A stretch of DNA of 64,000 bases from an uncultured Planctomycetota bacterium (GTDB taxonomy: Bacteria; Planctomycetota; Planctomycetia; Gemmatales; Gemmataceae), in NCBI GenBank assembly GCA_963849325.1, contig CAWKHF010000012.1, positions 1,312,001 to 1,376,000 on the forward strand, written 5' to 3'. Under the pieces are notes generated by a model that was not told the origin of the DNA, did not search any database, and was given only the letters and a program-made list of their open reading frames with translations. Position numbers and translations under genes: made by a program. Position 1 is the first letter of the stretch; each line of letters opens with the position of its first letter. Of this stretch, positions 1 through 64,000 are shown piece after piece.

Positions 1-326
1 TCACGCTTTTCCACGACGAATGGCGGACGCCGCTGAGTCTGCTCACCGCCGCACGCAGCCTGCTGACCCTGGCCGCGTCGGACGTTGGCGGACGGCTCCA
101 CCTGGGCGGGCCGGAGCGGCTCAGCCGGGTGGAGATGGGCCGGCGCCTGGCCGCCTTCCTCCACTGCGATCCGGCCGTCATCGTGTCTGCCTCGCGCTTA
201 AACAGCGCGGCGGACGAGCCGCGTCCGCGCGATCTCGCCCTGGATTCGTCCCGCTGGCGACGGCTGTTCCCCGGCCAGCCGTGGCCTGCCTGGGACGACG
301 CCCTCGCCGAACTCATTCCCTCGTGA
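1..326 (+). CDS. 3' part of an RmlD-like (dTDP-4-dehydrorhamnose reductase family) extended SDR, truncated by the window start
   Basis: Frame from nt 3 reads TLFHDEWRTPLS...LHLGGPERLSRVEMG...EPRPRDLALDSS, matching the RmlD substrate-binding C-terminus (DxxRxP, HxxG, RP..L). Confidence 0.7.
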   Translation, partial: TLFHDEWRTPLSLLTAARSLLTLAASDVGGRLHLGGPERLSRVEMGRRLAAFLHCDPAVIVSASRLNSAADEPRPRDLALDSSRWRRLFPGQPWPAWDDALAELIPS

Positions 327-344
327 AGCCAGGAGAACGCCGCC

Positions 345-1100
345 ATGAAGCAGCCTCGCGTCGCCCTCGTTACCGGCAGCGGCAAGAAGCGCATCGGCTG
401 GCACGTCGCCGCCGCGCTCGGCGAGCGCGGCCATGCCGTGATCGTCCACTACCATACCTCGGCCGCGGAAGCGGCGGAGACCGTCGCGTCGTTCCGGCAG
501 CACGGCGTCGAGTGCGTGGCCCTGCAAGCCGACCTCACCGACGAGGCCGCCGTACACGGTCTCTTTCAGGACGTCCTGTCCCGCTTCGGGCGGCTCGACG
601 TGTTCGTTCACTGCGCCGGCCTGTGGCGGAAACGACGCCTGGAAGACGTTCGGCGCCGCCGATGTCCGCCGGCACTTCGAGGCCAACGTGTTGAGTACCT
701 TCCTGTGCGCCGCGAGGCCGGCCTGGCGATGGTGCGTCAACCGGAGGGCGGCTGCATCGTCACCCTGGGCGACTGGGCCGAGGTTCGTCCCTATCCCGAT
801 TACGCCGCGTACTTCGCCTCGAAGGGCGCCCTGCCGACCCTGACGCGCTGCCTGGCCGTGGAGCTAGGCACGCGCAACCCGCGCGTGCGCGTCAACTGCA
901 TCCTGCCGGGGCCGGTCCTGCTGCCGCCCGATCTGCCCGAGGAAGAGCGTCGCGAAGCCATCGCCGCCACGCTGGCCCAGCACGAGGGCAGTCCCAACCA
1001 CGTCGCCGCCGCCGTCCTGTCCCTGCTCGACAATGACTTCATCACCGGCGTCAGCCTGCCCGTCGATGGCGGCCGCACCATTTTCGCCGGCGGAACGTAG
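345..1100 (+). CDS. Short-chain dehydrogenase, pteridine reductase/FolM-like
   Basis: VALVTGSGKKRIG nucleotide-binding motif, YxxSK (YFASK), VRVNCILPG, ITGVSLPVDGG. A short compensated frameshift lies near 650-710. Confidence 0.85.
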   Translation: MKQPRVALVTGSGKKRIGWHVAAALGERGHAVIVHYHTSAAEAAETVASFRQHGVECVALQADLTDEAAVHGLFQDVLSRFGRLDVFVHCAGLWRKRRLEDVRRRRCPPALRGQRVEYLPVRREAGLAMVRQPEGGCIVTLGDWAEVRPYPDYAAYFASKGALPTLTRCLAVELGTRNPRVRVNCILPGPVLLPPDLPEEERREAIAATLAQHEGSPNHVAAAVLSLLDNDFITGVSLPVDGGRTIFAGGT

Positions 1101-1131
1101 GCAGCCAGCGTTTTTCCGGAAAATCTTGGGT

Positions 1132-1159
1132 TTGACTCCGACGCATAAGTCTTTACAAT
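1132..1159 (+). promoter_or_regulatory. Putative sigma70 promoter
   Basis: TTGACT (1132-1137), 16 nt spacer, TACAAT (1154-1159) in an AT-rich intergenic patch upstream of the ATG at 1221. Confidence 0.45.
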
Positions 1160-1220
1160 GACAGATGAGGTCTCGCCAGGGACGGCGAGGTTTCCGGAAC
1201 GCTGGAGAAGAGGTGCGGTC

Positions 1221-1757
1221 ATGTGGGTTCCCCAACCCGATCATCCGCTCCGGCGGATGTTCACTGGTCTCACCGAGCAAACATTCATCGACAAGCTGGG
1301 AGTAGCCGACCCTCGCCTCACCGACTATCTCTCCGAGTTGTTGTCTCGTTTCATCCACCTCGACGCCGTCTACCGGCTATCCAACGCGCGCGGCAAGCGA
1401 CTGGAGGAAGTCGCCGAGATGATGATCGAGGCCGAGGCGATGCCGCCCCAGGGCCGCACGCGCCGCGAGGTCTACCGGCACATCGGCGATTTCACCCTGT
1501 TCTGGACCGGCGTTTATCCCGAGGCGCTCAACCGTCTCCGCTCCATTCTCTCGAAGGACCACTTCATCGATTATTGTTCGCAGGGCAAGCGCTCCTACTA
1601 TCTCGCCAGCACCTTCGAGGAGCCGCCCTACCAGGAAGAAGCCCCCATCCTGCGACGGCTGAGCGAGGAGTTCGAGTTGTGCGCCTACGGACTGCACCAG
1701 GTCCGCCGCCAATGGGAGCGGCTGCCCGGTGAAGGACCGCCGCCCGTCGTCAATTGA
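1221..1757 (+). CDS. Conserved hypothetical protein
   Basis: Clean ORF with GC3 bias and GAGGTG RBS before ATG 1221. Contains RHIGDFTLFWTGVYPE and GKRSYYLAS. Confidence 0.75.
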   Translation: MWVPQPDHPLRRMFTGLTEQTFIDKLGVADPRLTDYLSELLSRFIHLDAVYRLSNARGKRLEEVAEMMIEAEAMPPQGRTRREVYRHIGDFTLFWTGVYPEALNRLRSILSKDHFIDYCSQGKRSYYLASTFEEPPYQEEAPILRRLSEEFELCAYGLHQVRRQWERLPGEGPPPVVN

Positions 1758-1772
1758 TCGGTCGAAATCCTT

Positions 1773-1812
1773 GTTTCGCCGTAACACGCTCCGCTGCGCA
1801 TCGCGGCGAAAC
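1773..1812. repeat. Degenerate short copy of the 66-bp palindrome family
   Basis: GTTTCGCCG...CGCTCCGCTGCGCATCGCGGCGAAAC resembles the right arm of the elements at 29752, 34019 and 46578. Lies between convergent genes. Confidence 0.55.
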
Positions 1813-1814
1813 TT

Positions 1815-3246
1815 CTACTCGCGGAAGCGGCCGGGTTCGCGGACGCCCTTGCCCTGGCGTTTGGTCGCGGTATCGCCGAGGTCGTCGCGGGCCGTTTCGG
1901 CCAATTGCTTCAAGCGTTCGACGACTTCCGGATGGCGGTCGGCGACGTTGGTCGTCTCGCCGACGTCGTTGTCCAGGTCGAACAAGGCCAGGGGAGTAAT
2001 CGCCTGGGTGTAGGGAACGGGTTTGCCGTCCTTGCCTCCCGGTTTGCCGCCCAGCGTTCGATAGGTGTGGGAGAAGTGCAGCTTCCATTTGCCGGCGCGG
2101 ACGGCCTGCAGTCCTCGGTCCCAGTAGAAGTACAGCGCCTCATGGGGACATTTCGCCCCCGGCTGTCCCGAGATCAGCGGCCAAATGTCCAGACCGTCGA
2201 TCTTGTGCTTGGGCAACTCGGCGCCGGCCAGTCGCGCCAGCGTCGGCAGGATGTCGATGGTCATGGCCGGCTCTCGGCACACGCGGCCCGCCGGGATTTG
2301 GCCCGGCCAGCGCATCAGGCACGGCTCGCGCTGGCCGCCGTCCCAGGTCGTGCCCTTGCCCTCGCGCAGCGGTCCCGCCGAGCCGGCGTGGTCGCCGTAG
2401 GACAGCCACGGCCCATTGTCCGAGCAGAAGATTACCAGCGTCCGCTCGTCCAGGCCGTGTTTCTGGAGGGCGTCCAGGATCTGTCCGACCGACCAGTCGA
2501 TTTCCATGATGACGTCGCCATACAGACCCCGCTCCGACTTGCCCTTGAACTTGTCCGAGACGTGCAGCGGCACGTGCGGCATGTTGTGGGCCACGTACAG
2601 GAAGAACGGACGATCCTTGTTCTGGTCGATGAAGCGGACGGCGTGCTCGGTGTACCAGGTGGTCAGCTGCGTCTGATCGGGGTTGGTCCGGATGGTCTTT
2701 TCGCCTTCGATCAGGGGCAAGGGCGGGAACTTGGACGTCGGATGTTTGGGCCACATGTCGTTGGAGTAGGGCAGGCCGAAGTAATCGTCGAAGCCGTGCC
2801 GCGTCGGCAGGAAGGGCGGCTGATGGCCGAGGTGCCATTTGCCGTAAATCGCCGTGGCGTAGCCGCGGCGTCTTGAGGACGTCGGCAATGGTCTTCTCGC
2901 GGTCGCTGATGCCGTGCTTGCTCTGCGGCCCCAGGGCGCCGAGGATGCCCAGGCGGTTGGGATAGCAGCCGGTCAGCAGCGCCGTCCGCGACGCCGAGCA
3001 GACGGCCTGGGCGACGTAGAAGTCGGTGAAGCGCATGCCTTCGCGGGCCATGCGGTCGAGGTTCGGCGTCCGGAAGCCCTTGGCGCCGTAACAGCCGACG
3101 TCGCCGTAGCCCTGATCGTCGGTGAAGACGATGACGACGTTGGGCGGCCGGGCCGCTTTCTCCGCGCCGTGGAGCGGTGATTGGTCTCCCATCCCGACCA
3201 GCGCCGCCAGCCCAACGAACAGGGCCGCATACCCTTGTCGATTCAT
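1815..3246 (-). CDS. Arylsulfatase (sulfatase family) with N-terminal signal; one frameshift near 2870
   Basis: [17 protein letters not shown] formylglycine motif, [19 protein letters not shown]. Joins ORFs 2140..3246 and 1815..2888. Confidence 0.9.
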
Positions 3247-3296
3247 GTTTCGGTCCTCTTCGGCGATATTACCGCTCTTTATTTTCAGTTATTCCC

Positions 3297-5551
3297 TCAG
3301 CCAATCACGACACGAGGCTGACGGGCGTGGTCCGGCTCGGCCTTGCGGATAAGGGCGTGGACCATCCACGGGACGTTGCCTCCGCCCAGGAGCAGGAAGT
3401 GCAGATTGGCGGCCAGCGGCGACTCCTCGGACCAGGCGAAATGCACCTCCGGCGGCCGACCGACCTCGCGGAACTCCAGGGCGATCGCCGCGACCACGTG
3501 CGCGATCGAAGCGCAGTGCGACACGCGAATCACCTCCATGCCGTTGTCCTTGACGATCCGCATGAGGGGCTGATGATGGAACTCGCTGGGGTCGTCCAGC
3601 TCCGCCTCGATAAAGATGATCGGCACGTCTGCTCCCAGGCGGTGGCGGGCGCGGATCTCGGCGTCCTTCTCGGCCAACGTCTGGTAGTCGGGACGGTGCG
3701 GCACCAGTACCTGAAATTCCAACCGCCGGATCGCTTCCCAGCGGATGCCCGACTCTTCATCGGCGAAGGTGAAGCCCTCGAAGCGCAGTTCGGTGCTGCG
3801 CGCCCAGCGCGAGATGCCCGCGGAGAGGAAAAGCACGGCGAGCAGGAGCACGGCGAGCACCAGGCCGCCGGGGTTCTTCCACATGGTCAGGCCGGTGAGG
3901 CTCAGGAAGACCAGGAGGATGAACGCCAACGGCGGGACCACCAGGTACAACCAGGCCGAGTGGCGCAGTCGAGCGGTCACGTCGATGACCGCCGCCAGGG
4001 CGGCGCTGGACAGCAGCACCAGGACACTGGTGGCGTAGGTCCACTGCTGATGCGACACGCTGGCCCGGAAGTAGACGAGGACGACGAGCATAATCAGGTT
4101 GAACAGGAACAAGATGGCGCCGACCCGCTGCGCCCAGTGCAGCTGCATGCCGTAGCGCGTCAGGTAGCCGGGCACCAGGTCGCGCAAACTGATGGTGATG
4201 CTGGCACCCGCCAGGCAGAGGATAAGGACGGTACTGACATCGTACAGCGTGCCGAAGGCAGGACCGAACCACGAATTGACTTCCTGTCCCTCCACCTTGA
4301 CTTCCCGGTTCTTCACCTTGCCGATCAGCGTCCCGCCATGGGCGATGTAGGCCAGCGCGCGATCGCGGGCCGGTCCTTCCTGGATCACCGTCTGCGTGAC
4401 CGTATCGGCCGCCGCCGGCAGATCATCGCCTTCCTCGGGGGCCATGCCGGGCTGGGCGTCCCACGATTCCTCCGCCGGCACCTCCACCTGGATGGCTTGC
4501 GGTTCGTGCAAGTACGCCTGGGGCACCAGCATGGTCGTGACGAACACGCTGCCGGCCAGGAACAGACTCATGATGACGGCGGCGGCCACCAGCACCAGGC
4601 GCAGAGCGCGAATGCGACTGCGGGGCTGGGCCGGATCCTCGCCGGGTCGGCCTCGGATCAGCGGAGCGCTGACCAGGCTCAGCTCCAACCCACCCAGGCC
4701 CAGGGCCAACTGCGGGAAGTTCAGCAGGGCCATGAACAGGTCGAAGATCAGCTCCTCGGGGCTGGCGCCGCGGCCGGCATAACGGATCAGGTCGGCCCAT
4801 TTCGACGTTAATTCCGGGTGCCGCGACAGGTAAACCAGGCTGCTGCCAATCACCACGCCGTTAACGCCGAGGAACAGCAGGACGACGAGGGCGGACAAAT
4901 ACATAAACGGCCGCGAGAAGCCGCGTAACAAGAAGGCGTACACCCCGAAGCTCAGGAGCAGCAGAAGGACGGTGACGATCAACTGGCCGTTCCACCGCTC
5001 GAAGAATGAATCGGCGGCCGAGCCTTGCAAGACGTTGGGTAGGGCGTGATGGACGCATCTCCTTGCCCGACCAGCCAATCCAGTCCGCTCTGCACGTGCG
5101 GGTTATGGATGAGATGCTTGGAGGCGTCGGCCGTGGACAGGGTACGAGTGACGAGGTAATCGGTGGCGATGAAGGCGAGCAGGACGAGGATGAGGAGCTT
5201 GCCGGTCCAGCCGCGGACATGCTTCTCCAGCAGGCCGGTGGCCCCGTGGCCGTGCGGTGAGCGGCCGGCGACGTAGAGATAGACCGGCAAGGCCGCCAAC
5301 AGCGTCAGCACGACCAAACCCAGGGCCGCGAACGGCGCGGAATCCCCGGCCTCGTACACGGCGATCGAGGGCAGATACGCCAGGGTGCTGAAATAATCCA
5401 GGCCGACCAAGCCCAGGACCAGCCACCAGCCGAAGGTGGGCAGACCACGGGCCGCCCCCGTAATCGGCGGACTCATCGTGCCGCCCTCCCCTCCCCCTGA
5501 GTGGGATGGTTCGCCTGAGGTCACGGGAGCGTCGATCGTCGGCTTGTCCAT
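3297..5551 (-). CDS. APC-like amino acid transporter / polytopic membrane protein; frameshift near 5040-5070
   Basis: WWLVLGLVGLDYFSTLAYLPSIA N-terminal motif, many transmembrane segments, C-terminal soluble domain. Confidence 0.7.
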
Positions 5552-5744
5552 CGCAATCCCTTCGTCATGAGTGGGCCATCGCCCGCCGCCCTCAGCGCGC
5601 GCGGCTGTGAATGATGTAACCCCGCAGGCGGGCAATCGCCTCATGCTGGTCGTGAGCATACCAGCCGAAAAGGATGTTGCGAATGAAAAACCGCCTCGTT
5701 GCCTTGACGGCGCCATGCGGCGAGCGGGGGGCGTAAGCCCATCG

Positions 5745-5807
5745 GAGCCGCGACCGTTAGGGAGCGGACGCCCGTGCCCGTCCCCCGCTCCCTAACGGTC
5801 GCGGCTC
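5745..5807. repeat. REP-like hairpin
   Basis: GAGCCGCGACCGTTAGGGAGCGG...CCGCTCCCTAACGGTCGCGGCTC inverted repeat, intergenic. Confidence 0.85.
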
Positions 5808-5914
5808 GGACGGGCTGAGAGGTTCGCGGAGGGGAAGAAAAATCCGGACAGGGACGAACGAGCCACCGGCGCCGCCTGTCGAGAGGGCGAAGCCGGCCGC
5901 CGGCGCAATGAGGA

Positions 5915-6133
5915 TTACTTGACAACGCCCTTGATCTTTTCCGCGGCGGCGTGGAGGACGCCCTCGACCTTCTCGACCGCCTCCTTCGCCAGCTCCTTGA
6001 CCTTTTGCGTCAGTCCTTGTTTCGGGGGAGGCGCGCTCTCGGACGCGGCCGCCCTCTGAAGCAGCCGGTTCTCCAGTCGTTTACGCCGCTTCATGCGGGC
6101 CGTGCGACGCGTACCGCCTCGATTGTATCCCAT
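5915..6133 (-). CDS. Small basic hypothetical protein (72 aa)
   Basis: MGYNRGGTRRTARMKRRKRL...KIKGVVK, with a GGAAAGGGA RBS-like element before ATG 6133 and host-like codon usage. Confidence 0.7.
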   Translation of the reverse strand: MGYNRGGTRRTARMKRRKRLENRLLQRAAASESAPPPKQGLTQKVKELAKEAVEKVEGVLHAAAEKIKGVVK

Positions 6134-6249
6134 GATGAGATCCCTTTCCGTCGGAGCGGGATTGCCGAACTGCCTCCAGGCAGATCCGTACCCGCTTGGT
6201 GGATTGTAGAGGCTTTCCGACGTCCGACAAGCGATCCCGACACGGCTGC

Positions 6250-9228
6250 TCAGGCGCGGTGATTCTCGGCAGGAGGCGAGGGCAGGACGCCGCCGTCCAG
6301 TTGTTCTTCCAGCACTTCCAGCGGGTGCAGCGCCCGCCGGCCGGCCAGGTCGTTGATCTGATGACGGCAGGACGTACCCGGCGCGACCACGACCGCTTCC
6401 GGCGTCTTCTCCAGCGCCGGCAGCAGGGCGAGGTTGGCGATGCTGGACGCTCAGGTCGTAATGCTCCTTCTCGAAGCCGAACGAGCCGGCCATGCCGCAG
6501 CAGCCGGTGTCGAGCACCGTCACGTCCAGTCCGCGGCACCAGCCGCAAGCGCCGCGGCCGTGCCGCCGGCGCCGACCAGCGCCTTCTGATGGCAGTGGCC
6601 GTGCAGCACGCACGTCTCCGGCCGCGGCCGCAGCGGCAGCTCGGCAGCGTCCGTCCTGGACCTGCTCGGCCAGCCAGCCGTCGGCCAGGTGGGCAGCGGC
6701 GGCGATGCGTCCGCGTCTGCGGCCCCGGCACCAGCTCCGTCCACTCGTCGGCCAGCGTCAGCAGGCAACTCGGCTCCAGGCCGAGGAGCGGCGTGCCGTC
6801 GGCCGACGCGCCGCGCCAGGGCCGGCGGCCTGCGCCTGAATCAACGCTCGCGGCTCGGTGCAGGAAGCCCTTGCTAATCATCGGCCGGCCGCAGCAGGCG
6901 AGGTCGGCCAGCTCGACGGCGTAGCCGGCCGCTTCGAGCACGCGCACCGCGGCCCGGCCGATGGCCGGCTCGTTGTAGGTCGTGAAGCAGTCGTCCAGCA
7001 GCAGCACCCGGCCGCGCGTGCCGGCCGCGGCGTCCGGCCTGTGCCGGGCGAACCAGCGGCGGAAGTGGTCGGCGTGCAGCGGCGGCAGACTGCGGCGCCG
7101 GTCGATGCCCGCCAGCTTCTCCAGCAGCCAGCGCAGCGAGCCGCCGCTTCTGCAGCCAGTTGACCAGCGGCGCGAACGGGGCGCCGAGGCGGTTGAGCCG
7201 GTGGATGCCGGCCATGAGCAGATGGCCGAGCGGCCGCGGCCGGCCCTGATAGTAGAGTTGCAGAAACTCCGCCTTGAGCTTGGCCACATCGACGTTGCTG
7301 GGACACTCCGCCTTGCACGCCTTGCACATCAGGCACAGGTCGAAGACGTCGTGGACCCATCGACTTGTCAGTTCGCGCAGCGGCTGCTCGCCCGGACAGC
7401 GCCAGGCGCAGGGCGTTGGCCCGGCCGCGCGTGCTGTCCTTCTCGTCGCGCGTGGCGCGGAACGACGGGCACATCGTCCCGCCCTGCGTCTTGCGGCAGG
7501 CGCCGTTGCCGTTGCACATCTCGACGGAGCGGACGAAGCCCTCCTGCTTGCCGTAGTCGAAGACCGTCGGCGGCTCGGCCGGCGCGATAGCCGGGGCCGT
7601 AGCGCAGGTTCTCGGTCATCGGCGGGGCGTCGACGATCTTGCCGGGGTTGAGCAGGCTGCTTGGGGTCGAACGCCTGCCTTGACTGCGGCAGAACGCCTG
7701 GTAGACCGCCGGGCCGAACATCTTCTCGTTCCACTCGCTGCGGGCCAGGCCGTCGCCGTGCTCGCCGCTGAGCGAGCCGCCATACTCCAGTACGAGGTCG
7801 GTCACGTCCTCGGTGATGCGGCGCATGCGGGCCACGTCGCCGGGGTCCTTGAGGTTCAAGCACCGGCCGGATGTGCAGGCAGCCGACGCTGGCGTGGCCG
7901 TAGAAGGCGCCGTCGGTGCCGTGACGGTGCAGCAGGTCGCGGAAGCGCGGCGACGAACTCCGGCAGCCGCTCCGGCGCGACGGCCGTGTCCTCGACGAAC
8001 GTGACCGGCTTGCGGTCGCCGGGCATGCCGTACAGCAGCGGCATCGCCGGCCTTGCGCAGGTCCCACAGCGGATCGCGCACGGCCGGGTCGAGCGCCGGC
8101 ACCGCCGCCGTCAGGCCGGCGACGCCCGCCAAGCCGGCGACGCAAGCTGCTCGACGCGGTCGGCCACCTCGCCGGCGTCGTCGCCGCTGAACTCGACCAT
8201 GAACACCGCTTGCGGCCGGCCGCTGGATGGCCTTCATCGTGTCGCGCAGCGCCAGGTTGCCGGCGGTCAGTTCGAGCAGCAGATGGTCCATCAATTCGAC
8301 CGCGGACGGCTGCAATTCCAGGCAGGCGGCCAGCGCGTCCATCGCCGCGCCGAGCGATGGCGAACTGCGGCACGAGCAGGCCGCGCGCCTTGCGGCCGCG
8401 GCACCAGCCCCAACTTCCGCCTCGGTGACGACGGCCAGCGTGCCCTCGCTGCCGACGAGCAGCTGGTGCAGCCCGACCGGCTGCCGGCCCTCGTTCAAGC
8501 CCGCCGACAAGGACGTCGAGGTTGTAGCCGCTGACGCGGCGCAGGATGCGCGGGAAGCGGCGCACGATCTCGTCGCGCTCGTCGCCGGACGATGGCGCGC
8601 ACTTGCCGGTAGATGCCGCCTTCCAGCGTGCGGCGCTCGGCCGCGGCGCTCCCACTCGGCGGCGTCGACGGGGCCGAACTCGACGCCCGGCTGCCGTCGG
8701 CGAGGACGACGTCGAGGCGGCGGACGTGGTCGATGGTCTTGCCGTAGACGATGGAGCGCGAGCCGGCCGAGTTGTTGCCGATCATGCCGCCGAGGTTGGC
8801 CCGGCTGGCGGTGGCCACGTCCGGCCCGAACTGCAGGTCGTGCGCGGCCAGGGCGCGGTTGAGCGCGTCGAGGACGACGCCGGGCTGGACGCGGGCCGAC
8901 GCGCGCCGCCGGATCGATGTCGAGGATGGCGTTGAGATACTTGCTGCAATCGAGGACGAGGCCGGGGCCGATCGACTGGCCGGACAGGCTGGTGCCGCCG
9001 CCGCGCGGCCGTGATCGGCACGTGCATCTCGGCCGGCGATCTGCACGGCGGCGACGATGTCCTCGGCGACTTTTCGGGATGACGACGCCGAGCGGCTCGA
9101 TCTGGTAGATGCTGGCGTCGGTGCTGTAGAGGCGGCGCGAGGTGGCGTCGAAGCGGACCTCGCCGGCCAGGTGCTTGCGCAGGTGGCGGGCGAGACTATC
9201 GCGCTGGAGGTCGGTGAAGTCGGGTCAT
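6250..9228 (-). CDS. FAD-linked oxidase / Fe-S (CCG) oxidoreductase, YdiJ/GlcD-GlcF fusion type; heavily frameshifted
   Basis: STDASIYQIEP, GGMIGNNSAG, GSEGTL, GEHGDG, CNGNGAC, CLMCKACKAECP, CCGRP, HGHCHQKA, CCGMAGSFG, spread over several frames. Confidence 0.85.
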
Positions 9229-9237
9229 GGTGATGCC

Positions 9238-9709
9238 GGCACGTACTCCGTCAGGGCGTTTGCAGTAGCTCTTGCCAGGTAGAAACGCGCAGCAAGCGTA
9301 CGCTCATGCGTTCCAGGCGTTCCAGATCGGTGATGCTCTCCACAGCGAGGCGGACATTCACGTCGGCCTCGCCGAATCGTTCGCGTCCCAGGAGGAGCAA
9401 CATCTTGTGCAGCGCCTTGGCCTCGCCTTGCTCGAGGATGTACAGATAGGTGTCCGATTCCGTCATGGCACGTACTCCGTCAGGGCGTTTGCAGCAGTTC
9501 TTGCCAGGTAGAAACCTCCTGCACTCGCTCAATCATACGTTCCAGGCGGCTCCAGATCGGTGATGCCCTCCACGGCGATACGGACATTCGCGTCGGCTTC
9601 GCCGAATCGTTTACGCCCCAGGAGGAGCAAAATCTTGTGTGCCTCCTTGGCTCCCCCTTGTTCGAGTATGTACAGATACGTATCCGATTCCATCATGGCA
9701 GCTACTCCG
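9238..9709. repeat. Tandem ~229-bp direct repeat (2 copies plus a third RBS segment)
   Basis: 9251-9479 matches 9480-9709. The boundary motif GGCAxxTACTCCG occurs at 9238, 9467 and 9697. Confidence 0.9.
9251..9466 (-). CDS. Stand-alone 71-aa copy of the Rpn C-terminal domain (RpnS-like)
   Basis: MTESDTYLYILEQGEAK...STWQELLQTP, 57/71 identical to the C-terminus of the upstream gene. Has its own CGGAG RBS. Confidence 0.75.
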   Translation of the reverse strand: MTESDTYLYILEQGEAKALHKMLLLLGRERFGEADVNVRLAVESITDLERLERMSVRLLRVSTWQELLQTP

Positions 9710-10329
9710 TGAAACAGGGGAATCAGGCGATCACGTGGCTGACGCAGGCCCGACAACACGAAAAACGCGGTCGCCAGCCTGGCCACTTCCGACGGCGGCG
9801 CTTCGGCCTGGATGCGCTGCAACAGACGATCAATCGCGCCGGGCAACGTCTCTTCCAACGTCGCCCCTTCGGGCAGCCGTCCCAGCGGAGCCAACGGCAG
9901 CGTTCCCAGGCCGCTTTGCAGCCAGACGGCGATGGGCACTTCCCAGACGCGGACAATCTCGAATCGAAACGTCAACTCGCCGCGTCCCGGACGGCCTGCG
10001 TAGTGAACCGTTCCCGTCAGGTCCGAGCGATCCGCTCGCGGATGAAGCAGGACCGCGATGCTGTGTACCGGCAAGCCGTACTGATGGTACAACAGGGTAT
10101 TATACATCAGCAAGCGCTGCGGCAGATGCGCGTCCGCGCCGCTCTGGAAATCGATGTGCAAGAGGCGAGCGCCGATCTGCAAGACGATGTCGGCGAACGC
10201 CGAGACCGTGGATAAGTCCGGCGTGAGCAGATGGATCGGTTCGGTCGGCGGCTCATCGAGGATGGTGAGCCAATCGGCCGGATGGTTCCGCACCAGATCC
10301 TTCAGGGTCGCATCAAAGCGCAGGGCCAT
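9480..10329 (-). CDS. Rpn/YhgA-like PD-(D/E)XK nuclease / putative transposase; one extra base near 9548
   Basis: FDATLKDL, ADIVLQ...LLHIDFQS, RLLMYNTLLY...LPVHSIAVLL, VRVWE, LPLAPL. GGAGG RBS before ATG 10329. The true stop at 9480 is inferred from the tandem copy. Confidence 0.8.
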
Positions 10330-10427
10330 GCACGGTCCTCCAGGCGAGACGCCGCGGCGTCCGCCAACGACAGGATAGGATCGTCCGCGGTAATCGTCGA
10401 AGGGTTGGTCAGACGGAGGTGCGAGCG

Positions 10428-11299
10428 ATGACACTTGAGGAATCTTTCATCCAGGCCATCCGCGAAACCCCGGCCGACGACACGCCGCGCCTCATTTACG
10501 CCGACTGGCTGGAGGAGCATGGCCAGGCGGATCGCGCCGAGTTCATCCGTCTCCAGTGTCGGCTCGCTCGCACTTCGGACACAGGCTCGGAACGGTCTGT
10601 CCGGATGGGGCGCGCCGAGGAGCTGTTGCGCCGGCACTGGCAGGAGTGGGTTGGGCCTCTCCGCGCCATCGTCGGGCCGTGGCGCGATCGCTACGGCGAA
10701 AGCTGGATGGGCGAGGACTACCACCCGGATGCATTACGCTATCACTTCGGGCGCGGCTTCGTGTCTGCCCTTGCGCTGGACGCCGAAGACTTTCTGCGCC
10801 ATGCCCGCGACCTGAATCGTTTGACGCCCCTTTTCATGCTGACCTTATGGCGAGCGGGACGCTGTGCCCGCAGCCTGGCGAACACCCCGCAGCTGCACGG
10901 ATTATCCGGGCTGGCCTTCGCGGATTATTACGACGCCCCTCTGACGGCGGGCGACGCGGTGGCGCTGGCGTCTTCGCCCTACCTGGACGGCCTGTCCGTG
11001 TTGTATCTTGGGGGGAACTCGCTGGGTGATGAGGGGGTTGAGCGCCTGATGAAGGCACCGTGGCTTACGGGTCTGACGCACCTCGACCTGTCGGACAACG
11101 GTCTGTCCGATCGCGGGGCGCGGCGCTGGCCGAATCGCCCGGTTTGGTCAACGTGCAAACACTCCGGCTGCGGAGAAATTACTTCTCTCTCGCCGGGGTG
11201 GCCGTCCTGGCCGGCTCCCCAAGCCTTCGCCGCATCTCTCGCCTGGAGTACGATCCTCCCGGCGAGAACATCCCGACGCCAGGGAGGGCACACGCATGA
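10428..11299 (+). CDS. TIGR02996 domain protein with leucine-rich repeats; frameshift near 11125
   Basis: FIQAIRETPADDTPRLIYADWLEE...RAEFIRLQC, RGFV, LxxLxLxxNxLxDxG repeats. Confidence 0.85.
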
Positions 11300-12954
11300 A
11301 TCACGAACAAGCCTTTTTTCAAGCGATCCGCGACGAACCGGACGACGACACGCACCGGCTGATCTACGCCGACTGGTTGGAGGAGCAGGGGGGGGCCGCC
11401 CGCGCTGCGCGAGCCGCTTTCATTCGCGCCCAGTGCCGGCTCGCCGTCCTGCCGGCCGGCGACCCGGCTCGCGACCCCCTCGAAGACGAAGCGGCCGACC
11501 TGCTGGCCGAATATGAGGACGAATGGACGCAGCCGTTGCGCGGCATCGCCGAACAATGGCAGTTCGCTCGCGGCTTCGTCGAGAGCATCTCCCTCCGCGG
11601 CGAAAACTTCTTGACGCACGCCGAACGTCTCTTCGACTTCGCCCCCGTGCGGGCCGTCCACTTGCTGATCCATTTCCGCGACGTCCCCCATCTGGCCGCC
11701 TGTCCGAGTCTGCACTGGGTCGAGCAGTTGGATTTCCGCCGCTGTCATCTGCACGATCGCGCGCTGCAACAACTGCTGACCTCGCCCCATCTCGACAGGC
11801 TGACCGCGCTCCATCTTGCCGGCAACGGCATCACCACGGCGGGAGTGCAAGCACTGGTTCGCTCGCCCCTGCTGGGTCGCTTGCGCCATCTCGACCTCAG
11901 CCGCAACGCCGGTGTCGGCGACCGGGCCGTGCATCTACTGGCCGGGGCGCCGGCGGCGTCATCCTTGGAAGAATTGGGCCTGGCATCGACCAATGCTACC
12001 GCGACCGGACTGGAGGAACTGTTTCGCTCGCTCCATCTGCCTCGTCTGGTAAAGCTCGACATCTCCGGTAAACGCTTCGCCCTCGCGCAGCTGGCCTCGT
12101 GGATGAAAAAGCTGGCCGAGTCGAGGTTGCTGAGCCAACTCCGCAGCCTCGACCTGAGTGAGGCGATCGACCCCCTGGCGTTGCCCCTCCTGATCCTCTC
12201 TCCCGCCGTGGCGAACTTGCGCGAGCTGCACCTGCGCGGCATCGGCCTGGAGGGAGACGACGTGGCGCCGCTGGCGGAATCACCCTATCTGGAGGGCTTG
12301 AACGTCCTCGACCTGCGGAAGAACAATCTGAGGAGCGAGGGAGCGCGAGCGCTGGCCGGCTCGCCTCATCTGGTCGGTCTGATCTCCCTGGACATCAGCT
12401 CCAACAATATCCGTGACACGGGTGCCACGGCGATCGCGGAGTCTTCTTGCTTGAAAAGGCTGTCCGTGCTGGACCTCGCCCGCAACGGCATCGGCGGACC
12501 CGGACTGCAATCCCTGGCCGCCTCGGTGAATCTCGGCCATTTGCGGACGCTCAACCTCGCTGGCAACTTCATCGGCGGCGACAGCGTGCGTACCCTGGCC
12601 GAATCCTCTCACCTAGGCCGGCTGGTGTCCCTTGACCTCAGCGATGCCTATCTCGAAGAGGACAGCGGCCGCGCCCTGGCGTCGTCCGCGAACCTGCCGC
12701 GCCTCGCCACGCTTCGGTTACAGAAGAACCTCCTCGGCGACGGCGGCGCGAAGGCTCTGGCTCACTCGCCGCACCTGAAGCGCTTGACCATCCTGAACCT
12801 CAACGACAATCGCATCGGCAAGGCCGGCGCCGAGGCGCTGTCTACCGCGCCGTTGTGGCGGCACCTGCGGGAACTCGACCTGCGCGGCAACGTCTTCACC
12901 GATACGCAGGAAGCGCTGCTGCGCAGCCGGTTCGGCGCGGCCGTGCTGCTGTGA
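11296..12954 (+). CDS. TIGR02996 domain protein with a long LRR solenoid (552 aa)
   Basis: AFFQAIRDEPDDDTHRLIYADWLEE, then >12 repeats of ~28 aa of the LxxLxLxxNxIGxxGAxALA type. ATGA overlap with the previous gene. Confidence 0.9.
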   Translation: MNHEQAFFQAIRDEPDDDTHRLIYADWLEEQGGAARAARAAFIRAQCRLAVLPAGDPARDPLEDEAADLLAEYEDEWTQPLRGIAEQWQFARGFVESISLRGENFLTHAERLFDFAPVRAVHLLIHFRDVPHLAACPSLHWVEQLDFRRCHLHDRALQQLLTSPHLDRLTALHLAGNGITTAGVQALVRSPLLGRLRHLDLSRNAGVGDRAVHLLAGAPAASSLEELGLASTNATATGLEELFRSLHLPRLVKLDISGKRFALAQLASWMKKLAESRLLSQLRSLDLSEAIDPLALPLLILSPAVANLRELHLRGIGLEGDDVAPLAESPYLEGLNVLDLRKNNLRSEGARALAGSPHLVGLISLDISSNNIRDTGATAIAESSCLKRLSVLDLARNGIGGPGLQSLAASVNLGHLRTLNLAGNFIGGDSVRTLAESSHLGRLVSLDLSDAYLEEDSGRALASSANLPRLATLRLQKNLLGDGGAKALAHSPHLKRLTILNLNDNRIGKAGAEALSTAPLWRHLRELDLRGNVFTDTQEALLRSRFGAAVLL

Positions 12955-13039
12955 GCGCTCATCCAGGCTGGTCAGGAGCGCACGGCGGAACCTTACAATG
13001 GGTGACGTGTTGCTTGCCCCGGATCAGGGATGCGGACGG

Positions 13040-13876
13040 ATGACTCGATCCCACGCCGATGCGTTTCTGGAAGCGATCCTGCAAAATCCCGACGACGATA
13101 CGCCGCGCCTGGTTTACACCGACTGGCTGGAAGAGCAGGGCGATGCTGACAGCGTCGCTCGCGCGGAGTTCATCCGCATTCAGTGCGCCCTAGCCAGCGG
13201 ACACTTCCCGCCGCGACGGCGAACGGAAATGAATAGACGCCAGCAGCAGATCCTTCATGAGCGGGGCAAGGAGTGGGCACACCCCCTCCGCCGGCTGGTG
13301 AAAGGCTGGGAATTCCATCGCGGTTTCATCGATGAAGTCGCCATAAGGGGCGATACGTTTTTCGCTCATGCGGATCGACTCTTTCGCCGCGCCCCCATCC
13401 AGCACCTGCGTTTCTGGCCTCGTCTGCGGCCCTATTCTTCCGGCTCGGTAATCAACATTCCCTTCAGCGAGCCAATCAACACGGCGGTGTTGGCGGACAA
13501 TGAACATCTCCGCCGCCTGCGTTCCCTCGACCTCAGCTGGCACAACCTGGAAAGCCGACACCTACGCGCTTTGATCGTATCGACGCACCTGACCGGCCTC
13601 ACCTCGCTGACCCTGGCGTATAACCGCATCGGCGACAGCGGCATCCGGGCGCTGGCCGAAGCTCCGCTGCTGGCGCAGTTGAGGCAACTGAACCTCTATC
13701 GCAATGACATCAGCACTGGCGGCGTGCGTGCGCTCGCTCAATCTCTGGAAAGACTGGCTCGCACTTCCGAAGGGTTACGCCTGCGAATACTCGATGTGCG
13801 CGGCAACCCTATCAGCGCTGCCGGTCGTCACCTTCTGGGCGATTCGCCGCTGTTGCAGCGTGTGGCCTGCTGGTAG
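13040..13876 (+). CDS. TIGR02996 domain protein with a short LRR array
   Basis: AFLEAILQNPDDDTPRLVYTDWLEE, RGFI, about 4 LRRs. Confidence 0.88.
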   Translation: MTRSHADAFLEAILQNPDDDTPRLVYTDWLEEQGDADSVARAEFIRIQCALASGHFPPRRRTEMNRRQQQILHERGKEWAHPLRRLVKGWEFHRGFIDEVAIRGDTFFAHADRLFRRAPIQHLRFWPRLRPYSSGSVINIPFSEPINTAVLADNEHLRRLRSLDLSWHNLESRHLRALIVSTHLTGLTSLTLAYNRIGDSGIRALAEAPLLAQLRQLNLYRNDISTGGVRALAQSLERLARTSEGLRLRILDVRGNPISAAGRHLLGDSPLLQRVACW

Positions 13877-14122
13877 CACGACATCAATCCGGCGGCAAAT
13901 CCTGACGGGTCGAATCCTCGTCGGTCAACCGCACGGCCAGTTTGCCTGCCGACGCCGACAGTTACCCCCTTTCCCGCAGTCGTGTACATGCCACTGTCGG
14001 GCATCGTCCCGGAACGCTGTTTGACAGCGAACCCGTGACCCGCCCTCCTCATCCTGCTAAGAAGAGAGGAATGAGCCACCCCGGATCGGGCGTCGCCCCC
14101 AGCAGTGAGGAACTTGCTCGCC

Positions 14123-15723
14123 ATGACCGAACCATCGCGCTTCTTCCTGACCACCGCCATCGACTACCCCAACAGCCGGCCGCACATCGGCACCGCCTTC
14201 GAGAAGCTCGGCGCCGACGTGCAGGCCCGCTACCGCCGCATGGAGGGGTACGAGGTCTTCTTCCTCATGGGCAACGACGAGAACACCGTCAAGGTCGCCA
14301 AGCGCGCCGCCGAGCTGGGCCTCGAGCCGAAAGCCTACTGCGACGACATGGCCCGCCAGTTCCAGGAGGTCTGGCGCGCCCTGGAGATCAGCTACGACGA
14401 CTTCATCCAGACCAGCGAAGCTGCGCCACCACGCGGGCTGCCGCAAGTTCATCCAGAAGGTCTACGACAACGGCCACATCTACAAGGGCAACTACGAGGG
14501 CTGGTACTGCGAGGGCTGCGAAAGTCTTCAAGACCGACACGGAGATCAAGGAGGCCGGCGGCGTCTGTCCCAATCACAAAGTCCCGCCGGTCCGCCGCAG
14601 CGAGCCGTGCTACTTCTTCGCGCTGTCGAAGTTTCAGGAGCGGCTGCTGCAGTTCTACGAGGAGAATCCCGACTTCATCCAGCCGGAGACCCGCCGCAAC
14701 GAGATCCTCAGCCTGGTGCAGACGCGAGCTGAAGGACATCAACATCACGCGCACTCGGCGAGGCGTGGGGCATCCGCGTGCCCGTTCGACGAGGAGTTCA
14801 CCATCTACGTCTGGTTCGACGCCCTGCTGAACTACATCACCGGCCATCGGCTACGGCACGGACGAGGCGCGTTTCCAGAAGTGGTGGCCGGCCGACCTGC
14901 ACGTCATCGGCAAGGACATCACGCGCTTCCACTGCGCCTTGTGGCCGGCCATGTGCTTGGCCGCCGGCATCGAGCCGCCGCGGCGCGTCTTCGGCCACGG
15001 CTTCGTCTACGTCAAGAACGAGGAGACCGGGGACAGTCGAAAAGATCGAGCAAATCGCTCGGCAACGTCGTCGAGCCGATGGAGCTGATCACGAAGTTCA
15101 GCGCCGAGGCGTTCCGCTACTACTTCCTGCGCGAGTGCCCGTTCCCGGCGATGGCGAGTTCAGCTGGAGCACGCTTCGTCGAGCTGTACAACGCCGACCT
15201 GGCCAACAATCTCGGCAACCTGTACAGCCGCGTCGTCAAGCTGATCAGCCAGCACTACGACGGCCACCTTGCACGAGACGGCCGGCCTGGAGCCGGGCGT
15301 CATCTACACCGAGGCCGACCTGGAGACGACGGTCAAGCAGGTGCAAGGCGCACATCGAGGCTTGCCAGTACAACCAGGCGCTGCAGCGCATCTGGCTGCA
15401 GATGCTCGACCCGGCCAACCAGTACCTCGACCGCACCGAGCCCGTGGAAGCTGGCGCAAGACGGACAAGGCGGCGGCCAGGCAGGTGCTGTACGACCTGG
15501 TCGAGCAGCTGCGGGTGGTCGCGCATCCTGCTCAAGCCGTTCCTGCCGCGCATGGCCGAGACGATCTACAGCAGCTTCAACTTCTCGCAGCCGTGGGACA
15601 GCGTCCGCTACGAGGACGTCTGGTCGCACCCGCGGCAGACCGAGGACCTGCGTCTGATGGCGGAGCTGGAAGACGGCAAGGTCGCAGCCGCTGTTCAAGC
15701 GAATTGAGCTGAAATCCGTCTGA
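14123..15723 (+). CDS. metG: Methionyl-tRNA synthetase (short form, no C-terminal tRNA-binding domain); multiple frameshifts
   Basis: TTAIDYPNSRPHIGT, YCxxCE...CPNH knuckle, YVWFDALLNY, IGKDITRFH, K(M)SKSLGN, YNADLANNLGNL. Confidence 0.9.
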
Positions 15724-15782
15724 GAAGCTGTTTCCCAAGCCGCTGCGGCTTAGCGCCGGCAGCCGGCAAAGCGTTTGCGGCT

Positions 15783-19343
<3,561 letters not shown>

Positions 19344-19586
19344 GTTCGTGTCGTCAACCGGAGTTTGTTGCCAATCCGAATCGTATCTTACCCGGCCCTG
19401 TTGTCCTCTACCACGATCGCCTTTCCGACATAGGCTCGCAGGGAGCCCCGAATTCATTTCGGCGCGCCAATAATCCGGCTATGTCCAAAAACCGGCACTA
19501 GCTCACAAACTCGAACTTCTGCAATAAATCGACGAAACGGTTGGGCTAACGGATCAGGAAAGGCCGAAGGGAGAAACCGCCATTTC

Positions 19587-21068
19587 TCATCTAAACAAAA
19601 GACGCTCTGATCTACCAACATACACGTTGAACTTCTCTTCTGATCCAGCCTCGCGCCAGCCGCCGTAGGTCCAGCCGCTGCAGCAAATCGGCCGTAATGG
19701 GGCGTTTGGTGTCCCAAAATACGAACGCCTCGTAGAACTCCTGCGCGATAGAAGAGTTGAGTAGGGCACCCAGATACTCAGCCTGTACCTGCGTCTGGCA
19801 AGGCAGGAAGTAAGAAGTATCGTCAAGCACGACCGGCTTGCCCTTGATCGGGCCAACCGTCACGAACGCGAGTTTCTTGTAGAAGCCGCTGATGGCGATT
19901 TTCCAGGGCGCGAAGCTATACTCCCCGACCCCGAAGATGGAAAACGGTGGACGGTTTCGGTAGATCGAACTTCCTCGCCGATTCAACAGGTCGGCGTGGG
20001 CCTTGAGATAGCTCCACGTCCGAGGCGCTCTATTCTGTAAACCCGTCGTATCCTCATTCACCGTTCGCTGAGTTACAAGCATGTAGCGATTTCCGTTTCC
20101 ACCGCCTTTCGCCACGTGCGAACTTTTCAGCATGGGGTACAGATAAGTATCCTCAAGGTCTACGAGTTCCCCAAGGCCGTTTCGATGCTTCTCTCCCTCC
20201 TGATAGACCTCCATGACCTTGGAACAGTCGTGTTTAATCCCCAGCGCCACTTGAGAACCTCTTCGCCGCACAGATGCTTCCAACGGTGAAAGGCCGCGAT
20301 GTCGGCGAGTAGCATCCCGTCCGCGTAACCGATGACGGTTTCCATCTTGGTCTCGCTATGCAAGCCAGAATACACTTTGGCTTCCCGATCCTGAGCCTGC
20401 GGTCTGAAGTGCGTCACCAGTAAGGCCGCATCAACGGCGGCGTTAAAGTGGAGGTCGGCTTTGATCCGGTAGATCGCCGACCGCTCCAGAGCGGTCCTCG
20501 TCTTCCACCCGTGAAGTAGCGTCTTTCGCGCTACCGATGACTTGCAGAGCATGGCGAGTGTGCCCTGTCGTCCATTCATCGCTTCCAACAGACGGATCAG
20601 CATCCATTCCGATATGTCGAAGTTCGCCTTACCCGTAATGGCGTCGAGTCCATTACGGTTCTGAAAATTCGATTTGGTGGGTAGGTTTTGACTGCCAAGC
20701 GTACTGAGGTGAGCGTTCGTGATCCACGGCAGGTTGCCGAGGACCAGGATCGGCTCGGGCAAATCCGAGATCACCTTCTCCCAGTCCGTGGCGAAAAAAT
20801 CCGCTTCAACGAGTCGTACCTTTTCGGCATCTTGTCGCCGTTGAAGAGCGGCCCTGGTTTGTTTGATGTATTGAGCATTGATGTCCGCGCCAAGAGCTTG
20901 CCGGACCTCCCGAAATTGGTCGAGGCCAGCGAACAGAAATCCCCCCAACCCGCACGTCGGTTCCAGTAAAGCAGTAGGCCGTAGCGCGTGTTTACTCAAG
21001 AGGGTACACACGTCTCGCGCCAACGCCTCGGGAGTCTGGAAGTCACCGTATTCCTTGGTTTTTCTCAT
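19587..21068 (-). CDS. Amino (N6-adenine-type, gamma order) DNA methyltransferase; frameshifts near 20245 and probably 19650
   Basis: GDFQTP, LLEPTCGLG (motif I), GNLPW (motif IV variant), C-terminal TRD-like region (KIAISGFYK). Lower GC than the flanks. Confidence 0.8.
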
Positions 21069-21164
21069 TTATAACCCGCATCCTCGTGGCCAATTCTTCG
21101 GCCGTGATTTGCTGCTGACATATCACCATTCGTGTAATGGCGAGCGGATGTCGAATCTCACGGA

Positions 21165-21821
21165 CTACCTCAGTTTCAGAATGCCATCGACCTTGCCGGC
21201 CTGCTCGATAACTCGCGCATACTGGAGCCGCCACTGCAAGGCGTTGGAGATAGTCAGGTATCCCTGTTCGCATGGCTTCTTTAGCAGTTCCTCCGCGATG
21301 TTGTTCGCCTCGATGTCATCCACCGGCAGGTTCTTGTCGTGCATGAGGCCGATCAGGTCTTCGGAGTTGCCCCCGGCTTCCAGGTGCTGGCGGATCAATC
21401 GCGTCATGGTGAAGTCGGCTGTGCGGTGCTTTTCGACAAGGACCGTGTGCAAGATATTGAGGATGGCGGTGGTCGTCTTCGGATCGTCCTTCTTCTGGTA
21501 GACGAACACCAGTACGGAATATCCGAGACCAAAGATCTTCTGGCGGGCCGATTGGAAGGGGCATGAAGACTGCGGCTGAGTAATGGCCGTGACCTTCATG
21601 TCCACCTGAAGATCGGGGAAGTCAATGCCAGCCGCCGAACTGGACGATGCGAGGGCATACTTGGACTCAAGATGTGCCCGGAACTTGTGTTCAAGATACG
21701 TTCCAATGGCCTTGCCGTCTGTCACCCCATACAACGTAGGCTCCGGATAGGTGGACTCGACCTCTGCGAAGGCAGCGGCTTCTTGACACAGCCGTTCGAT
21801 TGCCAGCTTCTTCTTCCTCAT
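21165..21821 (-). CDS. Putative restriction endonuclease (PD-(D/E)XK-like)
   Basis: GVTDGKAIGTYLE, GIDFPDLQVDMKVT, QPQSSCPF. Directly upstream of the MTase in the same orientation. Confidence 0.65.
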   Translation of the reverse strand: MRKKKLAIERLCQEAAAFAEVESTYPEPTLYGVTDGKAIGTYLEHKFRAHLESKYALASSSSAAGIDFPDLQVDMKVTAITQPQSSCPFQSARQKIFGLGYSVLVFVYQKKDDPKTTTAILNILHTVLVEKHRTADFTMTRLIRQHLEAGGNSEDLIGLMHDKNLPVDDIEANNIAEELLKKPCEQGYLTISNALQWRLQYARVIEQAGKVDGILKLR

Positions 21822-22167
21822 CCGTCATGCTCCGTTCAAGGCGGACTTTCCGCTTACCTCCCAGGTGATCTTTTGAAAAGTGAACATCCTGCTGCCTATC
21901 TCCGCCCCCAGGCTGCACATTCAGGGCAGTCTACCGGCTTGCTGTGCAAAAATCCACCTCTGCCAGGAAGTACCAATACAGAAGTCGGAGGTCTGGTTCT
22001 AGTTGCGCGGCATGGGAGCCAGTAAAACAAGGGCGGACACGAAGAAGTCCGGGGTAGTCGGGAGTTTTATGGCAGATCAGGCTTTTCCGGCAAATTCGGC
22101 ACATGGCCAGACCTTACGTTGAACGGGGAGAGATGATTCACGGAATGGATTTGTCCTGGAGGAAGAG

Positions 22168-22880
22168 ATGATGTCATCGGAGTCCCTGAAATCCGCTGTC
22201 ATACTGTTGAGCGGCGGTCTCGATTCGGCGACCGCGCTGGCGGTGGCCCGCCGCGACGGCTTCCGCTGTCACGCCCTGACCATCGCCTATGGCCAGCGCC
22301 ACGCCGCGGAGTTGGAGGCGGCCCGCCGCGTGGCCGTCGCACTCGGCGCGGTCGAGCAGCGTGTCGTCGAGTTGGACCTGCGCAGCTTCGGCGGCTCGGC
22401 CCTCACGGCGGACATCCCGGTGCCGCGCGACCGCTCGCCCGAAGCCATGAGCGCCGGCATCCCCATCACTTACGTCCCGGCTCGCAACACCGTGTTCCTC
22501 GCCCTCGCCCTGGGTTGGGCCGAGGTGTTGGGCAGCTTCGACATTTACGCGGGCGTCAACATCATTGACTACAGTGGCTATCCCGATTGTCGCCCGGAGT
22601 TCCTGGCGGCGTTCGAGCGGCTGGCGAACCTGGCCACCAAGACCGGCGTCGAAAAGAAGGGACACTTCCGCATCCACGCTCCGTTGATCCGGATGGCGAA
22701 AGCCGACATCATCCGCCTGGGGACATCGCTCGGCGTCGATTACGGGCTGACGCATAGCTGTTACGACCCGGCGGACGACGGCGCGGCCTGCGGCCGCTGC
22801 GATTCCTGTCAGCTGCGCGCGCCGGCTTCGAGGCGGCCGGCGTCCCCGACCCGACCCGTTACGTCTGCTCTGGCTACTGA
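22168..22880 (+). CDS. queC: 7-cyano-7-deazaguanine synthase; frameshift near 22815
   Basis: [32 protein letters not shown]...CGRCDSC zinc motif. Confidence 0.93.
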
Positions 22881-22999
22881 GTCTCGCCTTGCGCATCACG
22901 ACCTCCGCCGCCTTCGTCCTTTCTCCCGTTGCTTTCGTCGTGTTACAATCCTCCTCTCGTTTCGCGTTTCGGTCGTTGTCCTGGCTCGGAGGTTCCGCG

Positions 23000-24875
23000 A
23001 TGAAACGACGCATGCGCTTCGTGCAGCTGCTCGGCCTCGTTCTGCTCGCCGGTTCACCCGCCGGCGCCGCGGCGCAGGGACTGGAGTACGTCAAGGCCCA
23101 CTACACCAAATACGAGTACCGCATCCCCATGCGCGACGGCAAGAAGCTCTTCACCGCCGTCTACGTCGCCCAAGGACCAGGCGAAGCGCTATCCCATCCT
23201 GCTGACGCGGACGCCGTACAGCGTCCGGCCCTACGGCGCCGACCAGTACAAGACCGACCTCGGACCGTCGCCGTTGTTCGGCAAGGCCGGCTACATCTTC
23301 GCCTACCAGGACGTGCGCGGCCGCTGGATGTCCGAGGGCGACTTCGTCAACATGCGGCCGCACAATCCGGCGAAGAAGGAAACCGACATCGACGAGAGCA
23401 GCGACACCTGGGACACCATCGACTTCCTGGTCAAGCGCGTGCCAAACAACAACGGCCGCGTCGGCCAGTGGGGCATTTCCTACCCCGGCTTCTACACGGC
23501 CGCCGGCATGATCGACGCGCATCCCGCTCTGAAGGCGTCCTCGCCGCAGGCGCCGGTCACCGACTGGTTCATCGGCGACGACTGGCACCACAACGGCGCC
23601 CTGTTTTTGCCGCACATTTTCAACTTCATGGCTAACTTCGGCCGGCCGCGCCCCGCTCCGACGCGGAAGTTCGAGTACAAGTTCGACCACGAAACGCCGG
23701 ACGGCTACGACTTTTTTCTGCGTCTGGGTCCGCTGCCCAACGCCAACGCTCGCTACTTCAAGGACGACGTCGCCTTCTGGAGCGAGGCGATGCGGCACGG
23801 CACCTATGACGACTTCTGGAAGTCGCGCAACCTGCGGCAGCACCTCAACAAGGTTCGGCCCGCCGTCATGACCGTCGGCGGCTGGTTCGACGCCGAGAAC
23901 CTGTTCGGCGCCCTGGAGACGTACAAGAAAGTCGAGGCGAGCAGTCAAGGCCCGTGCAACGTCCTGGTGATGGGTCCGTGGTTTCACGGCGGCTGGAGCC
24001 GCGGCGACGGCGAAGCGCTGGGACACGTCTCGTTCAACGCCAAGACGTCGGTGTTCTACCGCGAGCACATCGAGTTGCCGTTCTTCGAGTTTCACCTCAA
24101 GGGCGTCGGTGCGTTCAAGCACCCCGAGGCGTGGGTGTTCGAGACGGGAACGAACCAGTGGCGCCGGCACGACGCCTGGCCGCCGAAGACGGCCAAACGT
24201 CAATCGCTCTATCTGCGCGACAAGGGACGGCTATCGTGGAAGGCGCCGGGCGAAAGCGAGGCGGACGGTTACGACGAATACGTCAGCGATCCGGCCAAGC
24301 CGGTGCCGTACCTCGACAAGATCGCCATCGGCATGAGCGCCGAGTACATGGTCGCCGATCAGCGCTTCGCCGGGCGCCGGCCGGACGTGCTGGTGTACGA
24401 GACCGACGTCCTGGATGAAGACGTCACCATCGCCGGACCCATCCGGGTCGATCTGCACGTCTCGACGACGGGCACCGATTCCGATTGGATCGTGAAGCTG
24501 ATCGACGTGTATCCCGACGATTATCCCGACCCGAAGCCGAACCCGACCGGCGTGCATATGGGCGGTTATCAGCAGTTGGTGCGCGGCGACGTGATGCGCG
24601 GCAAGTTCCGCGACAGCTTCGAGAAGCCCGAGCCGTTCGCGCCGGGCAAGCCGGCGGCCGTGTCGTTCACGATGCAGGACAGCTATCACACCTTCCGCAG
24701 TGGGCATCGCATCATGGTGCAAGTGCAATCGAGCTGGTTCCCGCTGGTCGATCGCAATCCGCAGACGTTCGTGGACATTTACCAGGCGAAGGCGTCGGAC
24801 TTCCGCAAGGCGACGCAGCGCGTGTACCGCTCGCGCGAGATGCCGTCGCGTCTGTCGCTGTTGGTGCTGCCGTGA
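23000..24875 (+). CDS. CocE/NonD family hydrolase (alpha-amino acid ester hydrolase-like) with signal peptide; frameshift near 23170
   Basis: [27 protein letters not shown] nucleophile, GPWFHG, DRNPQTF. Confidence 0.9.
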
Positions 24876-24969
24876 CCGAACGCCGAGGGCCGGAAAACTC
24901 CGCTTTCGTCGGCGCAGGCCGGGCAATTATACTTCCGGTAGTTCCGTCACGACATCGGAGGGAGAAAGC

Positions 24970-25677
24970 ATGGCGACGACGAAACCGCGGATCTTTCTGG
25001 CGCTGGAGTACGCCGAATACGCCCAGGAATATCTGCGCAGCCTGCCGCTGGAGCACTTCATGGAAGCGACCGGGCAATCCACGCAGCGGAAAATCACCCT
25101 GGAGAGCCTCGACCTGGTCAGCGCCCGTCGGCCCGAGGTCCAGGTCTTCAGCGAATTGTTGGTGCAGTATCCCTTGCCGCGGCGGAAGCGTCCCGGTCAG
25201 GTCGTACCCGACAACATGGTCGTCATTTGGAAGGAGCCGATCAAAGCCGACGGCAGTTTCGATGTGCCTTTGCAGCCGGCCCGTCCATTCTGGGTATTGG
25301 AGTACGTCTCCAAGCACAACAAGCGCAAGGACTACGAGGTCAACTTCCGCAAGTACGAACGGCAACTGAAGGTGCCGTACTACCTGGTCTTCCACCCGGA
25401 AGATCAGAAGTTGACGTTGTATAAGCACACGGGCGGGAAATACGTGTCGGTGAAGCCAAACTCACACGGTCGTTTGCCGTTGCCCAAGCTGGACCTGGAG
25501 ATGGGACTGCTCGATGGTTGGGTCCGCTTCTGGTATCAGGGCGAACTGCTGCCGTTGCCGGGCGATCTGCTGCGCCAACGGGACGAGGAGCGGCAAGCTC
25601 GCCTGGCGGCGGAGCGAGAGTTGGCGGCGCTGCGGGCGCAGTTGAAACAGATGCGGGGGCGGTCGGTTGGAGAGTAA
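24970..25677 (+). CDS. Uma2 (DUF820) family endonuclease
   Basis: VVPDNMVV, WVLEYVS, KDYEVNFRKYE, VPYYLVF, C-terminal coiled coil. GGAG RBS. Confidence 0.85.
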   Translation: MATTKPRIFLALEYAEYAQEYLRSLPLEHFMEATGQSTQRKITLESLDLVSARRPEVQVFSELLVQYPLPRRKRPGQVVPDNMVVIWKEPIKADGSFDVPLQPARPFWVLEYVSKHNKRKDYEVNFRKYERQLKVPYYLVFHPEDQKLTLYKHTGGKYVSVKPNSHGRLPLPKLDLEMGLLDGWVRFWYQGELLPLPGDLLRQRDEERQARLAAERELAALRAQLKQMRGRSVGE

Positions 25678-25683
25678 CGCCGT

Positions 25684-26028
25684 TCACTCCGACTTCGACG
25701 ACGCGGCGAGGAGTACCTCGACCGCCTCGCGTCCGGTCATGCCGAGGCGAATGCCCAGATCCTTCGCGGGCTGCGAAGCCTCGACGATCTGGGCGTCGAA
25801 CAGATCTTCGGGGTTGACGAGCGGTTTTTCCGGCGTGCCGCGAGCGATGGCGACGGCTTGACCGAACTCGCCGGCCGTCTTCACATCATAGATGCCGCAG
25901 CCGACCAACCCGGCCTCGGTCAAGAGTACGCAGTATTGTCCCTTACGCCAGCGGTTGCTGATGCCGATGGCGCAACCGTTGGCAAACGGGATTGGTCGCG
26001 CGATCGTGCGGGGCAGCGGTTCATTCAT
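25684..26028 (-). CDS. YunC/DUF1805 family protein
   Basis: GLVGCGIYD...AIARG...DLFDAQIVEAS...LGIRLGMTGREA. Confidence 0.75.
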   Translation of the reverse strand: MNEPLPRTIARPIPFANGCAIGISNRWRKGQYCVLLTEAGLVGCGIYDVKTAGEFGQAVAIARGTPEKPLVNPEDLFDAQIVEASQPAKDLGIRLGMTGREAVEVLLAASSKSE

Positions 26029-26047
26029 GGTATCTTCTTCCTTCTTT

Positions 26048-26098
26048 CCGAGCTGAAGCGTAAGCGAAGAGTGCTCTTCGCTTACGCTTCAGGCTCGG
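26048..26098. repeat. REP-like hairpin
   Basis: CCGAGCTGAAGCGTAAGCGAAGAG-TG-CTCTTCGCTTACGCTTCAGGCTCGG. Confidence 0.8.
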
Positions 26099-26147
26099 AT
26101 CGGCGCCGAATGCCCATCTTGCTCCCCATCATAGCCGGCCGTTCGCC

Positions 26148-27806
26148 TCACGGCTCGTTGCGGCTCTTTTTCGCCATCCGCAGAACACGCCAGACGAGGA
26201 ACAGGCTGCACGGCAGGCCGAGCACACCGGGGAGAGAAATGTCGAAAAACGGCTCGGCCAGAACGTGGTGACACAGCATCAGTGTCGAGCCGAGGAACAG
26301 CGACGCGCTGACCAGGCCGTCCACCAGCAGGGCGACCGACGTCTCCAGGCGGCGGTGCTCCAGGTGGAACTTGAACTGGCCGCGCTTAGTGCGTTCGAGG
26401 ATGTCGCCCAGGTCGCCGGGCAGCGTCCGCATCAGCTGGTCCCATTCCAGGAACATCCGTCGCAGGTGACGAAAGATTCGCCGTGGCGAGAGCTTCTCCT
26501 GCACGGCCCGGCGGTAGTACGGCTGGATCATCTCGGCCAGGCTGAACGAACGGTCCAGCTTCCGCGACGTGCCCTCCAGCACGATCAGCGCCTTGAGCAG
26601 CAGCGCCAGGTTGGCCGGCAGCAGCAGGTGATAACGACGGATGATGTCGGTCAGGCCGTTGAGTGCGCCGGAGACGTCGAACTGGTTGAGCGACTGCGTG
26701 CCGTAGTCGGCGAGGAAATCGTGTACCTCCGTCTCGAAGGCGTCGCGGTCGAGGTCGGCCGGCACGCGCGCCAGCCGCGTCACCATGTCGGTGAAGCGGC
26801 TGGAATCGCTGGCGATGGCGGACAGTAGCATGGTCGTGAAGGCGTCGCGCGTGTGCTCGTCGAGTCGGCCGACCATGCCGCAGTCGATGACGCCGATGAC
26901 CGTGTGGGCCAACACCAGCAGATTGCCGGGGTGCGGGTCGGCGTGGTAGAAGCCGTCACGGAAAATCATGCCGAGGATGACGTCGGCGCCGCGGCGGGCG
27001 ATGGCTCGCAGGTCGTGTCCCTCCTCTCGAAGCCGAACCGTGTCGTCGATGGGGACGCCGTCGAGGTAGTCCAGGGTCAGCACGCGCCGCGACGACAGCG
27101 CGGGATGCGGCGCGGGAAAGCGGACGGTTCGGTCGCCGGCGAAGTTGTGCAGGAACTCGTCGATGTGGCGCAGTTCGCGGCGAAAGTCCAGCTCGCGCAG
27201 CAGGGTACGGCGGAACTCGGTCATGGTGGCGACCGGCCGATAGTGCCGTAGTTCGGTGCTGTACTTCTCGCCCAGGTCGGCCAGGGCCATCATGATGTCG
27301 AGGTCGGTGGCGACCTTGTCCTCGATGTTGTGGTGCAGCACCTTGACGACGACCTGTCGGCCATCGTGCAGGAGGGCGCGGTGGACCTGACCGATCGACG
27401 CCGAGGCGAACGCCGCCGCCTCGAACTCGGCGAACAGTTCGACGATCGGCTTGTGCAGCTCCGACTCGATGAGGGTACGGGCGGTGTCGGGCGGGTCGGC
27501 CGGCGTGTCGTCCTGCAAGCTGGAGAGCTCGTCGGCGAGGGCGGGGCCGACGAGGTCGGGCGGCGTGCTGAGGATCTGGCCGAGCTTGATGAAGGTGGTG
27601 CCCATCTCGGTCAGGGCCATGCGGATGCGTACCTCGGTGGACAGTCCGGCGATGGGCCGGCCGTCGAAGCCGGTGAGGAAGCGGCGAACCGGGCGGACGT
27701 TGACGGCCTTGAGCCAGTCGGCCAGGCTGTATTTGCAGAGAATGGTCACGATCTGGGCCAGCCGGCCGGCGGTGCGTTGCCCTCGGGCGAGGGTCGTGAG
27801 GTCCAT
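26148..27806 (-). CDS. ABC1/AarF/UbiB family atypical kinase
   Basis: FIKLGQILST, ASASIGQVH, VVVKV, ELDF, FYHADPHPGN, IDCGMVG, two C-terminal TM helices. Confidence 0.9.
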   Translation of the reverse strand: MDLTTLARGQRTAGRLAQIVTILCKYSLADWLKAVNVRPVRRFLTGFDGRPIAGLSTEVRIRMALTEMGTTFIKLGQILSTPPDLVGPALADELSSLQDDTPADPPDTARTLIESELHKPIVELFAEFEAAAFASASIGQVHRALLHDGRQVVVKVLHHNIEDKVATDLDIMMALADLGEKYSTELRHYRPVATMTEFRRTLLRELDFRRELRHIDEFLHNFAGDRTVRFPAPHPALSSRRVLTLDYLDGVPIDDTVRLREEGHDLRAIARRGADVILGMIFRDGFYHADPHPGNLLVLAHTVIGVIDCGMVGRLDEHTRDAFTTMLLSAIASDSSRFTDMVTRLARVPADLDRDAFETEVHDFLADYGTQSLNQFDVSGALNGLTDIIRRYHLLLPANLALLLKALIVLEGTSRKLDRSFSLAEMIQPYYRRAVQEKLSPRRIFRHLRRMFLEWDQLMRTLPGDLGDILERTKRGQFKFHLEHRRLETSVALLVDGLVSASLFLGSTLMLCHHVLAEPFFDISLPGVLGLPCSLFLVWRVLRMAKKSRNEP

Positions 27807-27977
27807 GGGGCGGGGACTCCGAGATCGGGAACTCTCCGCGGTTCTTCGTTGGCTCTGCCCCAATCTTAGCTGCGCCGCCGCCGTCGGTCAGGATCAACCG
27901 CTCGGCGACCCCTGGCGGGGCGGCCGTTTATCGACTATGCTGCCGCCCAGGAACCTACTCACTCCGAGGGACTCACC

Positions 27978-28904
27978 ATGCTCGCTCTCTTTCTGCTCTC
28001 GGCCGTGCTGCCCGGCCAGTTGCCGGCCGACGACGCCGTCAAGCCGGCGCAAGTGGTCGTTGTGCCCGAGTACAGCGAGGGCATCGTCTTCGACCACGCC
28101 GGCAACGCCTACATCTCGCACGGCAAGATCATCACGCAAATCGGCCGCGACGGCAAGGCCCATAAGTGGGCCGAGACCGGTGCGCCGAACGGCCACAAGA
28201 TCCTGGCCGACGGCACGCACTTGGTCTGCGACGCCAGCCATCACGCCGTCCTGCACCTGGACGCCGACGGCAAGATGTTGCCGCACGCCGCCAAGGAGTG
28301 CGACGGCCAACCGCTCCGCGCTCCCAACGACCTGACCCTCGATCCCAAGGGCGGCTTCTACTTCACTGATCCCGCCGACTCCAGCGCCGACAAGCCGGTC
28401 GGCACCGTCCACTACGTCGATCCGCGCGGCCGGACGCACCGGATCGCCCACGGCTTCGCTTACCCCAACGGCATCGTGCTGCGGCCGGGCGGCAAGACGC
28501 TGTTGGTGGCCGAGAGCCGACACAACCGCATCCTCGCCTTCGCCGTGCTCGAACCCGGCAAGGTCGGCGAAAAGCAAGTCTTCGCCGAGTTGCCAACGAA
28601 GAAGGGCGACCAGATCGACAACCAGCCCGACGGCATGTGCCTGGACGCCGACGGCAACCTGTACGTCGCCCACTACGGCATGCATCAGGTTCAGGTGCTC
28701 GGCCCAGACGGCCGACTGCTGCGCCGCTACCCCGGCGGCACGCTGACGACCAGCAATGTCGCCTTCAGTGGTCCCAACATGGACCAGCTCTACGTCACGG
28801 GGGCGCTGGGCGAGGAGAAGGGCAGCAAGGGGGCGTTGTTCCGGCTCGATTTGAAGGGCGTCAAGGGGCTGGTGATCCTGCCGAAAAAAGCAGGGAAGCC
28901 TTGA
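27978..28904 (+). CDS. SMP-30/gluconolactonase family beta-propeller
   Basis: SEG, APNG, PNDL, YFTD, PNGI, PDGM, TSNVAF. N-terminal signal-like segment. Confidence 0.88.
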   Translation: MLALFLLSAVLPGQLPADDAVKPAQVVVVPEYSEGIVFDHAGNAYISHGKIITQIGRDGKAHKWAETGAPNGHKILADGTHLVCDASHHAVLHLDADGKMLPHAAKECDGQPLRAPNDLTLDPKGGFYFTDPADSSADKPVGTVHYVDPRGRTHRIAHGFAYPNGIVLRPGGKTLLVAESRHNRILAFAVLEPGKVGEKQVFAELPTKKGDQIDNQPDGMCLDADGNLYVAHYGMHQVQVLGPDGRLLRRYPGGTLTTSNVAFSGPNMDQLYVTGALGEEKGSKGALFRLDLKGVKGLVILPKKAGKP

Positions 28905-28914
28905 AGGCACGACC

Positions 28915-28968
28915 AGTCCGGAGGCGTCCGCCCCAGACGGGTCGGACCCGTCGCGGACGCTCCGGACT
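28915..28968. repeat. REP-like hairpin between convergent genes
   Basis: AGTCCGGAG(G)CGTCCGC...GACGGGTC / GACCCGTCGCGGACGCTCCGGACT imperfect inverted repeat. Confidence 0.6.
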
Positions 28969-28986
28969 TGCCAAATGGACCTTATT

Positions 28987-29691
28987 TCACTCCGGTAAAT
29001 ACAGAATACGGCCGCACGACTTGCACAAGCACGAACATCTCCTGCTGCAGTTCGTTGTACTGCTGGGCCGTGATCTCGGTATAGCAAGCGGTGCAGGTGC
29101 GGCCGTGGACGGCCGCCAGGGCGTCGTGTCCCTTGGAGGCCACGTCGCGGTCGTACTGGACCCGGACTTTGGCCGAGATGCTCGTCTCCAGGGCTTGCAA
29201 TTGCTTCTGCGCCTCGTCGTGCTGGCGGCTGCAGGTCCGCCAGACGTTCCTGCATCCCCGCCTCGTACTTGGCGTACTCGTCCCTGGCCTGGCGCACTGC
29301 CTTCTCCAGCTCCGGCAGCTGGGCCGTCTTCTCCTCGCTCTCGGCGATGCCGTTGAGGATTTCCTCCTCCAGCCGCTGGCACGTCGTCTGGGCGTCGCGG
29401 ATTTCGTGCTGCAGCGCCTCGTATTCTTTCTTCGATCCGGCCTCGTTGAGCTGCTTCTGATACTTGGCGATCTGCCCGTGCATCGTCTTGAGCGTCCCTT
29501 CCTTGCCGTGGACCTCGACCTTGAGGTGTTTGATCGCTTCCTGGGCCTCGCGCTGGGCTTCCTCTTGATGCGCGACCTTGGCTTGCTGAATCTTTTGCTG
29601 CCGCGGCACGCGGTCGATTTGCTCCTGCAGGTCGTGGCTCGAAGCGACGCAGACGATGAATTTCGCGGAAGAGGATGGCGGGACCGGACAT
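28987..29691 (-). CDS. Coiled-coil, C4 zinc-ribbon protein (DUF164/CT398/HP0958-like); frameshifts
   Basis: Long coiled coil (KEYEALQHEI), then CTAC...CKSCGRILY. Downstream of rpoD. Confidence 0.82.
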   Translation of the reverse strand: MSGPAILFREIHRLRRFEPRPAGANRPRAAAAKDSASQGRASRGSPARGPGSDQTPQGRGPRQGRDAQDDARADRQVSEAAQRGRIEERIRGAAARNPRRPDDVPAAGGGNPQRHRRERGEDGPAAGAGEGSAPGQGRVRQVRGGDAGTSGGPAAASTTRRRSNCKPWRRASRPKSGSSTTATWPPRDTTPWRPSTAAPAPLAIPRSRPSSTTNCSRRCSCLCKSCGRILYLPE

Positions 29692-29711
29692 GATGAACTC
29701 CTTGCCGTTCA

Positions 29712-29860
29712 GGGCGAGCGCGGTCGCGTTTGTGGCGTTCCGGAAGAACTTCGTTTAGCCGCGACGCGCAGCGGAGCGCGGGAATTCCCGCGCTCCGCTG
29801 CGCGTCGCGGCTAAACGGGGAAGTCATTCCGGAACGCCTCCAAACGCGACCGCTCGCCCC
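29712..29860. repeat. Perfect 66-bp palindrome (29752-29817) nested inside a larger imperfect inverted repeat
   Basis: Core CGTTTAGCCGCGACGCGCAGCGGAGCGCGGGAA|TTCCCGCGCTCCGCTGCGCGTCGCGGCTAAACG. Outer arms GGGCGAGCGCGGTCGCGTTTGTGGCGTTCCGGAAGAACTT and AAGTCATTCCGGAACGCCTCCAAACGCGACCGCTCGCCC. Confidence 0.9.
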
Positions 29861-29863
29861 AAC

Positions 29864-29895
29864 AAAAAAACCGCCGGTCTTTTTGACCGGCGGTT
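29864..29895 (-). terminator. Rho-independent terminator after rpoD
   Basis: Minus strand reads AACCGCCGGTC-AAAAA-GACCGGCGG-TTTTTTT. Confidence 0.85.
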
Positions 29896-29902
29896 GCGTG
29901 TC

Positions 29903-31554
<1,652 letters not shown>

Positions 31555-31579
31555 CAAACCCTCCCTCGCCCATTTCTTC

Positions 31580-31650
31580 AGTTCTGAGTTCTGAGTTCTG
31601 AGTGAAGAGTTCTGTTTTCACTCAGAACTCAGAACTCAGCACTCAGAACT
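31580..31650. repeat. Inverted arrays of a heptamer (AGTTCTG / CAGAACT) forming a ~27-bp stem
   Basis: AGTTCTGAGTTCTGAGTTCTGAGTGAA, 10-nt loop, TTCACTCAGAACTCAGAACTCAGCACTCAGAACT. Overlaps the dnaG stop. Confidence 0.85.
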
Positions 31651-33433
31651 TTGGATTTTGCAGCTGCCGGAGCAGTTCCAGTTCCGCCGCGGGATCGCTG
31701 GCGGCGTTCAGCTGAGTATGGAGTTCCTGTTTGACGCGCTTGAGGCGGCGCTGCTGGAAAAAGGCCAGGAGTTGCCGCAGGCACGCCGGACGGTCGGGGA
31801 TGGCCCGGCCGATGGCTTGCAGTTCGAGTGCTTTCGCCGCCAGGTGGACGTTGTCCAGGCGGGGACGCAAGCAGATCAAGCGTGGGCGGCTCGCCGGCCG
31901 CCCGCAGGGCGTACAGCCCCTCCAACAGCCCACGTAAGCCGGGATGGGCGATCTCCTCGGGGCGGATCGGCCGCCGCCGCCGGCTCCACCAGCGCCGGCT
32001 CCGCCAGCAGCAGTTCCAGCAGTTGCCTCTCCTCGGGGGCCGCCCGCGCCGTGCGCGGCCCCGCCTCCTCGGGCGGGGACTTGCTCGTCCGAGCCGCCCT
32101 CGCGGCCGCGGCCGCGCTTGCGCGTCCGCAGTTCTTCCAGACGTGCCCATACGGTCTCCTCCTTGAGTGCCAAACGACGGGCAATCCGGCTCACCATGAG
32201 CTGCGCCTTGACGGCGCCGGTCTGTCCGGGCAGCGGCGGCGCCAGGGCGATGATGCCGAGCACCGCGTCCACGGCCCGACGCGCTTCCTCGACACTCGGC
32301 GGGCCGCCGCGCGGCAGCACCTGATTGAGCTTGAACTCCAGGGCGTCCACCGCCTCGTCGAGCACCTGGCGGAAGGCGTCGGCCCCTTGCCGCACCAGCA
32401 GGTCGCACGGGTCCAGTCCCTCCGGCAGCGTGGCGATGGCCAGATCGACATCCTGGCCGGCGAAGATCTCCAGGGCGCGATCGACGCCGTTGTCGCCGCC
32501 GGCGTCGGCGTCGAAGACCAGCACCACGCGCGGCGCGAAGCGCCGAATCTGCCGCACATGCCGCTCGTTCAGGGCCGTGCCCATCGTCGCCACCACCTGC
32601 CCGACGCCCATCTGGTGCGCCATCAGCACGTCGGTGTAGCCCTCCACGACGGCCAGGTAGCCGGCCTTGCCGGCCGCCTGCCGTGCGTGGTCCAGCCCGT
32701 AAAGTTGCTCGCTCTTGTTAAAGAGCGGGGTCGTTGTGGAGTTATAATACTTCGGCCCTCGGGACGATAGAGGAGATGTGGGCAGGATGCGCCCGCCGAA
32801 GCCGACCGTCTGTCCGCGCGTGTCGCGGATGGGGAACTGAACGCGGTCGCGGAAGCGATCGTAATAGCCGGCCCGCTCGTTTCGCGGCGCGATCAGTCCC
32901 ACTTGTTCGAGCACCTCCAGGGCCACGCTCGCCGCCTCCGCTCGCTGCACCAGCCAATCGCCGACCCGAGGGGCGTAGCCCAGGCCGTAGCGCCGCACCG
33001 TCTCTCCCGTCAGGCCGCGCGAGCCGACGTAGCGCCGCGCCTCCTCCGCCAACGGCGAATCCAGCAGGCACTCGTGGAACTGCTGCGCCGCCCAGCGGAT
33101 CACGTCAAGCATGACGGCGCGGCCCTGGTTCTGCACGGAATTCGCACTTTTTTCCAGGGTGATCCCCGCGCGGCGGGCCAGAAGTTCGAGCGCTTCGGCA
33201 AAGCCGACGTGCTCGAATTCTTGAACAAAGGTGAAGACGTCGCCGTATTTATTACAGGACCAGCAGCGATAGTTCTGCCATTGCGGGTCCACGTCGAAGG
33301 AGGGTCGGTGATCGTCGTGGAAGGGACAAAGACCCTTGAACTTGCCGCCCGCGGGGCGCAGCTCGATATAGCCGGCGATCACCTGGACGATGTCGTTGGC
33401 CTCTTTGACCTGCTTGACCTGATCGTCTGCCAA
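31643..33433 (-). CDS. dnaG: DNA primase
   Basis: CPFHDD...CWSC zinc finger, DRFRDR, GFGGR, KYYNS, VEGYTDV, DADAGG, GLDPCD. C-terminal part is locally frameshifted. Confidence 0.95.
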   Translation of the reverse strand: MADDQVKQVKEANDIVQVIAGYIELRPAGGKFKGLCPFHDDHRPSFDVDPQWQNYRCWSCNKYGDVFTFVQEFEHVGFAEALELLARRAGITLEKSANSVQNQGRAVMLDVIRWAAQQFHECLLDSPLAEEARRYVGSRGLTGETVRRYGLGYAPRVGDWLVQRAEAASVALEVLEQVGLIAPRNERAGYYDRFRDRVQFPIRDTRGQTVGFGGRILPTSPLSSRGPKYYNSTTTPLFNKSEQLYGLDHARQAAGKAGYLAVVEGYTDVLMAHQMGVGQVVATMGTALNERHVRQIRRFAPRVVLVFDADAGGDNGVDRALEIFAGQDVDLAIATLPEGLDPCDLLVRQGADAFRQVLDEAVDALEFKLNQVLPRGGPPSVEEARRAVDAVLGIIALAPPLPGQTGAVKAQLMVSRIARRLALKEETVWARLEELRTRKRGRGREGGSDEQVPARGGGAAHGAGGPRGEATAGTAAGGAGAGGAGGGGRSAPRRSPIPAYVGCWRGCTPCGRPASRPRLICLRPRLDNVHLAAKALELQAIGRAIPDRPACLRQLLAFFQQRRLKRVKQELHTQLNAASDPAAELELLRQLQNPKF

Positions 33434-34018
33434 GGGCCACCCGTCCCGGAGCCAGCCATGAAATCCGATTGAGCGGACGACCCTGGCCCGTCATCCGTCC
33501 CGAATCCGGATCAACACCTTTGTCTGCCAAGGCAGGATCTATCAGCGGCGGGGTCCACGGCCGAGAGGATGGAGAAGAGAAGGAAAGCAACGCATGGCCA
33601 TTCCCGGATTGAAGGATGTTGACCGGGAGCCGCCCCCTGCGCCCGTTCCTCCCTCGACTGATCCTCCCCAACCGGCCGGGCCGGCTGGCGCTTGGCCATG
33701 TCCGGCATTCCTTTGCCGCCACGCTCGGCACGACCGACATCCCGTCGATCGCGTTGGCTCGTCCCGTTGTTTTGCGCAAGGGCAAACACCACGAGTCGAT
33801 CGAGCCCCCTGCTTCTCCGAGCGTTGTGGAATTATAGCTGGATGGTCCAAACCCGTCAAGCTGGGCAAGGCCCGCCGCCTGTCCCGTTCTCTCGCTTTAT
33901 CTCGTTGCTTCCGTACCAGTTAATAACACCGCCATGCCGTAAGGGTTTCGTCCGGCCCAATTCGGCGTACCGGCACAACAGGTAAAAGCGCCCGCGTTTG
34001 TCCGGTTCGTCCCTGCAT

Positions 34019-34092
34019 TCCCGTTTAGCCGCGACTGCGCAGCGGAGCGCGGGAGACTCCCGCGCTCCGCTGCGCGTCGCGGCTAAACGGGA
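34019..34092. repeat. 66-bp palindrome family, copy 2
   Basis: Same arms as 29752 with centre GGGAGACTCCC and one extra T. Confidence 0.9.
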
Positions 34093-34209
34093 GTAGTTCC
34101 TCGACCGCGCCCGAGTGAATCGAATGTTTGCGTTGAACTGACGACGGCGGTCGTGCCGAAAAGAAGGAGGTCCGTCTGAACGGTGAATCCGGCACGAAAG
34201 GAGACAGGG

Positions 34210-36150
34210 ATGACTCAGACACACTCCGCGAGTCCTCGCGGGAGGGGGTCTTTGACGCGCGGGAGAGCGACGGCGCTGGGCTGGCTGACGAGCTGTCTGG
34301 TTCTGGGGGCGATGGCGGCCCCGGCGTCGGCGGCGCCGCCGACGGTGACGGCGATGCTGAGCTTCCATCCGCGCCAGGAGGGCGTCGTCTGCACCACGCC
34401 CGCGTCCGACAAGCAGACCGGCTGCAAGGTCGAGCTGGTCAAGTCCGGCCGCGGCAGCGGCTGGGTACTCAAGGACGACGAGGGCAGCCTCCTTCGCCGC
34501 TTCTTCGACAGCAACGGCGACAATCGGATCGACGTTTGGGCCTACTACAAGGACGGCGTCGAAGTTTACACCGAGATCGACACGACCTTCACCGGCAAGC
34601 CCGATCAGTATCGCTGGCTCAACGCCGGCGGCTCCAAGTGGGGTCTCGATGAAAACAAGGACGGCCGTATCGACTCCTGGAAGGTCATCTCTCCCGAGGA
34701 GGTCAGTCAGGAAGTCCTGCAAGCGCTGATCGCCAAGGACTTCATGCGCATGCAGCCGCTGATGCTGACCGAGGCGGAGCTGAAGGCGTTGGATCTGCCG
34801 GCCGAGCAGGCCAGCCGCATCCGCGAACAGCTCAAGGCCGCTTCCGAGAAGTTCCAGGAGACGGTCGGCAAGCTGACCAAGCTCAGCGCCAAGGCGACGT
34901 GGATCCACCTGGAGACGGTGGCGCCGCAGTGCGTGGCGGCGGATGGCGCCGGCGGCCGGGCCGACGTCCTCAAGCACGCGCGTGGCACCCTGCTGTACGA
35001 CAGCGGCAGCGGCAGCGATTGGATTCAGACCGGCGAGATGTACCAGGTCGGCGGCGCCTGGCGCCTTGTCAGCGCTCCCGTCCCCGGCGCCTCCGCTCCC
35101 GACTCGCCCTCGGGCAAGGGCAGCACCATCAGCGACCTCGATCAGAACCCCGAATTGCAGAAAATGATCTCCGATCTGACGGAGTTGGACAAGCAAGTCC
35201 CAGCGGCCGGCACCGGCGTCAACGCGGCGCTGGCCCAGCACCATCTGAAGAGGGCGAACATCCTGGAGCGCATCGTCGCCAAGGTCAAGCCGACCGAGCG
35301 CGATCCGTGGATTCGCCAGGTGGCCGACAGCCTGAGCACTGCCGCTCAGTCCAGCGAGTACAAGGACGCGGCCGCCATGGATCGGCTGCTCAACCTGGAG
35401 AAGCAGCTGGCCACCGCCCTGCCGGCCGGCCATTCGCTGACGGCCTACGTCACCTACCGCGAGATGCAGGCCGACTATTCGCGCCGCCTGCCGCCCAACG
35501 GCCCGGAGAAGGACTTCAACAAGGTGCAGCAAGCGTGGCTGACGCGACTGGGCAAGTTCGTGCAGGACTTCCCGCGCGGCGAAGACACGCCCGACGCCCT
35601 GTTGCAGGCCGGCATGGTCAGCGAGTTCCTCAACAAGGAAGTCGAGGCCAAGAACTGGTACGGCCAGCTGGTGCGCAACTTCAACGACAAGCCGCAGGCA
35701 CGCAAGGCGGAAGGCTCGGTTCGCCGCATCGACCTGGAGGGCCAGGTGCTCAAGCTGGCCGGGCCGATGATGAACGACCCGAACATCGCCTTCGACGTCG
35801 ATCAGATGCGCGGCAAGGTCGTGGTCGTGTATTACTGGGCCAGCTGGAACAACCAGTGTACCGGCGACTTCGCCAAGCTCAAGCAGATGCTCGACAGCCA
35901 CACCGGCAAGCTCGACCTGGTGTGCGTCAACCTCGATAACACGCTCGACGAGGCGCGCAAGTACCTGGGCACCTCGCCGGCGCCGGGCACGCACCTGCAC
36001 CAGGACGGCGGCCTGGAAGGCAAGTTGGCCACCGACTACGGCATTCAGGTTCTGCCGACGATCTTCGTCGTCGGCAAGGATGGCAAGGTCGTCAGCCGCA
36101 ATGGCCAAATCGCCAACCTGGAGGACGAGGTCAAGAAGCTAGTGAAGTGA
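34210..36150 (+). CDS. Secreted multidomain protein with a C-terminal TlpA/thioredoxin-like domain
   Basis: Signal peptide ending ASA-A, DxNxDxxID loops, helical middle region, GKVVVVYYWASWNNQC...YGIQVLPTIFVVGKDGKV. Confidence 0.8.
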   Translation: MTQTHSASPRGRGSLTRGRATALGWLTSCLVLGAMAAPASAAPPTVTAMLSFHPRQEGVVCTTPASDKQTGCKVELVKSGRGSGWVLKDDEGSLLRRFFDSNGDNRIDVWAYYKDGVEVYTEIDTTFTGKPDQYRWLNAGGSKWGLDENKDGRIDSWKVISPEEVSQEVLQALIAKDFMRMQPLMLTEAELKALDLPAEQASRIREQLKAASEKFQETVGKLTKLSAKATWIHLETVAPQCVAADGAGGRADVLKHARGTLLYDSGSGSDWIQTGEMYQVGGAWRLVSAPVPGASAPDSPSGKGSTISDLDQNPELQKMISDLTELDKQVPAAGTGVNAALAQHHLKRANILERIVAKVKPTERDPWIRQVADSLSTAAQSSEYKDAAAMDRLLNLEKQLATALPAGHSLTAYVTYREMQADYSRRLPPNGPEKDFNKVQQAWLTRLGKFVQDFPRGEDTPDALLQAGMVSEFLNKEVEAKNWYGQLVRNFNDKPQARKAEGSVRRIDLEGQVLKLAGPMMNDPNIAFDVDQMRGKVVVVYYWASWNNQCTGDFAKLKQMLDSHTGKLDLVCVNLDNTLDEARKYLGTSPAPGTHLHQDGGLEGKLATDYGIQVLPTIFVVGKDGKVVSRNGQIANLEDEVKKLVK

Positions 36151-36169
36151 CACGCCGGCGTCCCACCGC

Positions 36170-36211
36170 GCCGCTTGCGGCTTGGCACCGGCTAAGCCGC
36201 AAGCGGCTTTT
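36170..36211. repeat. REP-like hairpin / possible terminator between convergent genes
   Basis: GCCGCTTGCGGCTTGGC-ACCG-GCTAAGCCGCAAGCGGC followed by TTTT. A related degenerate copy lies near 15737-15783. Confidence 0.7.
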
Positions 36212-36215
36212 TCGT

Positions 36216-38479
36216 TCAGGGCAATCGCTTTAGTGCGGCCTGTGCTTCGCGCGTCTGCCGGGATTCCCTCCATCCCTTGGCCAATTCTTGCAGGATCTTC
36301 CGCGCCTCCACGGAACCGATCTGCTCCAACAGCTGAATGGCTCGCAACGAACGTAAGTCGTCAGGGGAAGGGCAACGTTGTCCAAGGTCTTCGAGAATCT
36401 GCTCGATGCGTTTGCGAGTCTCCAGCGATACCTTGCCGCCTTGCGCCTGGCGCAGTCTCCTTTCAGCGGGTTCGCCCGCCGCCCGCAAGGCTTTGGAAGC
36501 ATTCTCTCGTCGGGTGAACTCGCCGCTATCAAGATCGGCGATCCATTGATCGAATGGAAATTCCCGAACCGGCGTCGGCCGCAGGTGCGTTTTCAGAAGC
36601 GTTGTGGCCTTCGGCGGATCACGAAGCAATATCGCCAAGGCGTGGTAAGCGGTCTTCGCCTTGCCCGCAGCGAGATCGGCCCATAGTTTGGCCTCTTCCG
36701 TTTCGCCGGGCACTTCCTATTTGGTACGAGCAGACGGTGCGCCGGGATGTCCCACAGATAGATCGCGCCGTCCTGTTTTCCCACAGCGAGCTTGCGTCCC
36801 TCCGCGGAAAGAAGCACTTTGCACACACCCTTTTGGGGTAGGAGACACGTCAGCACTTCCTGGCCGCTGTCCACTTCCCAAAGATGGAGGCTGTTGCCCG
36901 CCGCCGTCAACAGCAAGAAGCCATCGCGGGTGAAGGCGGCGGTTTCGGCCTTTTCGAGAACACGCATCAAACGCCGCCCACTCTCGCGATCCCAGACAAG
37001 GACGTGATATTCGGGATAGGAGCGGTACGTGGTTGGAGAACGCTCCGTCACCTGGTGAAAGCCATAGCCAACGAATCGCTTGCCATCCGTGGAAAAACGG
37101 ACGGAAGAAACACCGTCCTCCAATGTCCGCGCGAGGCGTCCGGTAGCGACATCCCAGATCCGCACGCGATGCGTGTTCTCCAGAAAGGCCCTGCCATTGT
37201 CAGCCAGGGCATTCCCGCTGGAGAGCAGAAGTTTGTCGTCGGGGGAGAAGGCGAAGGAAGACTCGTAAATTCGTTGAGGCGACACGAGGGACCGCCCTTG
37301 TCCGCCGGTTGTCTCCCCGAGGCGGTTGATTCCGTCATTCCCTCCGATGACGAGTGTTCGTCCGTCGGCGGAGAAAGCGGCGCAATGCACGCCCGTTCCC
37401 TCCTCGTCTAGTCGGCGCAGGCGCTCCCCGGATCGCAAATCCCACAGGCCCCAGTCAATCTCCGGGGCCGCGAAGGCCATGAACTTCCCTGCCGGATCGA
37501 CAGCGAGCGCCCATTGAGGACCGTGATCGTGCATGGCGAGCTGGAAATTCCAAGGAGTGCGGCGTGGCGGGATGATCTTGTGCAAGCGCTCGCCGGTTTT
37601 GACGTTCCAGGAAATCGGCTTGGCCGCGAGGCTGACCGTCACCAACGTGGCGCTATCCGCCGCGAAAGCCATCTCCCGAACGGGTAGCTCATGGTCCATT
37701 AAACGCAACGGAACCGAGAGAGCGATCCTGTCTTGCGAGGGTGGCGCGAGCGTGACCGATGCATCCTGACTCCAGAAGCCATCCTGAAACGCCGTCTCCC
37801 AGCCGTGCAGAGTGCGCAGCTGCTCCATCTCCTCAACCGCGAACTCCTGATAAAAGCTCGGATACTTGTGCCACACCTGCCCCGGATAAGCCGCCAGACT
37901 TCGGACTTGACTGGCGAGTTGGAACGCGAAGTCACCCTTGGCATCGGTGGCCGTCTGAGCCAGCACCTTCCCGTTTAGTGCGTAGGCGAGCACCTTGATC
38001 CCCGAACGGGTCTCCCCCTTGGCGTTGCGCACCGTGCCCTTCAATGTGTAAGGCCGCAAGGGAGCCAAGGCGATCTCTTCAAATATCTCCGTTCGAGTAG
38101 ATCCGTTGGATCGGCGGGGAAGTGCGGCACCCATTTCTGCGTAGATGTGAATATCGCCGCCCGTCTGCCTGTCGATGTCACCACCTTTCTTGACGACGAA
38201 CGCCCAGGTTCCGCCTACGCTGGAAACCATCGCCCCCGGCTCAAGGAAGCACGTCCCTTCGCCTCCGACCAGTTGAACATGCGCTCCATTGCGGAGCACG
38301 AGTTCTCCACGGAAACCAACTTCTCGAGTTTGCTTATCGAGAACCTTCGCCGAGGCGGACCAGCAGAACAGGGTCTTTTTTCGCGCCGCTGGCTCCTGCT
38401 CGGCTGCCCTCGCCGAGGTGGCGAGCAATCCCACGAGGATCTCCAGGCCCAGCATGAGCAAGAAATCTCGTCTTCGCAT
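36216..38479 (-). CDS. WD40 repeat protein with signal peptide and a C-terminal helical domain; frameshift near 36715
   Basis: AFSADG/FSPDD...WD repeats, a transthyretin-like LKGTVRNAKG...TDAKGDFAF segment, and the DLDSGEFTRRENAS...LRAIQLLEQIG tail. Confidence 0.78.
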
Positions 38480-38507
38480 GGGTGAACTCCTGTCGAACCG
38501 GCCTCGT

Positions 38508-38716
38508 TCAGCGCATCAACCATTCCACGACCATCACATCCGCCATCTTCTCGGATGACCCCTGAAGCTTCTCCATCGCTCCCGCCGCCTCATACACGGA
38601 CTTCAGCCAGCGGCCCGAGCCGGTGCCCTGATGGTTGTGGACATACAGTTCGGAGGGCACCGCCAGCGCCGGCAGCCCGTCGTACTTGAGTCCGCCCGGC
38701 AGCATCATCTCGTCGG
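38508..38716 (-). pseudogene. Orphan duplicate of the 3' end of the esterase gene at 39944
   Basis: [18 protein letters not shown]...HNHQGTGSG...EWLMR matches 39944-40161, with a 9-nt deletion. Confidence 0.85.
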
Positions 38717-38791
38717 CGGAGAGGAGCAGCCATCCGTGGATGGTTGTTCTCTGCTATCGCAGGTCTCGAATGTCCGCGATAGGCATGGTTG

Positions 38792-39841
38792 TCAGAGTGT
38801 GCCGGAGCGCGAAACGTGAATGCGGCCGGAAGGGCCTTCCCCGATTGTACCGATCACTGCCGCTTGGGACACGCCGGCTTCCTTCAGAGCGGACAGCAGC
38901 CTCTCGGCCCGCTCCGGAGCGACAGCGGCCAACAGACCGCCCGAAGTCTGGGCGTCACACAGGACCAGTTGCTCCTCCTTGCTCAGGTCCGCGTCAAAGC
39001 TCACCCACTCCATCAGGAAACGATGGTTGGCGTGTGTGCCGCCCGGTGCGATCCCCGCGCGCACGTACTCCCAGGCCGCCGGCAGGACCGGGACGCGATC
39101 CAAATTCACTCGGGCCGTCACCTTGCTGGCCGCGGTCATGTTGCGTAGGTGGCCCAGCAGCCCGAAGCCAGTCACGTCCGTCAAAGCGTGGACCCCGCCA
39201 ACGCTCGTGATGGACTCGGCGGCCACTCGGTTGAGGGTCGTCATGACCTGGATGGCCGATCCGATGGCGCTGAGCGTGTCGGCGTTGTTCTTGGCGGCGG
39301 TGGTGATGATGCCCAGCCCGAGCGGCTTGGTCAGGATCAGTACGTCTCCCGGCCTGGCCCGGTCGTTGGGAAGCACCCGATTCGGCGCCACCGTCCCGAC
39401 CACGGCCAAACCGAAGATCGGCTCGTCGGACTTGATCGTGTGGCCGCCCACGATGGCGATGCCGGCCTCCGCCGCCTTGTCGGCAGCGCCGCGCAGGATG
39501 GTGACGAGCACCTCCGGCGGAAGGTTGGCGTCGGGGAAGCCCACGATGCTCAGCGCCGTGAGCGGCTTGCCTCCCATCGCGTACACGTCGCTCAGCGCGT
39601 TGGCCGCCGCCACGGCGCCGAAGTCATACGGTTCGTCCACGATGGGGGTGAAGAAATCGGTGGTGAGCACCAGCGCCAATTCCTCGCTCAGCTTGTAGAT
39701 GGCGGCGTCGTCCGCCGTGGCGCTGCCGACCAACACGTTGGGGTCGGTGATGGCGGGAAGGGTCTGGAGAAGGGGTAGGAGATAACCGGGGGGCTGCTTG
39801 GCGGCGCATCCGGCTCGCTTGGCCATCTGAGTCAGGCGCAT
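38792..39841 (-). CDS. selD: Selenide, water dikinase (Cys-type)
   Basis: RLTQ...AGCAAK (TGC codon), DDAA, TTDFFTPIVD, ANALSDVYAMGG, GGHT, TKPLG, DVTGFGLLGH, DAQTSGGLL. Confidence 0.93.
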   Translation of the reverse strand: MRLTQMAKRAGCAAKQPPGYLLPLLQTLPAITDPNVLVGSATADDAAIYKLSEELALVLTTDFFTPIVDEPYDFGAVAAANALSDVYAMGGKPLTALSIVGFPDANLPPEVLVTILRGAADKAAEAGIAIVGGHTIKSDEPIFGLAVVGTVAPNRVLPNDRARPGDVLILTKPLGLGIITTAAKNNADTLSAIGSAIQVMTTLNRVAAESITSVGGVHALTDVTGFGLLGHLRNMTAASKVTARVNLDRVPVLPAAWEYVRAGIAPGGTHANHRFLMEWVSFDADLSKEEQLVLCDAQTSGGLLAAVAPERAERLLSALKEAGVSQAAVIGTIGEGPSGRIHVSRSGTL

Positions 39842-39866
39842 GTCATTGCTCCTCGGTTTGCCGATC

Positions 39867-39919
39867 AGCCCGGAGCGCTAGCGACGGGCATCCGCAACCC
39901 GTCGCTCGTGCTCCGAACT
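39867..39919. repeat. REP-like hairpin
   Basis: AGCCCGGAGCGCTAGCGACGGG...CCCGTCGCTCGTGCTCCGAACT, related to 28915. Confidence 0.65.
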
Positions 39920-39943
39920 TGTGGCTCATTCCGTTCGTATCTC

Positions 39944-42067
39944 CTAACGCAGCAACCATTCCGCGACTTTCTCATCCATGATCTTTTCGGATGATCTTTG
40001 AAGCTTATCCATCGCCCCGGCAGTTTGGTATACGGCCTTGAGCCACTTGCCGGAGCCTGTGCCCTGATGGTTGTGGACGTACAATTCGGACGGCGCGGCC
40101 AGCGCCGCCAGCGCCGGTAGTCCGCCGTACTTGAGTCCGCCCGGCAGCATCATCTCGTCGGTCGTCGTCCGCACCTTGTCGAAGCGGAAGCCGTCGAAGT
40201 CCGCCGCCGTCCGCGCCACGGTGTCGCCGCACAGGCCGCGCGCCAGCAGCACCCACGGACCCGCCTTCTCGAAGCCGACCAGATGCACCGTCTTCGTCTT
40301 CTCGTGGCCCTTGGCGAAGGCCACTGCCGTCAGGATGTCGTGGACGCGCTGGGCCAGCAGCGTGCGGTTGTAGCCGAAGGTGAAACCGGCGTATTTCGCA
40401 TCGACGGCGAAGGGCTTGTCCAGCGACAACTCGCCGGTGCCGAACACGTCCACGGCGAGGATGGCCGCCTTGCGGTCGAGTATTTGCTTCGCCGCCGGCA
40501 CCAGCTTGCCCTCGCGGTACAGGCTGGCCTTGCCCTGCGGATGAATCCACACGACGACCGTGCCGTCGAAGTCCATCGGCAGCAGGCCGATGGCCGGGAC
40601 GCGCTCGTTCTGCCCCTTGCGCGTCAGGAAGAAGCGGCGCGAGCAGATACCATCGTGCTTCTCCATCTCGCCCATGCGCACTTCCTCGACCTGCTCGGCG
40701 GGCGGCAGCTGGTCGGCCATCATCACCCGCAGGGCCGTGCCGAAGACGCGGCGATACTCGGCCAGGCCCGCCGCATCCTTGGGCCGCAGCGCCTCGATTT
40801 GCTTGTCGGATTCCTCCGTCATGTATTGCCGCAGCCGCTCGACGCCGACGCTGTCGGCCGGCCGCGGATGTGCCTCGTCGTAGACGCACAGCTCCTTCGG
40901 CGGCACCGGCTGGAACGGCTTCTCGACGACCGGCTCGGGTTGGCCCAATTGCAGATGCTTATTGAACCAGTTGTACATGACTTCGCGGCTGACCTGGTTG
41001 TAATTGTGCCGAACTGCGGGAAACAGCTGGGCCAGGACGCGGTCCTCGGCGCCGTAGAGCTTGTACAGCGCCTTCAGCTCCGGCAGGCCCTTGCGTCTCG
41101 ATGTCGATGGTCCAGTCGTCGGCCCCGGTCATGCCCAGCGGCTTCGGCGCGAACAGGCCGGCCAGCTCGATGTTGCCGGTGCCGACGCGCAGATACGAGC
41201 AGTTCTCGCAGACGCAGCCGCCCTGCATGGCCGTGGACACCATGACGGCGGGGAAGGCGACGGCCGGCCGGTCGTCGACGGCGCCGAGGAGGAACGTCTG
41301 CGTGCCGCCGCCGCTGGCGCCGGTGACGCCGATGCGGCGCGGCGTCCACGTCCGGCAGACTCAGCAGGAAATCGAGGGCGCGGATGCTGTTCCAGGTTTG
41401 CAGGCCCATGAAGCTTTGCAGGCGCAGCTCGGCCTCGGCGTCGGTGAAGCCTTTGCGATGCTCGATAGCCGTGCTGTCGGCGTAGCCGACCATGTCGTAG
41501 TGGAAGACGACGCAGCCCATGCGGGCCAGCTGAGCGCAGCGCGCTTGCAGCGGATAACTGCGCTCCCTCCGGCGTCTTCTCGGCGCCCTGCTTGATCTGC
41601 TCGGCGACGACCTTGTCGTTGGCCTCGAAGAAGCGGCCGTTGGCCCAGTGGCCGTGCGGACAGAGCACGCCAGGCAGTTTGCCCGTCTTGCCCTTGGGCC
41701 GATACAGGTTGCCGCTGACGTAATGGCCGGGATAGCTGGCGAAGAAGACCTTCTCGATGGTGTAGTCGTCGCGGTCGATCTTGCCGTGGATGACGGGATG
41801 CAGCGGCGTCTTGTCCGGCAGCGGCCACAGGCCGTTGGCGACGAGTACCTGTTCGCGGACGGCCTGGCGACGCGCCTCCCACGCTTCTTTCGTGGCCGGG
41901 ACGCGCAGGAAAAAATCCTTGTCGTTGAGCGTTCGGACCTTGCCGAGCCGGCTATCGGCCGGTTTCTCCCCGGACGGCAGGACGCGAGTCGGGTCCGAGT
42001 CGGCCGAACGCGCCGGCAGGATCGTGAGAGCGAGCAACAAGGGCGGCAGGCAGAGCAGACGCTTCAT
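39944..42067 (-). CDS. Secreted acetylxylan-esterase-like alpha/beta hydrolase with a second hydrolase-like domain; frameshifts
   Basis: Signal peptide, YTIEKV...[28 protein letters not shown] nucleophile, CVCEN, HNYN. Confidence 0.82.
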
Positions 42068-42172
42068 GGGAGGAGTCCTCGCAGGGCGGGTCCGAAGTTC
42101 CGGCGATGGACCGAGCGTAAACGCTCGGAAGGCCGCCGTCAACCGCCTGCCCGCGCCGCCCGCTTGCCCTGT

Positions 42173-42206
42173 TCACGCTCACGCCGTCGGTTCCAGCAGG
42201 CGATCC
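42173..42206 (-). repeat. Duplicate of the last ~11 codons of the DUF1802 gene (44961-44994)
   Basis: 31/34 identical. Reads DRLLEPTA*A* versus DRLLEPTAWA*. Confidence 0.8.
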
Positions 42207-42261
42207 GCGCCCACCTGGAGCCGCTTTCCTCTCTTTGGTAGGGTCTGTCAAGGGTCAAGGG

Positions 42262-43107
42262 TTAAGCAATCTGCTTCCAAGTCGTGAGGCTGACTGTATT
42301 ATCACCACGGGTACAGAACCAGAGCTGGCATTCGCCTTCAGGACCAACGGTCGCGAGCAGATCCCCTTGTTGGCCCGGAATCCTACCCTGGGGGGTGGGG
42401 ATTTCGAGTGGAATGAGCCGGAGTTGCGCAGCTTCCCGGACTCGAATTCTCCCCCGTAACTTTCACCTGACGAGCCGAAAATTGCAGAAGCCGTATTCGA
42501 GGAACCCTCAACACCGTGGTTAGACGCCGTGGTCCCAAAAACTCCTACTCCATTAATAGAATTTCCATAGACACCGATACCGCCAACCGAGCTGCCCTGG
42601 ACCCCCGTGGAGGACTGGGAGTCGCCAGACACACCGATAGAGGCGTTGGAGGTGCCAGAGACACCGAATCCATTGTCACTGGTGCCAGACACACCGATTC
42701 CACTGTCGCTTTCGCCCAACACGCCGGAGCCTGCAGCGGCCCGTCCCACGACGCCAGCCGGGCCACTGTTCGTCGGAGTGGTCCCTTCCGCGATGCCCAT
42801 GACTCCCGATCCCCCAGCCACGCCGCCAATTCCCACAACTCCTGCTCCTTTCCCGTTCGTTGCGCTCGGGATTACCGGCGTTCCCGTGCCGCCGGCCGCG
42901 CCGCCAATCCCCAGAACGCCCCTTCCCGTCCCTCCGGCCCAACCCCAGAACGCCGTCAAAATCCCCACTCACATTCCCGCCGACCTTCACTTGTAAAATG
43001 ACGCCCCCCTGGAAGTGCGGCAGTTGGCCCGTGAAATCGTGGTTAGTGGCAATCAGTTCGGTCTGGGTGTCCGACGTGTTCTGATCTCCGAGAGATAAAT
43101 CAGACAT
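42262..43107 (-). CDS. Gly-rich decapeptide (GVxGxSxxGx) repeat protein; frameshifts
   Basis: About 10 repeats such as GVLGESDSGI, GVSGTSDNGF, GVYGNSINGV. C-terminus AQLRLIP...GDLL...LWFC...WKQIA. AAGGA RBS. Lower GC. Confidence 0.7.
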
Positions 43108-43238
43108 TGTTTGTCCTTTTTGTATTACATACACGGAATGGGTAAATTTGTTATTCGAGCGTGCCGGCATCGAACCAGAGCCAATAGAGCAACGCATTGG
43201 CGCGCTGTCAAGCAGAATCCAGGCACGAAAGGGAAAGA

Positions 43239-44759
43239 GGGTGTGCAGCTGTTACTTGGGTGGGAAATTTGCGTCTGCCCGTGGTAGGGTGAATGGCGAT
43301 CGGAAATCCACCCCTCCTTCTCGCACCCGGAGTTTTGCCATGTCCGCACGAAGCGGATGATGCCGCGGCGACCCAGACCCGCGAAGAACGCATCGAAGCC
43401 ATCCTGAAGCAACTGCGGCCGAAGATCGAGGCGACCGTTCGCCGCCTGGTGGAGCGGGCCGTGGACGTGCCCGGAGGCGGAGGAGTTCGGCGCCATCGAC
43501 TTCGAGTTCCGCGACGCGGGACAAGAACTGGCCAACGAGGTCCGGCAAGCCAGTGTGGCGAGCCGGAAAAAAAGGGCTACGTAGGCTGCAGCGTGACGTG
43601 CCACGCACTGCGCGCTACGCCGCCAAGTTTCACTCGTACCAGCGGCGGCGGATCGTGACGGCGCATGGGGCCGTCGGGGTGCAACGGGCCTACTACTACT
43701 GCGGCCGGTGCCGGCAGAGCTTTCTTCCCTACGACGAGGCGTTGGGCTTGGTGGACGAGGTCAGCCCCGGCCTGATGCCGCTGGTCTGCTCTGGCGGGGA
43801 CGCTGCTGCCGTTCGCCGATGCGGCCGGGGACCTGCTGCAGCGGTTCGCCGGCGTGCGACTGTCGGCCTCGACGGTGCTGCGCGACACGGAAGGGCGAAG
43901 GCGAGCGGCTGCGGGCGCAGCAGAAGGCGGGGCGGATGGTCGAGCCGACGCAGCCGGAGCCTGCCTGGACCGCCGCACGCGGGAGCCGGCCAACCGGCGG
44001 CCTACGTGGGCCTGGATGCGTTCAGCGTGCCGATGCAAGGCATCGGGGCGGGCAAGGCCGAGCACCGCATGCTCTACACCGCCTTGCTGTATACGCCGGG
44101 CAAGGAACACAGCCGCTACCTGGTCGATTTTGAACTGGACGCCTTGGCGGAGCAGGTGCGGTCGCAGGCGCGGGCGTTGGGCGTCGCCCAGGTCAGCGAC
44201 CTGATCGCGATCACCGACGGGGGCAACGGGTTGGAGGAGGCGTTGCAGCGTCACCTGGCCGAGGACCTGCACGACGATCCTGGACTGGTATCACGCGGCC
44301 GAACACCTGTGCGACTTCGCCAAGGGTCTGGCACGCGCGACGACGAAGCGGCGCGTACGCAATGGCAGACCGAGGCGAAGGGGATCCTCTACGAGCAAGG
44401 GGGCGAAGCGTTGCTGACGCTACTTGCAGGCGTTGGCGTTGCCGGCGGGCGCGTCGGCGACAGGTGCGGGAGGAGTTGCGGAAGCTGATCGGCTACTTCA
44501 CGAACAACCGCCATCGCACGGATTACCCGAGCGTACCGGCGCAAGGGTTGGGACATCGGCAGCGGCCCGACGGAGGCGGGCTGCAAGATCATCGGGGAAC
44601 GCTTGAAAGGATCGGGCATGCGTTGGGTCGAGGACGGCGCGGTCACGGTGGCTTCCTTGCGTGCTTTGTACGTCAGCGGCGGCAAAATCTGGGACGGCTT
44701 CTGGGCCCAGCCACGCCGCCGCGCGGCCTGAATGTCACCCAAGTAAAAGATGCACACCC
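43239..44759 (+). mobile_element. Insertion sequence, ISKra4-like (1521 bp)
   Basis: 24-bp terminal IRs GGGTGTGCAGCTGTTACTTGGGTG / CACCCAAGTAAAAGATGCACACCC (2 mismatches) and a 9-bp target duplication AGGGAAAGA at 43230-43238 and 44760-44768. Confidence 0.92.
43340..44731 (+). CDS. DDE transposase, ISKra4-like; frameshifted
   Basis: RAYYYCGRC, GLDA, ITDGG, ILDWYHAAEHL, IGSGPTEAGCK...RLKGSGMRW. A7G3 run at 43567-43576. Confidence 0.85.
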
Positions 44760-44800
44760 AGGGAAAGAGGGAAAGAAAGATCCAGATAAGTTTTTGGACC

Positions 44801-44956
44801 ATGCCCGCGGGGAACGTCCGCGAAATCGAGGTCGTCCTCCCACCCGAAGAATTTGCGAAAATGGCCAAGGAGGTGCCCTATACCCTCCACCCCGTCAACG
44901 CCAATCCACGCTATCCGTGGAAGGTCCGCGAGGGCGTTACGATCATCCGCGAATAA
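44801..44956 (+). CDS. Small hypothetical ORF or gene remnant (51 aa)
   Basis: MPAGNVREIEVVLPPEEF...TIIRE with protein-like composition. The frame continues upstream across the IS insertion point. Confidence 0.35.
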   Translation: MPAGNVREIEVVLPPEEFAKMAKEVPYTLHPVNANPRYPWKVREGVTIIRE

Positions 44957-44960
44957 GGTA

Positions 44961-45539
44961 TCACGCCCACGCCGTCGGTTCGAGCAGGCGGTCCAGTGCC
45001 CGCAGCACGTCGTCGAACGCCTGCTCGTCCAGCACCGGCGCCGCTCCTTCGGTTGTCAGATCGCGGTCCAGCTCAACCCAGCTGCGGCAGCCGGCGTACT
45101 CGGCCGTCTCGGTCAGCTCGTGAATGATCGGTGAGCGATAGACGCGCACCGGCAGGACGTACAACTCCGGCCGGCGGTACTCGAAGCGCGCCTGCACCGT
45201 CTCCTGCGACCAGCCGTGCATGCCGGCCAACTTCCAGGCGGCGGTCAGATCGTGGACGTGATAAATACCGGCCACCTCGGCCAAGTGCGACAGGCGGACC
45301 ACTCCCGACGGCGGCCGTTCCGCCTCGACCTGCTCCAGGAGCGGCACCATCTCCGGCGTGATGCCGTCCTTCTGCTGATGCACGTAGGTCGGGTACAGCC
45401 AGAAGCGCGTATGCTCGACGCGGAAGACGCCGCCGTCCTCGGCGATGCCGCCCTTGCGCAGGATCAGCGCTTGCCGGCCCTCGGCCAAAGCGCGACAGAT
45501 GACGGCCCATTCCTTGAAGGCATGGCGAAGGGTGCTCAT
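44961..45539 (-). CDS. DUF1802 family protein
   Basis: AFKEWAVIC...GRQALILRKGGI.E, FWLYPT..HQ, YAGCRSWV. Confidence 0.85.
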   Translation of the reverse strand: MSTLRHAFKEWAVICRALAEGRQALILRKGGIAEDGGVFRVEHTRFWLYPTYVHQQKDGITPEMVPLLEQVEAERPPSGVVRLSHLAEVAGIYHVHDLTAAWKLAGMHGWSQETVQARFEYRRPELYVLPVRVYRSPIIHELTETAEYAGCRSWVELDRDLTTEGAAPVLDEQAFDDVLRALDRLLEPTAWA

Positions 45540-46567
45540 AGCGATTCCGCCTCTCCCTTGGGTGAGCGCAGCATCAGGTCGGTGACGGCGGCGCGCGGAT
45601 CCTTGTCCTCGTACAGCACGCGGTAGACCTCCGCCGTGATCGGCATGTCGAGACCCATTTGGGCGGCCCGCTCGTGGACGCTGCGGCGGTGTAGGCGCCC
45701 TCGGCCACCATGGTCATGCCGGCCTGAATGTCGGTCCAGCGTTCGCCGCCGGCCAGGCGCTGGCCGACGCGGTGATTGCGGCCGTGCGGACTGACGCAGG
45801 TGGTGATGAGGTCGCCCAGGCCGGCCAGGCCGGCGAACGTCCGCGCCTCCGCTCCCAGGGCGACGCCGAAGCGCGTCATCTCGACCAGACCCCGCGTCAG
45901 CAGCGCCGCCTTGGCGTTGTCGCCCAGGCCCAGGCCGTCGTTGATGCCGGCGGCGATGCCGATGATGTTCTTCAGCGCCCCGGCCAGCTCGACGCCGACC
46001 GGGTCGGGGTTGGTGTACACGCGGAAGCGCTCGGTGCCGAACATCTGCTGGATGGACCGAGCCAGCTCGAGATGGCGGCTGGCGACGACCACGGACGCCG
46101 GCAGGCCGCGGCTGGTCTCCTCGGCGTGGCTGGGTCCGCTGAGCACGGCCACCTTCTCGACGCCGAGCACCTGCGACACAATCTCGGTCGGCCGCAGGAA
46201 CGTGCCATTCTCCAGCCCCTTGGTCAGACTCAGTACCGGCGGCCCCGGCCGCACCGCCGACGCGATGCGGCTCAGCGTCGCGCCGGAGGTAGATCGTCGG
46301 GATGGCGGCCACCCACAGTTCGGCGCCGGCGACGGCTTGCGGAATGTCCGTGGTCAGCTCGACCGCCGGCGGGATGGGTACGCCGGGCAGCAGCCGGACA
46401 TTTTCGCGGTGCCGCTGCAACAGCCGGCCGTTGTCCTCGCGCGCACTCCACAGGCAGACGCGATGGTGCGGATTCCGGGCCAGGAGCAGGGCGATGGCCG
46501 TGCCCCAGGCGCCGTCGCCGAGGATGACAATCGCGGTGCGCATGTCAAAACGACTCGCCGCGTCCAT
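45536..46567 (-). CDS. gpsA: NAD(P)H-dependent glycerol-3-phosphate dehydrogenase; frameshifts
   Basis: GDGAWGTA, TKGLE, SGPSHAEE, GALKNII, GDNAKAAL, GLGDLITTC, GRN. Confidence 0.93.
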   Translation of the reverse strand: MDAASRFDMRTAIVILGDGAWGTAIALLLARNPHHRVCLWSAREDNGRLLQRHRENVRLLPGVPIPPAVELTTDIPQAVAGAELWVAAIPTIYLRRDAEPHRVGGAAGAAGTESDQGAGEWHVPAADRDCVAGARRREGGRAQRTQPRRGDQPRPAGVRGRRQPPSRAGSVHPADVRHRALPRVHQPRPGRRRAGRGAEEHHRHRRRHQRRPGPGRQRQGGAADAGSGRDDALRRRPGSGGADVRRPGRPGRPHHHLRQSARPQSPRRPAPGRRRTLDRHSGRHDHGGRGRLHRRSVHERAAQMGLDMPITAEVYRVLYEDKDPRAAVTDLMLRSPKGEAESL

Positions 46568-46577
46568 AAATCCCTCT

Positions 46578-46645
46578 CGTTTAGCCGCGACGCGCAGCGG
46601 AGCGCGGGAATACTCCCGCGCTCCGCTGCGCGTCGCGGCTAAACG
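46578..46645. repeat. 66-bp palindrome family, copy 3
   Basis: Same arms with centre GGGAATACTCCC, about 10 nt upstream of the gpsA ATG. Confidence 0.9.
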
Positions 46646-46967
46646 GGGAACTGCCTTCATCATAGTCCCGGCCAGCGCGACGAGCCAGCCGCGCCGGTAG
46701 GCTGTGCCGGATGGGGCGGCCGGCGCTCGGCCGATTTCGGCGGAAATTCGCAAGTCGGCGCGTCGTCCGTGCCGATGGAGGAGGGGAGAGGATTGACGCC
46801 TGCTCCGTAAAGCGCTCCCGTGGAGGGGCCGGAGCCGGCCGTCGGCGGAAGAGGCAATCCCGGCCGGTTCCGCCGATGCTCGAAGGACTCCGGCCGGGGG
46901 GGCCTTGATGCGGCTCTCGTAGGCAGACCGCGGCCCCGTGGACGTTTTGTGGCCTGGAGGATCAGCT

Positions 46968-47192
46968 ATGGCCGCGCATCTTCGTGTCTATCCGCTGGCG
47001 AAGGACGACCTCAACGTGGAGGGACAGGAGCCGACCGTCCGCGTCAGCCTGGGCGACTTGCTACCCCTGGTGGCCCTGGCGCACCGGCACAATTACCTTT
47101 GGCTTCAGGATTTTCTGGAGGACGAGGTGACTATCACCTCCGACCTCTATGAAGTGCTGCGCGCCTTCCGCTGTCATCGCCCCTCCGCCTGA
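46968..47192 (+). CDS. Small hypothetical protein (74 aa)
   Basis: GGAGGA RBS; MAAHLRVYP...WLQDFLEDEVTITSDLYEVL. Confidence 0.75.
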   Translation: MAAHLRVYPLAKDDLNVEGQEPTVRVSLGDLLPLVALAHRHNYLWLQDFLEDEVTITSDLYEVLRAFRCHRPSA

Positions 47193-47231
47193 GCCGTAGG
47201 GGCCGCTTCTCCCGCGGAACGTCCCTCGCCT

Positions 47232-48094
47232 TCACTCCTCGTCGTCGGGCAGGTCGGAGAGCAGTTCGGGCTTGCCCAGCTGGCTGAGATCGACCTGGCC
47301 GCGGACTTCGCCCTCCACCAGTTTCAGCCGCGCTTCCAGTTCGCGCAGACGGGCCTGTACGGACTCGAATTTCGCCGACAGGTCGTCGCGCGGCCGGGGC
47401 GCGGGACTTCGGGGTAATTGAGCTGACGCTGCAAGGCGGCGAACAGGTACAATGGGTCGCGCCCTCGGTTGGCCCCCGCGATCTTGCCTTCCTTGGCCCC
47501 CAGCACCGGCGGCACCGGCGGTTGATAGTCCGGCTCCTGCCGCCTCCGTTCGCTCACGTACGACTCCGAACGCAGGTACACCATCTCGGCGAAGTCCACC
47601 ACGCCGATCTGTTGCCGGACCATGTCCAAAAAATCGCGCCACTCCGGCGGATAGAAGGGGTCGTGGGCCATGCTGGTCAGCCCCTCGTCGTAGCCGAGCC
47701 GGTTGCGGCACAACACCTCGAATTGATAGACGAACAGGCCCGAGGGGGTGGGAGTGCCGGCCCGATATTCCGCCTCGCGCTGGAGCACGAGCAGGGCCGT
47801 CTCGGCGCTGAAGCGCAGCCCTTCCTCCTCGGTACTCTTGACGATGAACGCCTGGAACGGCGCGAAGTAGTGCGGCAGACGAGCGAAGCCGGACGACAGC
47901 AGGCCGGTGTGCTTGACCTCGGCGGTCAAAAACTGGATGGCGTAGGGCAGCCGCGTCGTGGCCAGGATCTCCTGGCCGACGTGTTCCAGCACTTCTTGCG
48001 TGGCCACGCCCTCGATCAGGCGCTCGCGCATGACGCGGAAAAGATACGCCTGCTCGATGTACTCTTCTCGGTCGAGGACAGTGGCGGTGCTCAT
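47232..48094 (-). CDS. Conserved hypothetical protein; frameshift near 47395
   Basis: LDREEYIEQAY...LATTRLP...YQFEVLCRNRLGY...KEGKIA...ALQRQLNYP, host-like codon usage. Confidence 0.75.
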
Positions 48095-48125
48095 GCCGCC
48101 ATCATATCCCACGGCCGCATCGGTC

Positions 48126-48614
48126 TCAAGAAGCGCGTCGGCGTTGGTCGTCGCCGTGCGACGGCGGCGGCAGCGTCTTGAACAGACCGCGGATCAGCCC
48201 CTCGGAGTCGTTCCCCTCCAAGGATTGCCGCTGCGCCTGGCCCAGCTCGACGAGGAACGTGAAACCGCCGATGCGGAGGAGGTCGCCCGGCTGCACGGCG
48301 GCCTGACGGATGGGCCTGTCGTTGAGGAAGACGCCGTTGAGGCTGTTCAGGTCAACCACCTGCCAGGCGCCGCCGCCGAAAAGGAGACGGCAGTGACGTC
48401 GGCTGACATCGGGCAGCGGCAAGCGGACGTCGGCCTGGCTGTGCCGGCCGATGAGCATGTCCGGCTGGGTCAGCTCAATGGTCGCGCCGCTGGGTTGCAG
48501 GACGAGTCGCAGCGGCACGAAGTCCGCCGGCACCGGCATGGCCAGGGGAGTGCGCCAGTGCGGTCCCGATACGGGGAGATCCCCGGCCTGCGCGGAAGGT
48601 TCCGAAATGTCCAT
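48126..48614 (-). CDS. FHA domain protein
   Basis: IGRH...DVSRRH...DLNSLNGVFLN...GDLLRIG. Confidence 0.88.
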   Translation of the reverse strand: MDISEPSAQAGDLPVSGPHWRTPLAMPVPADFVPLRLVLQPSGATIELTQPDMLIGRHSQADVRLPLPDVSRRHCRLLFGGGAWQVVDLNSLNGVFLNDRPIRQAAVQPGDLLRIGGFTFLVELGQAQRQSLEGNDSEGLIRGLFKTLPPPSHGDDQRRRAS

Positions 48615-48938
48615 GATCGATCTCTGTTCCGAGGGCAGGAGGGCGAGGCCGTCTCATCGCAGCGGCTTATACCAGAAAGAAGCGGCATGGGAAAAGACGA
48701 GTCGGCCGTCGGCGACGTTCGCCGGATCGGACTATACCGATTTCACGTCCTCTTCCACGTCTGCGGCAAACTCCCACGGATTCGGCACGGACTTCCTGAA
48801 TTGCCTCCTTTTTCTCTCAAGCGGACTTTGCGCCATCGGTCCAATCGGGCACATTTGATCCAGCCGCAACGGGCGCTGCGCGGCGCGGGACCGATGCGGG
48901 CACGTGGGAATCGGAACCGTATGGCGAGGAGTCCAGAG

Positions 48939-51204
48939 ATGAGGCTGAAGGTCGCGTTTCCGCTGGTCGCCGTGCTCGCCGTGGCGATGCTGGCGGACCC
49001 GGCGCGAGCGTCGCACTGCGGCGCCTGCTGCTATCCCGTCCAGTGTTGCAGTCCCGAGCAGTGCTGTTTGCCGGCCATCCGCTACCGGGTGTGCTATCAA
49101 ACCGTGTACGAAGATCGGACCTGCATTTGCTATCGTCCGGTCTACCGAACGGTCATGAAGGAATGCCGCACGGTCTGCTATCGTCCTGTCTACGAGCAGC
49201 ACGTCCGGCAGCATTGCTACACCGTCTGCCGGCCGGTCTACGAGGATTACAATGTCGTCCGCAAGTACACCGTCTGCCGGCCCGTCTACGAACAGCACGT
49301 TCGGAAATGCTGCTACACGACGTACAAGCCGTGCTGGCAGGAATACCAGGTGCCGCAGTATTACTGCACCTCGCATCCCGTTTACCAGCACCACGTTCGC
49401 AAGTGCTGCTACACGACATACAAGCCGTGCTGGCAGGAATACCAGGTGCCGCAGTATTACTGCACCTCGCATCCCGTTTACCAGCACCACGTTCGCAAGT
49501 GCTGCTACACGACATACAAGCCGTGCTGGCAGGAATACCAGGTGCCGCAGTATTACTGCACCTCGCACCCGGTCTACCAGCAGCACGTTCGCAAGTGCTG
49601 TTACACGACATACAAGCCGTGCTGGCAGGAATACCAGGTGCCGCAGTACTATTGCACGTCGCACCCGGTTTACCAGCACCACGTTCGGAAATGCTGCTAC
49701 ACGACATACAAGCCGTGTTGGCAGGAATACCAGGTGCCGCAGTATTACTGCACGTCGCACCCGGTTTACCAGCACCACGTTCGCAAGTGTTGCTATACCG
49801 TGTACAAGCCGGTATGGCAAGAATACCAGGTTCCGCAGCACTATTGCACCTATCGGCCGGTCTACCAGCAACACGTCTGCCAGGTGCCCGTCACCTGCTA
49901 CCGCACCGTCACGGAACCGCGACAGATGGTGTACCGTTATTGCACTCAGGAGCCGGTGTGGACGGAGCGTCCCATCACGGTCTGCACGGGTAGCTGGCAG
50001 GTGACGCAACATTACTGCCCCGGTCCCGTCGTCCACAAGTGCTGCCGTCAGCCCGGCACATGGTCTTTCGATCCGTGTACCTGCACGTCGCACTACTGCC
50101 CCGGTCCCGTCGTCAGCTACGCGGTGCAGTGCCCCGGCCATTGGGTGTGCAACCGCGTCTGGGTACCGCGCCAGGAAGTCCGCATGGTCCGCTGCTGCCA
50201 TTACGTCCCGCGCGAGCACTGCCAGACGGTCAATTACACCGTCTGCAAGCTCGTGCCCTACACCGTCATGAAGCAGAACTGCTACACGACCTGCCACATG
50301 GTCCGCGAGGACCACTGCCGCATGATTACTTGCCGCAAGTGCTGCATGGTGCCGCAGGTCAAGGAAGTCTGCATCCCCTACACGACCTGCAAGATGGTCA
50401 CGCAACAGCACTGCCGCATGATTACCTGCCGCAAATGCTACATGGTGCCGCAGGTCAAGGAGGTGTGCATCCCGTACACCACCTGCCACATGGTTACGCA
50501 GCAGCATTGCCGTATGCTCACCTGCCGCAAATGCTACATGGTGCCGCAGGTCAAGGAAGTCTGTATTCCGTACACCACCTGCCACATGGTCACGCAACAG
50601 CATTGCCGCATGATTACCTGCCGCAAATGCTACATGGTGCCGCAGGTCAAGGAAGTCTGCATCCCCTACACGACCTGCAAGATGGTCACGCAACAGCACT
50701 GCCGCATGATTACCTGCCGCAAGTGCTACATGGTGCCGCACGTCAAGGAGGTGTGCATTCCGTACACCACCTGCCACATGGTCACGCAACAGCATTGCCG
50801 CATGATTACCTGCCGGAAATGCTACATGGTGCCGCAGGTCAAGGAAGTTTGCATCCCCTACACGACCTGCCACATGGTCCCGGAGGAACGGTGTGAGGTA
50901 ATCAAGTGCCAGCGCTGCCGCTGGATCCCCGAACAGCGGACGTGCCTGGTGCCCTACGTCACCTGCCGGGTGATCGCCGAGGAGAAAGTACACCTGGTGC
51001 CGTACACCGACCTGCCACATGCAGCCGTATTGCGTCACCTACAAGGTGTGCCGCCAGGTGCCGGTGTGTGTGCCGGAGTGTCCGCCGCCCTGCCCGCCGG
51101 CGGTGCCGGTCGGCCAGCGCCTGAGCAACGCGGAATGGTTCGCGCGCGTGGTCCATCGGGCCTCGCAAGAGAGCAATGGCGTCATCCCGGCGTCCGCACG
51201 ATGA
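48939..51204 (+). CDS. Secreted Cys/Tyr/Val-rich repeat protein, YTV-like; frameshift near 51010
   Basis: Signal peptide MRLKVAFPLVAVLAVAMLADPARA, YTVCRPVYE motifs, two 96-bp repeat arrays. Confidence 0.85.
49305..49880 (+). repeat. Coding tandem repeat A, 6 x 96 bp (KCCYTTYKPCWQEYQVPQYYCTSHPVYQHHVR)
   Basis: Unit starts at 49305, 49401, 49497, 49593, 49689 and 49785; the last is diverged. Confidence 0.92.
50316..50891 (+). repeat. Coding tandem repeat B, 6 x 96 bp (CRMITCRKCYMVPQVKEVCIPYTTCHMVTQQH)
   Basis: Six consecutive 32-codon units from 50316. Confidence 0.92.
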
Positions 51205-51225
51205 AATCGGCAAACGGCAGAAATG

Positions 51226-51274
51226 CAACGGGCCGGGAGACAGGGCGACCTGTCTCCCGGCCCGTTGTCCTTTT
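51226..51274 (+). terminator. Terminator-like hairpin between convergent genes
   Basis: 19-bp perfect stem CAACGGGCCGGGAGACAGG, GCGA loop, then TCCTTTT. Confidence 0.75.
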
Positions 51275-51297
51275 GCCCCTATCCAGGCAGGAGAGGA

Positions 51298-52287
<990 letters not shown>

Positions 52288-52675
52288 GATTCGGCTCCTC
52301 TCGAAAAGAGAAAACGGACAAGCGGGCGTCAACGAGCGAACCTAGAGTTCAACTATCCTAATGGCTCGTCCGCCCGCAAGGGGTTCGCGGCCTATTCATG
52401 GAACCTCCTTGTTTTCCTCATGTTTTTCGCTCCGATTGTTCACATTACAGCTGTTGAAAGGGGATAAACTTCTTGCAAGAATGGCTTCGTCTTCCTTCTC
52501 TTCGCTACGTTCGCCGCTCATTTCGCCGTTGTCTTCTCGCGTCGCTTGCGGTTATCTTCATGGGCCGACCCGAAGGCTCTCGCAGAGGGTTTCCGAACGC
52601 TTTGAAAATCCGAAACCCGCCCTATAATGCGGCTGGAAGGGATAAGGATTCGGCGGGACGGAGGGAGGAGAGGTC

Positions 52676-53503
52676 ATGGAGCATCCGGTTCGCATCGGCG
52701 CGGTGAACTACCTCAACACCAAGCCGCTCATCTGCGACCTGGAGCGGCTGGCGCCGCGGGCGGAGTTGGTACTGGAGGTGCCGAGCCGTCTGGCGGACCT
52801 GCTGGCCGAGGGCCGGCTCGACGTGGCCCTGGTCCCGGTCATCGAGTATTTTCGGGCCGGCTGCTATGCGATCGTGCCGAACATTGCCATCGCCTCGCGC
52901 GGCCCGGTGCTGAGCGTGACGCTGTTCAGCCGGGTGCCGTGGCCGGCCATCCGCCGCGTCGCCCTGGACGCCGGCTCGCGCACCAGTGCGGCGCTGGTGC
53001 AAATCCTGCTCGGCAAGCGTTATGGTGTGTCCGCTGAGGTGGTGTCGCTGCCTTTGGACCGCGGCGCCGAGGACGCGGACGCCGATGCCGTGCTGTTGAT
53101 TGGCGATCGCGCCATGCGGGCGTGCCTGCCCGGTTTCCAACACGCCTTCGACCTCGGGCAGGAATGGTTCGACTGGACCGGCCTGCCGTTCGTCTACGCC
53201 GTGTGGGCGGTGCGCGCCGGCGTCGATTTGTGCGGCGTGGACGAGGCGCTGTTGCAGGCCAAGCAGCGCGGATTGGACCGCGTCGGCTCCATCGCTCACG
53301 ACGAGGCGCCGCGGCTGGGACTGGACGCCGGTTTCTGCCGCCGTTACCTGGCCAACATTCTGCACTTTGACCTGGGGCCGCGCGAGCAAGCCGGGCTGCA
53401 CCGCTACTACGCGCTGGCCTGCGAAATGGGACTGGCCCAGCGAGGAGTGAATTTGGAATACTACGGTTCTTCTCGTGAGCTCATCCACTCCAACAAGGAT
53501 TGA
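52676..53503 (+). CDS. mqnA: Chorismate dehydratase (futalosine menaquinone pathway)
   Basis: IGAVNYLNTKPL, GPVLSV, SRTS, LLIGDRA, DLGQEW...TGLPFVYAVW. Confidence 0.88.
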   Translation: MEHPVRIGAVNYLNTKPLICDLERLAPRAELVLEVPSRLADLLAEGRLDVALVPVIEYFRAGCYAIVPNIAIASRGPVLSVTLFSRVPWPAIRRVALDAGSRTSAALVQILLGKRYGVSAEVVSLPLDRGAEDADADAVLLIGDRAMRACLPGFQHAFDLGQEWFDWTGLPFVYAVWAVRAGVDLCGVDEALLQAKQRGLDRVGSIAHDEAPRLGLDAGFCRRYLANILHFDLGPREQAGLHRYYALACEMGLAQRGVNLEYYGSSRELIHSNKD

Positions 53504-53596
53504 AATCACAAGGCCGTTGACGGGGAGCGTCTGACCTTCGATGCTTAACCCCAACTATCCAGAAAAACAAGGTTAAGAAGACAACAGAGGGCGGAA

Positions 53597-54709
53597 ATGG
53601 TCTTCGCGGTGCAGAAGATCCTGGACAAGGCAGTGAACGGCCAACGGCTGACCTTCGACGAGGGCATGGCCCTTTTCGACAGCCACGACCTGCCGGCGCT
53701 GGGCCGGGCCGCCGACGCCGTCTGCCGCCGCCTGCACCCCGAGCCGTACCGCACCTACAACATCGACCGTAACATCAATTACACCAACATCTGCGCCGCC
53801 GTTTGCGACTTCTGCGCTTTCTATCGCAAAAGCACCGACGCCGATGCCTACGTCCTGTCGCGCGAGGAAATCTACCAGAAGATCGAGGAGACCATCGCGC
53901 TGGGCGGCGATCAGACGCTCATGCAGGGCGGCATGCACCCCAGCCTGAAGCTGGAGTGGTACGAGGAACTGCTGCGCGACCTGAAAGCACGCTATCCGAA
54001 ATTCAACCTGCACGCCTTCAGTCCGCCGGAGATTTGGCACTTCCACAAGCTCAACAAGCTGCCGCTGCGCGAGGTGCTGCGGCGGCTCAAGGAGGCCGGA
54101 CTCGGCAGTCTGCCCGGTGGCGGCGGCGAAATCCTCGTCGATCGCGTTCGCAAGGCCATGACCGTCAACAAGTGCCTGACCGACGAGTGGCTCGAAGTGC
54201 ATCGCGTTTGGCACGAGCTGGGCGGTAAATCGACGTGTACGATGATGTTCGGCCACATCGAGACGCCGGCCGAGCGCATCGAGACGCTGGAGCGTCTGCG
54301 GCAGTTGCAGGACGAGACGGGCGGTTTCACGGCCTTCATCTGCTGGACGTTCCAGCCGGAGCACACGGCCATGGCCGACGTGCCGCCGGCCGGCGCCTTC
54401 GAGTACCTGAAAACCCAGGCCATCGCTCGGCTCTACCTCGACAACATCGCCAACATTCAGTCGTCGTGGGTAACACAGGGATTGAAGATCGGCCAGCTGG
54501 CGCTGTTCTTCGGCGCCAACGACATGGGCAGTCTGATGATCGAGGAGAACGTCGTCGCCTCGGCCGGCACGGTGCATTACCTGACGCTGGAACAGATCAA
54601 GAACGCCATCCGCGAGGCCGGATATGTCCCGCGCCAACGCAACGTCTTCTACGAGTACCTCGACGAACCGTTGGAAGAGCAGACCCAATGCATTTTGAAC
54701 CACGGATAA
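53597..54709 (+). CDS. mqnC: Cyclic dehypoxanthine futalosine synthase (radical SAM)
   Basis: DRNINYTNICAAVCDFCAFY, MQGG.HP, PGGGGEIL, TMMFGH, FICWTFQ, QSSWVTQG, GANDMGS.MIEENVV. Adjacent to mqnA. Confidence 0.88.
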   Translation: MVFAVQKILDKAVNGQRLTFDEGMALFDSHDLPALGRAADAVCRRLHPEPYRTYNIDRNINYTNICAAVCDFCAFYRKSTDADAYVLSREEIYQKIEETIALGGDQTLMQGGMHPSLKLEWYEELLRDLKARYPKFNLHAFSPPEIWHFHKLNKLPLREVLRRLKEAGLGSLPGGGGEILVDRVRKAMTVNKCLTDEWLEVHRVWHELGGKSTCTMMFGHIETPAERIETLERLRQLQDETGGFTAFICWTFQPEHTAMADVPPAGAFEYLKTQAIARLYLDNIANIQSSWVTQGLKIGQLALFFGANDMGSLMIEENVVASAGTVHYLTLEQIKNAIREAGYVPRQRNVFYEYLDEPLEEQTQCILNHG

Positions 54710-54771
54710 CACGGATGACACGGATAAAGAAAACCAGAACGCTTCTTGGGTTTTATCCGTTTTATCCGTGT
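54685..54771. repeat. Left part of a CACGGAT/ATCCGTG hairpin; the rest of the right arm is at 55783-55807
   Basis: CCAATGCATTTTGAACCACGGATAACACGGATGACACGGATAA pairs with TTATCCGTTTTATCCGTGT joined to TATCCGTGGTCAAAAGTGCATTGG. Confidence 0.8.
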
Positions 54772-55616
54772 CCTTGATGGTGAAGTTCTTCGCCGTGGCC
54801 TCAAGCAACTCCGGCATGATCGGGCAGTCGTTGGCTTCCCGGCCGTAAATCCTCGCCGCCGTGACCACATTCGTCTGCACGCCGCAAATAAGATGGACCT
54901 TCACCCAATCCTTGCCCGAGCGCTCGCGGCCATATTTTTCATCGTACCAGCGAACGAACTTGCTGACGCTGAATCCGCTTGAATCCGGCGCAAAGACCGT
55001 TTCAACGGCCCGCAACGGCAAAGCGCTCCGTTCAAGAAGGGTGTGCAGGTATGCGGTCATCTCGGCGAGTTCCAGAAAGATGCAGACCTTGTTCGGGTGG
55101 AGCGGACGGGACAGGAAACCTTCCTCATGTGCGTCCGCGAGGTCGGACCCAAAGCGACGGCTGCTGAACGTCGAATAAATCTTGAAGCACACTGAGAATA
55201 GTCGATCCGCCAGAGAAACCGGCTTGCGCCCTCTCGGATTACCCGGCCGTTCGGGTTCCGGCATCCCGGCGCACAGGTCGGCGAGTAGAACTTGGAAGCG
55301 ATGCTTCTCGTTGATTTGCGCCTCGTTGTACGCGCTCCAGTTCTGCGCGTAGGTCGGGCGCGTCGGAACCGCGTCCGTCACGATGGCCGGACCTTTCGCG
55401 CCGCCGTCGCGTTCGCAGCTGATGCGAGTAGCCAGGACGTGCTTGCACGATTCGCGGCGCAGCTCGAAATCGTCGCAGGTGCAGGAAACAGCCGGGTGAA
55501 GCGTGACACGGTACTTCTTGGCGCTCGTCTGCGACGGGACGAGATAGACTCCGTTCTCGAAAACGAATGCGCGACCGGGCCGCGATTTCCAGAGCTTTCA
55601 GTTCTCGCATATCCAT
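54772..55616 (-). pseudogene. 3'-truncated transposase with an N-terminal SWIM zinc finger and an IS4/IS5-like DDE domain
   Basis: VPSQT...YRV...SCTCDDF...CKH (SWIM), YAQNWSAYNEAQ, APDSSGF (first Asp), WVKVH. Breaks off at ATAKNFTIK before the second Asp. Confidence 0.8.
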
Positions 55617-55664
55617 GACTACCACCTTGCTTTTCTGCACAACCGTACAGAAAAATAGTAGCAC

Positions 55665-55722
55665 TTTTGTTGCTACAAAAGTAGGTTGGTAGTTGACTCC
55701 CGAAACTTTTTGTTGCTACAAT
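55665..55722 (+). promoter_or_regulatory. Extended -10 sigma70 promoter with two TTTTGTTGCTACAA operator-like boxes
   Basis: TTGACT (55693), 18 nt, TG-C-TACAAT (55717-55722), ATG at 55729. Boxes at 55665-55678 and 55708-55721. Confidence 0.6.
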
Positions 55723-55728
55723 CTCCGC

Positions 55729-55782
55729 ATGGCAGGGCGACGAAAAAAACCTGAGAGCGAAGCCAAGACCTACATGCTCCGC
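55729..55782 (+). pseudogene. 5' fragment of a small, probably ribbon-helix-helix-type regulator
   Basis: MAGRRKKPESEAKTYMLR, then runs into hairpin sequence. Confidence 0.45.
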
Positions 55783-55818
55783 TTATCCGTGGTCAAAAGT
55801 GCATTGGATTCGTGACTC

Positions 55819-57492
55819 TCACAGTCCGCGGTGCGCCAGATCTTCGATCAGCCGCGAGTAGAAGTGGAGGGCGTCGAAATTCTCGCCCGGTCGCACGAAC
55901 AGGCCGTCCGGCGTCTGCGCAAAGTGATCCACCGACAGCGTGCCGACGACCTCGCCCCACACCGCCGAACGCATCGACACCAGGCCGTCGTTCGCTCCCT
56001 CCGCCGGCGTCAGGATGTTCCAGGCCCGGCGCAGCAGCGGCGACACGCGCGACGACGGCACCGACGCAATGTAGGAGAAGTAACGCACGCCGGCCGCGTC
56101 GGGGGTGCGCTCGTTGAAGTCCCGGCAGGCGTCGGTGCGGCAATCGCGGAAGCCGGCGACGTTGATCCCGAACGCCTCCAGCGTCAACAGCAGCGGTACG
56201 CGCTGGCGGAAGTTGAGACAGAACCAGTCGGCGACGGCGGTGCCGTGGTGCGGCGCGGCGATGGTCGTCAGCGATGCCACCCGGTCGGCCATGCCCAGGT
56301 GCGTGATGAGGTAACGAGCGTCGAGTCCGCCCATGCTATGAGCGACGAGGTTGATCGGCTCGCTGGTCCAGTGGCGGATGAGGTCGCGCAGCTGCTCGGT
56401 GCGCTCGACGACGCCGCCGGTCGGCTCGACGTTGGGATACAACGCCTCGATGCCGCGCTCGCGCAGAAACGGCCGCAGGTGCGCGAAATAGTTGGTGTCT
56501 TCGGGGATCTGCATGCGCAGCATGGTCATGGCCAACATGCCGTGGCAGAAGACGATCGGATGGCGCGGCACGCGGCGCAGGCGCGTTGGCCGAGGCATCC
56601 ATCGACCGAGGGCGGGCGTTCGCGTTTCGCCGTTGATGCGTAGCGTCCGCAGATCCTCGACCGCGCCGGCGAAACGGCTGACCGCGGCGCGATCCTCCTG
56701 TTCTTTCACGGAGGCGGCCAGGGCGGATTCGGCGGCCGGCTCGCGGTTGAGAACCACGAAATCGAGCCGATCCGCGAACAGCCAGCGAAGCCGGTCGAGT
56801 CCGTGCGCCAGGGCGTCCGCCGCGCCGGCGCGAGGACCGGGCATGAGCACGAAGGGCCCACTCGGCCAGCCGAGCGAGGTCGCGGCCAGGGCCAACTCCG
56901 GCTGGAGTTTGTGCCCTTCCGGCGGCACACCGCACAAGTAAAACACCGCTGGGGGTGCGCCGTGCTCCTCTTGCAGAGCGCGGAGCAGATCGGTCAGCCG
57001 AGCGGCCAGGGCGGACTGCGTCAGCCGCTGAACGCCCTGCGGATCGTGCGTGAACTCCAGAGGCAGGACAACGACAATGCCGATGCCGGTTTCCACGGGG
57101 GCGCTGAGGACGACGTTGCACGCCCGCAGCGTCTGGTCGGCAAAGGTGATCTGGTGACGCGCCATGCGCCAGCCGCGACGAACCGGCGGTAGATCGGACT
57201 CGAAGGAGACCTCGAACTGCCCGTCCGGCCGCACGGGCGCGTCGGCTTCCAGGCTGATGCCGCCGACCTGCGTCTGAACGTGGGCGGTCGGCGGCGCCGC
57301 CACGGACGTTCGCCGCCAGCGCTTCCACCATCGGCCTTGGTGAAGAGGGACGAATGGGGATGAGATAACGAGTCGGCCACGCACCCACAGGCGATGGGCC
57401 GACGCCAGGGTGTCGTGCATTTGCACTTCGTGGATAACGAGCGCGGATGCCGGCGCGGATGGCCGGTGCGCGGTGGCTTCCGGGGGAGCCAT
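55819..57492 (-). CDS. Lipase/esterase (alpha/beta hydrolase) with a large N-terminal extension
   Basis: PIVFCHG, LVAHSMGGLDAR, PHHGT, NDGLVS, DH. Confidence 0.82.
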   Translation of the reverse strand: MAPPEATAHRPSAPASALVIHEVQMHDTLASAHRLWVRGRLVISSPFVPLHQGRWWKRWRRTSVAAPPTAHVQTQVGGISLEADAPVRPDGQFEVSFESDLPPVRRGWRMARHQITFADQTLRACNVVLSAPVETGIGIVVVLPLEFTHDPQGVQRLTQSALAARLTDLLRALQEEHGAPPAVFYLCGVPPEGHKLQPELALAATSLGWPSGPFVLMPGPRAGAADALAHGLDRLRWLFADRLDFVVLNREPAAESALAASVKEQEDRAAVSRFAGAVEDLRTLRINGETRTPALGRWMPRPTRLRRVPRHPIVFCHGMLAMTMLRMQIPEDTNYFAHLRPFLRERGIEALYPNVEPTGGVVERTEQLRDLIRHWTSEPINLVAHSMGGLDARYLITHLGMADRVASLTTIAAPHHGTAVADWFCLNFRQRVPLLLTLEAFGINVAGFRDCRTDACRDFNERTPDAAGVRYFSYIASVPSSRVSPLLRRAWNILTPAEGANDGLVSMRSAVWGEVVGTLSVDHFAQTPDGLFVRPGENFDALHFYSRLIEDLAHRGL

Positions 57493-57595
57493 CGGTGCCT
57501 CCTCTTCTCGTTCCCTCCTTTCTTATTCTACGCCATCAATCCGCACGAAAGCGCTGCGGAGAAGGGACTTTCCCCGGATTTCTTCGGTGGATGAT

Positions 57596-60500
57596 TCACA
57601 AGGAAATAATATCCAGGTCTCGATGCCATCCGTGGAGATAGCCCGCCACGGGGAAGGGGCGCAGGGTGGTCCCCGCCTCGATGAGCACGGCGGCGGGCAG
57701 CGGCCGCTCGCGCGGTGACAGGGTGGTGGCACTCGTCAGCCGGACGCATGCTTCCGCATCCGTGACCCGCGCGGTGACACCCGAAGCGTGCCCCGCCAGC
57801 AATATGCCCAGCGCCCCCGCGACGAGCGCGACCAACCGCCGCTGTCGAGGTGCGCCGCCGTCGCCGCCGAGGATCAGATCGACCGGCCCAGCCGGCGCGA
57901 GCGTCGCGGCCAGCGCCGCCGCGGCGCGTTCCGCCGTCACGTCTTCACGCTCATGAAGCAGCAGATGGACGCGATCGATGCCGAGGCTGAGGACTTCGCG
58001 CAGCGCCTGCCCGATACGCGGGGGGCCGAGGGCCGCGACCTCGATGCACACGCGCTCCGGGGCCGCATCGCGCAGCGCAGGGCGTTCTCCAGGGCGGCGC
58101 GATCGGCGGCGCCGAGCGTCCAGTACGATTCCAGCACATGCTCGCCATTTTCGGCCGAACTCGGCAACACGGCCGGCAGCGGCTCGACGACTACCAGCAC
58201 ACGCAAGGGGCGTTCAATGACGCTACCTGGCGGCGGCGTGGGACGTTCGGCCGGCGGCGTCCGCAGCAGGTCGGCAGCGCGGACGTGCGGAGCGTAATAG
58301 CCGCGGCGCAGGGCGGCCAGGTCTTCGTCGAAACGGCGCAGCCGGTCGCGGACTTCGGCGTGACCGTGAGCCAGCACGCGGCGGCCGAGATCCTGGCGAG
58401 CGGCGGGTTCATCGCGGTCCTCGGCCTGGCAGAGCCGGCTGAGCCAGGCCATCCGGCCGAGCGTGGCGTCAGCGGCCTTGAGCCAGGCCGTCGCCTCGGC
58501 CAGCGCAAAGCAACTCGCCTGCACGTCCGAGTTGCGCCCGAGCGCCGCGCCGAAGACCTGCCAGGCCGCCCTCAGCCGCGAGCGGACCTCCGCCTTGAGC
58601 GCTTCCAACTCCAGCACATCCCGCCCGAGGTGGCGCGCTCCCGTCTCCGCGCCGCCGGCCAGCCAGCGCGGCAGCACCTCGCCGGCCAGCGCCCGGAGGA
58701 TGACGCAACGCTCCCGCAGGGCGGCATCCGTCTGCCGAAGCTCGGCCAGAATCAGTCGCGCGCTGGCCGTTTCCAGGTCGAACGAATGGGACCGTCCATG
58801 AGCGCATCGGCCGATCGTCTCCAGCGCCAGCGCTTCCGCCAGATACAGGGCTTCCTCCCAACTCGAAATGCGCCAAGGATGATCTCGAATATCGTCTACG
58901 GCGCGCAACAGGTCCACCGGCACGGTTGAGGGAAGATCCGTCTTGCCCGTCGGCTCGGCGGATCGGCGGACGCCTTCCAGGGCTGTCTTGTTCTCGCCGG
59001 CCACCATGTCGGGAACGAGACGCGGTTGCAGCAGATCGATGGGGGCGAGAAGGAAGTCGCCGGAAGTGTAGGCGGTGGGAGCGGCGAGATAGTCGGCCAT
59101 CGTCCTCGGCGGCGGGCCAGACCCCGGCTCCACCAGCGGACGGTCGCTTTCTCGGATGGGCGGAGACAACTGGTCCTGCACGGCGATGGCGTACTCGTCC
59201 AGCCTCGTCGCCGCATAATCCAGCCAGACGCGCAGCAGCATCACGGCCAACTCGGCGTCGAGACCTGCTTCCAGCCGGTCGTGTGTCCGCAGCAGCAACA
59301 GCTTGCCGGCCAGCACGTGTACCGCTTGCCGGGCGAAGGCGGCGCCGACTTCCTCCTCGGCCGCCGGTTCGTGGCTCTGACTTCGCCAGTCGTTCGCCAG
59401 GACAGTCAGGCGGTCCTCGGCCTCCTGGATCTCCTGCGCGTTCGGCCAGGAGGGCGCGACGTTGCATCAGGATCGGCCAGTCGCCGGGGACATCGAGGAG
59501 TGCGTGCCTCTGCTCGTCATCCGCCAGCAGGGAGGCGTGCCGTCGATACACCTCATCCGCGGGACGCCGGCCGGGTGTGGCGCATCTGGTCCGCGTCCCG
59601 GAGGTCTGCGTGCAGTTCAGCGGTTCGCGCTTCCAGACCCTCGCGGACCTCGGATGCCAGCGTGGCGAGCAACTCGGCGCGGCTGCTCGCCTCCGCGGAT
59701 AGGGAAACGTCGTCCAGCGTTTCCAGCAAGTAACGCCGCGCCGCCACGTCGGCCAGCAGATGCTTGACGGCCGCGTCCTCCGCACGCGGCGCCAAAAAAC
59801 CATCCGAGCCCGCAGCGTCAGCGAGGGAATGCCCCTCGCTGACGCTGCGGGCTCCGAGGAAAACAGCTTTTTCGCTGGCTCCAAGCAAGCGACGCAGGCC
59901 GGTCAAGTGGTGCTGGCGCAGCAGGCGACCGTCGGCGGCAGCCCAGGCGAATCGACCGTCCCAGGTACGGCGTGTCCGCACCTCCGTTTTCGCCACCAGC
60001 GCCTCGGCTACTTCCAGTACCCTCAGCCGCCAGGGCGTACCCGCCGGTCCCGCCATCTGCTGACACGACTCCCGGACGAGCAGCGCCAATTGTTGTGCGT
60101 AGCGAGCCAGCATTTCCAGATGATCGCCGCGAGCACGTTCCACGGTGGCCGGCCCGTTCGCCAGGGTCTGATCGAACTCGTCCAGTTTGTGGTCGAGTTG
60201 ATCGAGAAGCCGGAAGACGTCAGCCCGCACCTCCGCGCCGGTGGAGTGTTCGAGACCTCCAATCCATGTCTGCCACGGATCGAGGCACCGCGGCGCGGCA
60301 GGGCGGACAAGGCCAGCGCGATCCTGTGCCTCCAGTAACCGCGTTACCACCGGTGAGAGGACGGCGGACAGCAGGGATGGTGACCCGCCGCGGCCCCAGT
60401 CTACAACCGGATTGGCCCGCCAGCACGCCTCGCATTGAATGCACCGATCGCCATGCACCGTCACCCGCACCGTTTCCGCCGGCCCTCCGCGCACCTCGTA

Positions 60501-62406
60501 TACGCCGGTCGGACAGACGTGACGCAGTTCGCGGACGGCTTCGGCCCGCTGTCGCGGCTGCGCGGACTTCCACACCACATGGATGAGCGGCCCTCTCTCT
60601 GGGGAAAGATCGGATGGATCCTCGTCGCCGCCACGATCCTCGACATCGACCGCCGGCATTTCCTCCACGCCCGCCCGTCGCCGGCGCACCAGGCGGAGCA
60701 GGCTCCCGCCGATGGCCCGTATCGTACTCGCTAGGACCGCCAGGGAGCCTAGCCCCGCGACGACGAGTAAATCGAGCAGATTGATCTGTCGCACCAGCAA
60801 CCCGAAAATAGCCGTCCATTTTGCTGACAATGGCATGTCATCGTTGCGGTAGAGAATGTGTCCCGCCGAGGCCAGCACCGGCCGGAGTCGTCCGAACCAC
60901 CGGCGCAGGAGAATGGGGGTTGCGCTCGCTGTTCCGTCGTCCTCGGACGAGTGGTAGTGGACGCGCAACTCGCCGCCCGGCGGCAGATGGGGCCGCGGTC
61001 GGCGGGCCAGGTCGCGGAAGGCGTTGAGCGCGCCGTCGAGCACCACGCGGGCCAGCGCCGGCCGCGGTGCTACCTCGCGGAAGTGGAGCGGCGCGGCCCG
61101 CGTGCCCGAGGTCGTTTTGCAACTCGGTCCACTGCCCCCAGCGGACACGCGCCAGCACGCGGAACCAGCCCAGCAGTTTCCGCGGCAGCCAGCGGCGCGG
61201 CCGAGTCCAGATGGCAGCCGAGTCCAGCAGTAGATCCAGTTCCTGGTCGAACAGAACGCGCGTCTTTTTGACGTAGCCGGGCCAGCGCTGCGAGAACTCC
61301 ATGTCCTTCCAGTAGCGCGTCTGTCGCAGCGGTCCCAGGTAGTGAACGCCGAGCGCATCGCGGAGGAAATCGCTGCCCTCGGCGCGGATGCGCGCCACCG
61401 CGCGGCTCAGCAACAGGCCCGTGGCCGTGGCCGATCCGGTCGAGTTCATCATCGGGAAATCGATGCCCAATCCCGCCGCCGCGCCGCCGACGGCCAGGCC
61501 ATCCTCGACGAGATAGGGAACGTCGCGCAAGCCGCCGGCGCGAATGAGCCGGGCCGTCCATGCGCCGCGCCGGCCATCGCGTCGCCACGGTCGCAACGCC
61601 GGCATGTCCGCGAACCATTCCAGCAGTTGCCGCGGCTCGCCAGCGAAGTGACGCCGCAGATGCTCGGCCGGCAGCACGACGCTCAGGGTGAGGCTCTGCC
61701 GGTTGGTGCAGACAAAGCCGCGCACGTTCAGCGGTCGCCGGCTGGGATTGCGCAGCAGCAAATCGTGAGCGACGCCCTGCTCCGGCCCGACGCGGAAACA
61801 TTCCTCGACGGCACCCGGCGGCAGGTCGATGACTTGTTGAAGACTGTAGAGGAACGCCGGCGTATGGCGCGGATCGCTGGAACGGTCGAGGCCTTCGCGG
61901 CTGACGAGATGGCCGGCGTCGCCCTCGGCGAGGAAGACGAGGTCGCCGTACAGGGGACCGCGCGACGTGGCCACGCCGATGACGCGCCGGCCATCGCGGA
62001 TCAGCCCCTCGACCGTCGTTTCCGCCAGCAGGGCGACGCCGTGCGTCCGCGCGATCTGGGCGAGGTGGTGATCGAAGAGAGGTCGAAGTACGGTGTAACC
62101 GTGGCGAAAAGCGTCGGGGTCGCGGTAGGTGCTGCCGACGAGACGGCGTCCATCCGTGACGAAGCTGCCGCGTTCGATCAGCCGGCGCTCCCAGGCAAGT
62201 GCCTCGACGCCTTCCGTCCCGAGGATTTCCGGATGGGCCAGGTTCTCGGCGAAGCAAACGCCGCCAAGTTCGTTCCCGCCGCCGGCCATTGGGGCGGCCT
62301 CGACGATGGCGACCGCGAAGCCGGCCCGAGACAGACCGATGGCCGCGGTCAACCCCGCACAGCCGGCCCCCACGACAACCACGTCGTACTGAGCGAAACT
62401 CATCAT
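57596..62406 (-). CDS. Probable single fusion: FixC-like FAD oxidoreductase + FixX-like ferredoxin + acyl-CoA-dehydrogenase-like helical region + ETF beta-like domain; frameshifts
   Basis: YDVVVVGAGCAG, ERRL, LAEGDAG, CPTGVY...CIQCEAC, DVQASCFALAE, DRAALENAL...AALGP...LREVLSLGIDRV...DLILGG. Confidence 0.65.
59806..59854. repeat. REP-like hairpin lying inside a coding frame
   Basis: GAGCCCGCAGCGTCAGCGAGGG-AATGC-CCCTCGCTGACGCTGCGGGCTC, translated as ARSVSEGHSLADAAGS. Confidence 0.85.
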
Positions 62407-62416
62407 CAGCCTCAAG

Positions 62417-62482
62417 GGCGAACGGCCGGCGTCAGCCGGCTGGTTGGAGCCGTAACCAGCCGGCTGACGCCGGCCGTTCGCC
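62417..62482. repeat. REP-like hairpin filling the intergenic gap
   Basis: GGCGAACGGCCGGCGTCAGCCGGCTGGTT...AACCAGCCGGCTGACGCCGGCCGTTCGCC. Confidence 0.88.
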
Positions 62483-64000
62483 TCAGACCAGTGCGGGTGC
62501 GGGCTGGGTAAACGGTTCGTTCGCCTCGGCACGGCGTCTCAGCTCCGGGCATGGATCGAAGCGGCGGCCGTGTCGCGCCGCCAGGGTCGTCAGTGCCTGG
62601 ACGACGTCGGCCAAGCCGCGATCGTCGGCGTAGCGCAGGGGGCCGCCTCGGTGCGGTGCCCAGCCGGTGCCCAGCACCATCGCCAGGTCGATCGCCGCGG
62701 CACCGGCGGCCAAACCCTCACTCAGGCCCAGGGCCGCCTCGTTGACCATCAAGAATACCATGCGTTCGCGGCCTTCGCTCAGCCGCGCCGCCGCCGGCAG
62801 GGCGGACGAGCTTTCACCGCGCAGCAGTTCCTGGACCCGCGAGTTGACCTTCGGTTTCTTGCCGCCGTGAAGGTAGAAGCCGCGGCCGTTCTTCTGGCCG
62901 AGCAAGCCGGCGGCGCGCATCTTCTCGAAAGCCGCGTTCGCCTCGAAGCGTCCGGCCAGCACCGGCCGCATCGACTCCGCCACGTGCGCCGCGATGTCCA
63001 GTCCGATTTGGTCGAGCAGTTCCAGCGGTCCCATCGGCATGCCGAACCGCTTCATGACGTGATCCACCTGCTCGACGGACAGTCCCTCGGAGATCAGCAC
63101 GACGGCCTCGTTGAGGTACGGCATGAGGATGCGGTTGACCACGAAGCCGGGGCTGTCGCGCACGACCACCGGCGTCTTGCCCAGGTTGATCGCCCATTGC
63201 GTCAGCGTGGCCAGGACCGGCTCACTGCTCGCCGGCGCACGGGCGACCTCGATCAGCGGCATCTTGTGGACCGGGTTGAAGAAGTGCATCCCGGCGACGC
63301 GCTCCGGGTGCGTCAGCCCTTCTTGCAGCCGCTCGACGGGCAGCGACGACGTATTCGTCGCCAGCACAGTCGTCGGCCGGGTGCGCGCCTCCAGCTCGCG
63401 GAAGACGGCTCGCTTGGCGTCGAGGTCTTCCAGGGTCGCCTCGACGACGACATCGACGTGGTCGAAGCCTTCCCATTTCAGCGTGCCCTGGATGGCGGCC
63501 AGGCGCTCGACCGACTCCGGCTCGGTCAGCAAGCGGCGCTCGACCGCCTTCCGGAACAGGCCGGTGATGCGCGCCAGGCCGGCGTCGAGTGCCGCCTGGC
63601 TGACTTCTTGCACGATTACCTTGCAGCCCTTGAACGCGGCCAGCTGGGCGATGCCCGCGCCCATGGTGCCGGCGCCGACGACGCCGACGCGGCGCACCTC
63701 CGCCGGCGTCGTACCGCGCAGCTCGTCGGGCAGCTTGCCGGCCTTCTCGGTCTGGAAGAACAGCGCGATCAGGTTGCGGCAGGCGGTGCTGACGGCAAGA
63801 CGCCCGGCCGCGCCGCGCTCGTACTCCAGTCCGGCGGTCATGCCCTCCTGGATGCCGACTCGGATCGCCTCCAGTGCCTCAAACGGCGCCGGCATGTCAT
63901 CCCAGACGCGCCGCCGCATCAGGCGCTCGGTGGCCCGGAAAAGAATGCGCCGCCCGATTGGATTCGATTCGAGCACGCGCTGCCGCCACGTCCGCAGGGG
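62483..64000 (-). CDS. Fatty-acid oxidation multifunctional enzyme alpha subunit (FadJ/FadB-like), 5' end outside the window
   Basis: VGVVGAGTMGAGIA, VEATLEDL..K, ATNTSSL, GMHFFNPV, PGFVVNR, GMPMGP, GGPL. Confidence 0.9.
   Translation of the reverse strand, partial: PLRTWRQRVLESNPIGRRILFRATERLMRRRVWDDMPAPFEALEAIRVGIQEGMTAGLEYERGAAGRLAVSTACRNLIALFFQTEKAGKLPDELRGTTPAEVRRVGVVGAGTMGAGIAQLAAFKGCKVIVQEVSQAALDAGLARITGLFRKAVERRLLTEPESVERLAAIQGTLKWEGFDHVDVVVEATLEDLDAKRAVFRELEARTRPTTVLATNTSSLPVERLQEGLTHPERVAGMHFFNPVHKMPLIEVARAPASSEPVLATLTQWAINLGKTPVVVRDSPGFVVNRILMPYLNEAVVLISEGLSVEQVDHVMKRFGMPMGPLELLDQIGLDIAAHVAESMRPVLAGRFEANAAFEKMRAAGLLGQKNGRGFYLHGGKKPKVNSRVQELLRGESSSALPAAARLSEGRERMVFLMVNEAALGLSEGLAAGAAAIDLAMVLGTGWAPHRGGPLRYADDRGLADVVQALTTLAARHGRRFDPCPELRRRAEANEPFTQPAPALV

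Follow-up and report, generated by a model that had tools for sequence, protein, structure and literature searches.

The closest described systems are the Rpn nucleases of E. coli. According to PMC10400941, the small RpnS proteins are made either within the rpn genes or from a separate downstream gene, which is sometimes annotated as DUF4351. As such downstream copies the article names ypaA (rpnESs), which is expressed, and rpnCSs, and it describes the downstream rpnSs as having independent origins and as disappearing when they are deleted or become fused to the N-terminal domain. A second copy is also noted in a commentary (PMC10400984).

The locus analyzed here lies in a stretch of 64,000 nucleotides, referred to below as the window. 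Like RpnE-YpaA and rpnC/rpnCSs of E. coli (PMC10400941), it starts with a long PD-(D/E)xK gene that has an internal Shine-Dalgarno (SD) element and ATG; behind its stop the SD segment is repeated and the C-terminus occurs once more as a free-standing copy. The E. coli rpnE-ypaA junction, a stop followed by the repeated SD segment and an ATG, has the same anatomy as positions 9482-9464 of the window. Independent local origins, loss by deletion or fusion and variation of a four-residue repeat, the last reported there as a known Rpn feature, are likewise shared with the rpnE and rpnC systems of that article. A reading of the sequence alone (the sequence-only reading) had described an extra, diverged antitoxin cassette behind the gene. 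Free-standing downstream copies are not new, since rpnSs are already in PMC10400941 and the rpnE-ypaA junction is identical in layout. The architecture is already known, and the window locus is a distant new example of it, not a new system.

Unlike RpnE and RpnC, to which no direct sequence similarity was detected, the window protein carries D-x-Q instead of E-x-Q and a C-terminus of the DUF4351 type, and its two C-terminal copies share the number of repeats and differ by substitutions at predicted interface positions. A further point of comparison is provided by the Rhs and CDI polymorphic toxins, where orphan downstream C-terminal modules can recombine into the full-length gene. In those systems the toxin part varies and the immunity gene is separate, whereas here the predicted antitoxin or oligomerization part varies and has its own start.

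What appears to be new is a branch within the Gemmataceae in which such cassettes are common and C-terminal types seem to be exchanged among long genes. Literature searches on this planctomycete branch (DUF4351, Rpn, RpnS or cassette, YdaD with Gemmata) found no paper, and planctomycete names are absent from two supplementary files of PMC10400941, whose Dataset S1 or GitHub table may list the genes. The branch would extend the gene-within-gene antitoxin design to a large group of planctomycete proteins that standard Rpn models miss, and its codon usage provides evidence of internal starts at a great distance from the E. coli and C. difficile cases that have been tested. PMC10400941 leaves open both the function of downstream RpnSs and the driver of C-terminal variation; a locus found in three states, whose two C-terminal types differ in residues of the predicted interface, lends itself directly to tests of specificity and swapping.

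Anatomy of the locus

The features of the locus, all on the minus strand of the window, are:

9480-10329, minus strand: long gene, an Rpn/YdaD-like PD-(D/E)xK nuclease (RpnL-like) as predicted from fold and residues
9697-9709, minus strand: internal SD segment CGGAGTAGCTGCC, whose GGAG (9708-9705) lies 8 nt before ATG 9696 and is supplied by a GGA codon for glycine
9480-9696, minus strand: small protein predicted to be made from within the long gene (RpnS-like; of the DUF4351 type in homologues), with 71 codons provided that the break is an error
9548-9549, minus strand: single surplus base, a frameshift in the long gene relative to the cassette and three related copies
9467-9479, minus strand: 13-nt junction from the stop to the cassette ATG, CGGAGTACGTGCC in sequence, with GGAG 8 nt before ATG 9466
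9251-9466, minus strand: free-standing, intact 71-aa cassette ORF (RpnSs-like), dN/dS 0.24 against the intragenic copy
9238-9250, minus strand: third 13-nt segment, CGGAGTACGTGCC, the 3' end of the repeat unit, with GGAG 17 nt before the oxidoreductase ATG 9228

The long gene has an SD of its own, GGAGG, 7 nt upstream of ATG 10329. As assembled, its ORF runs from 10329 to 9529 (minus strand; 266 aa, stop TGA 9531-9529), and if the break at 9548-9549 is a sequencing error it has 282 codons and ends at TGA 9482-9480. The frameshift is probably an error of sequencing or assembly, because the six closest homologues among the matches listed are 282 aa long (211 + 71), and because in this indel-rich assembly the neighbouring oxidoreductase of 979 aa falls into 9 tblastn pieces in changing frames and further conserved genes are split as well. 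We consider it very unlikely that the gene is truly frameshifted and the locus decaying, with a nuclease minus its last helix and a cassette that was merely left behind or acts as an orphan antitoxin towards paralogues or incoming alleles. The extra base is present in the assembly, and four of the six other paralogues in the same genome (G000) are intact through their C-termini, so that errors are not everywhere; but the break is a doubled C, the adjacent oxidoreductase and other conserved genes are split too, the 22 further codons past it still match homologues, and all of D6, D47, D60, Q62 and R72 are intact in the long gene. A scan of 9100-10500 for sigma-70 promoters and for terminators gave zero of each, the same as in shuffled sequences.

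The sequence-only reading had read through the probable error without mentioning it; read in this way, both small ORFs are as it had described them. The SD segment at 9709-9697 does precede an ATG at 9696 that is in frame with the long gene (codon 212), and behind the stop the second segment (9479-9467) leads into an intact, separate ORF of 71 aa at ATG 9466. That the internal ATG stands 71 codons from the end of the gene is correct when reading through the break, whereas as assembled the distance is 55 codons; the 14 amino-acid differences between the copies, five of them at residues 55-60, are likewise recovered if the two codons at the break are disregarded, but not from the assembled frame. 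The repeat unit measures 229-230 nt, with 84-85% identity between copies. No Pfam model, DUF4351 included, matches the window cassette.

The third segment, said to lead into the oxidoreductase as a ribosome-binding site, is present at 9250-9238. A role as the oxidoreductase RBS was nevertheless rejected and is unlikely: the spacing is 17 nt against 8 nt at the other two, and most orthologues with an empty site have no such element.

The long protein and its family

The AlphaFold model of the long protein has a pLDDT of 89.5, and structural comparison ranks the NucS endonuclease first among its matches (Z 9.3, rmsd 3.0 over 99 residues), followed by many PD-(D/E)xK nucleases. NucS/EndoMS (PDB 2vld) and the other PD-(D/E)xK nucleases share only the core fold with it, at 14% identity, and NucS/EndoMS has neither the helical domain nor an internal small protein. 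A Foldseek search returned no match at E ≤ 0.001, and a PDB sequence search with the family profile returned no hits. The predicted catalytic set is D6, D47, D60, Q62 and R72. Its spacing parallels D11/D63/E82/Q84/R94 of RpnA, which requires D11, D63, E82 and Q84 according to PMC5350276, with Asp replacing the catalytic Glu in the window protein; the mapping follows the order of the motifs, not a significant direct alignment. In the alignment of 98 family genes D6 is found in 97, D47 in all 98 and Q62 in 93, while position 60 is D in 43, N in 29 and E in 26.

The window protein and the family member P0002 match neither TIGR01784 nor PF04754. Twelve of 70 family members reach TIGR01784, at E ≤ 0.1 only and with a best value of 4.9e-4, short of the curated cut-off; none of the 70 matches PF04754, and the family profile gives no significant alignment to the single sequences of E. 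coli RpnA and RpnE. The connection to Rpn runs through cyanobacterial Rpn proteins with DUF4351 (COG5464, YdaD-like). Compared with 23 of these homologues taken together, profile A2 matches over the full length (99.9%, E 6.5e-36, 260 columns), and 7 of 8 tested lie above the TIGR01784 cut-off, whereas the planctomycete branch, about 25-34% identical to them, does not. The five predicted catalytic residues align with cyanobacterial D3/D44/E59/Q61/R71, and the D, D, (E/D)-x-Q and R motifs, the internal M-x-E-S segment and the repeats are all shared. DUF4351 is matched by 49 of 70 long proteins and by 15 of 29 C-terminal segments (E ≤ 0.05). Among the matches listed, the homologues with a taxon name are Gemmataceae; many are labelled 'predicted transposase YdaD' (JGI) and a single one 'RpnC/YadD family' by NCBI. 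YdaD is the name of COG5464.

Because the family profile matches proteins that themselves pass TIGR01784, and because the window protein misses the models, sequence comparison places it as a distant branch of the Rpn group and not as a member of TIGR01784. The label 'Rpn-family' is thus justified in the wide sense of COG5464, reached transitively via the cyanobacterial homologues and in keeping with the PD-(D/E)xK fold and an RpnA-equivalent catalytic set with Asp for Glu, but not in the strict sense of TIGR01784 or PF04754.

A subgroup of 29 of the 98 family genes, including one of the same genome (G000 C6:159782), has D58, N60 and D72 instead of H58, D/E60 and R72, which amounts to a rearranged or altered active site.

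Internal starts across the family

The family profile, built from 70 of the 120 homologues listed, has matches in 100 of 151 Gemmataceae genomes, and the branch comprises 799 clusters at E ≤ 1e-30. The genome of the window alone holds 15 matches, with seven long genes and one free-standing cassette, that of the window. To this family we compared the internal start in a sample of 98 full-length genes, drawn from 30 + 60 genome loci that were top-ranked profile matches, and so a non-random choice, plus 6 others. Leaving aside eleven genes without the Met pattern and one duplicate gives the set of 86 used for the internal start.

An SD-like word stands at -17 to -5 of the internal ATG in 80 of these 86 genes; elsewhere in them it precedes 12 of the 312 remaining in-frame ATGs, and it stands before 9% of codons overall. 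Four codons ahead of the internal ATG, the glycine is encoded by GGA in 74 of 84 cases; for other glycine codons before G in the same genes the count is 35 of 355, and genome-wide it is 14%. The nominal p of 1e-45 for this bias is overstated, the genes being related. In several of the eleven excluded genes the same GGAG is followed by GTG or by an ATG at a shifted position, and all seven long genes of the window's genome have an internal SD (six GGAG, one AGAG). As far as codon usage can tell, a functional internal SD is the best explanation for a synonymous preference for GGA that is kept in many genera.

The C-termini also vary in length in a regular manner: 82 of 91 are offset by whole four-residue units, in keeping with the repeat variation in the first helix of the small Rpn proteins, and the orthologues G190 and L002 each have one extra four-residue unit.

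Tandem arrays of two and three full-length family genes are found at L030 (G136:C165) and L180 (G066:C93), respectively. One paralogue in the window's genome (G000:C6:397141-398018) is split between N-terminal halves by about 90 nt of unrelated sequence, either an insertion or an assembly error.

Free-standing cassettes and the states of the locus

Counting cassettes behind paralogues, as the sequence-only reading had proposed, gives the single one already mentioned in the window's genome and, across the family, a C-terminal copy behind 27 of 94 genes, the window included (genes with at least 500 nt downstream). Of 29 such copies, 18 appear intact and 16 pass the SD test, which picked the wrong start in three more.

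The window's own copies differ by 35 substitutions, corresponding to dS 0.48 and dN 0.115, and their ratio of 0.24 means purifying selection and a diverged cassette that is real; pooled over 19 pairs dN/dS is 0.31. Positive selection at codons 55-60 is not supported: dN/dS is 0.26, synonymous sites are as dense there, and dS is saturated. The cluster of differences at these codons looks like a replaced tract.

We see next to no chance that the second copy is a mis-assembly, or a recent and neutral duplication. The assembly is indel-rich, but 35 substitutions with this dS and dN are far from a neutral recent copy, cassettes recur behind more than a quarter of the genes counted, and the independent, syntenic contig L001 has the gene, a cassette of the same type and the oxidoreductase in the same order as the window.

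In the C-terminal tree, made with a quick version of the search, the cassettes are not one clade, and the starred branches force at least 11 changes. Most cassettes sit near their own upstream gene, a pattern also reported for E. coli; that of the window shares a clade of 16 rows with its upstream gene (support 97). Tandem cassettes have thus arisen repeatedly in the family. The window cassette combines the attributes of an RpnSs: a separate, intact ORF behind the stop of an rpn gene, its own SD, and a local origin.

The locus occurs in three states: gene with cassette (window, L001), gene alone (G190, and the near-identical G184/L002/L060) and empty site (G185, G186, G188). In G190 a similar GGAG element lies directly behind the single stop. 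The GGAG microhomology at the locus may either predate the duplication or be the scar of a deletion. A duplication driven by recombination between these short homologies, as had been suggested, is plausible here given the element in G190, but does not generalize: microhomology is not required for cassettes, because others in the family start 13-190 nt behind the stop, one of them carrying part of the N-terminal domain.

At L003:1721-2215 two C-terminal copies stand behind a long gene, apparently fused in one reading frame.

Exchange of C-termini among long genes

The cassettes of the window and of L001 have E29, S55 and a hydrophobic residue 56 in common, which are absent from their upstream copies. 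C-termini of this cassette type (type B) also end several long proteins, namely P0003, P0004, P0005, P0009 and P0108, and that of G190. The cassettes of these two loci, window and L001, cluster with P0004, P0005 and P0108 in the C-terminal tree (support 89, unstarred), and a second clade with support 93 has the same pattern. The types were named after the C-terminal sequences had been seen and before the N-terminal tree was seen. In the N-terminal tree a single clade of the five type-B carriers is rejected (p-AU 0.001). Because these carriers are grouped by their C-termini yet are not one clade by their N-terminal domains, the trees point to recombination or conversion of C-termini among long genes.

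The idea that the cassette serves as a swap-in C-terminus thus gains some evidence for exchange, but not for a clean swap: single-breakpoint fusion tests are not significant in 7 of 8 comparisons, and the eighth reaches p 0.013, uncorrected. By eye, G190 looked as if the 5' part of one window copy had been joined cleanly to the 3' part of the other, but a permutation test was not significant (p 0.17).

These observations bear on whether the cassette, instead of being an expressed antitoxin, acts mainly as a silent donor from which recombination draws C-terminal variants. Several long genes with cassette-like ends, the rejected clade of the five N-terminal domains and the occurrence of partial cassettes or cassettes without SD are what such a donor would leave. 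The window cassette, however, retains SD, spacing, ATG and frame under purifying selection, RpnESs of E. coli is expressed according to PMC10400941, and the C-terminal types themselves were defined post hoc, on tree support of 88-89 without stars. A mainly silent role is therefore unlikely in our estimation. With odds clearly short of even, the Gemmataceae cassettes may be a working diversification system, in which an expressed second C-terminal allele with a different binding surface, kept behind the nuclease gene, would protect against alleles that carry it and would periodically be recombined into the long gene, so that specificity would switch by exchange of cassettes and not by repeat number.

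Predicted binding and proposed mechanism

A model with 2+2 chains, built from the intact long protein of L001 and its own cassette, scores 0.67, while the best of three controls scores 0.00. Of solved pairs, 116 of 157 reach the mark set for binding; of mismatched pairs, 2 of 215 do, and it can be passed by close cousins. At least 94% of contacts are common to the runs, and the pLDDT of the partner is 86 or higher. The model, for which alignments were custom-made, is that of the L001 pair, not of the window's, and it supports, as a prediction, binding of the cassette to the long nuclease. In the predicted interface the first helices are paired, and the small protein places its N-terminus against residues 190-203 and close to 61-64, next to D60-x-Q62.

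The C-terminal domain has 22 positions in the predicted interface, and nine of the 14 differences in the window are among them (p 0.006). Across 17 other pairs the proportion of positions that differ is 45% within the interface and 30% outside it, and family-wide variability is 0.48 at the interface against 0.42 elsewhere. This enrichment of differences is suggestive only, because the non-interface set includes the buried core.

We consider it likely that the locus is a toxin-antitoxin system of the Rpn kind, with a predicted nuclease gene, a small protein from an internal start and a duplicated, diverged cassette as a second antitoxin. The toxin/intragenic-antitoxin design that the sequence alone had suggested finds support in the predicted fold and residues, the constraint on the internal SD, the four-residue repeats and the modelled binding. 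From the anatomy, conservation, codon bias, locus states and selection described above we infer translation, nuclease activity, toxicity, neutralization and an anti-phage role as follows. Ribosomes would start at 10329 for the long nuclease, at 9696 for the small protein and at 9466 for the cassette. The first helix of each small protein would pair with its counterpart in the C-terminal domain of the long protein, and the free N-terminal ES-TY segment of the small protein would be laid on residues 190-203, beside D60-x-Q62. By analogy with RpnA, B, C and P2 (PMC10400941), the long form would be a toxic DNase held by its cognate small form until a trigger, again by analogy phage infection, frees it. 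The cassette would have been born by local tandem duplication and then kept by purifying selection, would add a second antitoxin, possibly of different specificity, and could likely replace or convert the C-terminus of the long gene by recombination, giving rise to C-terminal variants.

Alternatively, the long and short products could have a role outside defence, for example in a non-toxic DNA-binding or recombination complex with the small protein as a structural subunit. The change of the active-site motif from E to D or N, the housekeeping neighbourhood and the many paralogues per genome all fit such a role, and housekeeping roles are left open by Zhong et al. (PMC10400941). We still think it quite improbable, in view of the patchy presence at one locus within a genus, the variation of four-residue repeats and a design shared with tested Rpn systems.

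Neighbourhood

Rpn systems tend statistically to adjoin defence genes, but the neighbours at the window locus, TIGR02996 repeat genes and the YdiJ-like oxidoreductase, form no defence island, and PADLOC assigned none of five proteins tested there.

At 10428-13876 (plus strand), divergent from the rpn-like gene, lie three tandem genes with TIGR02996 and leucine-rich repeats. Their number varies among syntenic loci, and the first copy in the window is apparently frameshifted near 11110-11150. On the other side, 6081-9228 (minus strand) encodes the YdiJ-like FAD/Fe-S oxidoreductase, which measures 979 aa in L001 and matches NF049975 below the cut-off; in this assembly it has many frameshifts, one of them right behind ATG 9228. 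Many orthologues without the rpn-like gene (L194-L200, L204, L212, L215, L219) have GACAAT or TACAAT a few bases before the oxidoreductase ATG, often with TTGCC upstream and without an SD, which looks like a leaderless promoter.
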